IMG/VR virus record: IMGVR_UViG_2541047691_000012 | Reading direction: 5' to 3' (one strand) | Length of the DNA: 24,806 bases | From: a virus | Lineage: Duplodnaviria > Heunggongvirae > Uroviricota > Caudoviricetes | Shown here: in pieces, positions 1 through 24,806 of the stretch | Layout of the letters: each line of letters starts with the position of its first letter | How positions within the stretch are numbered: the first letter of the stretch is position 1 | The notes under the pieces: generated by a model | Seen by the model: the letters and a program-made list of their open reading frames with translations, nothing else | What the model was told of the DNA's origin: nothing | Databases searched by the model: none | Translations under genes and position numbers: made by a program

Positions 1-1566
1 TCATGCTGCCCTTACGATGTAATTAAACGTAATATTACGAGGACGAATGGTTACATAATTAACCCCATCACCTCGTGAAGGCCCTGCAAATGAAAAACGG
101 GAAAAGCCTGGTTGGTTAGAAACAATTTGGTCATAGTTATTGATTGAATGACCAGACCCAATGTCGAAATTACCTCCGTAATGAGAAAAACTTGTACCAT
201 CCTGCCCTGAAAGCAGGGTACGTCCCGCATCAATCCCGCGCCCATCATCCCAGCCACGGATAAATTCACCGCGTAAATCCGGTAATTTATTGGTGGGATA
301 AGCCCTTGCCAGTCTGGGATACATTTCAGAAGAAAATGCTGCACCGTTACATTTCAGCCAGCCCGTTGGTGGTGTTGCTGAGGACCACGGAACGGGCACA
401 CCAACGGGCAGTGCAGAGCCTTCCCCCAAACCAAGGTAATCAAGAACTCCCTGAGTGCTGGTTTTACCAAGAATGGCACGTCCAACACTTGTCAACGCGG
501 TTAACGCGGCACGATCTGCCCCTGTAAAATATGGGAGTTTATCTGCTGATGTAGCAAGCTCTGCCAGCGCCGTCAGGGTGGCATCCTTCGGTTGCTTACC
601 CGCAAGCGCGTTAGTCATGGTGGTCGCAAAATTCGGGTCATTGCCCAGCGCCGCAGCCAGTTCGTTCAGCGTGTTCAGTGCATCAGGTGACGAATCTACA
701 AGTGCGGCAATCGCGGCCATAACGAAAGCCGTGCTTGCGATCTGGGTACTATTAGTCCCCTGTGGCGCTGTTGGTGTTGTTGGCGTTCCGGTCAGTGCCG
801 GGCTGTTTAATGGTGCTTTCTTGTTCGTTTCATCCATTACCGCCTTAACAGCTTTTGGTGTCGCTGCCAGCGTTTCAGACGTGCTGTTCGTGGCGCTACT
901 GAGCTGAACAATCCCTTTTTGTATAGTGGTGGCGTTCTGGGCGGTATATTTCCCGTTAGCCAGGTCATATGCAGCCTTAACCGCTTTCGGTGTTGCGGCC
1001 AGTGTTTCTGATTCACTGTTAATTGCACTGCTTAACTGAGTAAAACCTTTTGCGGTCAGCGAGGCGTCCGGGTGACGTCGTGACTGTTCGTGCTCTGAGA
1101 TTTTATCATCCACATATTTGCGGGTTGCCAGAACCACAGACGGGTCGATTTTCAGCGTGATGGCTTCGGTGTTCGTGACAACCAGAATCATGCGGATAGT
1201 CTGGGTGCGTCCACTGCCTTCCTGCAACTGCGGTTTGTACGTTTCCGGGCAGTTTGCCACCGCAATGAGTACACCTTCATCATCATAAAGACCAATCTCA
1301 CGGATCCAGAATCCTCCCTCGTTTTCAGGGATGATTTGCTCCGCAATAATCTGGCTCTGATTGTTAGGGTCAACACTCAGAAGATTCAGCGGTGCAATGC
1401 GTTTCTGGTTAATCAGTTTTGTTTGTGCAGGGTCTGGTGTTGGTAACACACCATTTGCATCACCAACGGCCATTTGCGTCAGATTCAGCTTACTGCCGAG
1501 CATCGTCGCGTTAGCCAGTCGTGCCGCGCCCTGATTAGTCAGAATGGCGTAGTATTTCACTGTCAT
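1..1566 (-). CDS. H: Tail fibre protein (P2 gpH-like); conserved N-terminal baseplate-attachment region, internal tandem repeat, C-terminal tail-collar-like domain
   Basis: 521 aa ORF, stop at 1-3 (tca on plus). The N-terminus (MTVKYYAILTNQGAARLA...MAVGD...GGFWIREIGLYDDEGVLIAVAN...HEQSRRHPDASLTAKGFTQLSS) closely resembles my recollection of P2 gpH. The C-terminus (GWLKCNGAAF...LPDLRGEFIRGWDDGRG) looks like a phage tail-collar domain. Synteny with baseplate genes immediately upstream. Confidence 0.85.
   Translation of the reverse strand: MTVKYYAILTNQGAARLANATMLGSKLNLTQMAVGDANGVLPTPDPAQTKLINQKRIAPLNLLSVDPNNQSQIIAEQIIPENEGGFWIREIGLYDDEGVLIAVANCPETYKPQLQEGSGRTQTIRMILVVTNTEAITLKIDPSVVLATRKYVDDKISEHEQSRRHPDASLTAKGFTQLSSAINSESETLAATPKAVKAAYDLANGKYTAQNATTIQKGIVQLSSATNSTSETLAATPKAVKAVMDETNKKAPLNSPALTGTPTTPTAPQGTNSTQIASTAFVMAAIAALVDSSPDALNTLNELAAALGNDPNFATTMTNALAGKQPKDATLTALAELATSADKLPYFTGADRAALTALTSVGRAILGKTSTQGVLDYLGLGEGSALPVGVPVPWSSATPPTGWLKCNGAAFSSEMYPRLARAYPTNKLPDLRGEFIRGWDDGRGIDAGRTLLSGQDGTSFSHYGGNFDIGSGHSINNYDQIVSNQPGFSRFSFAGPSRGDGVNYVTIRPRNITFNYIVRAA
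838..1044 (-). repeat. Internal tandem repeat inside the tail-fibre gene (two ~25 aa units QLSSA(I/T)NS(E/T)SETLAATPKAVKA)
   Basis: Protein residues ~177-199 and ~221-243 are near-identical; the matching nucleotide blocks at ~970-1044 and ~838-912 are visibly similar. Confidence 0.5.
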
Positions 1567-2204
1567 GCGTTTACTCTCAGATTATCAATTAAATGAATGG
1601 CCGGGGCAGGGAAATAATCCCCTTCGACAATAATGGACTCCGGGGTGTAGGGATAAACCGTCAGGGCATCGCCGTGATAGCATCCCGTACCAACGAAAAT
1701 CTTTCCGTTCACACTCAGGCTGATCGCCAGCCCCGTCAGATGGCGACTTACTGGTTTTGCATCCGCAATAAGGCGCTCAAGTTCCTGATACATTTCATCG
1801 GTGATGCCCTGATCAAGTACTCCGACAACAATGCGAAATGTTCCTGGCTCCTCGTTGAGCTGCCACCACTCCTTTACTTCAATCAGGTAGCCGAGAGGCT
1901 CCACGGCTCTTCGCAGTGCGCTGATGGTCCCTTTGTGTCGGTGTATCAGCCATGCATCACGAATTACCTGTCGCTTTGTCTCTTCCGGCCAGTTGCGATC
2001 CCAGCGGTCAACGGAAAATGCCCAGGCGAGATAAGGCAGCAGGTGCACCGGGCAGGTGTCCGGCGACCACAGCGTGTTGAGGTCTACCGGGATGTCTGTA
2101 ATGCGCGTTCCGACAGCTTCGGCACAACGCATGAAATTGCTGGCTGATGGCGGTAACAGTGAATTACTCATTACGCCCACCTTCGCTGATGGTGAATGAC
2201 TCAC
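1563..2204 (-). CDS. I: Baseplate assembly / tail protein I (P2 gpI-like)
   Basis: 213 aa ORF between J and H homologues, overlapping H by 4 nt (translational coupling). Position and size fit the gpI family. Confidence 0.75.
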   Translation of the reverse strand: MSHSPSAKVGVMSNSLLPPSASNFMRCAEAVGTRITDIPVDLNTLWSPDTCPVHLLPYLAWAFSVDRWDRNWPEETKRQVIRDAWLIHRHKGTISALRRAVEPLGYLIEVKEWWQLNEEPGTFRIVVGVLDQGITDEMYQELERLIADAKPVSRHLTGLAISLSVNGKIFVGTGCYHGDALTVYPYTPESIIVEGDYFPAPAIHLIDNLRVNA

Positions 2205-3060
2205 AGCGCGCCGCCTGTATGTCGCTGATGGACATATTCTGTGTGGGTTCGATTATCTCCACGCGTTGCACACCGTGCACATGCAGTGCGGCAGCAATGG
2301 CGGACAACGCCACGTCCTGACCGATAAGCCCCTGTTCAGCCAGCCACTTCCTGAATGACGATTCCGCCGCGGCCAGAATAGGTTCGGATTCCGGACCGGG
2401 GTAAAAGTACAGTTTTGCATTCAGCCGCCATGTCACGATGCTGGCGCTCTGTACGGTCAGGCGGTCGGCCACCGGGCGGGTATCCTCTGCATTCAGAACG
2501 GCGCGAACGGTATTAAGCAACGCCTCCGTTGCCGTGCCGTCGCCTTCAGTGGACAGGATGGAAACCGTCACATTTGCCGGAGACGGACTGATAGCCCGCG
2601 CATCACGCACCAGACCGCTGGCGCTGCGGGCAAAATACTCGTATGCACCTGACGGGCCAGCAACACTCAGGCCGTCGTACGCCCGCTGCGCCCGCAGTCT
2701 CAGCGAGGTGTCGCTCTCCATCACCGCGTCGGTGGTATCCGTTGCCGGAGTGATAACCAGGCGCTTTGTGTTCATATTGCCCGCGAGGTTGTCCAGGTTT
2801 GTCCCTGAACCGTGGCTTAACATGCAGGCGCGTGCGCCCTCGTTAACCCGCTGGCGTAACAGCATTTCACGAAACGACATGGTTTGAGCGATAACGTTCA
2901 GGGGTTCTGATTCCAGCTCCAGCGCGGCGGAGACGGCTTCACGCTGTTCGGCAGGATAGGACGCAATCATCATGGCCTTTGTGTCAGCCAGAATTGCCTC
3001 AAAATCAGGCTCCGCGATGATGGCGGGTTCCGGTAACTGGGAAAGGTCAACAGCAGGCAT
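2164..3060 (-). CDS. J: Baseplate protein J (P2 gpJ-like)
   Basis: 298 aa (P2 gpJ is ~300 aa). Located between W and I homologues; its 3' end overlaps I. Confidence 0.8.
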   Translation of the reverse strand: MPAVDLSQLPEPAIIAEPDFEAILADTKAMMIASYPAEQREAVSAALELESEPLNVIAQTMSFREMLLRQRVNEGARACMLSHGSGTNLDNLAGNMNTKRLVITPATDTTDAVMESDTSLRLRAQRAYDGLSVAGPSGAYEYFARSASGLVRDARAISPSPANVTVSILSTEGDGTATEALLNTVRAVLNAEDTRPVADRLTVQSASIVTWRLNAKLYFYPGPESEPILAAAESSFRKWLAEQGLIGQDVALSAIAAALHVHGVQRVEIIEPTQNMSISDIQAARCESFTISEGGRNE

Positions 3061-3063
3061 GAT

Positions 3064-3414
3064 TTACTCTCTCAGCGTGATGGTTAATTCAACATTCTGC
3101 ATGGTCTGCATAACAGTGCCCGACAGCGTCACCCCGGCGCGGCCTCCTGCCTTCCAGACAACGTCGATAGCGTCCAGGGCAATGCGGGGTTCCCATCGTG
3201 TCAGCGCAATCACGGCAGCACTCATGCATTGCAGACGCGTGGTGTTATTCATGGGTTCGTCAATCAAATCAGGCACAAGGCTGCCATATTCCCGTCGCAT
3301 AACCCGGCTTGCCAGCGGGGTGGTCAGGATGTCCCTGACTGACTGTTTCAGGTGCTCCATATCGTTCAGGTTTCCCGTCCCGTCCGGATTCATTCCTGTG
3401 TAGCGGGTTGTCAC
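3064..3414 (-). CDS. W: Baseplate protein W (gpW/gp25-like)
   Basis: 116 aa (P2 gpW is ~115 aa). Directly downstream of the V homologue with a 4 nt overlap. Confidence 0.8.
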   Translation of the reverse strand: MTTRYTGMNPDGTGNLNDMEHLKQSVRDILTTPLASRVMRREYGSLVPDLIDEPMNNTTRLQCMSAAVIALTRWEPRIALDAIDVVWKAGGRAGVTLSGTVMQTMQNVELTITLRE

Positions 3415-3992
3415 TGCGGGCCTCCTGTCGAATCGCTGCCGCCTTTCACGCCACCGTGTTTATGCGTATGCACTGTGATGCCGTTTGAGGTGAAGTTGCC
3501 GCCGCTGTGCGTGATATTGCCGCTCATCTTTCCTCCTTTTGTGACGTCAAGCGTCGCCGTTCTCAGAAGGTTTGTGCATTCCACGACGGGCGTATCCAGT
3601 TTCACGCTGACGGATGCCTGTAAAGTGGCCGTTTTAATGCCGCTGGCGCTCAGTGCGCCTGCGTCCGCGTCGTAGCGGAACACCGCGCCGTCCGGCGCGC
3701 TGATCACGATTTCTTTCAGGCTTTTGCCGGGGGCCGGATTGGCATCACTCCACAGGCTGCCAATTATCATGGCGGTTTCCGGGTTGCCGCCAATGCAGGC
3801 AATTACCACCTGTTCGCCCACTGATGGCGGCAGCCACACATTGAAGGCTCCCGCGCGCGTGGTGTTCCAGCGCAACCAGCCTGTTTCCAGTTCGCCGCTG
3901 CGAACGCGCACGCGCCAGGACTTCTCATCAACTTCAGAGATGATCCCGGTGCGGATGATATTGCTCAGCAGTCGCATGAGTTCTGCGCTCAC
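3411..3992 (-). CDS. V: Baseplate spike / assembly protein V (P2 gpV-like)
   Basis: 193 aa with a Gly-rich C-terminal tail (HTHKHGGVKGGSDSTGGPQ). Position V-W-J-I-H is conserved. Confidence 0.8.
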   Translation of the reverse strand: MSAELMRLLSNIIRTGIISEVDEKSWRVRVRSGELETGWLRWNTTRAGAFNVWLPPSVGEQVVIACIGGNPETAMIIGSLWSDANPAPGKSLKEIVISAPDGAVFRYDADAGALSASGIKTATLQASVSVKLDTPVVECTNLLRTATLDVTKGGKMSGNITHSGGNFTSNGITVHTHKHGGVKGGSDSTGGPQ

Positions 3993-4633
3993 CGTACAGC
4001 CTCCGCAATCCGGCCCAGCACCGTGTTATAAATCAGGCGCTCATCTGCCTGGCTGATACCCAGCAGCTCACGTACCGGGTAATCGGTGAAAATGCCCGGC
4101 GCAACCTGATCGCGCTCACCGAACTGATGAACGCGGGCAATACGTGCGGCCACGCCGCTGTAACCCACCGTCACACCGGAAGCATCTGCACGGGCTTTCA
4201 GGTAGCGGGCGGTGCGCAGTTTTACGAACATGGGGACGCGCTTTGTGCTGTCCTGGTTGATGCGCCGGGTGCGTATTTCCAGAAAACGGTCGATGTCATC
4301 CCGGTAAAACGTGCGGATATTGTTTTTATCCTCATCCCACCCGGTAATGGTTCGCCCGTATTTCCCCGTGTCGTGATGCCAGTTTTTCAGCGTGCGTGCT
4401 TCGTTATTCCAGATAAAGCGAATGCGTTCCTGTATCCGGGTTACGCGGCGTCTGCGTGGTGTCCACGCGGTCCCGTCCGGCGCTTTCTGTGACCGGATAC
4501 GCGCCTGCTGGGCGCGGCGTAAATCCTGTGCCAGCTTTCTGGCGATGTTATTGATGGCCTGCTGATTCAGGCTGTCGCGGATGGCCTCAAAGGTTTCATC
4601 CACGCGGGTGAATGCCTTATCCATCGCTTTCAC
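3989..4633 (-). CDS. S: Virion morphogenesis / tail completion protein (gpS-like), enlarged
   Basis: 214 aa ORF between the R and V homologues, overlapping both. Assigned by position only; it is larger than the ~150 aa P2 gpS. Confidence 0.55.
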   Translation of the reverse strand: MKAMDKAFTRVDETFEAIRDSLNQQAINNIARKLAQDLRRAQQARIRSQKAPDGTAWTPRRRRVTRIQERIRFIWNNEARTLKNWHHDTGKYGRTITGWDEDKNNIRTFYRDDIDRFLEIRTRRINQDSTKRVPMFVKLRTARYLKARADASGVTVGYSGVAARIARVHQFGERDQVAPGIFTDYPVRELLGISQADERLIYNTVLGRIAEAVR

Positions 4634-5084
4634 CCCACGTCACATCCTGGAATACATGCGACCAGTCGCCTTCGGAAGATGGCAGGCGGGGTTTTGGCTC
4701 CGGCAGGTGTTCTGCCTGCGGCGTGCCCTGACTGCTGCGCGTGATGCGAACGCGTTCCCGCAGGGGGAGCGTAAACAGGAGATCGGCGCTGTCATCGTCA
4801 TTGATAACGGCGGAGAATTTGATGTCCTGATTACGCTCCGGATTGAGCAACAACTGTGGCTGATTTTCTGATAACCACGCCAGTAGCGGCAGCGTGAGGT
4901 CGTCCAGCTCCCCGGCGTAATCCATGACAAACATCACCATCTGATAGCGGTAAACAAACGAGGGCGTTTCTCCGGTTGTTTCAATGTTGCCGCTCTCCAC
5001 GAAAATGGTGAATTTTTCCGGGTTGGCCTGACACCATCGGCATGAACGGGTCATGGCTTCACGCAGGGAATCAATTTTCAGCAT
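4617..5084 (-). CDS. R: Tail completion protein R (P2 gpR-like)
   Basis: 155 aa. N-terminus MLKIDSLREAMT...ANPEKFTIFVESGNIE...LPLLAWLSENQP resembles my recollection of P2 gpR (MLKPDSLRRALTDAV...LRIFVDNGSI...VPVLAWLRENQP). Confidence 0.75.
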   Translation of the reverse strand: MLKIDSLREAMTRSCRWCQANPEKFTIFVESGNIETTGETPSFVYRYQMVMFVMDYAGELDDLTLPLLAWLSENQPQLLLNPERNQDIKFSAVINDDDSADLLFTLPLRERVRITRSSQGTPQAEHLPEPKPRLPSSEGDWSHVFQDVTWGESDG

Positions 5085-5361
5085 GGTTGTTGTCCTCGTT
5101 GTTCAGTCGTTGCAGCCTGCGCTGTTCCAGTAATTCAATGGCCCGTTTATCCGCGTTACAGGTTTCCAGTGCATCCAGAAGGCGGTCGCCCCATATACCG
5201 AGATTTCCCCATGTGGGAGTATCAGGGAAGGGGGGAGGCGTTACCGGTATGGTCAGCGTCTGCGGTATAAGCCGGACTGACGGCGCTGGCAGTGGCGCGT
5301 TCTGCGTGCCTGCGCAGCCTGTCAGTAAAACGAGCGTCAGGCAAAGCGTGGGCGCATTCAT
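5071..5361 (-). CDS. Outer-membrane spanin lipoprotein (Rz1/LysC-like), out of frame with and extending past the i-spanin gene
   Basis: Signal peptide plus lipobox (MNAPTLCLTLVLLTGCAG) followed by a Pro-rich region. ATG at 5361 chosen over the GTG at 5391. Starts inside the Rz-like gene and runs into R, as P2 lysC does. Confidence 0.6.
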   Translation of the reverse strand: MNAPTLCLTLVLLTGCAGTQNAPLPAPSVRLIPQTLTIPVTPPPFPDTPTWGNLGIWGDRLLDALETCNADKRAIELLEQRRLQRLNNEDNNHAEN

Positions 5362-5629
5362 CTTTTGCAATATCGTTGCGTAGCTGTTCACGTCTTACCT
5401 CTCCGTCCTGATTGCGTTGCTGATTTTCCACGCGGAGTTGCGCCAGCACCTGCTGCATATCCTGTACCCCGGCGCTGATGATATTCAGGGTGTCGGCGGT
5501 ACTTTTCAGGGTGCTGGCCTGCGCTTCGTTTCTGGCGTTCTCCCGGCCCAGCGACCACGACAGACGCATGGATGTTCCCCATCCGGCAATCAGAAGGAAA
5601 GCGACGCCAAGCGTGGGCCAGAGCTTCAT
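5222..5629 (-). CDS. Inner-membrane spanin (Rz/LysB-like)
   Basis: N-terminal TM helix (MKLWPTLGVAFLLIAGWG) then a charged, coiled-coil-like periplasmic region. The ATG at 5629 overlaps the endolysin stop (ATGA). The longer track ORF (to 5773) would overlap the endolysin out of frame. Confidence 0.6.
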   Translation of the reverse strand: MKLWPTLGVAFLLIAGWGTSMRLSWSLGRENARNEAQASTLKSTADTLNIISAGVQDMQQVLAQLRVENQQRNQDGEVRREQLRNDIAKDECAHALPDARFTDRLRRHAERATASAVSPAYTADADHTGNASPLP

Positions 5630-6018
5630 GCCGGATAGGCTCCGTGTGGTAACTGAAAATGCGGTCCGTCTTTCAGAGTCTTCCAGTCGCCGCCCCATTC
5701 CACCGGAATATTCAGTTCCCGGCTGGCCTGTCTGAATGCTGCTGCGATTTTTTCGTACAGCGGCCATTCCCATGACACCTGGCTGCCGATATAAGCCACA
5801 ACATCCACGGCATGCCCCGTAAGGTGGCGGCTGTTCATGGTCTGGCTCTTACCCGTGGCCACCAGTTGCTTCTGGCGGTAACGGCTGCGCAACCCTTCGG
5901 TGATACCAAAATCCACTTCCGAGATTTCCAGTGCCCGTCGGGTCACTTTCACCAGATCAGGATTTACGCCCTGCAAATTCTTTTCGCTCCGGCTGCTGAA
6001 TTTAAATGTGTTGCTCAT
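5626..6018 (-). CDS. Endolysin, peptidase M15-type (zinc D-Ala-D-Ala / L-Ala-D-Glu peptidase fold)
   Basis: 130 aa with SRHLTGHAVDV, an H-x6-D zinc-binding motif typical of M15 peptidases. Strong SD (AAGGAG) upstream of the ATG. Sits between holin and spanins. Confidence 0.75.
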   Translation of the reverse strand: MSNTFKFSSRSEKNLQGVNPDLVKVTRRALEISEVDFGITEGLRSRYRQKQLVATGKSQTMNSRHLTGHAVDVVAYIGSQVSWEWPLYEKIAAAFRQASRELNIPVEWGGDWKTLKDGPHFQLPHGAYPA

Positions 6019-6353
6019 TCGTCCTTCTCCTTCACCCTGCGATTAAAGGCCGCAATAACCTTGTCGCGTGCTTTCTCTGCACCCATAAAACCGATTGATG
6101 CGCCGATAAACGTCACGGCATCTTCAGGAAACCCGAAGAAGCGCAACGACCCGGCCACGGCCATGGCAAGAACGCCGCACGCCAGCGATCCCGTTACGGT
6201 CTGAACCAGTGTTCGTCCGTCATAAAGACTCATCAGCGCGGAAATGCTGACCGCCGCGCCTACTGCATACACCGTTGGCAGGTGGTCAAAGAGCCACGCA
6301 ATAACCTGCTCTGTGATCCCTGTTTGAATGGTGCTCACTGCTACTCCCCCCAC
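6015..6353 (-). CDS. Holin (predicted multi-TM small membrane protein)
   Basis: 112 aa with 2-3 hydrophobic helices and a charged C-terminus (RRVKEKDE). Immediately upstream of the endolysin with ATGA overlap. Start is probably the GTG at 6353, so the start is uncertain. Confidence 0.55.
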   Translation of the reverse strand: MGGVAVSTIQTGITEQVIAWLFDHLPTVYAVGAAVSISALMSLYDGRTLVQTVTGSLACGVLAMAVAGSLRFFGFPEDAVTFIGASIGFMGAEKARDKVIAAFNRRVKEKDE

Positions 6354-6541
6354 AACTGAATCATTTCTCGTTTCTTCTTCTCCGGCTCCGGCATCTCAAC
6401 TTCCTGCCCGGCGTCCAGAAATACCTGCTGACAGAGTCCGGGGTTGGCATCCAGCACCTTTTCGGTGACGCCCTGCGTCGTGCCGTAGTACCGGAAACAG
6501 AGCGAATCCACGGTGTCGCCTTCCAGTGCCTTCACTTTCAT
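6341..6541 (-). CDS. X: Tail protein X (P2 gpX-like, LysM-like)
   Basis: 66 aa from the internal ATG: MKVKALEGDTVDSLCFRYYGTTQGVTEKVLDANPGL resembles P2 gpX (MKTFALQGDTLDAICVRYYGRTEGVVETVLAANPGL). The ATG overlaps the L stop (ATGA). Confidence 0.7.
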   Translation of the reverse strand: MKVKALEGDTVDSLCFRYYGTTQGVTEKVLDANPGLCQQVFLDAGQEVEMPEPEKKKREMIQLWGE

Positions 6542-7035
6542 CAGCACAACTCCGCAAAGATTCGCGGGCGGCACAGAATGTCAGAGATGGCCCAGCTCAC
6601 ATCGCGCCACAAATCCGATGTCTGTATATCCAGTGCGTCCGCCCGGCGGTCGCCCTTGTCCGTTGTGTCCGCATCGCGGTAACGCTCCAGAATCAGGGCG
6701 CGTGTGGCGGTATAAACGGCATTGCGCCAGTGCCAGAGATTGACGCTTTCTCCGTTAATTACGGGTGCCGGAACATCGGCCAGCGTCTGATGGCCAGCCG
6801 CCTGCTGTTCCTGCTGCCACGCTTCCAGCTCGCGGGTAACGTGTGCCACGGCCCCGGTGGCGGTATGCAGCAGGCGGGAGGTGGTCACACGGCCCGGCAG
6901 TCGTATCGCCAGACGCAGCTCACGCAGCACAATATCCGGCCAGAATGCGCCCGCTGAAATACGGGTATCACCATCATCGGTATCGGTGATGTCGTCCTCT
7001 GCGGGGCCGGGGTTGGTTCTGGCAACCATACTCAT
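6541..7035 (-). CDS. L: Head completion / stabilisation protein L (P2 gpL-like)
   Basis: ~165 aa with a C-terminus (...DELWRDVSWAISDILCRPRI) like P2 gpL. Start set at the ATG at 7035, which has an AGGAG SD 9 nt upstream, rather than the GTG at 7044. Confidence 0.8.
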   Translation of the reverse strand: MSMVARTNPGPAEDDITDTDDGDTRISAGAFWPDIVLRELRLAIRLPGRVTTSRLLHTATGAVAHVTRELEAWQQEQQAAGHQTLADVPAPVINGESVNLWHWRNAVYTATRALILERYRDADTTDKGDRRADALDIQTSDLWRDVSWAISDILCRPRIFAELC

Positions 7036-7049
7036 GGGGTTCACTCCTG

Positions 7050-7120
7050 AAAAAATCGGGCGGTGGGTGCGCGGTGTAAACGGTCACGGAGTCAAACCGG
7101 AACACCGCGCACGCCGCCCG
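7050..7120 (-). terminator. Intrinsic terminator/attenuator between M and L (interrupted GC-rich stem plus U-tract)
   Basis: Arms 7057-7077 (cgggcggtgggtgcgcggtgt) and 7102-7120 (acaccgcgcacgccgcccg) pair as 11 bp + 7 bp around a bulge, with a 24 nt loop. On the minus strand the stem is followed directly by AUUUUUUC, then the L SD and start. Confidence 0.5.
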
Positions 7121-7136
7121 CTGACGGGGTCAGTCG

Positions 7137-7937
7137 TTAACCGCGCTTCGCCTTCTGCGTCGCGGTGGTTTTTCGTGTTGCAGGCTTCCGCGTTGTCTTT
7201 TTACTTTTGCTGCTTTCGTCCTGCGCCTGCGGTGTGCTGGCATCTTCTGGTGCGGCTGCGGAATCGGCTTTTTTCAGGGCGCGGGAAAGGGTTGCAATCT
7301 CGCGTTTCACACCTGCGTTCGGGTTCAGGTGCATCGCTTCGCGCAGCAGCTTCAGTGATGAGGCCATGCTGTCCGCATCGGTCAGGCCACGACGGGCAAA
7401 GGCGCACGCCTTGCATAATTTGGCGCGCACTTCGTCCGGCATGTCCTGGTCGGTGACAATCTCCCGGAGGGTGTCCAGTGGTTCGATAAAGGCGGACAAA
7501 TCCGCGTCGGCATCCGTCCCGGCCTGCGTCAGTACCGGATTACAGATTTCTTCGGTCAGTACCGTGGCAGCAGTACGGCCAAAGTTATCCGGCATGATGA
7601 GGTTGTGACGGACCACATACGTACCAATACGCAGCGCCAGCGGAAGATCGCCGCAGTCAATTGCCCACACCATCAGCGTGGCAATCACTTCATCCTGCTG
7701 CCCGCCGTCAGCCTCCAGCGTTCCCTCAATCCAGCCGGAAAAGTCCGGCAACAACTCTTTTTTGATGGCGGCTTTCGCGCTTCTGGCCTGTACGCCCTTA
7801 AGCCGGGCCTGTGCCAGACGCAGACGATACAGCACCTCTTCATGCGCGGTACGCGCGGCGTGGTCCACGCCTTCATTCGCCCGGCCTGCGCGCTGTGCCA
7901 TCACGTTCTGCCAGTGTTGCTGTGCAGGAGTAATCAT
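7137..7937 (-). CDS. M: Terminase small (endonuclease) subunit M (P2 gpM-like)
   Basis: 266 aa with a basic Lys/Thr-rich C-terminus. Positioned N-M-L as in P2. SD GGAGAG 6 nt upstream of the ATG. Confidence 0.8.
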   Translation of the reverse strand: MITPAQQHWQNVMAQRAGRANEGVDHAARTAHEEVLYRLRLAQARLKGVQARSAKAAIKKELLPDFSGWIEGTLEADGGQQDEVIATLMVWAIDCGDLPLALRIGTYVVRHNLIMPDNFGRTAATVLTEEICNPVLTQAGTDADADLSAFIEPLDTLREIVTDQDMPDEVRAKLCKACAFARRGLTDADSMASSLKLLREAMHLNPNAGVKREIATLSRALKKADSAAAPEDASTPQAQDESSKSKKTTRKPATRKTTATQKAKRG

Positions 7938-7954
7938 TTTTTCTCTCCGTTACA

Positions 7955-7973
7955 GGCGGGCATGATGCCCGCC
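7955..7973 (-). other. Intercistronic stem-loop between capsid gene N and M (no U-tract)
   Basis: ggcggg-catgatg-cccgcc is a near-perfect palindrome, 10 nt downstream of the N stop and immediately before the M SD. Confidence 0.35.
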
Positions 7974-7982
7974 GTGAGTTGA

Positions 7983-9035
7983 TTAGCTGTCGGCGAACTT
8001 CAGGCCAGTGACCATCGCGCACTTGCCATAGTCTTCAACGACATAAGCGTCATTGATGGACTGGTAGGTGGCGATGCGGTTGTATTCCGGCTCGTCTTTC
8101 ATCAGGCGACGCATTGTTCCTTTCTGCCAGTAAATCGACAGGTTGTTGAACGAGGTGATCAGCATCGTTGAATCCGGGAAGAACGGCGCAAGGAATACAT
8201 CCAGTCCGCCAATGGCGCGCGATGACAGGATGAGCTGTCCGGCAAGTAATTCCGCATTGGGATTCTGGCCGCTGATGCTGTTCAGCACGGGCAGACGCAG
8301 CGAGTTAAACAGGTTGCGCCCCATAATCACCACGAGGTCGTCAGCTTCCTTGTGCCATTCATCCAGCAGGGATGAGCGCGCGTCCTGTACCAGTGCATCA
8401 GCGTTCGCATACTTACCCGCGTGCGCCACGGTGTTGTCCATGTTGCGGGAGGTCAGCGTCACGTCATTCATTACGCGCTCGCTGGCGTCGGTTCTGATGT
8501 GCTCCAGCCATCCCACGTTAACGTCCTGAAGCAGCTTGTTGGTGCTGAAGTTGGACTCATCTGCGTGAGACGTGCCGTTGAAACCGATCATGATGCGGTC
8601 AAGCGCCACCTGCCGGGCAATCTGTGTGCTGACGCGTGACTGAAAATCAGGGTGTGCCGCCCAGGCATCAAGCTGCGGATACGAAATAAACGTGTCGTAG
8701 TTCACCTGTTCGCACTGATATTTGCGGTTTTTCAGATCAACCACGTTATTCGGGTTACGGCGTTTTGTGCCGTCATAACTGGTATTCGTGCGCGCAATCG
8801 GCCCGGTGGTGTCCAGGAGGATTTTTTCGCCTTTCTGGTCTGTCACACCGAACACGTTAATTTTTTTTGTAAATTCAGTGCTCTCCTTTACTGCGTTTTC
8901 AAAACGCTGCTGCACCGAGGGTTCCACGGTAAATCGCGATACCAGTGCAGATACCGGGATGTTGTTAAGCGACGCCTGCTGCGCCATATAGCAACCCAGC
9001 TTGTTGCGGGTAATATCTGACATCACCAGATTCAT
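7983..9035 (-). CDS. N: Major capsid protein N (P2 gpN-like)
   Basis: 350 aa (P2 gpN is 357 aa). The motif KKFTVEPSV in P2 matches SRFTVEPSV here. Sits between scaffold O and M. SD AAGGAG upstream. Confidence 0.9.
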   Translation of the reverse strand: MNLVMSDITRNKLGCYMAQQASLNNIPVSALVSRFTVEPSVQQRFENAVKESTEFTKKINVFGVTDQKGEKILLDTTGPIARTNTSYDGTKRRNPNNVVDLKNRKYQCEQVNYDTFISYPQLDAWAAHPDFQSRVSTQIARQVALDRIMIGFNGTSHADESNFSTNKLLQDVNVGWLEHIRTDASERVMNDVTLTSRNMDNTVAHAGKYANADALVQDARSSLLDEWHKEADDLVVIMGRNLFNSLRLPVLNSISGQNPNAELLAGQLILSSRAIGGLDVFLAPFFPDSTMLITSFNNLSIYWQKGTMRRLMKDEPEYNRIATYQSINDAYVVEDYGKCAMVTGLKFADS

Positions 9036-9058
9036 AAAAAATTTGCTCCTTTGTCTTA

Positions 9059-9895
9059 TCAGAAGTCAGCCAGTTGATCGGAGGCTGCGCCCGTTGCGGT
9101 GAACCGGTTCTGCGGATCGCCGTCCTGCGTGCGCAGTTTTTCCTTCAGTGCTGTCAGCTCTGTGGTCAGTAAAGTGATTTTCTGGCTGTCCTGCTGATGG
9201 CGGGTTTCCAGCGCATTAAAACGGTCGATAATGTCGGCCTGTGACGTTGCGACACCTTCCACCGCTTCCTGAATACGGGAGAAACTGGCGTCATCCGCTT
9301 TGCGGCCACGGCCAATAATCCCCATAACGCGGTTAAACCACTGGGTGCCTTCTTCCTGACGTTGTTCGGTGAGTTCGATAAGTTCTGACTCCATAGCGGC
9401 GGTAAACATCGCCACGTCTCCCTGCTGACAGTTGAATGTCATCAGTTGCATACGTTGTTGTGCCGCAAAGGCCAGACGTTCCGTGCCCAGGCTGGCAGGG
9501 GTGTCGGTCATTGCCAGCCCGCGCAGGTAAGGGCCTCCCGTGATGGTTGACTGTGGTTCCAGCTCAATACTGGAGTAAATTTTTTTACCATCGTTAAGCA
9601 GGGACATCATGCGAGCGGTCGGCTCAATTTCGGCATACAGTGCCGTGCGGCCTGCCAGCGGGCCATCGGTTATGTCTTCGGTGCTCAACCCCACAACATC
9701 GCCCATAGCGGAAAACTCGCTACCGGGGAGTGGTGACAGGATGTGCTCAATATTCACACGTGCACCATAAACGGACGGGTTATAACTGGTGGCGGCAGCT
9801 TTCAGCATGTCGCCGTTGATTTCGCGCCCGTCTGCCGTTACACCGGAGACAGCCACGCGAAACTTTTTGCGGGATGTCTTTTTTTCATTAGCCAT
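9059..9895 (-). CDS. O: Capsid scaffolding protein O (P2 gpO-like)
   Basis: Start set at the internal ATG (MANEKKTSRKKFRVAVSG...), which has a GAGGGG SD and matches the P2 gpO N-terminus style (MAKKVSKFFRIGVEG). ~278 aa. Confidence 0.85.
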   Translation of the reverse strand: MANEKKTSRKKFRVAVSGVTADGREINGDMLKAAATSYNPSVYGARVNIEHILSPLPGSEFSAMGDVVGLSTEDITDGPLAGRTALYAEIEPTARMMSLLNDGKKIYSSIELEPQSTITGGPYLRGLAMTDTPASLGTERLAFAAQQRMQLMTFNCQQGDVAMFTAAMESELIELTEQRQEEGTQWFNRVMGIIGRGRKADDASFSRIQEAVEGVATSQADIIDRFNALETRHQQDSQKITLLTTELTALKEKLRTQDGDPQNRFTATGAASDQLADF

Positions 9896-9928
9896 AGTTT
9901 TTGCCCCTCTGACTGGTTCTTCAGTCAT

Positions 9929-10049
9929 GATGGCAAAGCGTAACAGGCTGATACAAAGGGCTTTTGTTGTAAGAAAACGGCCAGAACAGGGGGTTAAGGA
10001 GAACGGTTTCGCGCGCGGGTAATCTTCCTGTAATTACTCAGGGGGAGCA
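9929..10049. promoter_or_regulatory. Divergent late-promoter region between O (minus) and P (plus)
   Basis: 121 bp intergenic region between divergent structural operons, as for P2 P_O/P_P. I could not find an exact TGT-N12-ACA Ogr-type site by eye. Confidence 0.4.
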
Positions 10050-11801
10050 ATGATTCAGGACGCTTTTGTGCGCCAGCGTGCGCGGCAACTTTACTGGCAG
10101 GGTTATCCGCCCGCAGAAATATCACGTCTGATGGGAATAAACCCGAACACGATTTATGCGTGGAAAAAACGCGACCAGTGGGATGAAACGCCACCCGTGC
10201 AGCGTGTCACGCAGTCCATCGATGCGCGCCTCATCCAGCTCACTGAAAAACAGAATAAAACAGGTGGTGACTTCAAGGAAATAGACCTGCTGACCCGGCA
10301 GCTTAAAAAGCTGCATGATGGCCAGCCGGATGTGATGGCCGCAGGAAAGAAAGGCCGGGCGAAAAAACTCAAAAATCATTTCACGCCGGAACAGATTGCC
10401 GCACTGCGGGAAAAAATCATCAGCAGGCTGGAGTGGCATCAGCGGGGCTGGTTTGACTCCCTGACCCTTTGCAGGGAAGCAGGGATACGTAACAGGATGA
10501 TCCTGAAATCCCGACAGATTGGGGCGACCTGGTATTTTGCACAGGAAGCGCTGCTGATGGCGCTGCGTGACGATGTGGCGCAACCTTACCAGCGTAACCA
10601 GATTTTTTTGTCTGCGTCGCGTCGTCAGGCGTTCCAGTTTAAAAGCATTATTCAGAAGGCCGCGGCTGAAGTTGATGTGGAGTTGAAAGGGGGCGATAAA
10701 ATCATCCTCTCCAACGGCGCAGAGCTGCATTTTCTCGGCACTTCTGCTGCGTCGGCACAGTCCTATACGGGCAATTTTTATTTTGATGAATTTTTCTGGG
10801 TCAGTCGCTTTGCTGAACTGCGCAAGGTGGCTGGCGCTATGGCAACCCTCAGCGGACTGCGGCGCACCTACTTCTCCACGCCATCCACCGAAACGCACGA
10901 GGCATACGCCTACTGGAACGGCGACCGCTGGAACGAGAAAAAGGCCACGTATAAACGCCAGCGTTTTTCTGTGGACTGGAAAACGCTGCATAACGGGCTT
11001 ATCTGCCCTGACCGGACGTGGCGGCAAATTGTCACGCTGGAAGATGTGGTTAATCACGGCTGGAAACACACCGATATCGACGAAATTCGTGATGAAAACA
11101 CCGAAGACGAGTTCCTCAATCTCTATATGTGTGAGTTTGTCCGCGAAGGGGAATCGGCATTTAACCTGAATATCCTGATTGGCTGCGGTGTTGACGGATA
11201 CGACGACTGGAAAGACTGGAAACCTTTTGCTCCCCGCCCGATGGGGAATCGTCCGGTATGGATTGGGTATGACGCAAACGGCAGCAGTGGCAACGGCGAC
11301 AGCGGCGCTGTGTCCGTGGTGGTTCCTCCGTCTGTTCCTGGTGGCCGTTTTCGAACGGTGGAGACGCGACGCGTTCAGGGGCTGGAGTTTGAAGAACAGG
11401 CCAGAGTCATTGAAGAGTTCACGTGTCGCTACAACGTGGAACACATCGGCATTGATGTGACGGGCGGGAACGGGGAGGCTGTTTATCAGATAGTGAAACG
11501 GTTTTTCCCTGCCGCTATTCCGTACACCTTCACGCTGTCATCAAAACGGTCGCTGGTACTGAAAATGCTGCAAATAATGCGTGCCGGGCGGTGGGAATAC
11601 GATCGCGCCGAACGCGAGCTGGTCGCGGCCTTTAACGCCGTGCGTAAGGTGAAAACACCGGGCGGCTTTATCACTTACGAAACGGACCGCGCGAGGGGGA
11701 TCAGCCACGGCGACCTTGCGTGGGCAACCATGCTTGCTGTCATTAACGAACCAATTGGCGGCGAAGGAGAAAACGAGCGTTTCACGGTTATGGAGTTCTG
11801 A
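10050..11801 (+). CDS. P: Terminase large (ATPase) subunit P (P2 gpP-like)
   Basis: 583 aa (P2 gpP is ~590 aa). Walker-like region (ILKSRQIGATWYFAQEAL). Followed by the portal gene with a 1 nt stop/start overlap. Confidence 0.9.
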   Translation: MIQDAFVRQRARQLYWQGYPPAEISRLMGINPNTIYAWKKRDQWDETPPVQRVTQSIDARLIQLTEKQNKTGGDFKEIDLLTRQLKKLHDGQPDVMAAGKKGRAKKLKNHFTPEQIAALREKIISRLEWHQRGWFDSLTLCREAGIRNRMILKSRQIGATWYFAQEALLMALRDDVAQPYQRNQIFLSASRRQAFQFKSIIQKAAAEVDVELKGGDKIILSNGAELHFLGTSAASAQSYTGNFYFDEFFWVSRFAELRKVAGAMATLSGLRRTYFSTPSTETHEAYAYWNGDRWNEKKATYKRQRFSVDWKTLHNGLICPDRTWRQIVTLEDVVNHGWKHTDIDEIRDENTEDEFLNLYMCEFVREGESAFNLNILIGCGVDGYDDWKDWKPFAPRPMGNRPVWIGYDANGSSGNGDSGAVSVVVPPSVPGGRFRTVETRRVQGLEFEEQARVIEEFTCRYNVEHIGIDVTGGNGEAVYQIVKRFFPAAIPYTFTLSSKRSLVLKMLQIMRAGRWEYDRAERELVAAFNAVRKVKTPGGFITYETDRARGISHGDLAWATMLAVINEPIGGEGENERFTVMEF

Positions 11802-12847
11802 TGAGCAGAAAAAATAAAAAAGTGCGCATGAGTTCACGCATTGATCTCGCTGATGCGCTCAGGAAAGAATCATCGCTCAGTGCATTCACATTTGATGGTC
11901 CTTATCGCCTGACCGGGCATGACCTGCTGGACAATATGTACTGTGCTGATAACGGGCGGTGGTATGAAACCCCGGTGGACTGGTACGGTCTGGCAAGAGC
12001 CGCCCGGCAAACGTCATGGCATCAGTCTGCGCTTTACTTTAAGCGCAATGTATTGCTCGGTTGCTACATCCCGCACCCGCTGCTTTCCCGACAGGATTTC
12101 GCGGCGCTGGCGCTGGACTGGTTTGTGTTCGGTAACGCATTCCTTGAGCTTCGAAGCAATATGCTCGGCGAACCGCTTAAATTACGGCACGCACTGGCGA
12201 AATACATGCGACGCGGAAGCGATCTTGAATCATGGTGGTATGTGCAGGATGGCAAGGATGCGTTTCAGTTTCGCCCTGGCAAAGTGTGCCACCTGATGAA
12301 TCCTGACATTAACCAGGAAATCTACGGCATGCCGGAATATCTTGGTGCATTACTCTCGGCCAGCCTGTCTCATTCGGCGGACATGTTCAGAAAACTGTAT
12401 TACGACAACGGATCCCACGCCGGGTGCATCATCTACATCGGTGCAGCGCAGGTAAACCGCGAAAGCATGGACTCCCTGAAAGAAACGCTACAGGGGGCAC
12501 GTGGTGGTGGTGCGTTTAAAAACGTGCTCATTCATGCGCCCAACGGGGGCAAAGAGGGGGTGCAAATTTTGCCGTTCCAGCAGATCACCGCAAAGGATGA
12601 GTTCATGAATGTTAAGGCGGCATCCCGTGATGATGTGCTGGCTGCGCACCGCGTTCCGCCGCAACTGATGGGGGCGATGCCGGGCGAAAAAAGTGCGTTT
12701 GGTGATGTGGAGAAGGCTGCGCGGGTTTACGCAATTAACGAGCTGATGCCCGTCATGGAGGCCATGAAGCACATCAATGACTGGCTTGGCGAAGAGGTGA
12801 TCCGCTTTAACCCTTACGCACTGTTAGACACCCAGCCCACATCCTGA
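11801..12847 (+). CDS. Q: Portal (capsid portal vertex) protein Q (P2 gpQ-like)
   Basis: 348 aa (P2 gpQ is ~344 aa). P-then-Q order transcribed away from O, as in P2. Confidence 0.9.
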   Translation: MSRKNKKVRMSSRIDLADALRKESSLSAFTFDGPYRLTGHDLLDNMYCADNGRWYETPVDWYGLARAARQTSWHQSALYFKRNVLLGCYIPHPLLSRQDFAALALDWFVFGNAFLELRSNMLGEPLKLRHALAKYMRRGSDLESWWYVQDGKDAFQFRPGKVCHLMNPDINQEIYGMPEYLGALLSASLSHSADMFRKLYYDNGSHAGCIIYIGAAQVNRESMDSLKETLQGARGGGAFKNVLIHAPNGGKEGVQILPFQQITAKDEFMNVKAASRDDVLAAHRVPPQLMGAMPGEKSAFGDVEKAARVYAINELMPVMEAMKHINDWLGEEVIRFNPYALLDTQPTS

Positions 12848-12874
12848 CGCGCTTCGCTTGTCTGCTGCTTCGCC

Positions 12875-12897
12875 GGGGCATAAAAAATTTATGCCCC
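12875..12897 (+). terminator. Stem-loop downstream of Q (ggggcat...atgcccc); no strong U-tract
   Basis: Perfect inverted repeat ggggcataaa/tttatgcccc starting 28 nt after the Q stop. Confidence 0.3.
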
Positions 12898-13270
12898 GAC
12901 TCTCCAGCTCCTGTATCAGTCAGATAATTTCACGACGCCTTCCAGTTTATCGCCACCATCGACGGTCAGACTCTTACGCAATCCCACCGCGTTGACTGTA
13001 TGTTCTCGCCGCCTCAGTGCGATTTTGACGGCCTTACCTTTCACCCCATCAAATCAAAAGCCCTCACGCCTTTTTCACGCTCAGCGTGAGAAATACAGCC
13101 ATTCTGTTGTGTCGCTGCGACATCGTTCAGGGAATGCTATTTACCCCCTGAAACGCGGGCTGTTCCCCCGTCACCTGCGCGCAGAAAAAACGCGTTTTTT
13201 TGTGCACGCACGGATCCTTGACGGATCCAGCCGCCACGCGGGCCGGAAGGGTAAAAAGTCGTTCAAAAAA

Positions 13271-13297
13271 ATTGTGCAAATTTGTGCACTATTGTGC
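13271..13297. repeat. Three phased TTGTGCA repeats (10 bp period) in the cos-proximal non-coding region
   Basis: attgtgcaaa / tttgtgcact / attgtgcatt at 13271, 13281 and 13291. GTGCAC is palindromic. Candidate protein-binding array. Confidence 0.4.
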
Positions 13298-13306
13298 ATT
13301 GAAATA

Positions 13307-13340
13307 AACGCCCTAGAGGAGGGCGTTTTACTTATCTTTT
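13307..13340 (+). terminator. Rho-independent-type terminator hairpin (aacgccct-agagg-agggcgtt) followed by a T-rich tract
   Basis: 8 bp perfect stem with 5 nt loop, followed by ttacttatctttt. Could also act on the minus strand for parMR transcripts. Confidence 0.45.
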
Positions 13341-13421
13341 ATAGCCTTGCCATGCTTTTTTTCCTTTTTCTTTGTCAATGTGTTGCATTGTGTACCCTTG
13401 TTTATGTTCCCGGATTAAAGT

Positions 13422-13444
13422 CATCAGGGCGGATGCGCCCTGAT
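13422..13444 (-). terminator. Stem-loop immediately downstream of parR (catcagggcg-gat-cgccctgatg)
   Basis: 10 bp perfect inverted repeat 7 nt after the parR stop; weak U-tract. Confidence 0.35.
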
Positions 13445-13450
13445 GTTGTG

Positions 13451-13762
13451 TTATTCGGGAAATAACGCCCGGATATTTCCGGCCATCTGACTGGTTATCT
13501 GTGCGGTTGATACTGGCTGTGATGCGGGGCGTTCTGTCCTGGTTTGTGTCACTGATAACGCTTCATCATCAGCCCATGCAGCCAGTCGGTAAGCCTCTGC
13601 CGGATTCATTTTCAGAAGTGCCAGCCCGGCCAGAAAAGCCACGCGTTGGCCGCTTTTGCGGGCTTCTGGTGTAAGGCTGTCCAGCCAGGCGCATGCTTCT
13701 CCTTCGTTCTTGACGGCGGCGGGCTTCAGATAGAAACTTATCCGTCTGGTTGGAGTCGTCAT
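13451..13762 (-). CDS. parR: ParR-like ribbon-helix-helix centromere-binding adaptor (type II partition)
   Basis: 103 aa from the internal ATG, with an AAGGAG SD 7 nt upstream. MTTPTRRISFYLKP...WLDSLTPEARKSGQRVAFLAGLALLKMNPAEA...NIRALFPE resembles my recollection of plasmid R1 ParR (KRRTIAFKLNPD...LDSIPQGERSRLNRAALTAGLALYRQDP...NILRSLFPKE). Immediately downstream of parM. Confidence 0.7.
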   Translation of the reverse strand: MTTPTRRISFYLKPAAVKNEGEACAWLDSLTPEARKSGQRVAFLAGLALLKMNPAEAYRLAAWADDEALSVTQTRTERPASQPVSTAQITSQMAGNIRALFPE

Positions 13763-13766
13763 TGGT

Positions 13767-14726
13767 TTACTCCTTGTCCATTGCGTACAGCCCATTAACC
13801 AGAGCAAACTGTGGCACCCCGTCCGCGATGAAAGTCGCATTAACTCCGCAGGCTTCGCGGATAGCGGGTGCCACAATCTCCGCCCCTCCACCGACAACCA
13901 TCACCCGCCCGTAACCCGAAAAACCCGCCAGCGCGCGGATCACGCGTTGTTTCAGTGTTTCTTCCTTTTCACGAATAACCGCCATCAGGCTGGCGTAATG
14001 CGCGTCATTGTGGATGTGCTGGCGCAGCCAGGCTTCATCATGGCGATGTTCGATAATGGTATTGGCGATGTGGTGACTGGTGCGCATACCGTTAGTGGCC
14101 ATCACCGACAGTACGGCATCGGCCATCAGAGAAACGCCTACGTGTGGATCGCAAAACACCTGGCTGATACCTGCCAGTTGCCCCTGAACCTTTGCCACAT
14201 CCAGCGTGGTTCCGCCCAAATCCACAATCAGCAGGGATTCAAACGGACTCATGTCAGCCAGTGCTTTAAAGCCAGCCGGAATGGATTCAGGCATAACCCG
14301 CACGTTACGGATAGTGAATGCTTCGCCGTTCTGGTACTCCACCGGGCGCATAACGTTCGCTTTTTTGCGGTTGATGTTGGCCATGTCCGGCTGTGCGTTT
14401 GTGTCGAAATACTCGCTCAGTGGCAGGGTAACAACCACATCCACCTCCTGTGGCGTGATGCCTGATTTGACCAGCGCGTGATGAATGGCAATGACATTCA
14501 CATCGCTGTACTGGTATTGCGTGTCGGTCGTCTGGACAAAGCGATCGCTGACCGGATCAAAACCATAGCGCACGCCATCAAGCATGTAGTTTGCGGGCTG
14601 CGTGCCACCGAACGGCGCAGACCATTCCGACTTGAAACTGTTCGGGCTGATGGCGTTGCGGCGTTCGCCGTTCTCAGTCCATGCCAGCTTGATGTTGGTG
14701 GAGCCGTCGTCGATACAAATTTTCAT
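13767..14726 (-). CDS. parM: ParM/StbA-family actin-like segregation ATPase
   Basis: 319 aa. MKICIDDGSTNIKLAW...ISPNSFKSEW...YQYSDVNVIAIHHAL...KANVMRPVEYQNGEAFTIRNVRVMPESIPAG...LLIVDLGGTTLDVAKV...MVVGGGAE closely parallels my recollection of R1 ParM (MLVFIDDGSTNIKLQW...ISPNSFKREW...WQYSDVNVVAVHHAL...VKVMPESIPAG...LLIIDLGGTTLDIS...VMVIGGGAE). SD AAGGA upstream. Confidence 0.9.
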   Translation of the reverse strand: MKICIDDGSTNIKLAWTENGERRNAISPNSFKSEWSAPFGGTQPANYMLDGVRYGFDPVSDRFVQTTDTQYQYSDVNVIAIHHALVKSGITPQEVDVVVTLPLSEYFDTNAQPDMANINRKKANVMRPVEYQNGEAFTIRNVRVMPESIPAGFKALADMSPFESLLIVDLGGTTLDVAKVQGQLAGISQVFCDPHVGVSLMADAVLSVMATNGMRTSHHIANTIIEHRHDEAWLRQHIHNDAHYASLMAVIREKEETLKQRVIRALAGFSGYGRVMVVGGGAEIVAPAIREACGVNATFIADGVPQFALVNGLYAMDKE

Positions 14727-14754
14727 GTCGATTTTCCTTATGTTGATTAATTAA

Positions 14755-14875
14755 CCGTTTACGGGATTTTTAAATCCCGCTTTCGCCTGTTTTGTGCGCA
14801 CTTCATGTTTTATGGCGCGTTTTTTGCTCATTTACGGGATTTGTGAATCCCGTTTCTGTCTGTTTTTTGTTTCCA
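14755..14875. repeat. Two ~42 bp direct repeats (73 bp period), each carrying a palindrome ACGGGATTT-n-AATCCCG; candidate parC centromere/operator
   Basis: Copy 1 at 14758-14800 (tttacgggatttttaaatcccgctttcgcctgttttgtgcgca); copy 2 at 14831-14875 (tttacgggatttgtgaatcccgtttctgtctgttttttgtttcc). Copy 1 is in the A-parM intergenic space; copy 2 overlaps the last codons of A. Confidence 0.55.
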
Positions 14876-17625
14876 CTGGTCAGGCCACCCCGCAGCAGGT
14901 CTGCTTTGCGGCGGGCGCGTTCAGTGGTTTCACTGATTCTCTGTGCGTGCTCTGCGTCACGGATGGCGCGCAGCATGTCAGAAAGCACGGTAACGGGTGT
15001 TTTCATGGTGTTCTGGTCTTGCTGAAGTGTGGATGCCAGGCGTGCGGCGGCTTCGGGGTCTGATGCCCCTAGCTGTTCCAGATAACTGGCGACCGGGTTA
15101 TGGCGGATCTCCGTGCTGCTTACGCCGTGATTACGGCTCAGGCGCTGCCAGAGCTGCGTGATTCGGTTGTCCGGGCGGGTATCCGGTTTGCGTACAATTT
15201 CAAATCCCTGCGGTGCAATGATGCTGCCGTCAACGTACAGACTGCCGCCCCGTAACAGGTGCTGCATCTGCTGTTCACCGATATGCAGGCCGAGAGATTC
15301 AGCAGACTCCCGCCATTCTTTAGCGAGTAACTCGTGGTTATCAGGCAAAGGCTGTGGCTGTTTGCGGCTCTGTGTCCAGTTCTGCATTTCAGCACTGCTG
15401 TTTTTTGCCTGTTTGTCACGCAGCGAACGCATCAGCGCCCGGCGTTCGTGCCGTTTCAGTGAGCGCATCCATTCATTCACTTCAACGCCGTCAGGGAGCT
15501 GCGGCCACAGTGCTGGCCGTTCTTCCGGCTGTTCTGTCCCGTTGTTGTTCGTTTCCTGTACACGGGGACAGTTATTGCCACGAGTCCAAGGGGCGGCAGG
15601 GCCGCCCTGAAGGTCAAAACCATTTTCGCGGGTGCTGTCCTCCGCTTCCGGTTTACGTCTTACCAGCTTCCAGTTATCCGGATGCGTGCACACACGGGAG
15701 GATTCCCCGATGAATGGCGACCAGATCCCGTAAATCTGTACACTCTGTTCGCCGTAATCGTTAAGCTCATCTGCGAGGTCGTAGGCTGTGCGAATCAGGT
15801 AGTCCTTGCGCGGAACAAGTACGCCACCCTGTTTTTCAATGTAGGTGGCAAAACACCCGGCATCAGCGGCAGCAAGAACCGCATCCATTGCGTCATCCTT
15901 CAGCCGTTGCGGGCCTTCCGGGTTGCGTGCCATCTGGCTGGCAAGGCGGCGGAGTTCACGCCACACCTGACGGGAGGGGATGCCAAAGAACTGGAACTGG
16001 CGGACCCGGTGAAGGCGCGCCCAGCCGATGGCGCGCTCCACGCTCTCGGCCATTGATTTATCTGTTTCGTGGTCAACGCGTGGCTTGCCCGTTTTCGGGT
16101 CGATGCCATCCACGGCGCGGCTGTCCAGGTTCTTTCCGATGTAGGTGGCGATGTAGCTGGTTGGCGTGCCTTTTGAGCCGTCGACGAACTCCGCCTTAAA
16201 GCGTGGGGTAATATCATCACCCAGCTCGTGACGATCTTCCTGAATGGCAATATCGCGGGTGTGGGACACAATGGTGTCGATTTCTTCCGGATGAGCAAAG
16301 ACCATCATATGCCAGTGCACGGTGCCGTCATGGTGAGGCTCCACCGTGCGGATGCCATACCAGCGCAGGCCGTCGCGGTTCAGTTTCTTGCGGACCGCTG
16401 CAAAAAACGTGTTAACCAGGTAATCGCTGGAGTCGCGCATGGTGGCCCCGTTCCATTTGGGATTCGGATGACCGTTCTCTGTTGTGGCGTGGTATTTTGA
16501 CGGGCAGGTGACAGTCAGAAACACCGCTTTGTCGCCACGGGCTTCGGCCAGAAGTTCCAGCCCCTTCATGGTGGCCATCATTTCTGCCTTACGGTGAACC
16601 GGGTTACTTACTCCCGCGTAATACACTGTCTCGAGATCAATCGTGAACCCGTCTTCGTTTTCCAGCATGAAACTTTTCAGGAAATCGCGTGTTTTCTCGC
16701 TCTGTGCGCGAAACTCGCTTAACGCGTCCTGGCTCAGATAGGGTGATGTTTTTCTGGAAACCAGACAGGCGGCGCGGAGTTGTTCTTCTCTCCACTCGCA
16801 ACGTAACAGCCACAGTTTGCGTTTCCACCATTCCGCACAGGTCAGGCGAAGGATTGCGCCCGGCAGCAGCTCCGTGTCCGGTTCGTTCCTCCGGTCTTTA
16901 TCTGTTGTCAGTGCGTCATAATGTGGAGGCATGATGTGCAGGTGTAACGCCATGCGGGCCAGCATCTGATACGCCTTCAGCGTTACATCCATGGTCAGTT
17001 CGCCATCGGTCGCGCCAAAGCCATCGCAGAGTTTTTCGAAGGTGCTGCTGAACATCGCCGCCGTCATGGTGGCCAGCGTCTGTATCTGGTGTTTGTTGAG
17101 CTGCGGCAGGTAAAGCAAATCGTCCAGGCGTTCGCGTCCGGCAAGGGAGCGATAACCCTGTGTCAGCCAGCGGTGATCGGTGCGCTCCAGACGTTCGAAT
17201 ATTTTGCGCAGGGTTCCGCGTGCATAGCGTTCCGCCTGCCAGCTCTTTTTGCCTTTCCGGCGATCGGCTTCCTGTTTTTTGCGCAGGAAGGAGAGGTGGC
17301 GAATAAGCGGATCGCGCAGATAGGACGGCAGCAGGCGCAGCGAGGCCATGGCTTCATCCACCGCGCCGCGTGCCTGTTTTCTGGCGTCTCCTGCCAGTGC
17401 GATGGTTTTGTCCTGTTTTTCCTGTGCGTCCAGGCTTTTATTAATCAGGTTGCCCAGCGGCGTGGCGGAGAACGCCGCATCAGCCATTTTCTGGCGGCGC
17501 TCGTTCTCTGCCCGGTAGGCATCCAGCCAGGAGGAAAGCACGGATTCAGGAGCGGGGATCCCCGTTCCTTCACGCCCTACTGCGTGGCGCGGTTGTTGCC
17601 AGTCCCTGATGTACTCTGTCGTCAT
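14803..17625 (-). CDS. A: Rolling-circle replication initiator endonuclease (P2 gpA-like)
   Basis: 940 aa. HHDGTVHWHMMVF matches the P2 A motif HHDGTPHWHMMLF, and YIATYIGKN matches the YxxxY catalytic tyrosine pair (P2 YVAKYISKN). Longer than P2 A (761 aa). Confidence 0.9.
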   Translation of the reverse strand: MTTEYIRDWQQPRHAVGREGTGIPAPESVLSSWLDAYRAENERRQKMADAAFSATPLGNLINKSLDAQEKQDKTIALAGDARKQARGAVDEAMASLRLLPSYLRDPLIRHLSFLRKKQEADRRKGKKSWQAERYARGTLRKIFERLERTDHRWLTQGYRSLAGRERLDDLLYLPQLNKHQIQTLATMTAAMFSSTFEKLCDGFGATDGELTMDVTLKAYQMLARMALHLHIMPPHYDALTTDKDRRNEPDTELLPGAILRLTCAEWWKRKLWLLRCEWREEQLRAACLVSRKTSPYLSQDALSEFRAQSEKTRDFLKSFMLENEDGFTIDLETVYYAGVSNPVHRKAEMMATMKGLELLAEARGDKAVFLTVTCPSKYHATTENGHPNPKWNGATMRDSSDYLVNTFFAAVRKKLNRDGLRWYGIRTVEPHHDGTVHWHMMVFAHPEEIDTIVSHTRDIAIQEDRHELGDDITPRFKAEFVDGSKGTPTSYIATYIGKNLDSRAVDGIDPKTGKPRVDHETDKSMAESVERAIGWARLHRVRQFQFFGIPSRQVWRELRRLASQMARNPEGPQRLKDDAMDAVLAAADAGCFATYIEKQGGVLVPRKDYLIRTAYDLADELNDYGEQSVQIYGIWSPFIGESSRVCTHPDNWKLVRRKPEAEDSTRENGFDLQGGPAAPWTRGNNCPRVQETNNNGTEQPEERPALWPQLPDGVEVNEWMRSLKRHERRALMRSLRDKQAKNSSAEMQNWTQSRKQPQPLPDNHELLAKEWRESAESLGLHIGEQQMQHLLRGGSLYVDGSIIAPQGFEIVRKPDTRPDNRITQLWQRLSRNHGVSSTEIRHNPVASYLEQLGASDPEAAARLASTLQQDQNTMKTPVTVLSDMLRAIRDAEHAQRISETTERARRKADLLRGGLTSGNKKQTETGFTNPVNEQKTRHKT

Positions 17626-17631
17626 ACTGAT

Positions 17632-17997
17632 TTACTTCGTCATACCGTTGAGGGTGTCACGGCAAACGGCAGCCAGCCGCTGAATTTCCAGCACGGTGTC
17701 TTCTGTGTCGGCATGGCGATGTGTGATGCGGATGCTGTCGGCAATCACATCGACGATTGCAGAGGATGGGCGCTGGTAAATGCCAATAACGGACGGGGTG
17801 CCACCTTCAATGCGGTAAAGCCTGTAATTTCCCTCGTGGCTGTCAATCATGTAGCGACCATCAATAACAATCTTTCCGTCAGCGAGCTGCGGTACAGGCA
17901 GGGATTTCAGGTACATGTCATAACGATCACGCACGCGAGCGGCAAGATCACGTTCTGTGTTGAGCAGATATTCAAGAAAGTCGTTGGCGAGAATCAT
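17632..17997 (-). CDS. Hypothetical early-region protein (121 aa) immediately upstream of A
   Basis: ORF with no overlap, 6 nt from the A start. Function not recognised. Confidence 0.5.
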   Translation of the reverse strand: MILANDFLEYLLNTERDLAARVRDRYDMYLKSLPVPQLADGKIVIDGRYMIDSHEGNYRLYRIEGGTPSVIGIYQRPSSAIVDVIADSIRITHRHADTEDTVLEIQRLAAVCRDTLNGMTK

Positions 17998-18069
17998 TGC
18001 GGCAATCCTCTTGTTACAGATGTGCGAAGGCCTCCCGCCGCAAGGTGCAGGAAAGGCCCGGAACAGGAA

Positions 18070-18300
18070 TTAATGGAGTTTGTTTTGCTGCTGGATGAGC
18101 TTTTGAAGCTCGCGCAGATCATCTGCCAGATAGCTGAAAACAGAGGCGGAATAGCTGTTCGATAGTGCGTGACTGCGTTCATGCAGCATATTGATGTGCA
18201 TGATATGCGCGACGCGGAATGCGCGGAAAAGTCTGCGGTTGATTTCAGTCTGGATGTGACGACGCTCCGCGATAGCGCGGTGCTGTTTGCGGTTTGCCAT
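18070..18300 (-). CDS. Hypothetical small basic protein (76 aa)
   Basis: ATG with a strong SD (AAGAGG, 9 nt spacing). Arg/His-rich N-terminus. Function not recognised. Confidence 0.5.
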   Translation of the reverse strand: MANRKQHRAIAERRHIQTEINRRLFRAFRVAHIMHINMLHERSHALSNSYSASVFSYLADDLRELQKLIQQQNKLH

Positions 18301-18476
18301 GGTGTGGCCTCTTTGGTTGTAAGTTTTGAAAACTCACCATCCAGAGCTGCGAAACTGTGGGTGGCGAGACGTACGGGGTTCGCAGTACCGGCAACCAAAG
18401 AACCCGGCCCGACCGAAGTCGGCCCCGTACGCCCCGCCATAATTCGTGTGCGAAAAAGACGTGGCAATACAGTACG

Positions 18477-18500
18477 CACAAAAAAACCGCTGGCGCGGTT
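18477..18500 (-). terminator. Intrinsic terminator inside the structured region (AACCGC-GCCA-GCGGUU followed by a U-run)
   Basis: Minus-strand reading: aaccgcgccagcggtttttttgtg; short GC stem followed by a U-run of at least 5. Confidence 0.45.
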
Positions 18501-18638
18501 GTGCGCTTTGGTTGTCAGCAGGCTGCGAAACCCGGCACCCGTTTTATGAGGTGCAGCGGAAATGTAACCTGACTGATTGCGGCATGGCAAGCGGTTTTTT
18601 TGTGAGAACGGCATACTAAAAAAAATCCTGATACTGCT

Positions 18639-18663
18639 CCGGCCAGCGATTTTCACTGGCCGG
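18639..18663 (-). terminator. Stem-loop 7 nt downstream of the SPFH gene stop (ccggccag...ctggccgg)
   Basis: 8 bp perfect stem with 9 nt loop; a U8 run follows 13 nt later on the minus strand, which is further than ideal. Confidence 0.35.
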
Positions 18664-18669
18664 GTTTAA

Positions 18670-19494
18670 TTACTTCACCGGAACAAACGGAACAGCGGTG
18701 TTGCTGGTCATGTATTGCGGCAGCGTGCCGTTCCATTTGTTGATTGCTTCCAGCTCCATAACGCCGGGATTCTGGCGCAGAGCTTCACCGCGTAAACGAA
18801 TGGCGTCGGCTTCAGCCTGGGCTTTTGTGCGAATGGCATCAGCCTGTCCGGCAGCTTCTGCGCGCAACATGTTGGCTTCTGCTTCGCGTTGCTTGACTTC
18901 CTGTTCGCGTTGCAGGGTTTTCTGGTTTGCCGTGACTTTGGCGTTAATGCTGTCGATAACGGTTGGCGGATATTCCGGTTTACCGACATAAGAGAGGCTC
19001 ATGACCTGAATGCCGATAGGTGTCATTTCTGACTGAATGTCTTTAAGTGCTGAATCCAGCAGTTCAGACTTGCCACCGTCGATAAACTTATCGGTGGTCA
19101 TTTTGCTGGCCAGTCGGTTGAGTGCATCGGCGATCTTCTGGCGCAGGTCAGTGTCGGTAATGTCATCCACGCCTTTGCGGTAGGTCTGAAACACAGTGGT
19201 AACTTTGGATGGATCAACTTTGTAGGCCACGCCGATGTGATAGCCGATGGTTGTGCCGTCACTCATCTGGAAGTTGAACGGCTCATCGTAAGTCTTCATT
19301 TGTTTGAAAGTCGGGAAGATGTAAACCTCTGTATTCCAGCCTGTCCAGTAGCGGCCAACGCCAACTACTTCACCGACGCCTTTATCGTCGCCCAGTTTGT
19401 TGACTTTGATGCCTACATTGCCCGGCTCCACGCGGTCACAGCCAACCAGAAGTGTGGTCATCAGGAGAGGGATGAGTGGTAATAGTTTTTTCAT
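18670..19494 (-). CDS. SPFH/band-7 (prohibitin/stomatin-like) lipoprotein
   Basis: 274 aa. Signal peptide plus lipobox (MKKLLPLIPLLMTTLLVGC). Core and C-terminal Ala/Glu/Arg/Gln-rich coiled-coil region (QREQEVKQREAEANMLRAEAAGQADAIRTKAQAEADAIRLRGEALRQNPGVMELEAINKW) typical of SPFH proteins. ATGA overlap with the upstream small membrane gene. Confidence 0.8.
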   Translation of the reverse strand: MKKLLPLIPLLMTTLLVGCDRVEPGNVGIKVNKLGDDKGVGEVVGVGRYWTGWNTEVYIFPTFKQMKTYDEPFNFQMSDGTTIGYHIGVAYKVDPSKVTTVFQTYRKGVDDITDTDLRQKIADALNRLASKMTTDKFIDGGKSELLDSALKDIQSEMTPIGIQVMSLSYVGKPEYPPTVIDSINAKVTANQKTLQREQEVKQREAEANMLRAEAAGQADAIRTKAQAEADAIRLRGEALRQNPGVMELEAINKWNGTLPQYMTSNTAVPFVPVK

Positions 19495-19703
19495 TGTTTG
19501 GTTTCCATAATTGCTTTGATGTAGTTACTGAAAAAGCGAACAACGCCCGCCGGGTACAGCAAGGCGACAAAAATGCCCAGCAATACCAGGAAGGAGCTGT
19601 CTGATGAAATCATTCTGGGAAGTAGCCCCACATACAGAATGAGAGAAACGAGGACGCATACCAGCGCCCACATGTATGCGCGAAACCAGGTCTTTTTGTT
19701 CAT
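19491..19703 (-). CDS. Small two-helix membrane protein (70 aa), translationally coupled to the SPFH lipoprotein gene
   Basis: Two hydrophobic segments (WALVCVLVSLILYVGLL and FLVLLGIFVALLYPAGVV). SD AAAGGA upstream. Its stop overlaps the SPFH start. Confidence 0.6.
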   Translation of the reverse strand: MNKKTWFRAYMWALVCVLVSLILYVGLLPRMISSDSSFLVLLGIFVALLYPAGVVRFFSNYIKAIMETKQ

Positions 19704-19714
19704 ATCGCGGTCCT

Positions 19715-20014
19715 TTACTGGTTAAGGAAAAAATCAAAAACCTTGTCGATGCGTTGCAGTAGCTCTCGTTGCATTGTTTCCGGCGTTTCTGGTTCACCAG
19801 GCGAACCCAGTGGTGCGCAGAAATCAGCGATTTCATGATGGAGCGTCAGGCGAATGGCTGGAGCCATGGTTCTGGCGTGCTCCAGCTCATCCAGCAGTGC
19901 CAGCACAGCAGACGGCGAGAGCATTGCGCGAAATGCCAGTAATTTTTGAGGTGTTGCCATTCGTTGCAGGGCAAATGCCAGTTCGCGTAGCTTCTGGTGG
20001 TTGATGGTGCTCAT
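19715..20014 (-). CDS. Hypothetical protein (99 aa)
   Basis: ORF whose start overlaps the stop of the upstream 88 aa gene (ATGA). Function not recognised. Confidence 0.5.
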   Translation of the reverse strand: MSTINHQKLRELAFALQRMATPQKLLAFRAMLSPSAVLALLDELEHARTMAPAIRLTLHHEIADFCAPLGSPGEPETPETMQRELLQRIDKVFDFFLNQ

Positions 20015-20277
20015 GTTCTGGCTTCCTTCAGTAGCTGGTTAAACATGTGAGTAAGTGGATTGCTACACCCGAACGGCATCGGGTTTACGTGGTAAGAAGC
20101 CTGGCCTCCAGTTTTGCGAGCGCGACCACCTGTGCTGCGGTTTGTTCTGATGACTAAGCCGCCGCGCCAAAGTTGGCGTAACTCAGCATTAATGGCTGTG
20201 GTTGGAGTATTCAGTGCTGCGGCGATCTCTCCGCCGCTACACCCCGGATGAGTAGCGATGTAGTCCAGAATGGTCAT
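20011..20277 (-). CDS. Putative winged-helix DNA-binding protein (88 aa)
   Basis: N-terminus MTILDYIATHPGCSGGEIAAALNTPTTAINAELRQLWRGGLVIR has the pattern of a winged HTH; Gly/Arg-rich middle. Translationally coupled on both sides. Confidence 0.5.
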   Translation of the reverse strand: MTILDYIATHPGCSGGEIAAALNTPTTAINAELRQLWRGGLVIRTNRSTGGRARKTGGQASYHVNPMPFGCSNPLTHMFNQLLKEART

Positions 20278-20477
20278 CTGCGTGGCTCCTGTACCTGTCG
20301 GATAAGGTTTACCCGCGCCACATTAGTGGCGCAGAAGTAAGTGCCGTCAGTGAGGTAGATGTGGTGTGCATCCTTTTCCGAACGATGTTTGTCGATAGTG
20401 GTAATCAGGCGTTCGTCGACCTCGTATTCGCGCCCTCTGGAGGTAAAGCGAACGACGGGAAAATGCTTAATTGCCAT
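20274..20477 (-). CDS. Hypothetical small protein (67 aa)
   Basis: ATG with SD AAGGGGG about 7 nt upstream. First gene of a coupled three-gene set. Confidence 0.45.
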   Translation of the reverse strand: MAIKHFPVVRFTSRGREYEVDERLITTIDKHRSEKDAHHIYLTDGTYFCATNVARVNLIRQVQEPRR

Positions 20478-20500
20478 TGCGCCCCCTTTGTCCAGTAACT

Positions 20501-20911
20501 CTATGCGTTAAATACGGTGCACTGTGCGTCATCAATGAATGCGACTTGAGAGCGCTCTATCAGGCGGAGATTTGTCAGAATTTCTGATTCCCTTATGGGG
20601 TGAGGAGTGATCAGGTATTTATCCTGTAACCCGGCGATAATGGTGTATCGCTGTAGCTCCGAGCCAATTGTGTAAATAAGGCGTCCGGTGTTAGACAAAT
20701 CCAGTCCGGTGACTGGTTGTGTTCTGAGAACCGCCAGTTCAGCATCCTGTTTTGCGATAATTTCGGCTGCTTCTGCCGTGACTCTTGCGACTATCAGTGT
20801 GTGGGTTGCGACGTCCATATGATTATTTGCTATGGCTTTTTTCGCTACTTCGTTTTCTGTCTTTGAAATTTCTTTCAGTGCTCTGATGATACCTTCTTCT
20901 TTTGCGTGCAT
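20501..20911 (-). CDS. Hypothetical protein (136 aa)
   Basis: ORF with SD GGAG about 10 nt upstream. Preceded by an AT-rich intergenic region. Function not recognised. Confidence 0.5.
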   Translation of the reverse strand: MHAKEEGIIRALKEISKTENEVAKKAIANNHMDVATHTLIVARVTAEAAEIIAKQDAELAVLRTQPVTGLDLSNTGRLIYTIGSELQRYTIIAGLQDKYLITPHPIRESEILTNLRLIERSQVAFIDDAQCTVFNA

Positions 20912-21004
20912 TTTTGTATCTCCGTTATTTGCGTGTGCGAATACCTCCGTTAATACGGATGGTTTTCACGTTTTCTTATTTAATTTGATGTTTTATTTGT
21001 ATCG

Positions 21005-21118
21005 TTATTCACCAGTGAAAAAACGTTCAATCTTTTTTACTGAATGAATAATTCGCATAATTCCAATGGCGCAGGCCACCGAAATAATCAGAACAAGCCA
21101 TGAGATAAATATACTCAT
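21005..21118 (-). CDS. Small hydrophobic membrane peptide (37 aa), not in the supplied ORF track
   Basis: Hand-translated from the minus strand: MSIFISWLVLIISVACAIGIMRIIHSVKKIERFFTGE. Single TM helix plus basic tail. The ATG overlaps the stop of the upstream 81 aa gene (ATGA). SD GGGGAA about 9 nt upstream. Locally AT-rich. Confidence 0.4.
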   Translation of the reverse strand: MSIFISWLVLIISVACAIGIMRIIHSVKKIERFFTGE

Positions 21119-21357
21119 GCGATATTCCCCAGCTTATACGGTTCAATATGTTCCCCGCATTCTGCGGCACAGATCAGCTCGGAAAGTTCGTTAAGTGCAT
21201 CCAGATCATCAGCGTAAAAAGCGACGTCATACAAACTCCGGATTGCCCTGGTCAATGAGTCACGGGCTGCACGTTCAGCATGAGCGCCTGATGCACTTAA
21301 GCGAAAATAAAAACGCTCAAGTGCTTTGTTAATGAGAGTTTTATATTCTTTGCCCAT
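21115..21357 (-). CDS. Hypothetical protein (~80 aa)
   Basis: ORF; ATG at 21357 preferred over the adjacent GTG at 21360. SD AAAGGG upstream. Confidence 0.5.
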   Translation of the reverse strand: MGKEYKTLINKALERFYFRLSASGAHAERAARDSLTRAIRSLYDVAFYADDLDALNELSELICAAECGEHIEPYKLGNIA

Positions 21358-21368
21358 CACAACGCCCT

Positions 21369-21656
21369 TTAATCTGCTTTCTGTATTTCAGCTTCTGAAT
21401 CCATACAAATAATTTCGATATAGGGTTCATCGCCATTAACTTGGCGTGCCTTTTCATCTTCGCTAATGATTTCTCGTACGGTCTGGTACGGAAGTTCCAC
21501 AAGCAGTCGCGTGCCGTTCAGATAAACGTAAGTGGCTTCGTCGGCTCCGTTTTTACCCGCCGGAGTCACTCCGTCAATAGCGGATGCACGTAATAACAGT
21601 TCACCGCGAAAATCAATAAAACGGATAAATACACCTTGTGCATGGTCTTTGGTCAT
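21369..21656 (-). CDS. Hypothetical protein (95 aa)
   Basis: Start set at the internal ATG (MTKDHAQGVFIRF...). The longer GTG-initiated form would overlap the upstream gene by ~100 nt out of frame. Confidence 0.5.
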   Translation of the reverse strand: MTKDHAQGVFIRFIDFRGELLLRASAIDGVTPAGKNGADEATYVYLNGTRLLVELPYQTVREIISEDEKARQVNGDEPYIEIICMDSEAEIQKAD

Positions 21657-21666
21657 AAAGCACCCG

Positions 21667-22017
21667 TTATAAATCAGCCTGTTTAATAAAACTTTGCCCG
21701 CGAAGCAGACGATCAACCGTGCGAAGTGCTTCGTATAATGTGAAATCCTGCCCAAACTGATTGTCGCCACAGCTCAATGCAAAAATGCGGTTTCCGGTAA
21801 ACGGATTGCGTGGGCATTTGTGGACCACAATTCCAGCTTTCTCAATCAGCCAGGTATGCTCGCCGATTTGTTTTACTGGGTAGCCATCCGGCGTTGCGTG
21901 TGTTTCGCTCAGGCTGTAGCGAGAGTTGCTACGTGATGCACTGGTAGCGAAACGGTTAGCGTGGCGTTCCGCACCGTTGCGGAAGCGCGGCTGTGAAGAA
22001 TTGCGCTGTAGTTTCAT
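21667..22017 (-). CDS. Hypothetical protein (116 aa), first gene after the divergent promoter region
   Basis: ATG start. Basic Ser/Arg-rich N-terminus. Function not recognised. Confidence 0.5.
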   Translation of the reverse strand: MKLQRNSSQPRFRNGAERHANRFATSASRSNSRYSLSETHATPDGYPVKQIGEHTWLIEKAGIVVHKCPRNPFTGNRIFALSCGDNQFGQDFTLYEALRTVDRLLRGQSFIKQADL

Positions 22018-22152
22018 ATTAAAACTCTGTACCTTCGGTAAGGTGTACTCGTGTCACCTTGTATTGATTTGTGGTATTTTTTGTGTGTCTAGGACTTGGA
22101 CTGGCCGGTTCAGGTCCTGGCTTATGTTTAATTAAATTGTTTAGAGGTTTTC

Positions 22153-22344
22153 ATGTCAGAAGATAAAAAAGTTGTTAATTTGTTGAGTGACCTTAGTGCT
22201 GCTCTGGATAACATTAACCCTCCTAGGGTAAAAACGACGGGTGATAAAGACGCATTAAACGCAGAGATTCATATATTACTGGCGTTAGTAACTGACAAAA
22301 TTCAGCGTAAATACCCACCTGTCACACAACTGGTTGATTTTTAA
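22153..22344 (+). CDS. Small plus-strand protein (63 aa) in the AT-rich island, convergent with the 140 aa gene
   Basis: ATG with SD GAGG 5 nt upstream. Only plus-strand gene in an otherwise minus-strand early region, which suggests independent expression. Confidence 0.45.
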   Translation: MSEDKKVVNLLSDLSAALDNINPPRVKTTGDKDALNAEIHILLALVTDKIQRKYPPVTQLVDF

Positions 22345-22350
22345 TTTGAT

Positions 22351-22773
22351 TTATGCCGGGCTGCTCCCGGCATCTTCTAGCTGCCATAATGTCTCGTCAC
22401 CTGATAGAGCAAAACGAAATGAGTGAAGTATATCCTCCCGAGAGAAGCTCACGGCTACAGCTGCGGGAAAGTCAAATATAATCCCACCTTCATTTTTAAA
22501 ACGATTACGCAATTGATAGGCTATCGGTTTGATTTGTGCAGGAAGAGTATCTATATCTCTTCCATTGACAACAGAATCTTTGTTTTCCAGTACTGATTTA
22601 GCGATTAGATATAGATGCCAGTAACTGGTTACAATTGTTACTCCTGTGATGTGTCGTAAATTAATTGCAATTCGTCCGTTATTATGTTTTTCCGCAAGGT
22701 ATTTCAGGTTATCAATTAATGCTTGGTCATTTTTTGAAATAGTTATTGTGAAATCTGACGTGTTTGTTTTCAT
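22351..22773 (-). CDS. Hypothetical protein (140 aa) encoded in AT-rich DNA, second gene of the early operon
   Basis: ORF starting 4 nt after the Cox-like stop. Local GC is clearly lower than in flanking phage genes. No recognisable motif. Confidence 0.55.
   Translation of the reverse strand: MKTNTSDFTITISKNDQALIDNLKYLAEKHNNGRIAINLRHITGVTIVTSYWHLYLIAKSVLENKDSVVNGRDIDTLPAQIKPIAYQLRNRFKNEGGIIFDFPAAVAVSFSREDILHSFRFALSGDETLWQLEDAGSSPA
22353..22373. terminator. Stem-loop between the convergent genes (atgccggg-ctgct-cccggcat), overlapping the last codons of the 140 aa gene
   Basis: 8 bp perfect inverted repeat; flanking U-tracts are weak. Confidence 0.35.
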
Positions 22774-22777
22774 ACGA

Positions 22778-23299
22778 TTAGTTGCCTCTGTTGTTTCTGA
22801 GTTGGTTCAGTTTTGAGCTTCTGCCTGTATAAACTCGCTTACCGTTAATGGTCTGGCAGTCTTCTTTATTAGCTGGAGAGAACTTCCTTTTCTGGCGGTC
22901 ATACGTCCAGTAACTTTTCCAGTTGTGCCATTCTGGGGGCTCGTGCTCTGGTAGCTCATCAGCCAACTTGTCCCACTCTTTGGCGTTAAACCACCATACT
23001 CCGTCTGAGTTTTCATCTTCCGGGTTTGTGCGCGTCTTGTGTCCCGGCATTTGACCGCGATGAATGGCTACGCGCAGTGCAGATTTTGTTAGCCCAATAT
23101 ATGCCGCGCCTTTTTCCAGAGAGCAAAGCCCGGCGATCGGACCATCCAGCCGTAAAGTCGCTCCTTTTTTGTAGGAACGCTTTTTCTTGTTTTCTTCGTG
23201 TTCGTCGTCGTTGGCGGCATCAATGGATCCGCTGAGTGTGTCACTTTCCTGAAGTGGTTGGTGGTCAGATAACTCTTTATCGGCAATGAAGTCCCGCAT
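22778..23299 (-). CDS. cox: Cox-like excisionase/repressor with extended N- and C-termini
   Basis: 173 aa. ATG with strong SD AAGAGGA (6 nt spacing). Central region AAYIGLTKSALRVAIHRGQMPG...DGVWWFNAKEWD resembles P2 Cox (FAKLIGKSTGAVRRMIDKGKLP...GEYWVYLPAWN). Divergent from the C repressor gene. Confidence 0.6.
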   Translation of the reverse strand: MRDFIADKELSDHQPLQESDTLSGSIDAANDDEHEENKKKRSYKKGATLRLDGPIAGLCSLEKGAAYIGLTKSALRVAIHRGQMPGHKTRTNPEDENSDGVWWFNAKEWDKLADELPEHEPPEWHNWKSYWTYDRQKRKFSPANKEDCQTINGKRVYTGRSSKLNQLRNNRGN

Positions 23300-23402
23300 T
23301 TGTTATCCTCTTGCGTTGGTGCGCTTGTTGCGCTTTGTGATGGTTTGTTTTGGTTTGTTTTCTTCACCATGTGGTGAAGAATGAAAAGAGGATACTCATC
23401 GT
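23300..23402. promoter_or_regulatory. Immunity switch region: divergent Pe/Pc promoters with candidate operators
   Basis: 103 bp between divergent cox-like and C genes. Tandem direct repeat tggtttgttt x2 (23341-23360), imperfect palindrome ttcaccatgtggtgaa (23363-23378), and gcgcttgt/gcgctttgt repeats. Confidence 0.55.
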
Positions 23403-23744
23403 ATGGTGAACATGTCAAGAGATTACGCCAAAAAACTAAAGGCGATCAGAAATGCAGAAAAACTTACACAATCTCAGTTTTCGCAAGTAACGGGGGTTTC
23501 TGTAGGGACTATAGGGAATTATGAGTCTGGATATAAACCTGCGCGAATTGAGGTTGTAGAAAAAGTAATCCAAGTCGAGCGATTCGAAAAATACACTATG
23601 TGGATACTTCACGACAAAACATTTCCCGCTGCCGGGCAGGTTGCCCCGGCTCTCTCTCTTGATGGCTCTATTCAGTCGGAGGGCGATCAGGTTTCAATCG
23701 GTATTACCCAAAAATCACCCCGATCAGGCCGCAATGTTGGCTGA
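23403..23744 (+). CDS. C: Immunity repressor C (P2 C-like, HTH XRE-type)
   Basis: 113 aa. HTH region (LTQSQFSQVTGVSVGTIGNYESG). C-terminal EKYTMWILHDKTFPAAGQVAPALSL resembles P2 C (TKYTLWFMTNQIAPESGQIAPALAH). Directly upstream of int on the same strand. Confidence 0.75.
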   Translation: MVNMSRDYAKKLKAIRNAEKLTQSQFSQVTGVSVGTIGNYESGYKPARIEVVEKVIQVERFEKYTMWILHDKTFPAAGQVAPALSLDGSIQSEGDQVSIGITQKSPRSGRNVG

Positions 23745-23813
23745 CTCTACACATTGAGCGAATTACATATCGCAAGGAGTGTTTAGTTAATTTATCCGTT
23801 GGAGGGGCTAATC

Positions 23814-24806
23814 ATGTCGATTAAGCAACTCAAAGACGGACGTTATCAGGTCGATGTCAGACCGCAGGGGGCGGAAGGAAAGCGGATTCGAAAAATCTTT
23901 GCCCTGAAATCAAAGGCTCAGGAGTTTGAGAAGTATGTGTTACAGAACTTTCATGACAAGCCATGGCAGGCTAAGCCAGCTGATCAGCGGCGATTATCAG
24001 AGCTGCTTGATGCGTGGTGGATGCTTGATGGGCGTAATCAGGCTTACGGGGATAGCTACAGGGTTAGGCTAGGGAAGGTTGTTCGTGAAATGGGAGATCC
24101 TCGCGCCAGTCAGATGACGCGAAAATTTATGCTTGAATATCGGTCAGAGAAATTACAGGCCGGATTAATGCCGTCCAGTATTAATCGTGACTTATGCGTA
24201 CTGTCTACCATGTTCACGGTGCTGATTGAAGCTGAGGTCTTTCACAACGCGAACCCTGTACGCGGTATACGAAAACTGAAAGTTCAGAACACAGAGATGG
24301 CCTTTCTTTCTGATGATGAGATTGAACGGCTTCTTGAGCGACTGGAGGGTGATGCGCGTCGTGTTGCCATTCTGTGTCTTTCTACTGGTGCCCGATGGAG
24401 TGAAGCATCGGAACTACGTGGAGAGCATATCGTTGGCAACCGGGTGACGTTCTTTAACACCAAAAACGGAAAATCCCGTTCGGTTCCTGTGGCGGATTCG
24501 GTCGTGCCTCTGATTAAAACCCGTCGAACGGGGTTATTGTATCAGGTTGATTATCTGAAGTTCCGGGAGATTCTTCAGGAGGTGAAACCGGATTTGCCGA
24601 AGGGGCAGGCTACGCATGTCATGCGTCATACATTTGCCACACACTTTATGATGAATGGCGGAAATATTGTTACGTTGCAACGAATCCTGGGGCACGCAAC
24701 GATTCAGCAAACAATGACGTACGCTCATTTTTCGCCGGACTTCTTACAGGACGCGATCAACTTTAATCCGCTGGCTGAAAGTGTCCATAAACTGTCCATC
24801 GATTAG
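23814..24806 (+). CDS. int: Tyrosine integrase (P2 Int-like site-specific recombinase)
   Basis: ATG at 23814 with SD GGAGGGG at 6 nt spacing (the track ORF begins at a TTG five codons earlier). Catalytic-domain features: ARWSE, HVMRHTFATHF, LGHATIQQTMTYAH. The stop codon is the last three bases of the window. Confidence 0.9.
   Translation: MSIKQLKDGRYQVDVRPQGAEGKRIRKIFALKSKAQEFEKYVLQNFHDKPWQAKPADQRRLSELLDAWWMLDGRNQAYGDSYRVRLGKVVREMGDPRASQMTRKFMLEYRSEKLQAGLMPSSINRDLCVLSTMFTVLIEAEVFHNANPVRGIRKLKVQNTEMAFLSDDEIERLLERLEGDARRVAILCLSTGARWSEASELRGEHIVGNRVTFFNTKNGKSRSVPVADSVVPLIKTRRTGLLYQVDYLKFREILQEVKPDLPKGQATHVMRHTFATHFMMNGGNIVTLQRILGHATIQQTMTYAHFSPDFLQDAINFNPLAESVHKLSID

Follow-up and report, generated by a model that had tools for sequence, protein, structure and literature searches.

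A ParM/ParR partition cassette as a fixed module beside the replication gene of P88-like P2-family phages

Introduction

Why should a phage that integrates into the chromosome carry a partition cassette of the type known from plasmid R1? The question is raised by a 24,806-nt stretch of Caudoviricetes DNA (IMG/VR record IMGVR_UViG_2541047691_000012; "the window" below means this whole stretch), which is a P88-like (Xuanwuvirus), P2-like prophage of E. coli. The original prediction for this DNA called such a system unexpected, which overstates the case. RefSeq already names both cassette proteins, a putative partition system has been reported at the gpA–gpQ locus of about a quarter of P2-like phages (Rousset et al. 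2022, PMC9122126), the partition system in P88 has been flagged (Pfeifer et al. 2021, PMC7969092), and there are precedents in the srpMRC system of SXT/R391 elements and in the prophage-borne AlpAC. The cassette itself is therefore real but already known. What the present analysis adds is its status as a fixed module with the old/tin-type hotspot lying downstream of parR, the strong purifying selection on ParM, a gene order held across genera, repeats that change together with the ParR N-terminus, and a GC content that is phage-like and not plasmid-like.

Results

The cassette was predicted to lie between gene A and the cos/Q region of an integrase-bearing P2-like prophage, and the Phage_GPA match, portal gene Q and the integrase bear this out (Table 1). 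Gene A is directly upstream of parM on the same strand, Q lies downstream of the cassette on the opposite strand, and the integrase is at the prophage's far end; dmsA adjoins the integration site of the window's near-identical copy. The cassette comes straight after A, and strong hairpins past parR likely mark the operon end. The coding strand shows no terminator-like site from A to parM, and a simple consensus scan found no sigma-70-like promoter upstream of parM; gene A and the cassette are probably co-transcribed.

Table 1. Coordinates of the features at the cassette locus, as positions in the window.
Feature	Position	Strand	Remarks
Approximate cos region	13235–13300	.	Ends of the linear Xuanwuvirus P88_4B11 record map to ~13251
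Three GCACAA repeats	13268–13297		Beside the approximate cos region
GC-rich hairpin	13306–13328	+ (as listed)	Perfect-palindrome stem
Likely operon end	13306–13445	-	The two GC-rich hairpins past parR
Deletion-scar ORF, 18 codons	13332–13388		MQHIDKEKGKKAWQGYKR; flanked by the two hairpins
GC-rich hairpin	13422–13445	+ (as listed)	Perfect-palindrome stem
parR, 103-aa adaptor	13451–13762	-	PF10784; start ATG at 13762, 4 nt past the parM stop; end at 13451
parM, actin-like ATPase, 319 aa	13767–14726	-	Pfam and R1 ParM structures
Proximal 39-nt repeat	14758–14796	-	Palindrome CGGGATTTTTAAATCCCG at 14762–14779; candidate parC/operator
Distal 39-nt repeat	14831–14869	-	Palindrome CGGGATTTGTGAATCCCG at 14835–14852; candidate parC
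Gene A, rolling-circle replication endonuclease, 940 aa	14803–17625	-	Phage_GPA (Pfam), E=2.1e-130; stop at 14803

In the short ORF between the hairpins, the N-terminus of a ClpX-zinc-finger cargo gene is fused with the C-terminus of the relatives' 135-aa cargo gene. The P2 cos and P2 ori nick-site sequences had no match in the window at up to three mismatches, and the cos position was estimated instead from the ends of the linear P88_4B11 phage record; since the cohesive ends carry no annotation, the placement is presumptive.

The 319-aa protein is a ParM/StbA actin-like ATPase, as had been proposed. Profile searches returned both Pfam ParM domains (StbA_N, PF06406, E=1.8e-82; ParM C-terminal domain, PF21523, E=1.3e-68), residues 2–316 matched the structures of R1 ParM (1MWM and others, E=9e-93), and the nucleotide-binding motifs IDDGSTNIK, MPESIPAG, DLGGTTLD and GGGAE are kept in the alignment. 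Both proteins had been taken for close homologues of those of R1, a claim that holds moderately for ParM, with about 50% identity to R1 ParM end to end and no plasmid ParM above 52%, and fails for ParR, at 28% identity to the R1-type protein. In a neighbour-joining tree the ParMs of P2-like phages stand apart from those of plasmids and ICEs, and the GC content of parM (55%) is near that of the phage (53%), against 39–47% for plasmid parM genes. Selection on ParM is strongly purifying (dN/dS 0.05 over 68 nucleotide alleles), and the full-length protein occurs in 86 of the 86 loci examined. Truncated ParM clusters of 188–261 aa, with several hundred members each, are found in the protein database, so some lineages may have lost ParM. 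A dN/dS of 0.73 obtained for the gpA C-terminus was discarded, having been computed on sequences without indel alignment.

The 103-aa protein proved to be the ParR-family adaptor that it had been thought to be, matching the Plasmid_stab_B or ParR/StbB family (PF10784) with E=1.6e-24. A phmmer search of the PDB with ParR alone gave no match; a profile built from phage ParRs only placed pB171 ParR (2JD3) at the top with E=0.0026, and adding plasmid ParRs to the profile brought this match to E=9e-12. Its N-terminal domain is of RHH type, a variable linker follows, and the C-terminus carries a ParM-binding-type motif, MAGNIRALFPE, whose pattern x-N-I/A-x-x-L-F-P, with an invariant Asn, aligns with the C-termini of R1-type and pB171 ParR. 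Homology suggests an RHH fold; the AlphaFold monomer, of low confidence (pLDDT 57), has helices at residues 20–29, 32–52, 54–61 and 86–100 and leaves the strand region and linker disordered. The RHH part is the more constrained (dN/dS 0.13, against 0.49 in the linker), and its DNA-facing strand residues differ from those of R1-type ParR. A tblastn search of 72,556 plasmids with ParR returned only copies of the same phage, so R1-type ParR was reached via the neighbours of ParM instead.

Upstream of parM there are two 39-nt direct repeats, each with an 18-bp palindrome (CGGGATTnnnnnAATCCCG), whose centres lie 73 bp apart; the palindrome search gave two matches, against none expected from 100 shuffles. 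The proximal repeat is 36 nt upstream of the parM ATG and the distal one is inside the 3′ end of gene A. Of the palindromic iterons originally described here, the palindromic repeats stand, but two sites do not make an iteron array. Among 54 upstream variants the palindromes differ at the centre and keep their arms. Equivalent paired sites, spaced 72–74 bp, occur in phages of Plesiomonas and Hafnia. ParRs starting TRRISFYL or TRRVSFYL go with two GGGAT..ATCCC-type palindromes 72–74 bp apart, and ParRs starting NRKISFYL with a different inverted pair, GGGAAC..ATAGAAAAAT. This covariation of repeat and ParR N-terminus is seen between genera only; within E. coli, ParR class (T1 or T2) did not covary with the palindrome variants. 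The repeats are candidate ParR-binding sites, and could instead be RNA hairpins, given that one common arm variant, C to T, retains G-U pairing.

The cassette is widespread and constant. It was found in 1308 of 5426 complete E. coli genomes (~24%), with 1454 of the 1456 copies chromosomal, and accompanies about 94% of the window-type A genes of E. coli (1309 records, against 1386). The comparison extends to other P2-like prophages, where the cassette is syntenic across genera: the order A, zero to two genes, parM, parR, cargo, Q is common to those of Plesiomonas, Hafnia, Serratia and Enterobacter, at ParM identities of 54–63%, with one or two genes separating A and parM in Hafnia and Enterobacter. 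The variable hotspot is the interval from parR to cos. It is empty in the window, and relatives carry defence-like genes there (AbiL-like, RmrA-like and PDC-M04A matches). PADLOC models matched neither ParM nor ParR. The cassette is a fixed module, probably part of the replication and early genes in P88-like P2-family phages, and not swappable cargo like old and tin, in whose position it had first been placed.

Discussion

With moderate confidence, we regard the cassette as a working DNA-segregation module of type II (ParMRC-type), acting on the extrachromosomal, gpA-replicated circular phage genome. On this model, ParR would occupy the two palindromes in front of parM as dimers and capture the ends of ParM filaments with its C-terminal helix, and ATP-driven ParM polymerisation would push parC-bearing DNA molecules apart. 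P2-type replication yields monomeric circles, and the substrate could be the circular genome that gpA makes by rolling-circle replication once the phage has infected a cell or been excised. Pushing such circles apart may disperse replicating genomes through the cell and, where division precedes integration or lysis, could leave one copy in each daughter. A lytic cycle of tens of minutes leaves little obvious need for segregation, which is a point against this proposal. A broader view can be put forward only tentatively: that an actin-like cytomotive system belongs to the core of the life cycle in a large clade of integrating P2-family phages, found in roughly one in four E. coli genomes, for positioning or dispersing lytic circles or as a conditional low-copy plasmid fallback, with a minimal two-palindrome centromere.

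Among the closest known systems is the type II ParMRC (StbAB) of R1/NR1, which has the same order of cis site, parM and parR and the same nucleotide-binding motifs in ParM; its ParR likewise belongs to PF10784 and combines an RHH domain, a linker and the C-terminal motif. The R1 ParR is longer (117 aa, against 103 aa), the R1 parM gene has a GC content of 39%, and the R1 cis site comprises ten 11-bp direct iterons flanking a promoter, whereas the phage has two 18-bp palindromes 73 bp apart and a cassette in which the simple consensus scan detected no promoter of its own. With two sites in place of ten iterons, ParR may be unable to assemble into a ring or solenoid. The replicon also differs, being an integrating, rolling-circle-replicating P2-like phage here and a plasmid in R1/NR1.

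Further parallels come from elements that are normally integrated. The actin-type srpMRC system of the SXT/R391 ICE stabilises this element while it is excised and replicating by the rolling-circle mode, and just four 13-bp repeats make up its centromere (Carraro et al. 2015, PMC4489591). It shares with the phage a rolling-circle enzyme active once the element is excised and a small site of few direct and inverted repeats. SrpR, however, has no sequence similarity to ParR, whereas the phage protein is a clear PF10784 member, and srpMRC belongs to an ICE and its function has been shown experimentally, while the phage cassette is known here from its sequence. In the Corynebacterium glutamicum prophage CGP3, AlpAC/alpS is induced early, and the circular phage DNA does not replicate efficiently without it (Donovan et al. 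2015, PMC4446434); this too is an integrated prophage that encodes an actin-like protein together with a DNA-binding adaptor, whose binding site is upstream of the operon, though its actin-like protein is of a distant family and its host of another phylum. A search of 50,697 phage records gave a single further ParM homologue, the ParM/StbA of the P1-like phage-plasmid D6, with 48% identity. D6 is a plasmid prophage, in which partition is expected, whereas the present phage integrates.

The cassette could alternatively keep a low-copy circular episome over generations, for example where attB is missing, in a phage that has both integrated and plasmid states. This facultative plasmid prophage, proposed by Rousset et al. 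2022 (PMC9122126) and Pfeifer et al. 2021 (PMC7969092), would account for NZ_CP148288.1, a complete circular record of 34,461 bp that contains the whole phage including the integrase, and for a Plesiomonas relative whose 32-kb contig is roughly as long as the phage. We nevertheless consider it unlikely. The episomal lifestyle that had also been suggested for the window is weakly supported because 1454 of 1456 E. coli copies are chromosomal. That circular record is the only phage-sized circular replicon in PLSDB and may stem from spontaneous induction, the remaining PLSDB records being large replicons with an integrated copy or a linear, IS-ridden fragment. The latter, a 26.7-kb Shigella "plasmid" match that was considered as an episome, was rejected as linear and IS1-ridden. 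A repressed P2-type prophage, moreover, should not express gene A and would then not replicate. Stable plasmid maintenance is poorly supported.

It is improbable that ParM and ParR serve chiefly gpA, stimulating nicking and replication by this HUH protein, or that ParR works mainly as a transcriptional operator protein where the early operon ends. R1 ParM and ParR do bind the relaxase TraI and stimulate DNA relaxation by this HUH-type nickase; gene A always precedes the cassette, and the 3′ end of A contains one ParR-type site. Yet very strong constraint extends over the whole of ParM, filament and ATPase features included, and Hafnia and Enterobacter have one or two genes between A and parM. 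Slighter still are the chances of a lysogen-expressed "moron" comparable to old and tin, acting in trans on incoming DNA (partition incompatibility, or plasmid or related-phage exclusion) or on the host chromosome. The region is the site of the exclusion genes in P2 and adjoins the hotspot in which relatives keep defence-like genes (Rousset et al. 2022, PMC9122126), but PADLOC models recognise neither protein, the cassette is constant and not swapped, its composition is that of the phage backbone, and a promoter of its own was not detected in the simple consensus scan. Cross-reaction with an R1-type parC is also unlikely, as the DNA-reading strand of ParR is unlike that of R1 ParR. A decaying, functionless relic of plasmid–phage recombination, to which the truncated ParM clusters might point, is strongly disfavoured by the constraint on ParM, the intactness of every examined locus, synteny across five genera at 54–63% identity, and a GC content that follows the phage backbone, unlike plasmid parM genes.

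With an integrated ParMRC cassette in about 24% of complete E. coli genomes, ParM/ParR is an unsafe plasmid marker in Enterobacterales for annotation pipelines and for plasmid or phage-plasmid classifiers. If the segregation module that we favour acts on replicating phage circles, it would provide a Gram-negative, genetically tractable counterpart to CGP3 AlpAC and SXT srpMRC, and would take further the idea that "integrative" elements depend on plasmid-like maintenance functions while they are extrachromosomal.

Identity and architecture of the ParM/ParR cassette

The E. coli ETEC1701 chromosome carries, integrated beside dmsA, a prophage that matched the window region at 99.9% identity; it encodes an integrase, a C/Cox switch and the complete P2-type morphogenesis block. 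Xuanwuvirus (Peduoviridae) genomes, phage P88 among them, matched at 94–98% identity. As the ends of one linear Xuanwuvirus record map to ~13251 of the window (putative cos), the gene order would be cos-Q...int-C-cox...A-parM-parR-(cargo)-cos, corresponding to the A-tin-old-cos end of P2. The predicted ParM/ParR cassette was borne out here, with both reading frames present at the proposed coordinates and both Pfam families matched. Genes A and parM, both on the minus strand, are 76 nt apart, and parR begins 4 nt past the parM stop.

Features of the window around gene A, the partition cassette and the inferred cos
Feature	Coordinates	Strand	Description
Variable hotspot	12848-13450		parR-to-portal interval
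GCACAA repeats	13268-13297		three copies, 10–11-bp spacing, beside inferred cos
18-codon ORF MQHIDKEKGKKAWQGYKR	13332-13388	-	start of ClpX-zinc-finger cargo gene and end of 135-aa cargo gene of relatives
parR	13451-13762	-	103 aa; PF10784 (StbB/ParR family) 1.6e-24
parM	13767-14726	-	319 aa; Pfam StbA_N 1.8e-82, ParM C-terminal domain 1.3e-68
Proximal 39-nt direct repeat	14758-14796		upstream of parM; contains 18-bp palindrome CGGGATTnnnnnAATCCCG
Gene A	14803-17625	-	940 aa; Pfam Phage_GPA E=2e-130
Distal 39-nt direct repeat	14831-14869		within last codons of gene A; contains 18-bp palindrome CGGGATTnnnnnAATCCCG
C4 antisense RNA	18357-18444	-	Rfam, above gathering score, 87 bits
isrK Hfq-binding sRNA	18480-18554	-	Rfam, above gathering score, 66 bits
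SPFH-domain protein	18670-19494	-	RefSeq annotation at the corresponding ETEC1701 prophage position

ParM aligned end to end with crystallised R1 ParM (E=9e-93, ~50% identity), keeping the phosphate-binding and adenosine-binding motifs, while ParR was only 28% identical to R1-type ParR, so that the proposed close homology to R1 holds moderately for ParM and fails for ParR. Of 72,556 plasmids searched by tblastn, the only ones matching ParR did so through copies of the phage itself. The best PDB match of a phage-only ParR profile was the RHH protein pB171 ParR (2JD3, E 0.0026), improving to E 9e-12 when plasmid ParRs were added. A conserved N-terminus (TRRISFYLKP) is followed by helices, a hypervariable 25–30-residue linker and a conserved C-terminal motif, M-x-x-N-I-R-A-L-F-P-E; in alignments, this motif coincides with the C-terminal ends of ParRs including those of R1 and pB171. 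In the low-confidence AlphaFold monomer (pLDDT 57), the strand region was unstructured and the linker disordered, with three helices between them and a further helix at the C-terminus, a predicted secondary structure compatible with ParR architecture. Assignment of the 103-aa protein as a ParR is thus supported by the strong Pfam match, the 2JD3 profile match and the ParR-like layout. Two deeply diverged ParR allele classes (~52–57% identical) are paired with parM genes 97–99% identical; a recombination boundary lies inside parR at ~13708, the classes diverging beyond codon ~18 (13451-13708).

Upstream of gene A, the C4 and isrK matches fall in the early region close to an ash-family pseudogene and resemble an antisense immunity or anti-repressor module of P1/P7 type, here within a P2-like phage. 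The SPFH-domain protein is an unusual cargo for a P2-like early operon. The 940-aa gpA compares with 785–907 aa in other-genus relatives, and its Phage_GPA match is confined to residues 179–503, with a long C-terminal part outside it. The GCACAA repeats might bind terminase or represent cosB-type sites.

Candidate centromere

The palindromes of the two 39-nt repeats are centred 73 bp apart, with a chance expectation of 0 in 100 shuffles. Within E. coli, both ParR allele classes have a common N-terminal strand, and in both the palindromes have conserved arms and differ at their centres. Plesiomonas (ParR TRRISFYL) and Hafnia (TRRVSFYL) phages contain two GGGA..CCC-type palindromes 72–74 bp apart; in phages of Serratia and Enterobacter (NRKISFYL) the inverted pair is of another kind, GGGAAC..ATAGAAAAAT. 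Between genera, the upstream sites therefore vary together with the ParR N-terminus, which supports, but does not prove, that they are ParR-binding sites. The palindromic repeats originally noted are present, but as two sites and not an iteron array, far fewer than the ten iterons of R1; in SXT/R391, however, the srpC centromere, established by experiment, has only four 13-bp repeats (Carraro et al. 2015, PMC4489591).

Distribution and origin

In a set of 50,697 phage records, only P88-like phages and phage D6, a P1-like phage-plasmid, had a ParM homologue. A large protein database contained ParMs of 54–63% identity in Plesiomonas, Hafnia, Serratia and Enterobacter, and every one that could be located lay at the same locus of a P2-like prophage, in the order A, 0–2 small genes, parM, parR, variable cargo, (ogr), portal. 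Two ~50%-identity homologues on large chromosomal contigs were beside conjugation or plasmid-replication genes, and phage ParMs clustered separately from plasmid ParMs in a neighbour-joining tree (without support values). One 226-kb contig under a Firmicute label (L007, NZ_JBQPOM010000071.1, 'Vagococcus sp. WN89Y') encodes a ParM 98% identical to that of the E. coli phage, probably reflecting assembly contamination or mislabelling.

Full-length 319-aa ParM occurred in 86/86 loci examined (IMG/VR and others), and dN/dS was 0.05 for ParM, 0.13 for the RHH part of ParR and 0.49 for its linker. The GC content of parM (55%) is close to that of the phage backbone (53%), versus 39–47% for plasmid parM genes, and no plasmid ParM more than 52% identical was found. 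Given the intact ParM, low dN/dS, phage-like GC and this identity ceiling, the cassette has, on sequence grounds, long been a selected part of the phage genome rather than a recent acquisition from plasmids.

Expression, function and lifestyle

A simple consensus scan found no sigma-70-like promoter upstream of parM, and no coding-strand terminator was found after A; two strong hairpins lie 3′ of parR. On this evidence, parMR would close the early (replication) operon and be expressed during phage replication. Most likely, the cassette is a working ParMRC that would act on extrachromosomal circular phage genomes produced by gpA, dispersing or segregating these circles following infection or induction. 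P2-type replication gives monomeric circles. As precedents, srpMRC confers stability on the SXT/R391 ICE, which replicates by rolling circle once excised (PMC4489591), and prophage CGP3 depends on its early-induced AlpAC for efficient phage DNA replication (PMC4446434). R1 ParM and ParR stimulate the relaxase TraI, which makes an alternative, less likely role of ParM/ParR as a gpA cofactor conceivable.

For the episomal lifestyle raised by the original prediction, PLSDB yielded a single phage-sized circular record (34,461 bp, a whole phage with integrase), the remaining records being large replicons with an integrated copy or a linear fragment. Since this record stands against 1454/1456 chromosomal places in complete E. 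coli genomes, stable plasmid maintenance of the phage is at best rare.

A constant module beside a variable hotspot

The cassette was present in 1308 of 5426 complete E. coli genomes (1309 records), accompanying ~94% of matching A alleles (at least 90% identity; 1386 records). Its A-to-cos location agrees with the proposed old/tin position, but such constancy, with variation elsewhere, rules out swappable old/tin-like hotspot cargo. The actual variable hotspot lies between parR and the portal gene and measures up to 2387 bp in relatives (L009-L088), the window representing the shortest, empty state (603 bp). Relatives have many different small genes there as alternative sets. Defence-like ones include AbiL-like ATPases paired with Toprim-like proteins, an HTH/peptidase of RmrA-like type accompanied by a PIN-like protein, and a PDC-M04A-like protein; ClpX-zinc-finger proteins also occur, as do HicAB and a KAP NTPase in the Serratia and Enterobacter relatives. 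The 18-codon ORF looks like a deletion/fusion scar of two such cargo genes.

The cassette is real but already known: both proteins are named in RefSeq, Rousset et al. 2022 (PMC9122126) reported a putative partition system at the gpA-gpQ locus of about a quarter of P2-like phages, and Pfeifer et al. 2021 (PMC7969092) singled out P88 as carrying partition genes, proposing both an episomal and an integrated state. Added here are its standing as a constant module rather than cargo, its cross-genus conservation, strong purifying selection, a candidate two-site centromere and an almost always chromosomal location.

Follow-up and report, generated by a model that had tools for sequence, protein, structure and literature searches.

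Two conserved dyad boxes upstream of parMR in P88-like prophages: a candidate minimal ParR-binding centromere

The A-parM-parR locus and its repeats

The window, by which we mean the whole stretch of 24,806 nucleotides that was analyzed, is a P88-like prophage (Xuanwuvirus, P2-like Peduoviridae), which displays 95-97% identity to P88, phiSM and others over the region. In it the genes A, parM and parR are consecutive and all lie on the minus strand, which is hence the sense strand in what follows, and two copies of a direct repeat, each enclosing a palindromic box, are situated at the end of gene A and in the gap between A and parM. The relevant features are listed below.

Integrase: 23799-24806, plus strand.
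Cox-like gene: 22778-23299, minus strand.
Gene A: 14803-17625, minus strand; P2-type rolling-circle replication endonuclease of 940 aa (Pfam Phage_GPA, E 2e-130).
Repeat copy 1: 14831-14869, minus strand; 39 nt, box 1 plus the A-rich leader CAAAAAACAGACAGAAA; repeat family D1.
Box 1: 14835-14852; 18-bp palindrome, sense strand CGGGATTCACAAATCCCG, within the final 22 codons of gene A; candidate ParR site.
Inter-box spacer: 14780-14834, minus strand; 55 bp, A-rich, with the A stop codon (14803-14805) and a variable 8-nt block.
Repeat copy 2: 14758-14796, minus strand; 39 nt, box 2 plus the leader CACAAAACAGGCGAAAG; repeat family D1, 82% identity to copy 1.
Box 2: 14762-14779; 18-bp palindrome, sense strand CGGGATTTAAAAATCCCG, in the A-parM gap; candidate ParR site.
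Leader between box 2 and parM: 14727-14761, minus strand; conserved ATTAATCAA at about 14743-14754 and ribosome-binding site AAGGA at 14735-14739 (from alignments).
parM: 13767-14726, minus strand; actin-like segregation ATPase of 319 aa (Pfam StbA_N 1.8e-82, ParM C-terminal domain 1.3e-68).
parR: 13451-13762, minus strand; adaptor protein of 103 aa (Pfam Plasmid_stab_B 4e-24).
Hairpins 3' of the parR stop: 13306-13445; a GC-rich pair at 13422-13445 and 13306-13328, the second with a T-rich sense-strand tail.

The gene A protein shows 31% identity to the A protein of P2. ParM matches the R1 ParM entries of the PDB (1mwk, 4a62 and 5aey) over its full length with E-values of about 1e-92 (9e-93 for 1mwk). 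In the case of ParR, a search of the PDB with the single sequence recovered no match, whereas a family profile including the window ParR matched the pB171 ParR/StbB structure (2jd3) at 2.8e-15; an AlphaFold model of the monomer, computed as a single chain, attained a pLDDT of 55.7, which is too poor for confirmation of the fold. The protein is laid out as an N-terminal TRRISFYLKP segment, which we infer to be the RHH strand of ParR, followed by two helices, a hypervariable linker and a C-terminal NIRALFPE motif. Together the Pfam matches, the R1 ParM structures and the profile match to 2jd3 identify the genes downstream of the repeats as encoding a genuine R1/pB171-type ParM and an RHH ParR, in agreement with the first-pass annotation. 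Among 20 ParR alleles ranging from 97% down to about 43% identity the N-terminal TRRISFYLKPAAVK is nearly invariant and the C-terminal NI(R/Q)xxFP is kept; the first 18 residues, like the C-terminal motif, are fixed in at least 20 alleles with identity down to about 50%. Otherwise, polymorphism in E. coli prophages is much higher in ParR than in ParM (identity from 100% to about 43-50% for ParR, versus near 99% for ParM), and ParR has a hypervariable linker at approximately aa 64-92 and RHH helices that occur in two allelic forms (alleles P0121-P0199). This polymorphism suggests recombination or diversifying selection on the adaptor.

The best minus-strand promoter-like site is found directly upstream of cox, and, judging from gene order, A-parM-parR would represent the distal end of an early (Pe-type) operon. 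The hairpins past parR are likely to mark the end of both the operon and the cassette. They fall in the 3' part of a plus-strand ORF (12992-13465, 157 aa, no Pfam match), which converges on parR such that the 3' ends overlap by 15 bp (13451-13465). The interval between parR and the portal gene is a variable cargo hot-spot, the content of which differs among P88, L176, L177, L182 and others. A minus-strand gene of the SPFH/Band 7 family (18670-19494, 274 aa, E 6e-31) is situated after cox and before A, in what appears to be the early region, and is an unusual cargo for a P2-like early operon.

The parMR cassette is present in 1308 of 5426 complete E. coli genomes, including O157:H7, O104:H4, O111 and ST131 strains, in which 1454 of its 1456 copies are chromosomal and 2 are on plasmids. 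One complete E. coli genome includes a 34,461-bp circular, non-mobilizable 'plasmid', pZ1323PEC0009-2 (NZ_CP148288.1, L181), which is an entire P88-like genome encoding A, parM, parR, terminase and capsid genes; it could represent either a plasmid-like carrier state or a phage that had been excised or induced and was caught by assembly. A Shigella boydii 'plasmid' with a ParR of 60% identity bears a degraded copy, in which the region upstream of parM runs off the record. A 226-kb Firmicute-labelled contig ('Vagococcus sp. WN89Y', NZ_JBQPOM010000071.1, L088) encoding a ParM that shares 98% identity with that of the E. coli prophages is probably a contamination or a mislabelled assembly.

Only one direct-repeat family was detected in 14300-15300, namely the two 39-nt copies, with a start-to-start distance of 73 bp. 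The first-pass annotation had described two 42 bp direct repeats; the repeats are real, but their length is 39 nt, the three extra bases barely matching. Each copy contains an 18-bp palindrome of the form CGGGATT-N4-AATCCCG with perfect 7-nt arms and the N4 spacer (on the plus strand, CGGGATTTTTAAATCCCG at 14762-14779 and CGGGATTTGTGAATCCCG at 14835-14852), a palindrome having been noted in both copies by that annotation, and the palindrome internal to A reaches 8 pairs once the flanking A/T is counted. The repeats also straddle the end of A as originally described: copy 1 corresponds to about codons -22 to -9 of A, whereas copy 2 lies in the 76-nt gap between A and the parM ATG at 14726, with the nearest edge of box 2 positioned 36 nt upstream of this ATG. 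The sense strand of the box region consists of 47% A and 14% T. Exact matches to CGGGATT-N4-AATCCCG in the 24.8-kb window are confined to the two boxes, and a degenerate cross-genus pattern distilled from four genera, YGGGW-N6-WANCCCR, similarly recovers the two boxes only, against 0.11 matches expected in shuffles (the observed count was reached in 0 of 100 shuffled windows).

The inter-box spacer has a fixed length and a poorly conserved sequence. At 14806-14813, where the last codons of A are located, the 8-nt block of the window is a minority form (sense strand ATAAAACA), most relatives having GCGATATA instead; the last three A residues differ with it (HKT vs RDI), and the window's variant abolishes a degenerate third box-like dyad that is found in the majority. 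This third dyad (CGCGATATATGAAGCGCG in most relatives, 11/14 arm positions) was rejected by inspection as an essential element, since it is destroyed by the window's 8-nt variant and is out of helical phase with the two boxes (38 and 35 bp). Bent centromere DNA arising from A-tract phasing was also set aside, given that the AAA periodicity of 10.5-11 bp in the spacer is marginal in E. coli (49/2000 shuffles) and that such phasing is absent in Hafnia and Plesiomonas.

Conservation of the boxes and their association with parMR

An arrangement with parMR after A is also found in P2-like prophages of Hafnia and Plesiomonas (ParM 62% identical) and of Serratia and Enterobacter (54-58%). The box pair occurs upstream of parM in E. 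coli, Cronobacter and a Hafnia MAG (ParM 94-100%) and in the more distant Hafnia and Plesiomonas loci (62%), as in the following examples.

E. coli: box 1 CGGGATTCACAAATCCCG, box 2 CGGGATTTAAAAATCCCG, spacing 73 bp.
Hafnia MAG (ParM 94%): box 1 CGGGATTCATGAATCCCA, box 2 CGGGATTTGAAAATCCCA, spacing 73 bp.
Hafnia: box 1 TGGGATTGAGGAAACCCA, box 2 CGGGTTCATTAAATCCCA, spacing 73 bp.
Plesiomonas: box 1 CGGGACAACAAAAACCCG, box 2 CGGGACAACACTAACCCA, spacing 72 bp.

A search of IMG/VR with the Hafnia- and Plesiomonas-type ParM yielded no useful further loci, and a scan of the GTDB species representatives recovered 3 close loci only. Across the lineages the boxes are 18-20 bp in length and have the core GGGA-N8-10-TCCC, the E. 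coli form being CGGGATT-N4-AATCCCG; the loops and the spacer have diverged among genera while the box cores and the 72-73-bp spacing persist. In an alignment of six sequences the invariant columns amount to 15/28 in the arms, 0/8 in the loops and 27/113 in the other positions (Fisher p = 0.003). Within the E. coli clade exactly two boxes are present in 79 of 81 distinct upstream sequences, 77 of these 79 having the 73-bp spacing, and the diversity is concentrated in the loop positions, with most arm positions being fixed. Single-arm substitutions are nevertheless common in this clade, at least one arm mismatch being seen in box 1 of 32/79 sequences and in box 2 of 23/79, and, with an overall pi of 0.077, repeat 2 does not fall below synonymous sites (0.066-0.09) in diversity.

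The Serratia/Enterobacter clade, in which ParR begins with NRKISFYLKP, possesses a dyad of approximately 68 bp formed from similar GGGAAC/GTTCCC ends that are arranged differently. In loci of this type (L093/L095, L096, L097 and L179) 20-nt inverted arms, GGGAACGAAATAGAAAAATG and CATTTTTCTRTTTC, are found approximately 130 nt upstream of parM and about 26 nt apart from each other. The small palindrome at the center of the Serratia/Enterobacter-type element displays compensated substitutions (GCCGC-CA-GCGGC, AGCCG-GA-CGGCT and TAGCC-AGAC-GGCTA).

Several rearranged loci, recovered from a set including 69 IMG/VR loci with the same ParM, separate the contribution of parMR from that of gene A. In L043 (IMGVR_UViG_2547132279_000014) an A protein with a different C-terminus (783 aa) is followed by an unrelated 155-aa ORF, yet both boxes are present, and homology to the window starts exactly at the upstream edge of repeat 1. 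Similarly, in a Hafnia locus (L090) the dyad element still adjoins parM despite the presence of an unrelated 167-aa ORF upstream of it, and in an Enterobacter locus (L179) a methyltransferase and a small ORF intervene between A and the parM-proximal dyad element. The converse situation is seen in the P88-like L183 (NZ_CP115358.1, 3900-4140), where parM, parR and box 2 are replaced by an ead/Ea22-like gene directly after the A stop, while the A tail and box 1 are retained despite the loss of parMR; the simplest explanation is a replacement by which the reading frame of A was left intact as far as its stop codon. Thus, comparison of these arrangements supports the proposal that the boxes travel with parMR rather than with gene A. 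The C-terminus of A itself had no relatives beyond 14 P88-like phage records. As for the 155-aa ORF of L043 (2457-2924, of unknown function), it enters box 1 in the same frame as the window A and shares its terminal TGA, and the tail KQT(E/K)TGFTNPVNEQKTR is thus attached to two unrelated proteins.

The location of one repeat copy inside A had been taken to mean that coding and centromere/operator functions overlap. The reading frame through box 1 differs between E. coli (ACG GGA TTC) and Hafnia (TAT GGG ATT), and box 2 is non-coding, which together imply that the constraint is on the nucleic acid. Unrelated ORFs extend into the T-poor stretch in four lineages with non-homologous tails, and stop codons are rare in the box region on account of its composition. 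That unrelated upstream ORFs enter this stretch in different frames makes the overlap look incidental, and it is probably a passive one.

Expression signals and alternative readings of the boxes

In the first-pass annotation the repeats were described as sitting where a combined parC and promoter would be expected upstream of parM. The conserved box pair is indeed found there, as a candidate ParR centromere/operator, but no sigma-70 promoter is detectable in or around the repeats. A standard scan returned no sigma-70 promoter-like sites in 13300-15300, and the best sense-strand pair in a relaxed scan matched at 8/12 with a non-functional -10 such as AAAAAC, leaving nothing credible; the plasmid controls showed TTGACA or TTTACA -35 elements between their iteron blocks. 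Given that no sigma-70 consensus is present and that the cassette immediately follows A and has the same orientation, transcription of parMR is probably by read-through from A or the early operon, and a weak or activator-dependent promoter may exist. The first-pass annotation had further held that parM transcription arising only by read-through from A would speak against the centromere; with read-through being the likelier source of parMR mRNA, such a transcript would not refute a centromere function. A tandem-array search at a minimum score of 30 found none in the phage region, where the sole repeat is the 39-nt pair, and recovered two period-11 arrays in the R1-like locus L006, which served as a positive control. 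The phage element is not a canonical iteron-type parC.

The probable dependence on read-through raises the alternative that the palindromes function as RNA hairpins in the A-parM transcript, either as processing or stability elements or as attenuators of read-through into parMR, and the sense strand of the window is indeed predicted to fold at the two boxes with energies of -10.7 and -11.0 kcal/mol (z = -4.4 and -5.2). We regard this as unlikely, with attenuation, which had been suggested at the outset, being disfavored by the lack of a sense U-tract, of conserved stability and of compensatory changes. The sense-strand tails, AAAUGAGC and AAACGGUU, are devoid of a U-tract, no sense-strand (minus) site is called by the terminator scan between A and parM, and a search of 13300-15300 on both strands against Rfam 15 with E up to 1 gave no match. 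The Hafnia and Plesiomonas boxes reach only -4.2 to -4.9 kcal/mol, with z near -1 in 3 of 4 (z = -3.05 in Plesiomonas box 1), even though they retain the position, the GGG/CCC cores and the spacing of 72-73 bp. G-U pairing would be compatible with some arm variants, for example AATCCTG in box 2, but every change among the distinct variants of the two boxes (14 and 17) affects one side only, and compensatory double changes are absent. Finally, the fixed 73-bp spacing is hard to explain for a pair of independent hairpins, whereas it is predicted by a pair of cooperating protein sites.

It is also quite improbable that the true binder of the boxes is another protein, whether A, Cox, C, Ogr or one from the host, or that the boxes form part of the replication origin or of gene A. 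Such a reading would accommodate the location of box 1 inside A, the annotation of P2 A as acting at an ori within its own gene, and the retention of A and box 1 by L183 in the absence of parMR and box 2. The last of these is accounted for by a replacement that kept the A frame to its stop, the boxes still adjoin parM where other genes separate it from A, and no further box is found in the window, including the int-C-cox switch region. Moreover, the P2 nick sequence is conserved elsewhere in A, at approximately 15568-15605 with 31/38 nt identical to P2, and this nick-like site is about 720 bp upstream of the boxes. The more specific proposal that the boxes are a P2-type rolling-circle ori is ruled out, as the homologue of the nick region GCGCC/TCGGAGTCCTGTCAATAAC is at this location in A and not at the boxes. 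The minus strand of the window at 15568-15605 reads GCGGCCCTGCCGCCCCTTGGACTCGTGGCAATAACTGT, versus GCGGCATCGCCGCGCCTCGGAGTCCTGTCAATAACTGT in P2, where the nick is annotated at position 29892; the region is thus conserved at the DNA level though the A proteins are only 31% identical, and by this resemblance it is probably the replication origin of the prophage.

In principle the repeats could be a scar of duplication or recombination without function, left at a module junction in the P2 cargo hot-spot (between A and cos) and conserved through recent common ancestry. Two breakpoints do fall at the repeat region, one at the upstream edge of repeat 1 (L043) and the other just past the A stop codon (L183), and the diversity of repeat 2 within the clade equals that of synonymous sites. 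Nevertheless, the persistence of the cores and the exact spacing at a ParM identity as low as 62%, with the non-coding sequence around them largely randomized, and the greater conservation of the arms relative to loops and flanks (p = 0.003) render this explanation very unlikely. Least probable is that the plus-strand hairpins and their T-rich tails are intrinsic terminators stopping antisense transcription into A from the cargo region: a terminator-like site is called at 14834-14853 with the tail TTCTGTCTGT and the other copy is followed by CTTTCGCCTGTTTTGTG, but these tails are no more than the complement of an A-rich sense strand (47% A), the Hafnia and Plesiomonas hairpins are weak, and the sole sizeable plus-strand ORF to the left (12992-13465) already has the strong hairpin at 13422-13445.

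A proposed two-dyad variant of type II partition

The interpretation that we favor, and consider reasonably probable on the comparative evidence, is that the two dyad boxes constitute a minimal, promoter-less candidate ParR-binding centromere/operator, a variant of type II partition. ParR dimers, or dimers of dimers, would read the GGGA/TCCC half-sites of each box through the N-terminal beta-ribbon (TRRISFYLKP). The 73-bp spacing would correspond to some seven helical turns and put both boxes on the same face of the A-rich, T-poor spacer, such that two bound ParR complexes could cooperate, possibly bending or coating the spacer, to form a single partition complex. The C-terminal NIRALFPE helix of ParR would then capture the ends of ParM filaments, and the phage DNA circles would be moved. 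The fixed N-terminal segment and C-terminal motif of ParR match the conservation of the boxes. Expression of parMR through read-through from A would be expected after infection or induction and not in the repressed integrated state, and ParR bound between A and parM may additionally damp this read-through. The chromosomal location of nearly all copies implies that a centromere role would be confined to the extrachromosomal phase. Counted against this interpretation are the architecture, which is unlike that of R1-family parC, the changes in the arms, the situation in L183, the differently arranged Serratia/Enterobacter dyad and the chromosomal copies.

ParMRC is the textbook plasmid 'spindle', the centromeres of which are described as long iteron arrays wrapped by ParR with an autoregulated promoter built in; the type II parC is an array of about 10 tandem direct iterons of 10-11 bp (R1) or 6 bp (pB171). 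The phage locus is like R1 parMRC (the parA locus) and pB171 par2 in its order of cis site, parM and parR, in a ParM that matches the R1 structures, in a ParR belonging to Plasmid_stab_B, and in a cis site within about 150 bp upstream of parM in A-rich DNA; the C-terminal N-x-x-x-L-F-P motif of the phage ParR is likewise common to the plasmid ParRs. In contrast, the parC sites of plasmids with ParM of 46-52% identity (R1-like L006, pOXA-48-like L002 and IncF L003) comprise 10-11-bp direct iterons grouped into two blocks, with a clear -35/-10 promoter between these, whereas the phage element comprises two 18-20-bp dyad boxes 73 bp apart, with neither a tandem array nor a promoter consensus. The replicon differs too, being an integrating P2-like prophage with an integrase and Cox, 1454 of 1456 copies of which are chromosomal. 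A search of the literature recovered only generic annotations of partition genes and no study of this parMR cassette.

Two systems of integrated elements are reminiscent of this arrangement. The srpMRC system of the SXT/R391 ICEs is a ParM-type partition system whose centromere, srpC, is located in the 5' UTR of the motor gene and is composed of 13-bp repeats, both direct and inverted; expression of the system is tied to the induction circuit of the element itself. No homology between SrpR and ParR is detectable, and SrpR binding and plasmid stabilization have been shown experimentally (Carraro et al. 2015, PMC4489591). Like the phage, these are normally integrated elements that need partition only when extrachromosomal and that use a centromere of a small set of repeats; unlike SrpR, the phage ParR is a clear member of the R1/pB171 family. 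The Corynebacterium glutamicum prophage CGP3, with its AlpAC/alpS system, encodes an actin-like filament former and a DNA adaptor that binds repeats upstream of its own operon, and a role in moving the phage DNA once induction has occurred has been proposed for the system (Forde et al. 2017, PMC5539076). Here again an integrated prophage combines an actin-like protein, an adaptor and repeated upstream sites, but AlpA is not an RHH ParR, the proteins are unrelated, alpS comprises many repetitions of a 7-bp motif, TTAAnnG, and CGP3 is a prophage outside the P2-like group in a Gram-positive host.

More tentatively, it is possible that P88-type prophages carry a working actin-type segregation machine with a centromere cut down to two phase-locked ParR dyads and with its expression slaved to the early operon. 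Such a machine might be silent when the phage is integrated and come on after infection or induction, when it could position or separate replicating circles, as has been suggested for AlpAC of CGP3, or maintain the phage in a plasmid-like carrier state, of which the 34.5-kb circular 'plasmid' that is a whole P88-like genome gives a hint.

An R1/pB171-class ParM-ParR pair is found in an integrating phage of about a quarter of complete E. coli genomes, and the only candidate cis site for it is the pair of boxes. If ParR does not bind them, these strictly spaced boxes need another explanation. If it does, they would represent a minimal natural centromere, which would test how few ParR contacts are needed to cap a ParM filament, and mutations in the boxes would offer a precise handle on lysogenization, induction yield and the carrier state. 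The question of why an integrated phage keeps a partition machine would then become directly testable.

Follow-up and report, generated by a model that had tools for sequence, protein, structure and literature searches.

RNA-based immunity cassettes have been described in P1/P7 (c4), in P4 (the CI RNA) and in Gifsy-1 (IsrK), and the antisense-RNA type of immunity is textbook material. The curated P1 record lists promoters, a1, b1, c4 (77 nt), a2 and b2, the last lying next to the start of the first ORF, and P1/P7 heteroimmunity is a known case of specificity differences that reside in the a and b sites. The P4 immunity region consists of the PLE promoter, the seqA leader, the CI RNA with seqB, seqC, kil/eta and epsilon, with alpha further on. 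What we say below about mechanism in P4 draws on the summary in PMC4825925. Both CI and C4 are RNase P substrates (PMC5499578). For Gifsy-1, IsrK (77 nt) and a processed species of about 80 nt have been detected, and the pairs of compensatory mutations G28A/C162U and G31A/C159U have been described (PMC4825925). Hfq binding by IsrK and trans-activation of the downstream gene are known only for Gifsy-1 (PMC4825925). In that system IsrK has been described as an activator that works via translation of orf45, which overlaps C4 (PMC4825925), an account whose emphasis is other than that of the classical antisense-repressor model.

The window analysed here is a 24.8-kb stretch of viral DNA, a short region of which (18301-18669) had originally been predicted to hold one or more structured RNAs rather than spacer DNA. 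This reading stands, as two full-length Rfam families, isrK and C4, were found there above their gathering scores. The region is very probably an RNA-based immunity cassette of the P1 c4, P4 CI and Gifsy-1 IsrK type, encoded on the minus strand. It is located within the early operon of a P88-like (Xuanwuvirus, P2-family) E. coli prophage, and belongs to the already described system of P1/P7 c4, P4 CI RNA and Gifsy-1 IsrK; it is not a new element. Family membership, structure, covariation, complementarity to a ribosome-binding site (RBS), the conservation of promoter and terminator and the neighbouring genes were all demonstrated in this analysis.

Comparison of the locus with described cassettes

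An Rfam scan had been proposed as a check of the original prediction, and it returned complete matches to isrK and to C4 on the minus strand (Table 1). On this strand the small leader RNA (IsrK) comes first and the C4/CI antisense RNA second, and IsrK lay immediately 5' of C4 in every locus examined. The C4 score exceeds the scores that the same model gives in P4 (74.9 bits) and in P1 (68.8 bits). A third model, c4-a1b1 (RF03163), overlaps the isrK match at 18515-18567 but reaches only 20.5 bits, below its gathering score of 46.7, and the leader was filed under isrK rather than under this family. P4 scores 44.1 bits with c4-a1b1, and the P1 leader behaves in the opposite way to that of the window, with 51 bits for c4-a1b1 and 35 bits for its isrK alignment.

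Table 1. Positions in the window of the cassette, its target sites and the neighbouring features
Feature	Position	Strand	Evidence
C4/CI-type antisense RNA	18357..18444	-	RF01695, 87.1 bits (gathering score 45; model 1-87 of 87); fold; covariation
C4 closing stem, 17 bp	18362-18378 with 18423-18439	-	inverted repeat
C4 a' (CUGCGAA), single-stranded junction	18379-18385	-	
C4 b' (CUUUGGUUG), loop of hairpin 2	18392-18400	-	
IsrK-type leader sRNA (equivalent to the P4 seqA leader and the P1 a1/b1 leader)	18480..18554	-	RF01394, 65.9 bits (gathering score 50; model 1-77 of 77)
a1 (UUCGCAG), loop of IsrK hairpin 2	18523-18529	-	
b1 (CAACCAAAG), IsrK linker	18506-18514	-	
IsrK intrinsic terminator	stem 18485-18500, U-run (U7) 18478-18484	-	terminator scan
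P-isrK, sigma-70-type promoter (positional equivalent of P4 PLE): -35 TTGCCA (18585-18590), 18-nt spacer, -10 TACATT (18561-18566)	18561..18590	-	9/12 matches
a2 (UUCGCAG), complement of C4 a'	18347..18353	-	pairing; conserved position
b2 (CAACCAAAGA), complement of C4 loop b'	18310-18319 (entry 18308..18319)	-	
Candidate antiterminator CACAAAAAAACCGCU	18590..18604	-	complementarity; inference
CCGGCCAGUGA/UCGCUGGCCGG, a strong hairpin that follows the SPFH stop codon directly	18639..18661	-	fold, inverted repeat
76-aa gene, remote homologue of P4 epsilon (helper-derepression/antirepressor)	18070..18300	-	Pfam, BLASTP, hhalign
121-aa ORF, same transcription unit	17632-17997	-	no Pfam or NCBIfam family
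gpA, 940-aa rolling-circle replication initiator, same transcription unit	14803-17625	-	Pfam Phage_GPA, E = 2e-130

The layout promoter-IsrK-C4-a2/b2-ORF recurs in P4, in P1, in 15 other phages and in P2-like prophages, of which five further ones have it. In P4, both Rfam models match in the same order as in the window (isrK at 8615-8692, C4 at 8420-8507), the promoter has the same position and the geometry that relates a' and b' to a1/b1 and a2/b2 is identical. Moreover, in both elements the cassette heads an operon that includes an epsilon-type derepression protein and has a replication protein last. The two differ in that the spacer between IsrK and C4 is 107 nt in P4 and 35 nt in the window, in that kil/eta comes first after b2 and then epsilon in P4 whereas the epsilon-like gene follows b2 directly in the window, and in the replication protein itself, the window having a gpA-type nickase where P4 has the alpha primase-helicase. 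Furthermore, P4 is a satellite, whereas the element in the window, a P2-like phage, is complete and has a C/Cox switch of its own.

The order of elements in the P1 record is likewise that of the window. The first P1 ORF, however, is icd, whose product has no detectable similarity to the 76-aa protein, and it is followed by ant1/2; in addition, P1 has a C1 operator on the c4 promoter, and none is evident in the window. The Gifsy-1 locus isrK-orf45(STnc1160)-anrP shares the Rfam isrK family and the tandem order, with a processed RNA of about 80 nt downstream in Gifsy-1, and the experimentally supported pairing of IsrK nucleotides 28/31 with nucleotides 162/159 corresponds to that of a1 with a' in the window. 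Here the host elements differ, being lambdoid for Gifsy-1 and P2-like for the window, as do the downstream genes: in Gifsy-1 this is anrP, whose product, an antirepressor, switches on the antiterminator AntQ, and in the window it is the epsilon-like gene. Whereas orf45 stops at the start of anrP, the same frame in the window continues for 148 codons across the epsilon-like gene and terminates where it overlaps the 121-aa ORF at an ATGA.

In lambdoid and Stx-converting phages (mEp460, Stx2a_WGPS2, cdtI, F039 and others) the cassettes show about 70% nucleotide identity to that of the window from the start of IsrK to b2, with both RNAs above gathering scores. They too lie in the early operon, between cII/roi-type and replication genes, but the gene under control is a Rha/Ant-type antirepressor, often annotated as an Ash-frame fusion, and the IsrK-C4 spacer measures 21-24 nt. 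Since the int-to-A region of P2 itself contains neither C4 nor isrK, the cassette is not a general P2 feature. In a literature search on P88 and Xuanwuvirus, no listed title or abstract deals with this RNA module.

Structure and covariation of C4

The C4 RNA consists of a 17-bp closing stem around hairpin 1, which has a UUCG loop, and hairpin 2. The 9-bp closing helix CGTACGGGG/CCCCGTACG that had been recognised around CCGAC-UUCG-GUCGG proved to be the inner part of C4's 17-nt inverted repeat. The UUCG hairpin noted at the same time is hairpin 1 of C4, with the qualification that UUCG is present only on the minus strand, the plus strand reading CGAA. A folding and covariation analysis, the other check named with the prediction, gave a low-energy fold of the minus strand (-49.8 kcal/mol, z = -3.9, versus -37.8 kcal/mol for the plus strand), and the single-sequence minimum free energy (MFE) structure is the same as that which covariation supports. 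For the whole 265-nt leader the fold has z = -4.4. Across 16 homologues the C4 structure is carried by compensatory changes: in the stems, 432 of 432 cells pair, against 32-46% in slid controls, and 13 of the 27 pairs have changed on both sides.

These data also bear on whether the inverted repeats might act in DNA, as a replication origin, a recombination site or a protein-binding palindrome, as their density beside replication genes could suggest. We find this barely credible. The minus-strand fold is 12 kcal/mol better than that of the plus strand owing to the many G-U pairs on which pairing relies; these form in the minus-strand RNA only, and the opposite strand has C-A mismatches in their place. 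In addition, the UUCG tetraloop is a motif specific to RNA, and according to the P2 record the P2-type origin is located within gene A. Neither a tRNA nor an att-like feature was found, and a tRNA/tmRNA scan gave no match.

C4 ends 3' in GCCACC, which it shares with the mature c4 annotated in P1 and which is typical of RNase P substrates. With its ends set by homology with the annotated P1 c4, mature C4 is predicted to span about 18360-18438 (79 nt). By analogy, and in a manner compatible with the sequence, C4 is probably cut by RNase P from the leader of the transcript that it targets.

Target sites and specificity

All of the sequence features listed in the original prediction were recovered at, or very near, the coordinates it gave, and the long-range complementarity it pointed to turned out to represent the antisense and target sites of the C4 system, which co-vary between phages. 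The 9-mer CAACCAAAG (18392-18400 on the plus strand) and its two exactly complementary copies, CTTTGGTTG at 18311-18319 and 18506-18514, are the C4 loop b' and its targets b2, at the RBS of the 76-aa gene, and b1, in IsrK. The repeated 10-mer GCTGCGAAAC, two copies of which lie at 18346-18355 and 18522-18531, contains a1 and a2, the targets of the C4 junction a'.

The positions of a1 and b1 agree with those in 17 loci and with the curated P1 record. Similarly, a2 lies +4 to +8 after the C4 match, at comparable positions in the 17 loci, and P1 annotates a2 equivalently. The 76-aa ORF of the window has its start codon at 18298-18300 and its Shine-Dalgarno sequence, AAGAGG, at 18308-18313, and b2 overlaps the latter; the b'/b2 duplex has an energy of -14.2 kcal/mol. 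Across the 17 loci the complement of b' is found 35-38 nt after C4, abutting a GAGG/GGAG box 5' of the next ATG, with the exceptions of JNE122398 and Kpn74, where b2 is weaker (6 nt), and of cdtI, where it is displaced to +57; a few b sites among these loci are short or interrupted (exact runs of 4-6 nt). All three copies of the 9-mer in the 24.8-kb window fall in this region (expectation 0.24; 0/100 shuffles reach three), and no extra C4 targets were found elsewhere in the window. The energies of the short-oligo duplexes are only modestly better than those of shuffles (24-48 of 1000 shuffles reach them); this test discriminates only weakly, and the argument is carried by the comparative evidence.

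This comparison revealed 16 distinct specificities in 17 loci. Pairing scores for the a and b sites averaged 30.4 within a locus (self) and 18.8 between loci (non-self), with a single non-self pair out of 270 reaching its own self score. Among ten P88-like modules, 63% of a/b-site columns were variable, versus 19% elsewhere (Fisher p = 9e-10), and immunity types reassort within one lineage. The joint change of a' and b' with their four targets argues for different immunity specificities, as in P1/P7, where the specificity differences between relatives likewise lie in the a/b sites. The a and b sites offer a simple sequence read-out of immunity type.

Leader RNA, promoter and upstream elements

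IsrK is composed of two 5' hairpins, which show covariation, a linker and an intrinsic terminator. A terminator had been predicted in this region and is real, but it lies on the minus strand, where a stem (18500-18485) is followed by a T-run, and it is IsrK's own. The predicted transcription start of P-isrK is near 18554; a -35/-10 pair is found in 17 of 17 loci, and in each the -10 element ends exactly 6 nt before position 1 of the isrK model. A second promoter-like site (TTGCCA 18467 to AATTAT 18439) was set aside as probably fortuitous: its start would fall inside the C4 stem, and no equivalent was seen in the shorter spacers of lambdoid loci.

Upstream of the promoter, CACAAAAAAACCGCU is complementary, over 15 nt without a mismatch, to the 3' arm and U-tract of the IsrK terminator. 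Because of its place before the IsrK transcription start, it can be present only in transcripts that come in from the early operon. A transcript of this kind folds to -50.3 kcal/mol with the CACAAAAAAACCGCU helix, versus -39.7 kcal/mol with the terminator hairpin enforced. All P88-like modules have the segment, whereas P4 lacks a counterpart and the lambdoid loci lack an upstream complement to the terminator (longest match <=9 nt). CACAAAAAAACCGCU may act as a lineage-specific antiterminator; alternatively, its A-tract could be a promoter UP element.

Further upstream, the hairpin CCGGCCAGUGA/UCGCUGGCCGG is strong (-21.8 kcal/mol, z = -5.8). It was not called by the terminator scan, and as it has no adjacent U-run (a U8 run follows 15 nt further on) it may serve to stabilise a 3' end or as a weak terminator. 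Phages without an SPFH gene show homology only from 18604 onwards, and the hairpin is part of the SPFH accessory-gene insert, outside the RNA cassette. Such a hairpin directly after the SPFH stop codon, with a promoter-like site and an intrinsic terminator nearby, is what would be expected if the region were only intergenic punctuation, ending the SPFH insert and starting the next genes, with the other repeats being functionless. This, however, leaves unexplained the two full-length covariance-model matches, the covariation and the three-way co-variation that the a and b sites show in 17 loci, and the cassette is kept as a unit in phages without the SPFH gene; we hold mere punctuation to be highly improbable.

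A reading frame that overlaps the RNAs

The original prediction had seen no credible ORF here, which is not strictly so: a mechanical ORF of 220 aa (17994-18656, minus strand) spans the region and scores 32 bits with Pfam Phage_ASH (PF10554; cut-off 26), the match covering residues 31-122, that is, 18291-18566. This overlapping ORF, the minus-strand location and the membership in a described system had been overlooked. RefSeq/PGAP and several phage records treat such a region as encoding an "Ash family protein", in which case the RNA structures would be incidental. PHROGs has similar "transcriptional repressor" families, PGAP annotates an ash family pseudogene, and in 16 of the 17 loci no stop codon interrupts the frame within C4. 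Furthermore, Gifsy-1 translates a 45-codon ORF in the same frame, which begins with the AUG at the C4 5' end, and coupling to the next gene requires this ORF (PMC4825925).

Against this, the Phage_ASH profile just covers isrK, C4 and a2/b2; in P4 it matches the old "cI protein" ORF, and in mEp460 it precedes the Rha domain. In addition, the variation obeys RNA rules, with compensatory changes in stems and loops that co-vary with their targets. When codons were compared within the 76-aa gene (18300-18070), downstream of isrK-C4, where the profile matches, 2 of 35 changed codons were synonymous in the Ash frame versus 13 of 36 in the 76-aa frame. The Ash frame is also broken upstream in F039, Kpn74 and JNE122398, and there is no Shine-Dalgarno sequence 5' of its AUG. 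On the grounds of the codon-substitution and frame tests, and of a Pfam profile that maps exactly onto the RNAs, the protein reading, which we consider very unlikely, was dropped; the pattern of sequence change argues that the 220-aa ORF is a translation of the RNA module rather than a conserved protein. As a separate possible sign of coding, IsrK-C4 spacing in multiples of 3 was examined and rejected: four of about six independent length changes fit, which by our own binomial estimate is not significant (p ~0.1).

With a coverage of >=80%, 1162 of 5426 complete E. coli genomes contain the cassette. The RefSeq rows listed leave it unannotated or call it an "ash family protein" pseudogene, which is a mislabel. 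Phage_ASH in Pfam, like several of the "repressor" families in PHROGs, appears to be cassette RNA in translation. An Rfam scan would annotate the cassette.

Genes downstream of the cassette

The 76-aa protein gives 25.4 bits with Pfam PF25738 (E = 1.2e-5), just under the cut-off of 27, which P4 epsilon itself passes with 170 bits; the family is named "derepression protein" in the sources. A BLASTP comparison with P4 epsilon shows 27% identity (E = 1e-6), and hhalign a probability of 93% over 64 columns. The prophage repressor, of 113 aa (23403-23744), is a homologue of P2 C (35% identity, E = 1e-22), and by analogy with epsilon the 76-aa protein could have P2 C-type repressors as its targets.

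No Pfam or NCBIfam family was found for the 121-aa ORF that follows, nor any significant similarity to P4 ORF151 and ORF106. The order C4, epsilon-like gene, small ORF, GPA is kept in loci L018-L022. By comparison with the described systems, the 121-aa ORF and gpA are probably controlled indirectly, through polarity. That C4 acts on the 76-aa gene in superinfection immunity or repression is a prediction from gene context, namely the epsilon-like gene and gpA downstream.

A model for the cassette

From P1, P4 and Gifsy-1 we infer RNase P processing, a translational block, polarity, immunity and titration, and the C4/CI antisense RNA most likely keeps the next gene and the phage replication genes off. 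In the model that we propose, the promoter would be constitutive, and most transcripts would end at the intrinsic terminator to yield an IsrK RNA of about 75 nt that carries a1 and b1 as decoy sites. Read-through transcripts would carry C4, whose 5' end is probably cut by RNase P, with trimming giving an RNA of about 79 nt. The single-stranded a' and b' of this RNA would then pair with a2 and b2, either of the same transcript or of incoming ones; with b2 lying over the RBS of the 76-aa epsilon-like antirepressor gene, translation would be blocked, and polarity would reduce transcription into the 121-aa ORF and replication gene A. Conversely, IsrK or surplus leader transcripts may titrate C4 via a1/b1 and so turn expression on. 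The sequences of a' and b' would set the immunity specificity, which would differ between prophages that are otherwise about 94% identical.

The MFE structure of the 265-nt read-through RNA shows the cis pairing of "structure A", as in Gifsy-1. By analogy with that system, the balance between IsrK-activator and antisense-repressor modes could differ here from the classical model.

Discussion

With an epsilon-like antirepressor and gene A behind it in P2-like prophages, the cassette is a likely determinant of induction, replication control and cross-immunity in this very common group and its P4-like satellites.

A wider reading, which we put forward tentatively and regard as possible but doubtful, is that in P88-like members of the P2 family the cassette forms a second, RNA-based immunity switch layered on the C/Cox switch. 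It would gate both the epsilon-type antirepressor and the replication initiator gpA, and the antirepressor could target P2 C-type repressors, whether the prophage's own or those of rival prophages. The segment at 18590-18604 may, in this scheme, allow RNA begun at the early promoter to pass the IsrK terminator, at which transcripts from the cassette's own promoter would stop. If this were true, the immunity-plus-derepression module of P4 would be shared with, or borrowed from, its helper phage family, and the hypervariable a and b sites would be the currency of competition between prophages.

Two known RNA families account for the structured intergenic region

An Rfam scan of the whole window returned exactly two matches above gathering scores, both full-length, both on the minus strand and both inside the gap under study: the small leader RNA IsrK and the antisense RNA C4 (see the table). 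The original prediction of structured RNA in this region thereby gains support and becomes specific, and the features that it listed are all present in the sequence and map one to one onto the two RNAs. Its 9-bp closing helix turns out to be the inner half of a 17-bp helix, its terminator lies on the minus strand, and its statement that there is no credible ORF has to be qualified, as a 220-aa minus-strand ORF (the Ash frame) spans the whole region.

The UUCG hairpin is hairpin 1 of C4. Counting its complement, the 9-mer CAACCAAAG has three copies in the 24.8-kb window, each of them within the region, against 0.24 expected by chance. The plus-strand copy is the loop of C4 hairpin 2, the unpaired segment b' (in RNA, CUUUGGUUG). 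Of the two sites complementary to it, b1 lies in the linker of IsrK and b2 overlaps the Shine-Dalgarno sequence of the 76-aa ORF. The 10-mer GCTGCGAAAC was found twice, the copies containing a1 (IsrK hairpin 2 loop) and a2 (just 3' of C4), both complementary to a' (CUGCGAA), a single-stranded junction of C4. The element belongs to a well-described kind and is not a new system; of 5426 complete E. coli genomes, 1162 carry the IsrK-C4 cassette at ≥80% coverage.

Features of the early region
Feature	Position	Strand	Remarks
ParM/StbA-type ATPase gene	13767-14726	-	directly downstream of gpA
gpA-type replication nickase	14803-17625	-	940 aa
121-aa ORF	17632-17997	-	
Ash frame	17994-18656	-	220 aa
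orf45/Ash frame from invariant AUG	17994-18440	-	148 codons
76-aa ORF	18070-18300	-	epsilon-like
Gap under study			369 bp, between SPFH-domain gene and 76-aa ORF
C4 antisense RNA (RF01695)	18357-18444	-	87.1 bits; gathering score 45
Second sigma-70-like site	18439-18467	-	
Terminator	18477-18500	-	
isrK (RF01394)	18480-18554	-	65.9 bits; gathering score 50
Candidate antiterminator	18590-18604		15 nt
SPFH insert with 3' hairpin	18605-19494	-	
SPFH-domain gene	18670-19494	-	SPFH/Band-7 lipoprotein
P2-C-type repressor	23403-23744	+	

Covariation and strand-dependent folding point to minus-strand RNAs

We fetched 15 phage loci, 4 of them P88-like and 11 from other temperate phages (hosts E. coli, Salmonella, Klebsiella and Hafnia; most of the phages lambdoid or Stx-converting), together with the loci of five further P2-like prophages and of P4 and P1. 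IsrK is followed by C4 in every locus, with a spacer of 21-35 nt (107 nt in P4). In an alignment of 16 C4 sequences, all 432 of 432 base-pair cells hold standard pairs and both sides have changed in 13 of 27 pairs, whereas sliding the partner by 1-3 columns reduced pairing to 32-46%. Covariation was also positive, though weaker than in C4, for both IsrK hairpins. Strand-dependent G-U pairing and the fold energies speak against a palindrome acting at the level of DNA and point to minus-strand RNA: because many C4 pairs are G-U, C4 folds better as minus-strand RNA (-49.8 kcal/mol) than as plus-strand RNA (-37.8 kcal/mol).

A sigma-70-like promoter was present in 17/17 loci, its -10 hexamer ending exactly 6 nt before IsrK position 1, which is the position of PLE in P4. 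We also noted a second sigma-70-like site in the IsrK-C4 spacer (TTGCCA, 17-nt spacer, AATTAT), for which no counterpart was seen in lambdoid loci. Its -10 overlaps the conserved AAUUAUGG at the C4 5' end, and transcription from it would therefore begin within the C4 stem.

Antisense sites co-vary as putative immunity types

Across 17 loci, a' has one complement at about IsrK position 26 and another 3-8 nt beyond the C4 end. Those of b' lie at about IsrK position 41 and 35-38 nt beyond C4, where they directly adjoin the GAGG of the following gene; the exceptions are a few b sites with an exact run of just 4-6 nt and cdtI, where the best b2 match is at +57. These loci carry 16 different a'/b' combinations, with a mean complementarity of 30.4 nt for cognate and 18.8 nt for non-cognate pairs, and only 1 of 270 non-cognate pairs reaches its own cognate value. 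In ten P88-like modules, whose identity is otherwise ~94%, variable columns make up 63% of the six a/b sites and 19% of the rest (p = 9e-10), and a-types and b-types reassort. The window and P88, for example, differ in both b' (CUUUGGUUG versus CUGUAGUUG) and a' (CUGCGAA versus GUGGAAA), and all four target sites carry matching changes. As judged from sequence, this co-variation appears to be a signature of heteroimmune variants, which are known in this form for P1 and P7. The curated GenBank record of P1 shows the same order of promoters, a1, b1, c4 (77 nt), a2, b2 and first ORF.

One P2-like prophage (L018; E. coli GCA_900448625.1) possesses two tandem IsrK-C4 cassettes (4747-4944 and 5576-5773) that differ in a'/b' specificity, one before the epsilon-like gene and the second between this gene and a 138-aa ORF upstream of gpA.

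The cassette precedes an epsilon-like gene in a P2-like prophage

The window belongs to a P2-like E. coli prophage. Its early-region stretch 17600-19500 shares 98% identity with E. coli chromosomes, and a 471-bp interval around the cassette shares 93% with Escherichia phage P88 (Xuanwuvirus, Peduoviridae). The repressor of the prophage is homologous to P2 C (35% identity). The repressor gene and cox are followed by accessory genes and then by the SPFH-domain gene, which shares the minus strand with the 76-aa ORF, the 121-aa ORF and gpA. Together with the hairpin at its 3' side, the SPFH gene makes up an insert (moron) missing from 569R5, P884B11, PhiR44_2 and Shae_phiSM, with which homology restarts exactly at 18604, the cassette start. 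The ParM/StbA-type actin-like segregation ATPase gene, whose P88 homologue is annotated "recombinase", is not the usual cargo of a phage integrated into the chromosome.

P4 epsilon is an antirepressor that inactivates the P2 C repressor. The 76-aa protein appears, from profile and pairwise comparisons, to be a remote homologue of it (BLASTP E = 1e-6; hhalign probability 93%), scoring 25.4 bits, below the cut-off of 27, against Pfam PF25738, of which P4 epsilon is the archetype. The order of immunity RNA, epsilon-type gene, small ORF(s) and replication protein parallels that of the P4 left operon and is kept in other P2-like prophages whose accessory genes differ; P2 itself is without the IsrK/C4 cassette. 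Epsilon-like proteins (72-76 aa; P0001-P0120) form a fast-diverging family, the homologues listed being 71-100% identical (Shae_phiSM 70%), with an invariant N-terminus MANRKQ and motif VFSYL and a variable centre and C-terminus, a pattern consistent with co-evolution alongside a partner, for instance the repressor.

The overlapping Ash frame is most likely the RNA module read as protein

In PGAP/RefSeq the region is labelled a pseudogene of an "ash family protein". The Phage_ASH profile (PF10554) matches residues corresponding exactly to isrK, C4 and a2/b2. The same correspondence is seen in the old "cI protein" ORF of P4 (8168-8584) and in mEp460 gp41, in which a Rha domain follows the match. 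PHROGs 6928, 995 and 821 ("transcriptional repressor/regulator") match the translated isrK-C4-a2/b2 module, and several phage records fuse the Ash frame to a downstream Rha/Ant antirepressor.

The frame is open through C4 in 16/17 loci and interrupted upstream in three. Codon-change counts revealed no protein-level selection in it where it overlaps the 76-aa gene (2 synonymous and 33 non-synonymous changes, versus 13 and 23 in the 76-aa frame). These codon changes, the frame breaks and the coincidence of profile and RNAs argue against a conserved Ash protein, and we conclude that Phage_ASH in essence represents the RNA module in translated form. For Gifsy-1, too, conservation was reported to be of nucleotides, not of amino acids (PMC4825925).

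Ribosome transit through the frame possibly has a role. In Gifsy-1 the first 45 codons (orf45) are translated, coupling translation to the next gene (PMC4825925), and the orf45 start corresponds to an invariant AUG at C4 positions 5-7. From this AUG the window's frame is open across the out-of-frame 76-aa gene, as it is in 4/4 P88-like loci, and its end overlaps the 121-aa ORF start in an ATGA, which echoes the orf45-anrP AUGA coupling of Gifsy-1.

A proposed mechanism and a candidate antiterminator

By homology with P1, P4 and Gifsy-1, we propose that the cassette promoter would fire constitutively, that the IsrK terminator would end most transcripts, and that RNase P would cleave read-through transcripts to yield C4. 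Both CI and C4 are established as RNase P substrates of the hairpin type (PMC5499578), and mature P1 c4 and the window's C4 both end in GCCACC. Pairing of a' and b' with a2 and b2 would then occlude the ribosome-binding site of the 76-aa gene, with polarity limiting expression of the 121-aa ORF and gene A, while the decoy copies a1 and b1 would let IsrK counteract C4. In Gifsy-1, northern blots detected the homologous IsrK (77 nt) and a ~80-nt processed species, STnc1160; supplying IsrK in trans turns on translation of the antirepressor encoded downstream, and compensatory mutations (G28A/C162U, G31A/C159U) validate the pairing corresponding here to a1-a' (PMC4825925). For the 265-nt read-through RNA of the window, the minimum free energy fold (-110.8 kcal/mol, z = -4.4) contains the same cis pairing as in Gifsy-1, between the middle part of IsrK and the a'/b' region of C4.

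Directly upstream of the cassette -35 lies CACAAAAAAACCGCU, a perfect complement of the IsrK terminator 3' arm and U-tract. Because it is upstream of the IsrK start, only transcripts from the early operon contain it; their predicted fold reaches -50.3 kcal/mol with the long-range helix versus -39.7 with the terminator enforced, whereas the IsrK-promoter transcript keeps its terminator. All P88-like modules have the segment, which is absent in lambdoid loci and P4. Among the modules that have it, the helix is weaker in that of one P2-like prophage (L019; ddG 1.9 kcal/mol), where the segment sequence is common to the L018-L022 subgroup, and we found no covariation support for the helix. The A-tract of the segment may simply be an UP element; we hypothesize that the segment is a candidate antiterminator, in which case lytic transcription could pass the IsrK terminator to gene A.

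The Ash annotation error spreads through protein-family databases. The interest of the cassette lies in its P2-family context, with an epsilon-like antirepressor and gpA under putative C4 control, in the clean covariation of immunity types, and in the candidate antiterminator.

Follow-up and report, generated by a model that had tools for sequence, protein, structure and literature searches.

Gene content and setting of the locus

The window (the whole stretch of DNA that was analyzed, 24,806 nt) is a P88-like (Xuanwuvirus) P2-type prophage, and two adjacent genes on its minus strand are considered here: one encoding a 70 aa protein with two transmembrane helices (2TM; 19491-19703, hereafter the partner) and one encoding a 274 aa SPFH lipoprotein (18670-19494), both taken from the ORF list. 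In the window sequence the stop codon of the partner gene overlaps the start codon of the SPFH gene by 4 nt in an ATGA (minus strand, 19491-19494; tcat on the plus strand), indicating that translation of the two proteins is probably coupled. The partner gene has a good Shine-Dalgarno sequence (AAGGA) 7 nt upstream, starts 11 nt past the stop of an Ead-like gene, and together with the SPFH gene lies in the early lytic operon, in the same direction as cox, gene A and the other early genes and upstream of the isrK/C4 RNAs. The first-pass annotation of this DNA had described an ATGA-coupled pair of a 70 aa double-TM protein and a 274 aa lipoprotein within the phage early region, and the reading frames, the overlap and the shared direction with cox and gene A were all recovered. 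Both genes are well beyond chance ORFs; hundreds of diverged loci contain such a pair, joined in the same way.

A scan for sigma-70-like consensus sites, which is a weak method, predicted no promoter of the pair's own in the window, and likewise no such site upstream of the pair in two lambdoid contexts; phage TL has an annotated sigma-70 early promoter ahead of its partner gene. Since no promoter was predicted and the start codon and ribosome binding site (RBS) of an ancestral early ORF are reused (see below), the sequence gives no indication that the lysogen expresses the pair, and this counts against both lysogenic conversion and prophage defence, which would need such expression. A non-consensus promoter or transcriptional read-through may still lead to expression of the pair in lysogens.

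Accessory status of the module

When the window was aligned jointly with phage P88 and PV468777, the pair fell within a clean indel of ~1.09 kb (18606-19693, minus strand) that separates P88-like phages with the pair from those lacking it, even close relatives; a 7-nt direct repeat (minus-strand ACAAAAA) bounds the indel. Pair-less relatives share the start codon and RBS at 19701-19715, i.e., the pair uses those of an ancestral ORF of the early operon. Five of the nine phage records compared were without the module, three of them missing exactly the module (two aligned pieces) and two differing in record span, while in E. coli genomes the full module was found ~145 times and the backbone flank ~874 times. 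The pair is optional accessory cargo outside the phage backbone. This agrees with the earlier claim that it stands apart from the P2 core (~145 of the ~874 backbone-bearing E. coli genomes carry it), and the opposite case, a pair conserved in the backbone of all related phages, is contradicted by the 1.09-kb indel in close relatives. A variable hotspot with alternative cargo is unsupported, as the alignments show nothing else inserted at this site in the pair-less relatives.

Within the inserted module, directly 3' of the SPFH stop codon, an 11-bp hairpin was located (18640-18664, minus strand; -26.4 kcal/mol, z -3.5, with none of 200 shuffles as good), followed by a U8 run 12 nt past it. This hairpin may be a transcript-end or stabilizer element; the terminator scan does not list it, and no canonical intrinsic terminator was found after the SPFH gene.

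The SPFH lipoprotein

The lipoprotein matched Pfam Band_7 (PF01145) over residues 21-207 (E 5.8e-31; 108.3 bits, gathering cut-off 23.6 bits), and in the PHROG scan it matched phrog_200 (E 3.8e-111) together with fragment families. It has a signal peptide with a lipobox (L-V-G-C19) and Asp at position +2. In the AlphaFold2 monomer model (pLDDT 91.9), an SPFH alpha/beta domain spans residues 19-174 and leads into a helix of 65 residues (177-241) and then a short one (243-253); the invariant motif K-W254-N-G256-x-L-P259 comes next, and the tail beyond it is flexible. The SPFH domain and the long coiled-coil tail proposed earlier thus both hold, the former through the Band_7 match and the agreeing model fold, the latter as helix 177-241.

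Three family motifs were defined within the present analysis, namely the lipobox Cys and the C-terminal K-W-[ND]-G-x-L-P of the lipoprotein and a P-x3-S turn in the partner. The lipoprotein in the window carries C19, W254, G256 and P259, which in the family alignment of 94 sequences are conserved in 86, 94, 94 and 90 members, respectively. The +2 residue varies over the family (T, D, S, E), and for this reason the localization of its members may differ between hosts.

Foldseek searches with the full-length model retrieved HflK/C (7vhq) at E 1e-13, as well as prohibitin, erlin, stomatin and flotillin, the matches to these five lying between E 1e-13 and 1e-8, and also QmcA; the alignments to cage-forming SPFH chains spanned 245-300 columns. 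When the family profile was compared with solved structures, the best matches were prohibitin (1e-10) and HflK (5e-8).

The two-helix partner

The 70-aa partner consists of two hydrophobic helices and is nearly all membrane helix. Its net charge is +3 N-terminally, 0 in the turn and +2 C-terminally, and it is predicted to form an inner-membrane helical hairpin (N-in/C-in) with a periplasmic turn. Within this turn, L-L-P29-R-M-I-S33-S-D-S, both P29 and S33 reach a conservation of at least 90% over 23 partners that average 26% identity, making the partner a small conserved domain with a P-x3-S turn motif. Its sole PHROG match was phrog_1130 (E 2e-21), and the Pfam scan gave no family match. The hairpin was modelled by way of a natural fusion homologue, not from the partner alone, and reached a pLDDT of 86-89 there.

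Two candidate identities were rejected. An NfeD-like partner, a possibility raised by the first-pass annotation, was not found, as none of the 23 partner sequences matched NfeD (PF01957) models even at E values up to 1; an OB-fold domain is likewise missing from the partner. The size and topology of the partner are those of a class II holin, but a class II holin/pinholin or another part of a lysis cassette was rejected on position and family: the phage holin (PF05106, 6015-6353) and M15 endolysin (5626-6018) lie 12 kb from the pair, and the search of the 23 partners against holin families returned a single match at E 0.17, with none above noise.

Conservation of the pair across loci

A word-index homology search with the 70-aa protein returned only 15 close relatives, and the partner family became visible only by genomic context and a custom HMM; for the scan of bacterial genomes for the pair, an alignment of 7 sequences was used. 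Significant partner HMM matches were obtained in 147 of 194 diverse loci, and in 139 of the 194 (73/114 viral and 66/80 bacterial) the match lay directly upstream of the SPFH gene; most of the remaining loci show the partner motif by eye. Among the junctions of 79 diverged homologous pairs, the 4-nt overlap was the commonest (36), followed by overlaps of 8-17 nt and gaps of 1-9 nt (12 each). In-frame fusions of partner and SPFH protein were encountered in many cluster representatives and in a verified 30.6-kb contig, in the order 2TM, lipobox helix, SPFH, a topology that places the SPFH domain outside. Mature SPFH proteins were 95-99% identical between modules whose partners were only 20-86% identical, which speaks against a specific interface that co-evolves tightly, the small conserved motif apart.

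Distribution in phages and bacteria

SPFH relatives were present in 626 of 50,697 phage records, including lytic N4-, rV5-, FelixO1- and LUZ24-like groups, and in ~7% of complete E. coli genomes. The SPFH gene is ~92% identical at the nucleotide level between P2-type phages and Stx2 or phiP27 lambdoid phages, and it is frequent in the Stx2 phages of pathogenic E. coli. The pair also occurs in environmental bacteria, and in Dyella and Leptospira syntenic chromosomal copies are situated between housekeeping genes. The question left by the first-pass annotation, whether homologous pairs recur elsewhere, is thus answered in the affirmative, the recurrences including obligately lytic phages (in which such genes had been reported: PMC8540360) and the Dyella and Leptospira chromosomes. 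The pair is a member of a known and widespread family, not rare cargo, and its presence in strictly lytic phages and at an ordinary chromosomal locus makes a general membrane-scaffold role a better fit than prophage defence. Regarding functional studies of phage SPFH proteins, the literature gave only annotation-level mentions and speculation, and the papers that mention this subfamily treat its role as unclear (PMC8540360, PMC13239085, PMC7150955).

Comparison with known SPFH systems

The same genes, at the same place and in the same phage type, are gp11 and gp12 of phage P88 (NC_026014; YP_009113054 'membrane protein' and YP_009113055 'lipoprotein'). The region is 92% identical at the nucleotide level, the mature SPFH protein 99% and the partner 86% at the amino acid level; the signal peptide is only 50% identical and the partner has 70 aa here vs. 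67 in P88. There is no essential difference. At the level of protein families the locus is a phrog_1130 + phrog_200 pair, both profiles being matched by adjacent genes on the same strand with a 4-nt overlap.

Among systems of solved structure, HflK/HflC-FtsH of E. coli (7vhq, 7wi3, 9cz2) and the mitochondrial prohibitins (8rrh, 9o9z) share with the lipoprotein the SPFH domain, the long wall helix and the C-terminal cap, at ~15-17% identity. In both, the SPFH domain lies on the non-cytoplasmic side of an energy-transducing membrane, and the same orientation is probable here. In contrast to HflK/HflC, two tandem paralogues with N-terminal TM anchors, this locus has one SPFH gene and a lipid anchor, the NCBIfam equivalogs were missed by a wide margin (HflC 26.4 bits vs. 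a cut-off of 134.4; HflK 22.6 vs. 159.4), and the place of the FtsH protease as partner is taken by a 70-aa hairpin.

The arrangement of the genes resembles SPFH-NfeD operons (QmcA-YbbJ, 8z5g; YqiK-YqiJ; archaeal stomatin-STOPP), where a small membrane protein is likewise encoded directly upstream and co-expressed; as in those systems, the partner would probably reside in or under the cage, and QmcA was itself among the structural matches. However, QmcA faces the cytoplasm while the present lipoprotein, with its signal peptide and lipobox, is predicted to face the periplasm, and the NfeD/OB-fold of the SPFH-NfeD partners has no counterpart in the hairpin. A precedent for a protective scaffold role is offered by YdjG/YdjH-YdjI (SamGHI)-PspA of B. 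subtilis, in which small membrane proteins recruit an SPFH protein for protection against membrane stress (PMC8581546; bioRxiv 10.64898/2026.02.06.704340). YdjI differs in being cytosolic and working with PspA; a PspA-like gene is absent here, and no sequence relation to the partner was noticed. The phage SPFH membrane protein MbpS of Kayvirus (Staphylococcus phage K group) gave a distant tblastn match (26% identity); it is encoded near lysis genes, and help in secreting the Tgl lysin has been suggested as its task (PMC7150955), whereas the present pair is 12 kb away from holin and endolysin.

Proposed function and alternative explanations

Beyond the gene structure, family membership, fold, partner conservation, accessory status and distribution given above, we infer a localization, a cage, a time of expression and a biological role for the pair. 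In our preferred reading, to which we assign a probability slightly above one half (about 0.55), the pair is a self-contained membrane-scaffold module that builds an HflK/C- or prohibitin-like periplasmic cage on the inner membrane during lytic growth. Asp at the +2 position leads to inner-membrane retention in E. coli (Lol sorting). The lipoprotein would be exported, lipid-modified at Cys19 and, owing to its Asp +2, most likely held in the outer leaflet of the inner membrane. By analogy with solved full-length SPFH proteins, it would oligomerize through the long helix and the K-W-N-G-x-L-P segment into a closed dome on the periplasmic face of this membrane, oriented as HflK/C and the prohibitins are. 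The partner hairpin, made in step with the lipoprotein through translational coupling, would sit in the same membrane with only its P-x3-S turn reaching the periplasm, and could either anchor or nucleate the cage as its integral-membrane subunit or be the client enclosed by it. Cage assembly, sorting to the inner rather than the outer membrane, and contact with the partner are extrapolated from these related systems.

The pair would be transcribed within the early lytic operon, and a repressed prophage is not predicted to express it. The pair would then serve to condition the inner membrane of the infected cell as the lytic cycle proceeds, where the cage could corral or shield a patch of membrane or a host membrane machine and so keep the membrane functional, with the blocking of secondary DNA entry as a possible side effect or alternative. 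The occurrence of the pair in lytic phages and its syntenic chromosomal copies in Dyella and Leptospira point to a generic membrane-organizing function borrowed by phages over a prophage-specific defence device.

A bolder extension, which we regard as speculative and rather improbable, is that a 2TM protein paired with a periplasmic SPFH protein represents a distinct, undescribed class of membrane-microdomain cage of cellular origin (Dyella, Leptospira) that was repeatedly captured by many lytic and temperate phages for the protection or sealing of the inner membrane. Such a captured cage could guard against premature depolarization by membrane-targeting abortive-infection effectors or by mis-triggering of the holin, or alternatively seal the membrane against superinfecting DNA; if true, it would constitute a general counter-measure or exclusion device based on structure and not on an enzyme.

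Superinfection exclusion or abortive infection, in which the cage, the 2TM protein or both would block phage DNA entry at the inner membrane, or the SPFH scaffold would restrain a pore-forming 2TM effector, is an unlikely explanation, yet the foremost of the rivals to the lytic-growth scaffold. Proteins that confer exclusion are usually small inner-membrane proteins or lipoproteins (e.g., T4 Imm and Sp, HK97 gp15, P22 SieA, T5 Llp, Ltp). Moreover, the pair, an accessory element, passes between coliphages that are unrelated (SPFH gene ~92% identical at the nucleotide level), early expression would suit exclusion in lytic phages too, and in size and topology the 2TM protein is like a class II holin. 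Against this reading, neither protein matched PADLOC-DB 2.0 at E values up to 0.1, no PHROG family annotated as exclusion was matched (by sequence comparison only), the mature SPFH protein is highly conserved and not diversifying, the Dyella and Leptospira copies adjoin housekeeping genes, and a promoter for expression in the lysogen was not predicted; further, the 23 partners gave no holin Pfam match above noise, and the phage's own holin and endolysin lie 12 kb off. From the exclusion, abortive-infection or conversion module suggested in the first-pass annotation, the coupled accessory pair stands, while the PADLOC, PHROG exclusion and promoter results were all negative. The results neither speak for a role in defence nor eliminate it, the pair may exclude superinfecting phages while the lytic cycle runs, and the expectation of a prophage defence system in this window is tempered.

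It is less likely still that the pair mimics HflK/C, caging or competing for FtsH or another machine and thereby shifting the turnover of phage or host membrane proteins and, in temperate phages, the balance between lysis and lysogeny. HflK/C have an established role in lambda lysogeny, which together with the orientation probably shared with them speaks for the idea, and both the profile and the fold of the lipoprotein come nearest to prohibitins and HflK/C, which cage AAA proteases from the non-cytoplasmic side. This reading is opposed by the equivalog scores, which fall far short (26 vs. 134 and 23 vs. 159 bits), and by the single, lipid-anchored SPFH gene, whose product is without the N-terminal TM helices that contact FtsH. 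To our knowledge, P2-type phages have no CII-like FtsH substrate, and the pair also occurs in lytic phages, which take no lysogeny decision. The link between HflK/C and lambda lysogeny was offered as a suggestion for phage SPFH proteins before (PMC8540360).

A lysogenic-conversion or virulence factor, i.e., a prophage-expressed lipoprotein at the surface or in vesicles that alters host-pathogen interaction or the lysogen's envelope, is very improbable: Stx2 phages of pathogenic E. coli often carry the gene and there is a possible precedent in the HflK/C-like SPFH protein PM0222 of a Pasteurella multocida prophage, which was reported to be expressed, to occur in vesicles, to trigger TLR1/2 signalling and to be needed for or contribute to virulence (PMC9872710), but Asp +2 predicts inner-membrane retention in E. 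coli, no promoter was predicted, and lytic phages and environmental bacteria commonly have the pair.

Annotation of the family in sequence records

SPFH genes are among the commonest recognizable yet unexplained phage genes, and the assignment of a large SPFH subfamily together with a tiny two-helix partner, coupled or fused, turns them into a concrete and testable two-subunit unit. Mis-annotations recur in this family, including 'serine protease', 'transposase fusion protein' and partner ORFs left unannotated. In several records 'serine protease' is a carried-over label that no protease domain supports.

The coupled gene pair and its products

The pair is encoded on the minus strand by a 70-aa ORF (19491-19703) and a 274-aa ORF (18670-19494), which are joined by a four-base ATGA overlap. 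The first-pass annotation had described them as a two-helix membrane protein coupled to an SPFH lipoprotein, and this description was correct in every particular. The Pfam Band_7/SPFH profile search that it proposed matched the 274-aa protein (E 5.8e-31), whose N-terminus is a lipoprotein signal peptide (MKKLLPLIPLLMTTLLVG-C19) with Asp as the +2 residue. The AlphaFold2 model of this protein, based on an alignment of 94 homologues, was confident (pLDDT 91.9) and contained an SPFH alpha/beta domain (residues 19-174) followed by a helix of 65 residues (177-241), a second, short one, and a flexible tail. In Foldseek the whole chain aligned with HflK/C (7vhq, E 1e-13) as well as with prohibitin, erlin, stomatin, flotillin, and QmcA, all of them cage-forming, and by sequence the SPFH family profile was nearest to prohibitin (1e-10) and HflK (5e-8). 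The 70-aa partner consists of two hydrophobic helices separated by a four-residue turn, a hairpin that was modelled with a pLDDT of 86-89 in a natural fusion homologue. As its net charge is +3 at the N-terminus, 0 at the turn, and +2 at the C-terminus, both ends are expected to be cytoplasmic.

Placement in the prophage

The window belongs to the P88 group (Xuanwuvirus) of P2-type prophages; the pair region is 92% identical to phage P88, and the module is 100% identical to that of E. coli strain 89-3156. The integrase and C-type repressor are located at the right end on the plus strand, and the early operon runs leftward on the minus strand through genes for cox-like, DUF4761, DUF4754, winged-helix, and Ead-like proteins to the pair. 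Beyond it lie two antisense RNAs, isrK and C4 (Rfam), followed by the 'derepression protein' ORF, an unknown ORF, replication gene A, and a ParM homologue. The stop of the Ead-like gene is 11 nt ahead of the partner gene, which has a good Shine-Dalgarno sequence. No sigma-70-like site was predicted upstream of it, the sole ones nearby being placed before isrK and C4, i.e., downstream of the module. The phage holin and endolysin are 12 kb distant from the pair.

Accessory status and mosaicism

A block of ~1.09 kb (window ~18606-19693) was missing from the close relatives vB_EcoM-569R5, vB_EcoM-705R2, PV468777, P884B11, and Citrobacter phage Shae_phiSM, and the whole module was present in 145 of 5,426 complete E. 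coli genomes vs. 874 for the flanking backbone, so the pair had rightly been read as a cargo module. The 7-nt direct repeat ACAAAAA occurs at both block edges (window 18600-18612 and 19690-19703; 3000-3015 in the compared locus L002), as would fit a gain or a loss of the module through microhomology. In pair-less relatives, the start codon and ribosome-binding site of the partner open a 21-codon ORF reading into isrK, and insertion of the module parts this leader ORF from its start codon. An 11-bp GC-rich hairpin (18640-18664, minus strand; z -3.5) lies immediately 3' of the SPFH stop with a U8 run 12 nt beyond it, and belongs to the inserted module.

The same type of SPFH gene was found in 393 of the 5,426 E. 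coli genomes (34 plasmid locations included), and at ~92% nucleotide identity it lies beside int/xis in Stx2-converting phages and phiP27, where it is labelled 'serine protease' and the partner ORF has no annotation. The mature lipoprotein is 95-99% identical across P88-type and lambdoid modules, and signal peptides (37-50%) and partners (20-86%) have diverged, which places a mosaic break at the lipobox. For P88-type vs. lambdoid modules (window 18670-19494; loci L003 2643-3470 and L064 4001-4828), amino acid identity was 95-97% for the mature SPFH protein, 37% for the signal peptide, and 20-42% for the partner. Partner ORFs were unannotated in the Stx2-phage (L003 3467-3655, minus strand) and phiEaP8 (L087 ~2250-2400, plus strand) records, the phiP27 record has the same intergenic gap (L005, upstream of 3307), and across several records the SPFH gene is called 'serine protease', 'transposase', or 'transposase fusion protein'.

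Spread and conservation of the pair

SPFH relatives were detected by tblastn in 626 of 50,697 phage records. Carriers include temperate phages (phi1026b and the phage-plasmid SSU5) and lytic ones (N4-like Schitoviridae, rV5-like Vequintavirinae, FelixO1-like phages, LUZ24-like Bruynoghevirus, phiCbK), with more distant relatives in crAss-like phages, Lak phages, Staphylococcus Kayvirus, and haloarchaeal viruses. An HMM made from 27 partner sequences, which share the turn P-x-[LM]-[IV]-S-[SA]-x-[DS]-[ST] (P29 and S33 at least 90% conserved at a mean identity of 26%), gave significant matches in 79 of 114 diverse viral loci, 73 of them directly upstream on the same strand, and weak matches in 17 further loci, of which 15 were at the same position. 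Even in the HMM-negative viral clusters, a two-helix ORF with the turn motif was visible by eye. Of the 80 loci taken from genomes of bacterial species, 68 gave a significant match, three of them in-frame fusions. The first-pass annotation had proposed to check whether homologous pairs recur in other prophages or defence islands; they recur in many phages and bacterial loci. The NfeD-like partner for which it had also proposed a search was not found: the partner matched no Pfam family, none of 23 partner sequences gave an NfeD hit, and the comparison holds as a loose analogy, not as family membership.

The commonest junction among the 79 viral pairs was a 4-nt overlap (36/79), others being overlaps of 8-17 nt (12/79) or gaps of 1-9 nt (12/79). 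Single-protein fusions, in which the partner comes first, then the lipobox helix, then SPFH, accounted for ~20 of the best 150 cluster representatives, and one was confirmed to be encoded by an unbroken ORF on a 30.6-kb phage-like contig. With the hairpin ends cytoplasmic, this order means that the SPFH domain is carried out of the cytoplasm by the lipobox helix, and the topology is thereby fixed. The lipobox Cys was present in 86 of 94 SPFH family sequences, and the C-terminal motif K-W-[ND]-G-x-L-P is family-wide (W and G in 94/94).

Some arrangements deviate. The 344-aa metagenomic protein P0144 has the SPFH lipoprotein first and then an in-frame two-helix domain with a VPTLISSSAT turn, a reversal that may reflect read-through, a recoded stop, or an alternative gene order. 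In the rV5-like phage 4MG (L088 2087-2442), a 54-aa ribbon-helix-helix-like ORF separates the partner (gp235) from the SPFH gene, and in the LUZ24-like phage TL (L086 1783-2440) the tail-anchored 72-aa gp11 lies between partner gp10, which has an annotated sigma-70 promoter ahead of it, and SPFH gene gp12.

The pair also occurs in syntenic, non-prophage surroundings with conserved flanks (about 2700-3870 in each locus): between blaR1/blaI-like and hemerythrin/ribonucleotide-reductase genes in four Dyella species (L222, L227, L239, L241), and between succinate-dehydrogenase genes (sdhA/sdhC) and an EAL-domain gene in two Leptospira species (L265, L271). It is therefore an ordinary chromosomal locus as well, which implies a cell-autonomous membrane function picked up by phages.

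Possible roles

The pair in the window is an ordinary representative of a family (P88 gp11/gp12; phrog_1130/phrog_200) that is already known and annotated but uncharacterised. The Asp+2 retention rule is valid for E. coli, where the lipoprotein would be held in the inner membrane; the +2 residue differs in other hosts. By analogy with the solved full-length SPFH proteins, all of which, to our knowledge, form domes on their membranes, it would assemble into a dome on the periplasmic side. The hairpin protein would be the integral-membrane subunit or client of this dome and would touch it at the conserved turn. Production of the pair is expected alongside the early lytic genes in this phage, and its most plausible role is to condition or insulate an inner-membrane patch of the infected cell. 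We assign this reading as a whole a probability of about 0.55, the architecture carrying most of that weight.

The defence or conversion role suggested in the first-pass annotation is less likely, because the pair occurs in lytic phages and chromosomal loci, no promoter was predicted, and no PADLOC defence model matched the pair. An exclusion or abortive-infection module is an unlikely explanation for this accessory block. HflK/C-like action on FtsH, to which the structural and profile similarity to HflK/C would point, we consider doubtful. A conversion or virulence lipoprotein expressed in the lysogen, as reported for an HflK/C-like protein of a Pasteurella prophage (PMC9872710), is quite improbable. 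Our literature searches turned up no functional work on any phage SPFH protein: the gene is mentioned with its role called unclear (PMC8540360, PMC13239085) or is a subject of speculation only (PMC7150955), and a few peptides were detected in a Vi01-like phage preparation (PMC10892097). That this SPFH subfamily forms an obligate unit of two subunits facing the periplasm is a general finding that may help those who study SPFH scaffolds or phage accessory genes.

Other features of the early operon

The isrK (18480-18554, minus strand; 66 bits) and C4 (18357-18444, minus strand; 87 bits) RNAs are back-to-back, each with one of the sigma-70-like sites in front, and are followed by the 'derepression protein' ORF (18070-18300, minus strand). 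This arrangement resembles an RNA-controlled antirepressor unit of the P1 immI kind set within a P2-type early operon, and a 220-aa ORF spanning the isrK/C4 region (17994-18656) is probably spurious. A full-length ParM-type actin-like segregation protein (13767-14726, minus strand; PF06406 1.8e-82, PF21523 1.3e-68) is encoded directly downstream of replication gene A in this integrating P2-type phage.

Follow-up and report, generated by a model that had tools for sequence, protein, structure and literature searches.

Type I toxins such as Hok/Gef, Ldr, Ibs, TisB, ShoB, DinQ and ZorO are shorter than 60 amino acids and carry one hydrophobic helix and a charged C-terminus. AcrZ, MgrB, MgtS, SPO1 gp56 and T4 Imm are small inner-membrane regulators of bacteria or phages, and proteins of the type of T4 Imm, HK97 gp15 and P22 SieA are small, phage-encoded and inner-membrane as well. 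In phages P2 and 186, the first block of early genes ends in a terminator, which is found after gene B in P2 and after fil-dhr in 186 (tR1, annotated as anti-terminated). The closest described relative of the gene considered here is gp07 of phage P88, the product of which is labelled "membrane protein" (YP_009113050.1). Our gene codes for a peptide of 37 residues and is located in a stretch of 24,806 nucleotides, which is referred to below as the window. The peptide resembles the type I toxins in its size, its single hydrophobic helix and its charged C-terminus; unlike theirs, its gene shows neither a promoter or UTR of its own nor a predicted antisense RNA, matches no sequence family, and is coupled to its neighbour within a phage operon. 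With the small inner-membrane regulators it shares the size class, the single transmembrane (TM) helix and presumed helix-helix contacts, which is an analogy only; PDB profile and Pfam scans detected no homology to them. P88 gp07, WP_000021656.1 and the window peptide are the same gene, differing by allelic variants alone.

Its sequence matches identify the window as a prophage of E. coli of the P88-like kind (Xuanwuvirus, P2 family). A 1.4-kb query around the open reading frame (ORF) has matches in 1366 of 5426 complete E. coli genomes, and also in the Xuanwuvirus (Peduoviridae, P2-like) phages P88, P884B11, 520873 and vB_EcoM-569R5 and in Citrobacter phage Shae_phiSM. The order on the minus strand is a Pe-like promoter, cox (PF10743), a gene of 140 aa, DUF4761, a gene of 95 aa (phrog_3800), DUF4754 and the peptide gene, followed by a spacer, variable genes and the replication gene A (14803-17625). 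The C repressor and the integrase are divergently oriented at 23403-24806. The peptide gene thus closes the conserved first block of the early operon from Cox to A, and would be transcribed from the promoter-like site upstream of cox, which is probably the early promoter Pe. The features of the operon on which the following paragraphs rely are:

23389..23418, minus strand: promoter-like site TTGACA-18-TATCCT upstream of cox, from the promoter scan and the operon layout
21115..21357, minus strand: DUF4754 gene, 80 aa from the annotated ATG (Pfam PF15946, E=2.9e-54)
21125..21130, minus strand: GGGGAA, a Shine-Dalgarno-like purine run 6 nt before the peptide ATG, within the DUF4754 coding sequence
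21115..21118, minus strand: ATGA, overlap of the peptide ATG with the DUF4754 TGA, a translational coupling signal
21005..21118, minus strand: coding sequence of the 37-aa small membrane protein, from its translation, selection in its own frame only and existing annotation

Reading the minus strand over 20600-21600, together with the ORF listing, gives MSIFISWLVLIISVACAIGIMRIIHSVKKIERFFTGE for 21005..21118, exactly the translation proposed in the preliminary description. The start/stop overlap and the GGGGAA Shine-Dalgarno (SD) sequence reported there are also both present (21118-21115 and 21130-21125), with bases shared between the ATG at 21118-21116 and the TGA that ends the upstream gene (80/81 aa). 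The GC content is 0.28-0.35 over 20940-21119, which covers the peptide ORF and the spacer, vs about 0.45-0.55 in the flanks. The ORF is AT-rich because its coding is rich in Ile, Phe and Lys, and this composition does not indicate a foreign origin.

The gene is already known and catalogued, though uncharacterised. In NZ_CP027219, a chromosome 99.9% identical to the window, it is the "hypothetical protein" WP_000021656.1, and vB_EcoM-569R5 labels it "putative membrane protein". The description of the gene as unannotated is therefore true solely for the ORF track used at that stage, with its length cutoff, since the gene is present in RefSeq, GenBank and UniRef. The peptides of P88 (gp07) and Citrobacter phage Shae_phiSM are both 100% identical to that of the window, with the same position and coupling, and the exact sequence occurs on at least 1000 public contigs. 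Near-identical members are grouped in UniRef as "Prophage membrane protein" (A0A2Y8H055_ECOLX), from E. coli, Shigella flexneri and Salmonella enterica. With a query of 146 nt, the gene was found in 1384 of the 5426 complete E. coli genomes, and the feature annotated there is consistently a "hypothetical protein". Carriers thus make up about 25% of complete E. coli genomes and include O157:H7, EPEC E2348/69, O104:H4 and UTI89, and the family extends to prophages of Shigella, Salmonella, E. albertii and Citrobacter. By identity, length (37-41 aa) and the ATGA overlap right after DUF4754, the window peptide belongs to the uncurated P88 gp07/WP_000021656 family; it matches no family in Pfam, PHROG or NCBIfam. 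A literature search for the sequence, for DUF4754, for DUF4761 and for the function of the P88 early genes returned no paper mentioning any of them.

The 37-codon frame is almost certainly a real gene. In a set of 33 distinct in-frame alleles, dN/dS(JC) is 0.26 in the peptide frame vs 1.02 and 2.13 in the other sense frames, so the genuine coding sequence that had been claimed is borne out in this frame only. The peptide frame contains no stops in these alleles, whereas the two remaining sense frames have 102 and 57, and the variable sites number 34, 24 and 10 at codon positions 3, 1 and 2, respectively. Constraint applies to both halves of the protein (dN/dS of 0.25 in the TM segment, 0.27 in the tail). 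In the most divergent lineages, pS is 0.59 vs a pN of 0.23, and in the lineages with invariant residues the synonymous sites are near saturation (pS 0.6-0.8). These values also bear on the idea that residue identity is irrelevant, the ORF being a leader-like spacer which keeps ribosomes on the mRNA, or a chance ORF: its very short length and the frameshifted tails tolerated in about 9% of copies speak for it, yet a dN/dS of about 0.26 in both halves, nine invariant residues at a pS of 0.6-0.8 and a stop placed 45 nt before the downstream hairpin, too far for a terminating ribosome to influence it, leave this idea hardly credible.

Conservation of the frame in related prophages, the absence of which would have spoken against a gene, was confirmed across wide distances. 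The peptide ORF is present in all 84 IMG/VR loci fetched via the DUF4754 gene, and in 14 divergent loci in which DUF4754 is 44-49% identical to a divergent query. These 14 came from a viral scan with a reordered DUF4754 alignment (A3), while a second viral scan (alignment A2) just recovered the contigs of the first; the ORF of the 14 has 41 aa and ends in ...LFTGDKRRK. A DUF4754 scan of genome contigs yielded one locus only, from E. albertii, and an exhaustive HMMER scan of 1.84 billion representatives yielded only nine clusters, of 22-59 aa and down to 47% identity. The contexts of four of these clusters show DUF4761, DUF4754 and the peptide in this order with the same 4-nt overlap, and variable genes downstream. 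Homologs 54-68% identical occupy the same place behind divergent DUF4754 genes, and the synteny is kept in homologs down to 47-57% identity. One candidate for a divergent homolog, the copy of phage 503458 (57% identical), was rejected, as the record contains several indels. In this record (L092, NC_049341, positions 300-520), small indels affect both DUF4754 and the peptide, including a 5-nt deletion and an extra A in an A-run, and the copy is degraded or poorly sequenced. For annotation, which is where the chief value of the analysis lies, the result is that an ORF below the length threshold is real and constrained, and is not to be dismissed.

The following features were located within the protein:

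within 21005..21118, minus strand: TM helix at about residues 3-21 and cytoplasmic amphipathic tail at residues 22-37, both predicted from hydropathy and charge
21033..21038, minus strand: A6 run in codons 27-29, frameshift-prone, from the tail variants P0002 and P0003
21018..21023, minus strand: T6 run in codons 32-34, frameshift-prone, yielding 45-aa forms

Residues 3-21 have a mean Kyte-Doolittle value of 2.7 over 19 residues (2.68 for the window peptide), and the Hessa sum of the TM segment is about -3 kcal/mol (-2.9 for the same 19-residue segment). The N-terminus preceding this segment consists of two uncharged residues, while the tail has a net charge of +1 to +3, a hydrophobic moment of 1.2-2.0 and an amphipathic periodicity. 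The peptide is accordingly predicted by these simple scales, with good confidence, to be a single-pass inner-membrane protein, and the N-out/C-in orientation follows from the positive-inside rule. The single TM helix with a basic tail noted beforehand is therefore in agreement with our hydropathy and charge analysis, which is itself a prediction. Over ten alleles, M1, S6, W7, L10, G19, I24, I30, E31 and F34 are invariant, and F4, I11, A17, I20, M21, R22, I23 and K28 nearly so. Both homopolymer runs give rise to variant tails. The "...KRLNAFSL..." variants (P0002 and P0003) have lost one A from the A6 run, and the T6 run yields forms of 45 aa ending in "...ERFSLANNRANKTTG", which account for 16 of 183 locus copies (about 9%); a single frameshifted form of 59 aa occurs in L091. 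The last 5-9 residues may be dispensable, or the prophages concerned may be decaying; the frameshifted copies are a minority against the long-term conservation of the tail.

DUF4754 is immediately upstream of the peptide in all loci examined, and the peptide was never found without it. The CATGA junction is kept in all 63 distinct contexts, including lineages in which DUF4754 is only 26-45% identical, and every lineage has a purine-rich match to the anti-SD (-4.2 to -10.3 kcal/mol) despite the differing C-terminus of DUF4754. The translational coupling to the upstream ORF that had been suggested for the window is thus supported, at the level of the ATGA junction, throughout the family. The partner itself was modelled by AF2 (pLDDT 88) as a three-helix bundle with a disordered C-terminal tail. 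Its structure was set aside as a functional clue, since the bundle is generic and the matches of the PDB profile are designed helical repeats; the fold search likewise gave no significant match, with best Foldseek E-values of 1.7 (PDB) and 0.21 (BFVD). Proteins of 103-116 aa classified as DUF4754 were considered as possible fusions of DUF4754 with the peptide and discarded, as most of them are singletons and their reading crosses the peptide region out of frame. Such entries stem from frameshifts or assembly errors and provide no Rosetta-stone evidence. Many database entries for DUF4754 of 103-128 aa (P0010-P0055) result from frameshifts that carry the reading into the +1 frame of the peptide gene (…ISHEYIYLMACSDYF…). 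The same 41-aa peptide allele (P0004, in L089 and L090) follows DUF4754 alleles 40% and 83% identical to that of the window, which points to recombination at the coupled junction and to the absence of strict co-evolution between the two genes.

Behind the peptide gene, the comparison of loci revealed two further features:

20912..21004, minus strand: spacer of 93 nt from the peptide stop to the next (variable) gene, from sequence comparison
20946..20959, no strand assigned: hairpin with a GC stem of 5 bp, TCCGY-N4-RCGGA, in the spacer, from the conserved motif and positional comparison

The conservation of the spacer extends to the SD of the following gene, though at least seven different genes come after it among the loci. 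Since it is kept while the following genes differ, the spacer marks a recombination boundary at the 3' side of the peptide gene. The hairpin is preceded by GAAAAC(C)A and begins 45 nt after the peptide stop. Its strict form is found in 52 of the 63 distinct contexts; about ten loci have TCCGT-ATTA-ATGGA, a variant in which pairing is kept solely by a G·U wobble of the sense-strand RNA and which thus favours pairing on that strand, one locus has a stem of 4 bp, and the hairpin is absent from the L179-L186 lineage. A compensatory change was found at one pair only, which 36 of 500 shuffles equal. The U-tract on the sense strand is degenerate, and on the antisense strand the scanner scores the hairpin and its T-run as terminator-like in four lineages. 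The hairpin may act as a weak attenuator of the tR1 kind, separate the conserved block from the variable cargo as a boundary in both directions, or serve as a protein-binding site. In the lineage which does not have the usual hairpin, the peptide has 41 aa and a second hydrophobic ORF of 31 aa, MKNVKAILTIATVWLIFQVCALIWLALKIWG, starts 12 nt after its stop (L179, 1878-1973, also in L180-L186).

The position of this hairpin is that of 186 tR1 and of the P2 terminator after gene B. Both phages, like the peptide locus, have an AT-rich spacer and a short GC hairpin followed by the SD of the next gene, and the early host-takeover genes fil/dhr of 186 and orf78-B of P2 occupy the same place as the peptide gene, being the last small genes of the first early block before tR1 and the terminator, respectively. 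The peptide gene, in the first block and upstream of a tR1-type hairpin, may accordingly be viewed as the positional counterpart of 186 fil/dhr, the analogy being one of position only. BLASTP of the peptide against Fil and Dhr produced no alignment at E<=100, and unlike the peptide, Fil and Dhr are not predicted membrane proteins; no small hydrophobic ORF was found in the early operons of P2 and 186. A resemblance between the C-terminus of 186 Fil (IIRIVHFVIK) and that of the peptide (IMRIIHSVKK) was attributed to chance, as 74 of 2000 shuffles equal it for the window allele and other alleles do not show it. Membership amongst holins or antiholins, whose genes adjoin that of the endolysin in a lysis cassette of the late operon, was not supported either, as the peptide gene belongs to the early Cox-to-A operon, where it is flanked by DUF4754 and the middle genes, and the peptide has no holin match in PHROG or Pfam.

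Our preferred reading, to which we give about an even chance, is that of a small bitopic inner-membrane protein of P88-like temperate phages, made together with DUF4754 early in lytic growth. Transcription of the early operon, the peptide gene included, would start at Pe and be shut down in the lysogen, and ribosomes ending DUF4754 would re-initiate on the peptide, so that both products would be made together. Residues 3-21 would insert as one TM helix with the uncharged two-residue N-terminus outside, leaving the net-positive amphipathic tail, in which R22, I24, K28, I30, E31 and F34 are about invariant, on the cytoplasmic face. The peptide might then work by specific contacts of the helix and the tail (conserved S6, W7, L10, A17 and G19), either anchoring DUF4754, a soluble three-helix protein, at the membrane or regulating it there, or else modulating a host inner-membrane protein. 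We infer this role of membrane partner or regulator from the coupling, the co-occurrence, the conserved residues and the position in the operon; Pfam, PHROG, NCBIfam, PADLOC and PDB provided no functional homology for the peptide. That the peptide acts together with DUF4754 is a tentative proposal, somewhat short of even, and a model with a specific complex is weakened by the occurrence of P0004 behind DUF4754 alleles 83% and 40% identical to that of the window. The action of the peptide could be part of the early host takeover, and a corresponding phenotype, for instance interference with division or replication, is possible but already on the unlikely side. Working out its role with DUF4754 would supply a missing piece of the early phase of a prophage lineage that is very common in the P2 family.

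A bolder version of the preferred reading, which we consider unlikely, takes DUF4754 and the 37-41-aa peptide as an unrecognised two-gene early module, in which the peptide would tether or activate DUF4754 at the inner membrane. The module would disturb a host process such as division, replication or envelope function, in functional analogy to 186 fil/dhr, and the hairpin would be its tR1-like or bidirectional boundary. If true, this would be a common but unstudied host-takeover function carried by about a quarter of complete E. coli genomes. The preferred reading can also be changed in the opposite direction, with the peptide as a lone host-takeover factor that acts, much like the small regulators SPO1 gp56, MgrB or AcrZ, on a host membrane protein (for instance divisome, protease or transporter) and DUF4754 as just the neighbour that supplies the ribosomes. 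The conserved small or polar TM residues (S6, S/A13, A17 and G19), the conserved tail, the position equivalent to 186 fil/dhr and the recombination of one peptide allele behind very different DUF4754 alleles would all suit such a factor, while the constant presence of DUF4754 in the loci examined and the lack of homology to Fil or any known regulator do not, and we regard it as a rather unlikely explanation too.

Less probable still is a superinfection-exclusion or membrane immunity protein which, like T4 Imm, HK97 gp15 or P22 SieA, would block DNA entry at the inner membrane. In favour of it, such proteins are small and inner-membrane, and E. coli prophages carry the peptide gene very commonly. 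It has no promoter of its own, however, and the Pe early operon is shut by the C repressor in lysogens, so that any exclusion would be confined to lytic growth. The gene is moreover located outside the known P2 cargo positions and has no match in PADLOC or PHROG; neither expression of its own from the prophage nor a family or defence model places it amongst exclusion proteins. We consider this improbable.

The preliminary description had also pointed out a resemblance to small membrane toxins of type I or to small phage membrane regulators. The second part of this proposal is reasonable, and the first was not supported. A peptide of the type I kind would form pores or cause loss of the membrane potential, with an antisense RNA restraining its synthesis, and the small size, the basic tail, the AT-rich gene and the one very hydrophobic helix (37 aa with a KD of 2.68, within the <60 aa and one TM helix of type I toxins) are what makes this attractive. 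Their genes have an own promoter and a long structured 5' UTR, whereas no promoter-like site precedes the peptide ORF, and in all 63 contexts the start is inside the upstream stop codon. Over 20300-23500, shuffled sequences have at least as many promoter-like and terminator-like sites as the actual one. The antisense side gave a similar picture. The hairpin and T-run 45 nt past the stop would terminate a transcript of the antisense strand, and a weak antisense promoter-like site is located at 20863..20890 on the plus strand. However, beyond the hairpin no antisense signal, and no promoter in particular, is conserved across the four lineages compared (window, P88, L085 and L089), and the weak antisense promoter matches inside the AT-rich ORF of P88, L085 and L089 are at chance level. 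An antisense RNA ending at the hairpin would stop short of the ORF, because the hairpin lies beyond its stop. Rfam searches over 19500-23800 at E<=1 found no match, including to Sok, Rdl, Sib and IstR, so neither Rfam nor the promoter scans point to an RNA antitoxin.

The searches at the protein level were in line with this. The window peptide has no match in Pfam at E<=0.1, and the Hok/Gef, Ldr, Ibs, TisB and ShoB families were not found. Ten family members searched against Pfam at E<=10 returned noise only (PET117, DUF2975 and DUF6007), as did the peptide profile against PDB, and PADLOC reported nothing for the peptide and nine neighbours. The tail, with its conserved acidic residues and specific invariant positions, also argues against a toxin. 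Given these negative tests and a start that is always coupled within a long operon, the peptide locus does not have the gene organisation that defines type I toxins, and a membrane-depolarising peptide of this type is very improbable. The locus is not an overlooked toxin-antitoxin locus, and nothing in it points to a new kind of system.

Some observations were made elsewhere in the early operon. The region from the peptide spacer to gene A (20501-20911 down to about 17632) is mosaic, and contains a gene of 136 aa (phrog_9338) without counterpart in P88 itself. It also contains, at 18670-19703 on the minus strand, a gene for an SPFH-domain protein of 274 aa and an overlapping upstream hydrophobic ORF of 70 aa. 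The P88 counterparts of this pair are annotated as lipoprotein/serine protease and membrane protein, respectively, and PADLOC has no match for either gene; it looks like a pair of an SPFH protein and a small membrane partner carried as phage cargo. Between DUF4761 and the 140-aa gene, an AT-rich gap contains a 14-bp hairpin with 6 GC pairs (22089-22120, plus strand). The coding strand is disputed in this vicinity, where vB_EcoM-569R5 has a 63-aa ORF on the plus strand (22153-22344) and RefSeq a hypothetical protein on the minus strand.

What the first reader, a model, noticed from the sequence alone, without database searches (positions are those of the whole stretch)
22040..22780. AT-rich island just downstream of cox carrying a convergent gene pair (140 aa minus, 63 aa plus)
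Base composition drops sharply relative to flanking phage genes, which marks horizontally acquired cargo. The 140 aa gene is coupled to the Cox-like gene, so it would be expressed early in lytic growth, whereas the 63 aa gene is on the opposite strand with its own SD. A stem-loop sits at their junction. This layout fits a toxin/antitoxin-like or defence/counter-defence pair, but neither protein is recognisable.
Basis: partly seen in the sequence, partly recalled or inferred. Interest (0 to 1): 0.6.

Follow-up and report, generated by a model that had tools for sequence, protein, structure and literature searches.

The report
Antisense-nested gene pair in P2-like prophage
Just after the cox switch gene of this P2-like E. 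coli prophage lies an AT-rich, horizontally acquired pair of real but uncharacterised genes: a 140-aa early-operon gene and, facing it, a 63-aa gene with its own predicted promoter and terminator. About 5% of complete E. coli genomes carry the pair, and what it does is still unknown.

Summary
Window 22040-22780 has the lowest GC of the whole 24.8-kb window: 38.2% against 53.3% overall, with GC3 0.30 against about 0.50 in the flanking genes. It holds a 140-aa ORF (minus strand, ATG 4 nt after the cox stop), a convergent 63-aa ORF with a Shine-Dalgarno (SD) sequence, and an 8-bp GC stem-loop at their junction.

Both genes are real. The same convergent pair recurs at 25-45% amino-acid identity in at least 8 lineages of E. 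coli and Salmonella P2-like prophages, always in the early operon after cox/apl, with dN/dS 0.14-0.6.

The pair is accessory. P88 lacks it, as do about 80% of E. coli P88-like prophages. One otherwise identical prophage has lost it through a precise 687-bp deletion.

In every lineage the small gene looks like a self-contained unit: an extended -10 promoter, a 5' hairpin, the ORF, and a one-way terminator hairpin lying antisense inside the last codons of the large gene. This is a moron-like cassette nested in the early operon.

Neither protein matches any Pfam, NCBIfam, PADLOC, PDB or fold-library entry, and the only PHROG matches are weak hits to families of unknown function.

A classical toxin-antitoxin reading is not supported. 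The genes are convergent and carry no TA domains. Published EC958 TraDIS data tolerate insertions in the small gene, and a natural variant lacks it. A role for the small gene in the lysogen and the large gene in lytic growth is plausible but untested.

The parts
22094..22780 (.). The 687-bp accessory segment, comprising the orf63 unit, orf140 and the cox stop codon. It is missing as a clean deletion from an otherwise identical prophage (locus L003, NZ_CM136152).
   Evidence: BLAST of L003 against the window jumps from 22093 to 22781 with 1 bp of overlap. There the Cox ORF is annotated 36 nt (12 codons) longer (558 vs 522 nt). The segment is 38.1% GC.
22051..22080 (+). Predicted sigma-70 promoter of orf63 (P63): -35 GTGTCA at 22051-22056, an 18-bp spacer, an extended -10 TG at 22072-22073, and -10 TATTTT at 22075-22080.
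   Evidence: A TGnTAnnTT element lies 66-72 nt upstream of the small-gene ATG in all 8 lineages, which fall into three unalignable sequence groups. The tool's strict consensus scan did not call it. This is a prediction only.
22087..22121 (+). Stem-loop of 14 bp at the predicted 5' end of the orf63 mRNA. It forms on the plus strand only.
   Evidence: The plus strand folds at -21.5 kcal/mol (z = -3.4); the minus strand gives only -7.8 kcal/mol because G.U pairs become mismatches. A hairpin of different sequence sits at the same place, 0-8 nt after the -10 element, in every lineage.
22143..22147 (+). Shine-Dalgarno sequence AGAGG of orf63, 5 nt upstream of the ATG.
   Evidence: Read directly from the sequence.
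22153..22344 (+). orf63: a 63-aa soluble, acidic protein (pI 5.6) predicted to be a helical hairpin. It belongs to a new family with an N-terminal M-[NS]-[ED]-D-[EK]-K-[IV]-[IV]-x-L-L-x-D motif and a C-terminal K-Y-P motif.
   Evidence: Homologues at 27-43% identity lie convergent to the large gene in L005/6, L009, L010, L011/12, L013, L014/15 and L027. dN/dS is 0.14-0.59. The single-sequence AF2 model has helices H3-21 and H31-53, pLDDT 69. No family hits.
22353..22373 (+). Junction stem-loop, read here as the probable one-way intrinsic terminator of orf63. It lies antisense inside the last codons of orf140 (the ...AGSSPA tail).
   Evidence: It has an 8-bp GC stem at about -15 kcal/mol. In all 8 lineages a GC-rich hairpin of different sequence lies 7-35 nt after the small-gene stop. 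In L009-L014 and L013 it is followed by a U-run, and the scan called L011 as a canonical terminator. In the window the U-tract is weak (CUUCU). The minus-strand RNA has no U-tract after the hairpin, so early transcripts should read through.
22351..22773 (-). orf140: a 140-aa soluble protein (pI 6.4). It is the second gene of the early operon, and its ATG lies 4 nt after the cox stop. It belongs to a new family with no annotated domain.
   Evidence: Exhaustive HMMER and profile searches find relatives at 28-38% identity only in Salmonella and E. coli P2-like prophages. dN/dS is 0.15-0.57. The AF2 model has pLDDT 61 and an alpha-beta-beta-alpha x2 + beta topology, and gives no significant fold match. 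The tail, residues 133-140, has pLDDT below 50.
22778..23299 (-). Cox-family switch/excisionase gene (173 aa), the first gene of the early operon. It provides the upstream context for orf140 and its coupling partner.
   Evidence: Pfam Phage_Cox E = 1.9e-7 over residues 58-129; phrog_23196 E = 4e-116.
23389..23418 (-). Predicted early promoter Pe (TTGACA, 18 bp, TATCCT), which would drive cox, orf140 and the downstream early genes through the orf63 region in antisense.
   Evidence: The consensus scan matches 10 of 12 positions. Inverted and direct repeats TCACCATGTGGTGAA / TCATCGTATGGTGAA overlap it and are putative C operators.

Best explanation
The island is a mobile two-gene accessory module of P2-like (Peduoviridae) prophages, inserted directly after the cox/apl switch gene.

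Anatomy. orf140 belongs to the early lytic operon. It is read from Pe and probably translationally coupled to cox, so its product should appear only after infection or induction. orf63 is a self-contained, opposite-strand transcription unit with its own extended -10 promoter, a 5' stabilising hairpin, an SD, the ORF, and a one-way terminator hidden in the last codons of orf140. In the classical sense it is a moron, nested antisense inside the early operon.

Inferred mechanism. In the lysogen Pe is repressed, so orf63 is made alone. When Pe fires, the early transcript must cross the whole orf63 unit in antisense to reach the downstream early and replication genes. Convergent transcription and RNA duplex formation would then shut orf63 off just as Orf140 appears. 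The two products would therefore be expressed in mutually exclusive states.

Most likely role. My best guess is that the pair acts in one phage-host or phage-phage conflict pathway: Orf63 as a lysogen-state effector (exclusion or defence, or a modifier of a host factor), and Orf140 as its lytic-state counterpart or relief.

Status of each step. Shown: the genes are real, accessory, mobile and syntenic. Predicted in silico and conserved: the promoter, hairpin and terminator architecture. Inferred only: the expression states, the antisense shut-off and the conflict role.
For: Real genes:
- Homologous convergent pairs occur in at least 8 lineages at 25-45% identity.
- dN/dS is 0.14-0.6 for both genes.

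Accessory and mobile:
- The pair is absent from P88.
- It is present in 266-272 of the 1396 E. coli genomes with a P88-like early region.
- Other P88-like prophages have nothing, or an unrelated 68-aa gene, after cox.
- L003 carries a precise 687-bp deletion.
- The same module sits next to different Cox/C types and att sites in Salmonella.
- Composition is the lowest-GC stretch of the window, with GC3 0.30.

Autonomous small-gene unit:
- A conserved TGnTAnnTT element lies 66-72 nt upstream of the ATG, followed by a 5' hairpin, in all 8 lineages.
- The window's 5' hairpin is strand-specific.
- A terminator hairpin follows the stop codon in all 8 lineages, with a U-run in most, and is embedded in the C-terminal codons of the large gene.
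- No C-operator-like repeat is found near the predicted orf63 promoter.

The early transcript must read through: the downstream early genes (DUF4761 and others) are co-oriented, no consensus promoter lies in between, and the hairpins lack U-tracts on the minus strand.

Literature: the integrase-primase interval holds 8% of known defence systems in P2-like prophages (PMC13586616).
Against: - No transcript, protein or phenotype data exist for either gene.
- P63 is a prediction, and the strict consensus scan did not report it.
- The window's terminator has only a weak U-tract.
- Neither protein hits PADLOC or any defence, anti-defence or toxin family.
- A functional link between the two proteins is inferred from synteny alone. 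L009 and L014 share an identical small gene while their large genes differ by dN 0.34. L007 and L008 keep the large gene without the small one. The two genes may therefore act independently.
- The family is narrow, limited to E. coli and Salmonella, so no guilt-by-association with defence islands is available.
Confidence: 0.35

Rival explanations
1. Two functionally unrelated accessory genes that merely travel together. orf140 would be an ordinary early protein for host takeover or anti-defence. orf63 would be an independent moron whose terminator happens to overlap the neighbouring gene.
For: - An identical small-gene allele is paired with strongly diverged large-gene alleles (L009 vs L014).
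- The large gene occurs without the small one (L007, L008).
- Neighbouring slots in the Salmonella prophages hold other convergent pairs and gene fusions, which indicates frequent shuffling.
Against: - The pairing, the orientation and the 3' overlap (4 bp in Salmonella, 6-bp spacing in E. coli) are kept in 8 lineages down to about 25-30% identity and across different immunity modules.
- The small gene was never found without the large one in the searches seeded with the small gene.
Confidence: 0.25
2. A lysis-lysogeny control module, analogous in geometry to lambda cro-cII-oop or to 186 apl-cII/pE. Transcription from P63 opposes Pe. That would insulate the replication genes from leaky Pe transcripts in lysogens, or tune orf140 and downstream early expression, while Orf140 and/or Orf63 modulate the C/Cox switch.
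For: - The module always sits directly after the switch gene (cox/apl) and moves with the immunity region.
- A convergent promoter faces Pe, and the two transcripts overlap fully in antisense.
- Within E. coli the island, cox and C show very low polymorphism compared with the neighbouring backbone gene DUF4761: 4-6 polymorphic codons against 25. This fits inheritance as one immunity-linked block.
Against: - Orf140 has no HTH or other DNA-binding signature and is near-neutral to acidic.
- The terminator right after orf63 argues against a pE/pRE-like transcript running on into C and int.
- Most P88-like phages manage without the module.
- The L003 lysogen lacking it is maintained.
- orf63 is under protein-level purifying selection, so it is not just an antisense RNA.
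Confidence: 0.2
3. A toxin-antitoxin / addiction pair that stabilises the prophage. One product would be toxic and the other would neutralise it.
For: - It is a two-gene, AT-rich, mobile cassette of small proteins.
- The pairing is conserved.
- The small gene was never seen without the large one.
Against: - The genes are convergent, not co-transcribed.
- No toxin or antitoxin domain is found in Pfam, NCBIfam or PADLOC.
- No hydrophobic peptide is present, which argues against type I.
- orf63 tolerates 19 transposon insertion sites in 174 bp in EC958 (PMC3789825).
- L007 lacks orf63 but keeps the large gene.
- If orf140 were the antitoxin, it would sit in an operon that is repressed in lysogens.
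- Clean loss of both genes has occurred naturally.
Confidence: 0.07
4. Spurious ORFs or decaying remnants in an AT-rich spacer.
For: - No known domains.
- The AF2 models have only modest confidence.
Against: - Both ORFs are intact in all 13 E. coli and IMG/VR loci checked, and 270 of 272 matching genomes cover at least 80% of the island.
- Both are conserved as proteins at 25-45% identity, with dN/dS well below 1.
- The start-codon and SD context is conserved.
Confidence: 0.03

Closest known systems
Phage morons (Juhala/Hendrix definition; my own knowledge), for example P2 old, tin and fun(Z), or lambda bor and lom
   Same: - The base composition is atypically AT-rich.
- The cassette is present in some and absent from otherwise near-identical phages.
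- orf63 has its own predicted promoter and a factor-independent terminator, the layout that lets a gene be expressed from a repressed prophage.
   Different: - The cassette does not lie between operons or at the known P2 hotspots (the old/tin and Z/fun positions). It is nested antisense inside the early operon, directly after cox.
- Its terminator overlaps the coding end of a conserved partner gene.
- Expression in the lysogen has not been shown.
P2/P4 defence hotspots (Rousset et al. 2022, PMC9122126; NAR 2026, PMC13586616)
   Same: - It is variable, horizontally exchanged cargo in E. coli and Salmonella P2-like prophages.
- The integrase-primase interval is reported to hold 8% of P2 defence systems.
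   Different: - Neither protein matches any PADLOC model.
- The slot immediately after cox is not one of the two main described hotspots.
- No anti-phage phenotype is known.
Lambda cro-cII-oop and phage 186 apl-cII/pE arrangements (established knowledge)
   Same: The geometry matches: a switch gene, then a second early gene, then a convergent transcript that overlaps the 3' end of that second gene.
   Different: - Orf140 shows no HTH and no similarity to CII.
- The convergent unit encodes a protein under purifying selection, not a small RNA.
- It is terminated before it could reach C/int.
P22/lambda sieB-esc and BstA-aba, prophage defence with built-in self-immunity (PMC8585504 for BstA; sieB from my own knowledge)
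   Same: The concept of a lysogen-expressed gene embedded in or near the early/immunity region, with a linked element that spares the phage's own lytic growth.
   Different: - No sequence or fold similarity was found.
- The mechanism here is inferred from orientation alone, and no exclusion phenotype is known.
Type II toxin-antitoxin modules
   Same: Two small, adjacent, mobile genes.
   Different: - The genes are convergent.
- They carry no TA domains.
- The small gene is dispensable in TraDIS, and in a natural variant.

Membership tests
Moron (autonomous prophage-expressed cassette) | Own promoter upstream of the gene | tested here: met
   In silico only. An extended -10 element TGnTAnnTT lies 66-72 nt upstream of the ATG in all 8 lineages. 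In the window it is preceded by a 4/6 -35 at 18-bp spacing. The strict consensus scan did not call it.
Moron (autonomous prophage-expressed cassette) | Factor-independent terminator downstream | tested here: met
   A GC-rich hairpin lies 7-35 nt after the stop codon in all 8 lineages. It is canonical, with a U-run, in L009-L014 and L013. The U-tract is weak in the window, L005 and L027.
Moron (autonomous prophage-expressed cassette) | Atypical composition, and presence/absence among close relatives | tested here: met
   38% GC against 53% overall, and GC3 0.30. Absent from P88 and from most P88-like prophages.
Moron (autonomous prophage-expressed cassette) | Expressed from the repressed prophage | not testable with these tools
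   This needs RNA-seq, 5'-RACE or a reporter in a lysogen.
Type II toxin-antitoxin system | Two genes co-transcribed as an operon | tested here: not met
   The genes are convergent, with 3' ends abutting or overlapping.
Type II toxin-antitoxin system | Recognisable toxin or antitoxin domain | tested here: not met
   No hits in Pfam, NCBIfam, PADLOC or the PDB for either family.
Type II toxin-antitoxin system | The antitoxin cannot be lost while the toxin is retained | tested here: inconclusive
   orf63 is dispensable: EC958 TraDIS and locus L007. orf140 was not annotated in the TraDIS table, so no data exist for it.
Type II toxin-antitoxin system | One product is toxic and is neutralised by the other | not testable with these tools
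   This needs expression and rescue assays.
Type I toxin-antitoxin system | Small hydrophobic toxin peptide plus a non-coding antisense RNA | tested here: not met
   Both proteins are soluble (GRAVY -0.16 and -0.19). The antisense unit encodes a protein under purifying selection. No Rfam hit.
Known anti-phage defence systems (PADLOC-DB 2.0) | Match to a defence-protein model | tested here: not met
   No hit at E <= 1 for the window proteins or for the 15 family members.
Core early genes of P2-like phages | Conserved across P2-like genomes | tested here: not met
   Only 3 of 50,697 phage records carry either gene. Only 266-272 of the 1396 E. coli genomes with this early region carry the island.
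CII-type lysogeny-establishment module (lambda, 186) | HTH transcriptional activator encoded after the cro/apl-like gene | tested here: not met
   No HTH or other DNA-binding family hit. The protein has pI 6.4, and the model is alpha/beta but of low confidence.
CII-type lysogeny-establishment module (lambda, 186) | Activated promoter that reads back through the switch gene into the repressor and integrase genes | tested here: not met
   A terminator hairpin lies directly after the small gene in all lineages. This is in silico evidence only.

The most novel reading that the evidence does not exclude
The pair is a previously unrecognised prophage conflict system. Its lysogen-state effector (Orf63) is wired antisense into the early lytic operon, so the C/Cox switch itself silences it and replaces it with its lytic-state partner (Orf140). 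That would be a built-in self-immunity circuit for exclusion of competing phages or satellites. It is carried by about 5% of complete E. coli genomes, including ST131 strain EC958 and NU14.
Probability: 0.2. Interest if true: 0.7.

Novelty: new variant of a known kind. Interest (0 to 1): 0.5.

Why it matters
If the model holds, it defines two new protein families and a compact circuit design: a moron nested antisense in the early operon, so that the lysis-lysogeny switch automatically toggles two proteins.

The module lies outside the classical P2 defence hotspots. It is carried by widespread clinical lineages: 272 of 5426 complete E. coli genomes, including ST131 strain EC958 and NU14.

It is a small construct of under 800 bp that could readily be tested for new anti-phage, anti-satellite or lysogeny-control activity. 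Natural deletion variants are already available as controls.

If it proves to be an unremarkable accessory pair, the result still documents that the slot after cox is a variable cargo position linked to the immunity module.

Tried and rejected
1. Family assignment. Pfam, PHROGs, NCBIfam and PADLOC gave nothing informative, whether queried with the window proteins or with whole family alignments. The only hits were a sub-threshold DUF1408/phrog_5450 match (E 0.02-0.04) and phrog_6479, a family of unknown function, for 5 Salmonella members.

2. PDB sequence profiles for both families gave nothing.

3. Structure.
- The orf140 AF2 model from a 15-sequence alignment reached only pLDDT 61.
- Foldseek against the PDB and BFVD gave no hit with E <= 0.001.
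- The afdb50 library was unavailable.
- orf63 is a generic helical hairpin, so I ran no fold search for it.

4. A Rop/Rom-like idea for the 63-aa hairpin was rejected: hhalign probability 0.2%.

5. Homology of orf140 to the downstream 259-aa Salmonella protein, and of orf63 to its 103-aa convergent partner, was rejected. Only the fused C-terminus of P0016 matches.

6. Wider relatives. Scans of GTDB representative genomes and metagenome contigs found none. The plasmid collection gave two E. coli records that carry the same element.

7. Rfam gave no hit.

8. Within-E. coli dN/dS has too few substitutions to be informative, so I used Salmonella lineages instead.

9. No LexA-box or C-operator-like repeat was found near the predicted orf63 promoter by inspection and repeat search.

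10. A literature search by protein accession and locus tag returned nothing.
Full report
**Context**

The right end of the window is the immunity and early region of a P2-like prophage of the P88 / Xuanwuvirus type, integrated next to dmsA. The island region (22020-22790) is 100% identical to E. coli NU14 and about 99% identical to ST131 strain EC958. The gene order is:
- int, 23799-24806 (+)
- C repressor, 23403-23744 (+)
- a predicted Pe promoter on the minus strand at 23418-23389
- a long Cox-family gene, 22778-23299 (-) (Pfam Phage_Cox, phrog_23196)
- orf140, 22351-22773 (-)
- orf63, 22153-22344 (+)
- DUF4761, 21667-22017 (-), followed by the rest of the early operon

**Observation check**

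- The 741-bp region is 38.2% GC against 53.3% for the window.
- Only 0.2% of all 741-bp windows are as low, and all of those overlap this region.
- GC3 is 0.30-0.31, against 0.50-0.53 in cox, DUF4761 and int.
- The orf140 ATG lies 4 nt after the cox stop.
- orf63 has an AGAGG SD 5 nt before its ATG.
- An 8-bp GC stem-loop at 22353-22373 lies at the junction.
- One caveat applies: the early region as a whole is already lower in GC than the late genes.

**Are the ORFs genes?**

Yes. Close homologues, at 95% identity or more, occur only in E. coli. An exhaustive HMMER search followed by a profile search found relatives of orf140 at 28-38% identity in Salmonella enterica. Their genomic contexts are strikingly uniform:
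- Each sits in a P2-like prophage with the order int, C/CI, cox/apl (sometimes followed by one or two extra genes, mostly small), then the orf140 homologue.
- In L005/6, L009, L010, L011/12, L013, L014/15 and L027 a convergent gene of 60-62 aa follows. Its 3' end overlaps the large gene by 4 bp in most of them (a 4-nt gap in L013).
- Those small genes are homologues of orf63, at 27-43% identity. They share the motifs M-[NS]-[ED]-D-[EK]-K-[IV]-[IV]-x-L-L-x-D and K-Y-P.

Nei-Gojobori dN/dS is 0.15-0.57 for the large gene and 0.14-0.59 for the small one. Both therefore encode proteins under purifying selection.

**Is it accessory cargo?**

Yes.
- Phage P88 has cox directly adjacent to DUF4761.
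- Of the 1396 complete E. coli genomes that carry this early region, only 266-272 carry the island.
- Other P88-like prophages have nothing, or an unrelated co-directional 68-aa gene, after cox.
- Only 3 of 50,697 phage records carry the pair.
- One genome (L003) has the same prophage at the same site with a precise deletion of 22094-22780. It removes both genes and the cox stop, and Cox is annotated 12 residues longer there.
- In Salmonella the module sits beside different Cox/C types and at different integration sites.
- Within E. coli, the island, cox and C are nearly monomorphic while the adjacent DUF4761 is polymorphic. This is consistent with a recently spread block linked to the immunity module.

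**Anatomy of the small-gene unit**

The same layout is found in all eight lineages, which fall into three groups whose intergenic sequences cannot be aligned with each other.
- An extended -10 element (TGnTAnnTT) lies 66-72 nt upstream of the ATG.
- A strong hairpin of -13 to -27 kcal/mol follows within 0-8 nt.
- An SD and the ORF come next.
- In the window the promoter elements are -35 GTGTCA (22051-56), TG (22072-73) and TATTTT (22075-80).
- The window's 5' hairpin (22087-22121) folds at -21.5 kcal/mol on the plus strand but only -7.8 on the minus strand, because it relies on G.U pairs. It is therefore a plus-strand RNA feature.
- Downstream, every lineage has a GC-rich hairpin 7-35 nt after the small-gene stop.
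- In L009-L014 and L013 that hairpin is followed by a U-run. The scan called L011 as a canonical intrinsic terminator.
- This hairpin always lies antisense within the last codons of the large gene.
- The window's junction stem-loop is the local version, with a weak U-tract (CUUCU).
- On the early-operon strand none of these hairpins is followed by a U-tract, so Pe transcripts should pass through.
- The tail of Orf140 encoded over the hairpin is poorly conserved and has low confidence in the model.

orf63 therefore meets the in-silico criteria of a moron. It has a promoter, an ORF, a terminator, atypical composition and patchy distribution. What is unusual is that it is nested antisense inside the early operon.

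**What the proteins are**

Unknown.
- No informative Pfam, NCBIfam, PHROG, PADLOC or PDB hit was found for either family.
- Orf140 is soluble with pI 6.4. Its AF2 model, built from 15 sequences, has pLDDT 61 and pTM 0.54, with an alpha-beta-beta-alpha x2 + beta topology.
- Orf63 has pI 5.6 and is predicted to be a two-helix hairpin.
- A recalled resemblance to Rop/Rom was tested and rejected.

**Evidence bearing on function**

1. The Phan et al. 2013 TraDIS table for EC958 lists EC958_1050. Its start lies 1662 nt before the integrase start and 2954 nt before dmsA, exactly the offsets of orf63 in the finished genome (L004). It has 19 insertion sites in 174 bp (insertion index 0.11) and is flagged non-essential. 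It also shows no serum phenotype. Orf63 is therefore not an essential antitoxin in the lysogen.
2. L007 keeps a large gene 99% identical to that of L014 but has lost the small gene. L008 and P0016 are fusions of the large-gene domain to other sequences.
3. L009 and L014 have identical small genes, but their large genes differ by dN 0.34. This argues against tight allele-specific co-evolution.
4. The small gene was never found without the large one.
5. [quoted passage not shown]

**Mechanism proposed** (inference, confidence about 0.35)

- In the lysogen, C represses Pe and orf63 is transcribed alone from its own promoter.
- On infection or induction, Pe transcripts make Cox and, by coupling, Orf140.
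- Those transcripts must traverse the whole orf63 unit in antisense to reach DUF4761 and the replication genes.
- Convergent transcription and RNA duplex formation would shut orf63 down.
- The two proteins would thus mark opposite states of the switch.
- The most likely use of such a circuit is a conflict function: exclusion or defence in the lysogen, relieved during the phage's own lytic growth.

**Rivals**

- Independent genes that merely co-travel: 0.25.
- A lysis-lysogeny tuning or insulation module with lambda cII-oop-like geometry: 0.20.
- A toxin-antitoxin pair: 0.07.
- Spurious ORFs: 0.03.

**Comparison with known systems**

The module works most like a moron combined with an early gene. 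It is not a member of any TA type, of any PADLOC defence family, of the P2 core early gene set, or of CII-type modules; the defining features were tested and not met (see the membership table).

**Verdict**

- The horizontally acquired cargo reading is supported.
- The TA reading is not supported.
- Defence/counter-defence remains an open and testable hypothesis.
- The module is a new variant of a known kind: two unannotated protein families in a conserved architecture nested antisense in the early operon.
- Interest is moderate, at 0.5.

Noticed in passing
window 23359-23570, compared with L004 (EC958) and L003: Immunity swap. The Pe/Pc operator region and the N-terminal HTH half of C differ between the window (NU14 type) and the EC958 type. 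Operator repeats are TTCACCAtgTGGTGAA in the window and GATAACCAAAAGGTTATC in EC958, and the C proteins are 73% identical with the differences in residues 1-75. The flanking cox, orf140, orf63 and the C-terminal half of C are 98-99% identical. The two are probably heteroimmune variants sharing the same Cox and cargo.
   Followed up: partly
L003 (NZ_CM136152) 2535-3092, equivalent to the window junction 22093|22781: The natural 687-bp deletion removes the cox stop codon, and Cox is annotated 12 residues longer there (185 aa). The junction has only 1 bp of microhomology and no flanking repeats.
   Followed up: yes
window 22778-23299: This Cox is unusually long at 173 aa (P2 Cox is about 91 aa; my own knowledge), with an acidic N-terminal extension of about 55 aa. 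Pfam Phage_Cox covers only residues 58-129. A 63%-identical, 192-aa relative heads the same module in IMG/VR locus L027.
   Followed up: no
L005 5766-6804; L013 4001-4937; L011 5389-6006: The Salmonella prophages carry further convergent, 3'-overlapping pairs of unknown function just downstream: 259 aa with 103 aa, 225 aa with 103 aa, and 102 aa with 108 aa. They also show gene fusions, in which P0016 and P0019 join the orf140-type domain to the C-terminus of the next gene. Convergent pairs appear to be a recurring design in this region.
   Followed up: partly
L006 4672-4848; L008 4750-4851; L015 887-988: Small hydrophobic ORFs of 58 and 33 aa, each with a single predicted transmembrane stretch, lie in the gap between cox and the orf140 homologue in several Salmonella lineages. 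The E. coli window has no equivalent.
   Followed up: no
window 20850-21150: A second short AT-rich patch (35% GC in a 300-bp window) in the early operon. It contains a 37-aa hydrophobic ORF (21005-21118, minus strand) that RefSeq annotates as a hypothetical protein.
   Followed up: no
window 22117-22138 and 22330-22351: A 22-nt AT-rich direct repeat (77% identity) flanks orf63. One copy follows the 5' hairpin and the other precedes the terminator hairpin. This may be chance, or a trace of how the cassette was inserted.
   Followed up: no
L014 6412-6669; L008 and L011, genes between int and the prophage end: Other cargo in the related Salmonella prophages. There is a ParE_like (PF24732) gene inside the early operon of L014. 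[quoted passage not shown] The att-integrase interval is reported as a minor defence location in PMC13586616.
   Followed up: no
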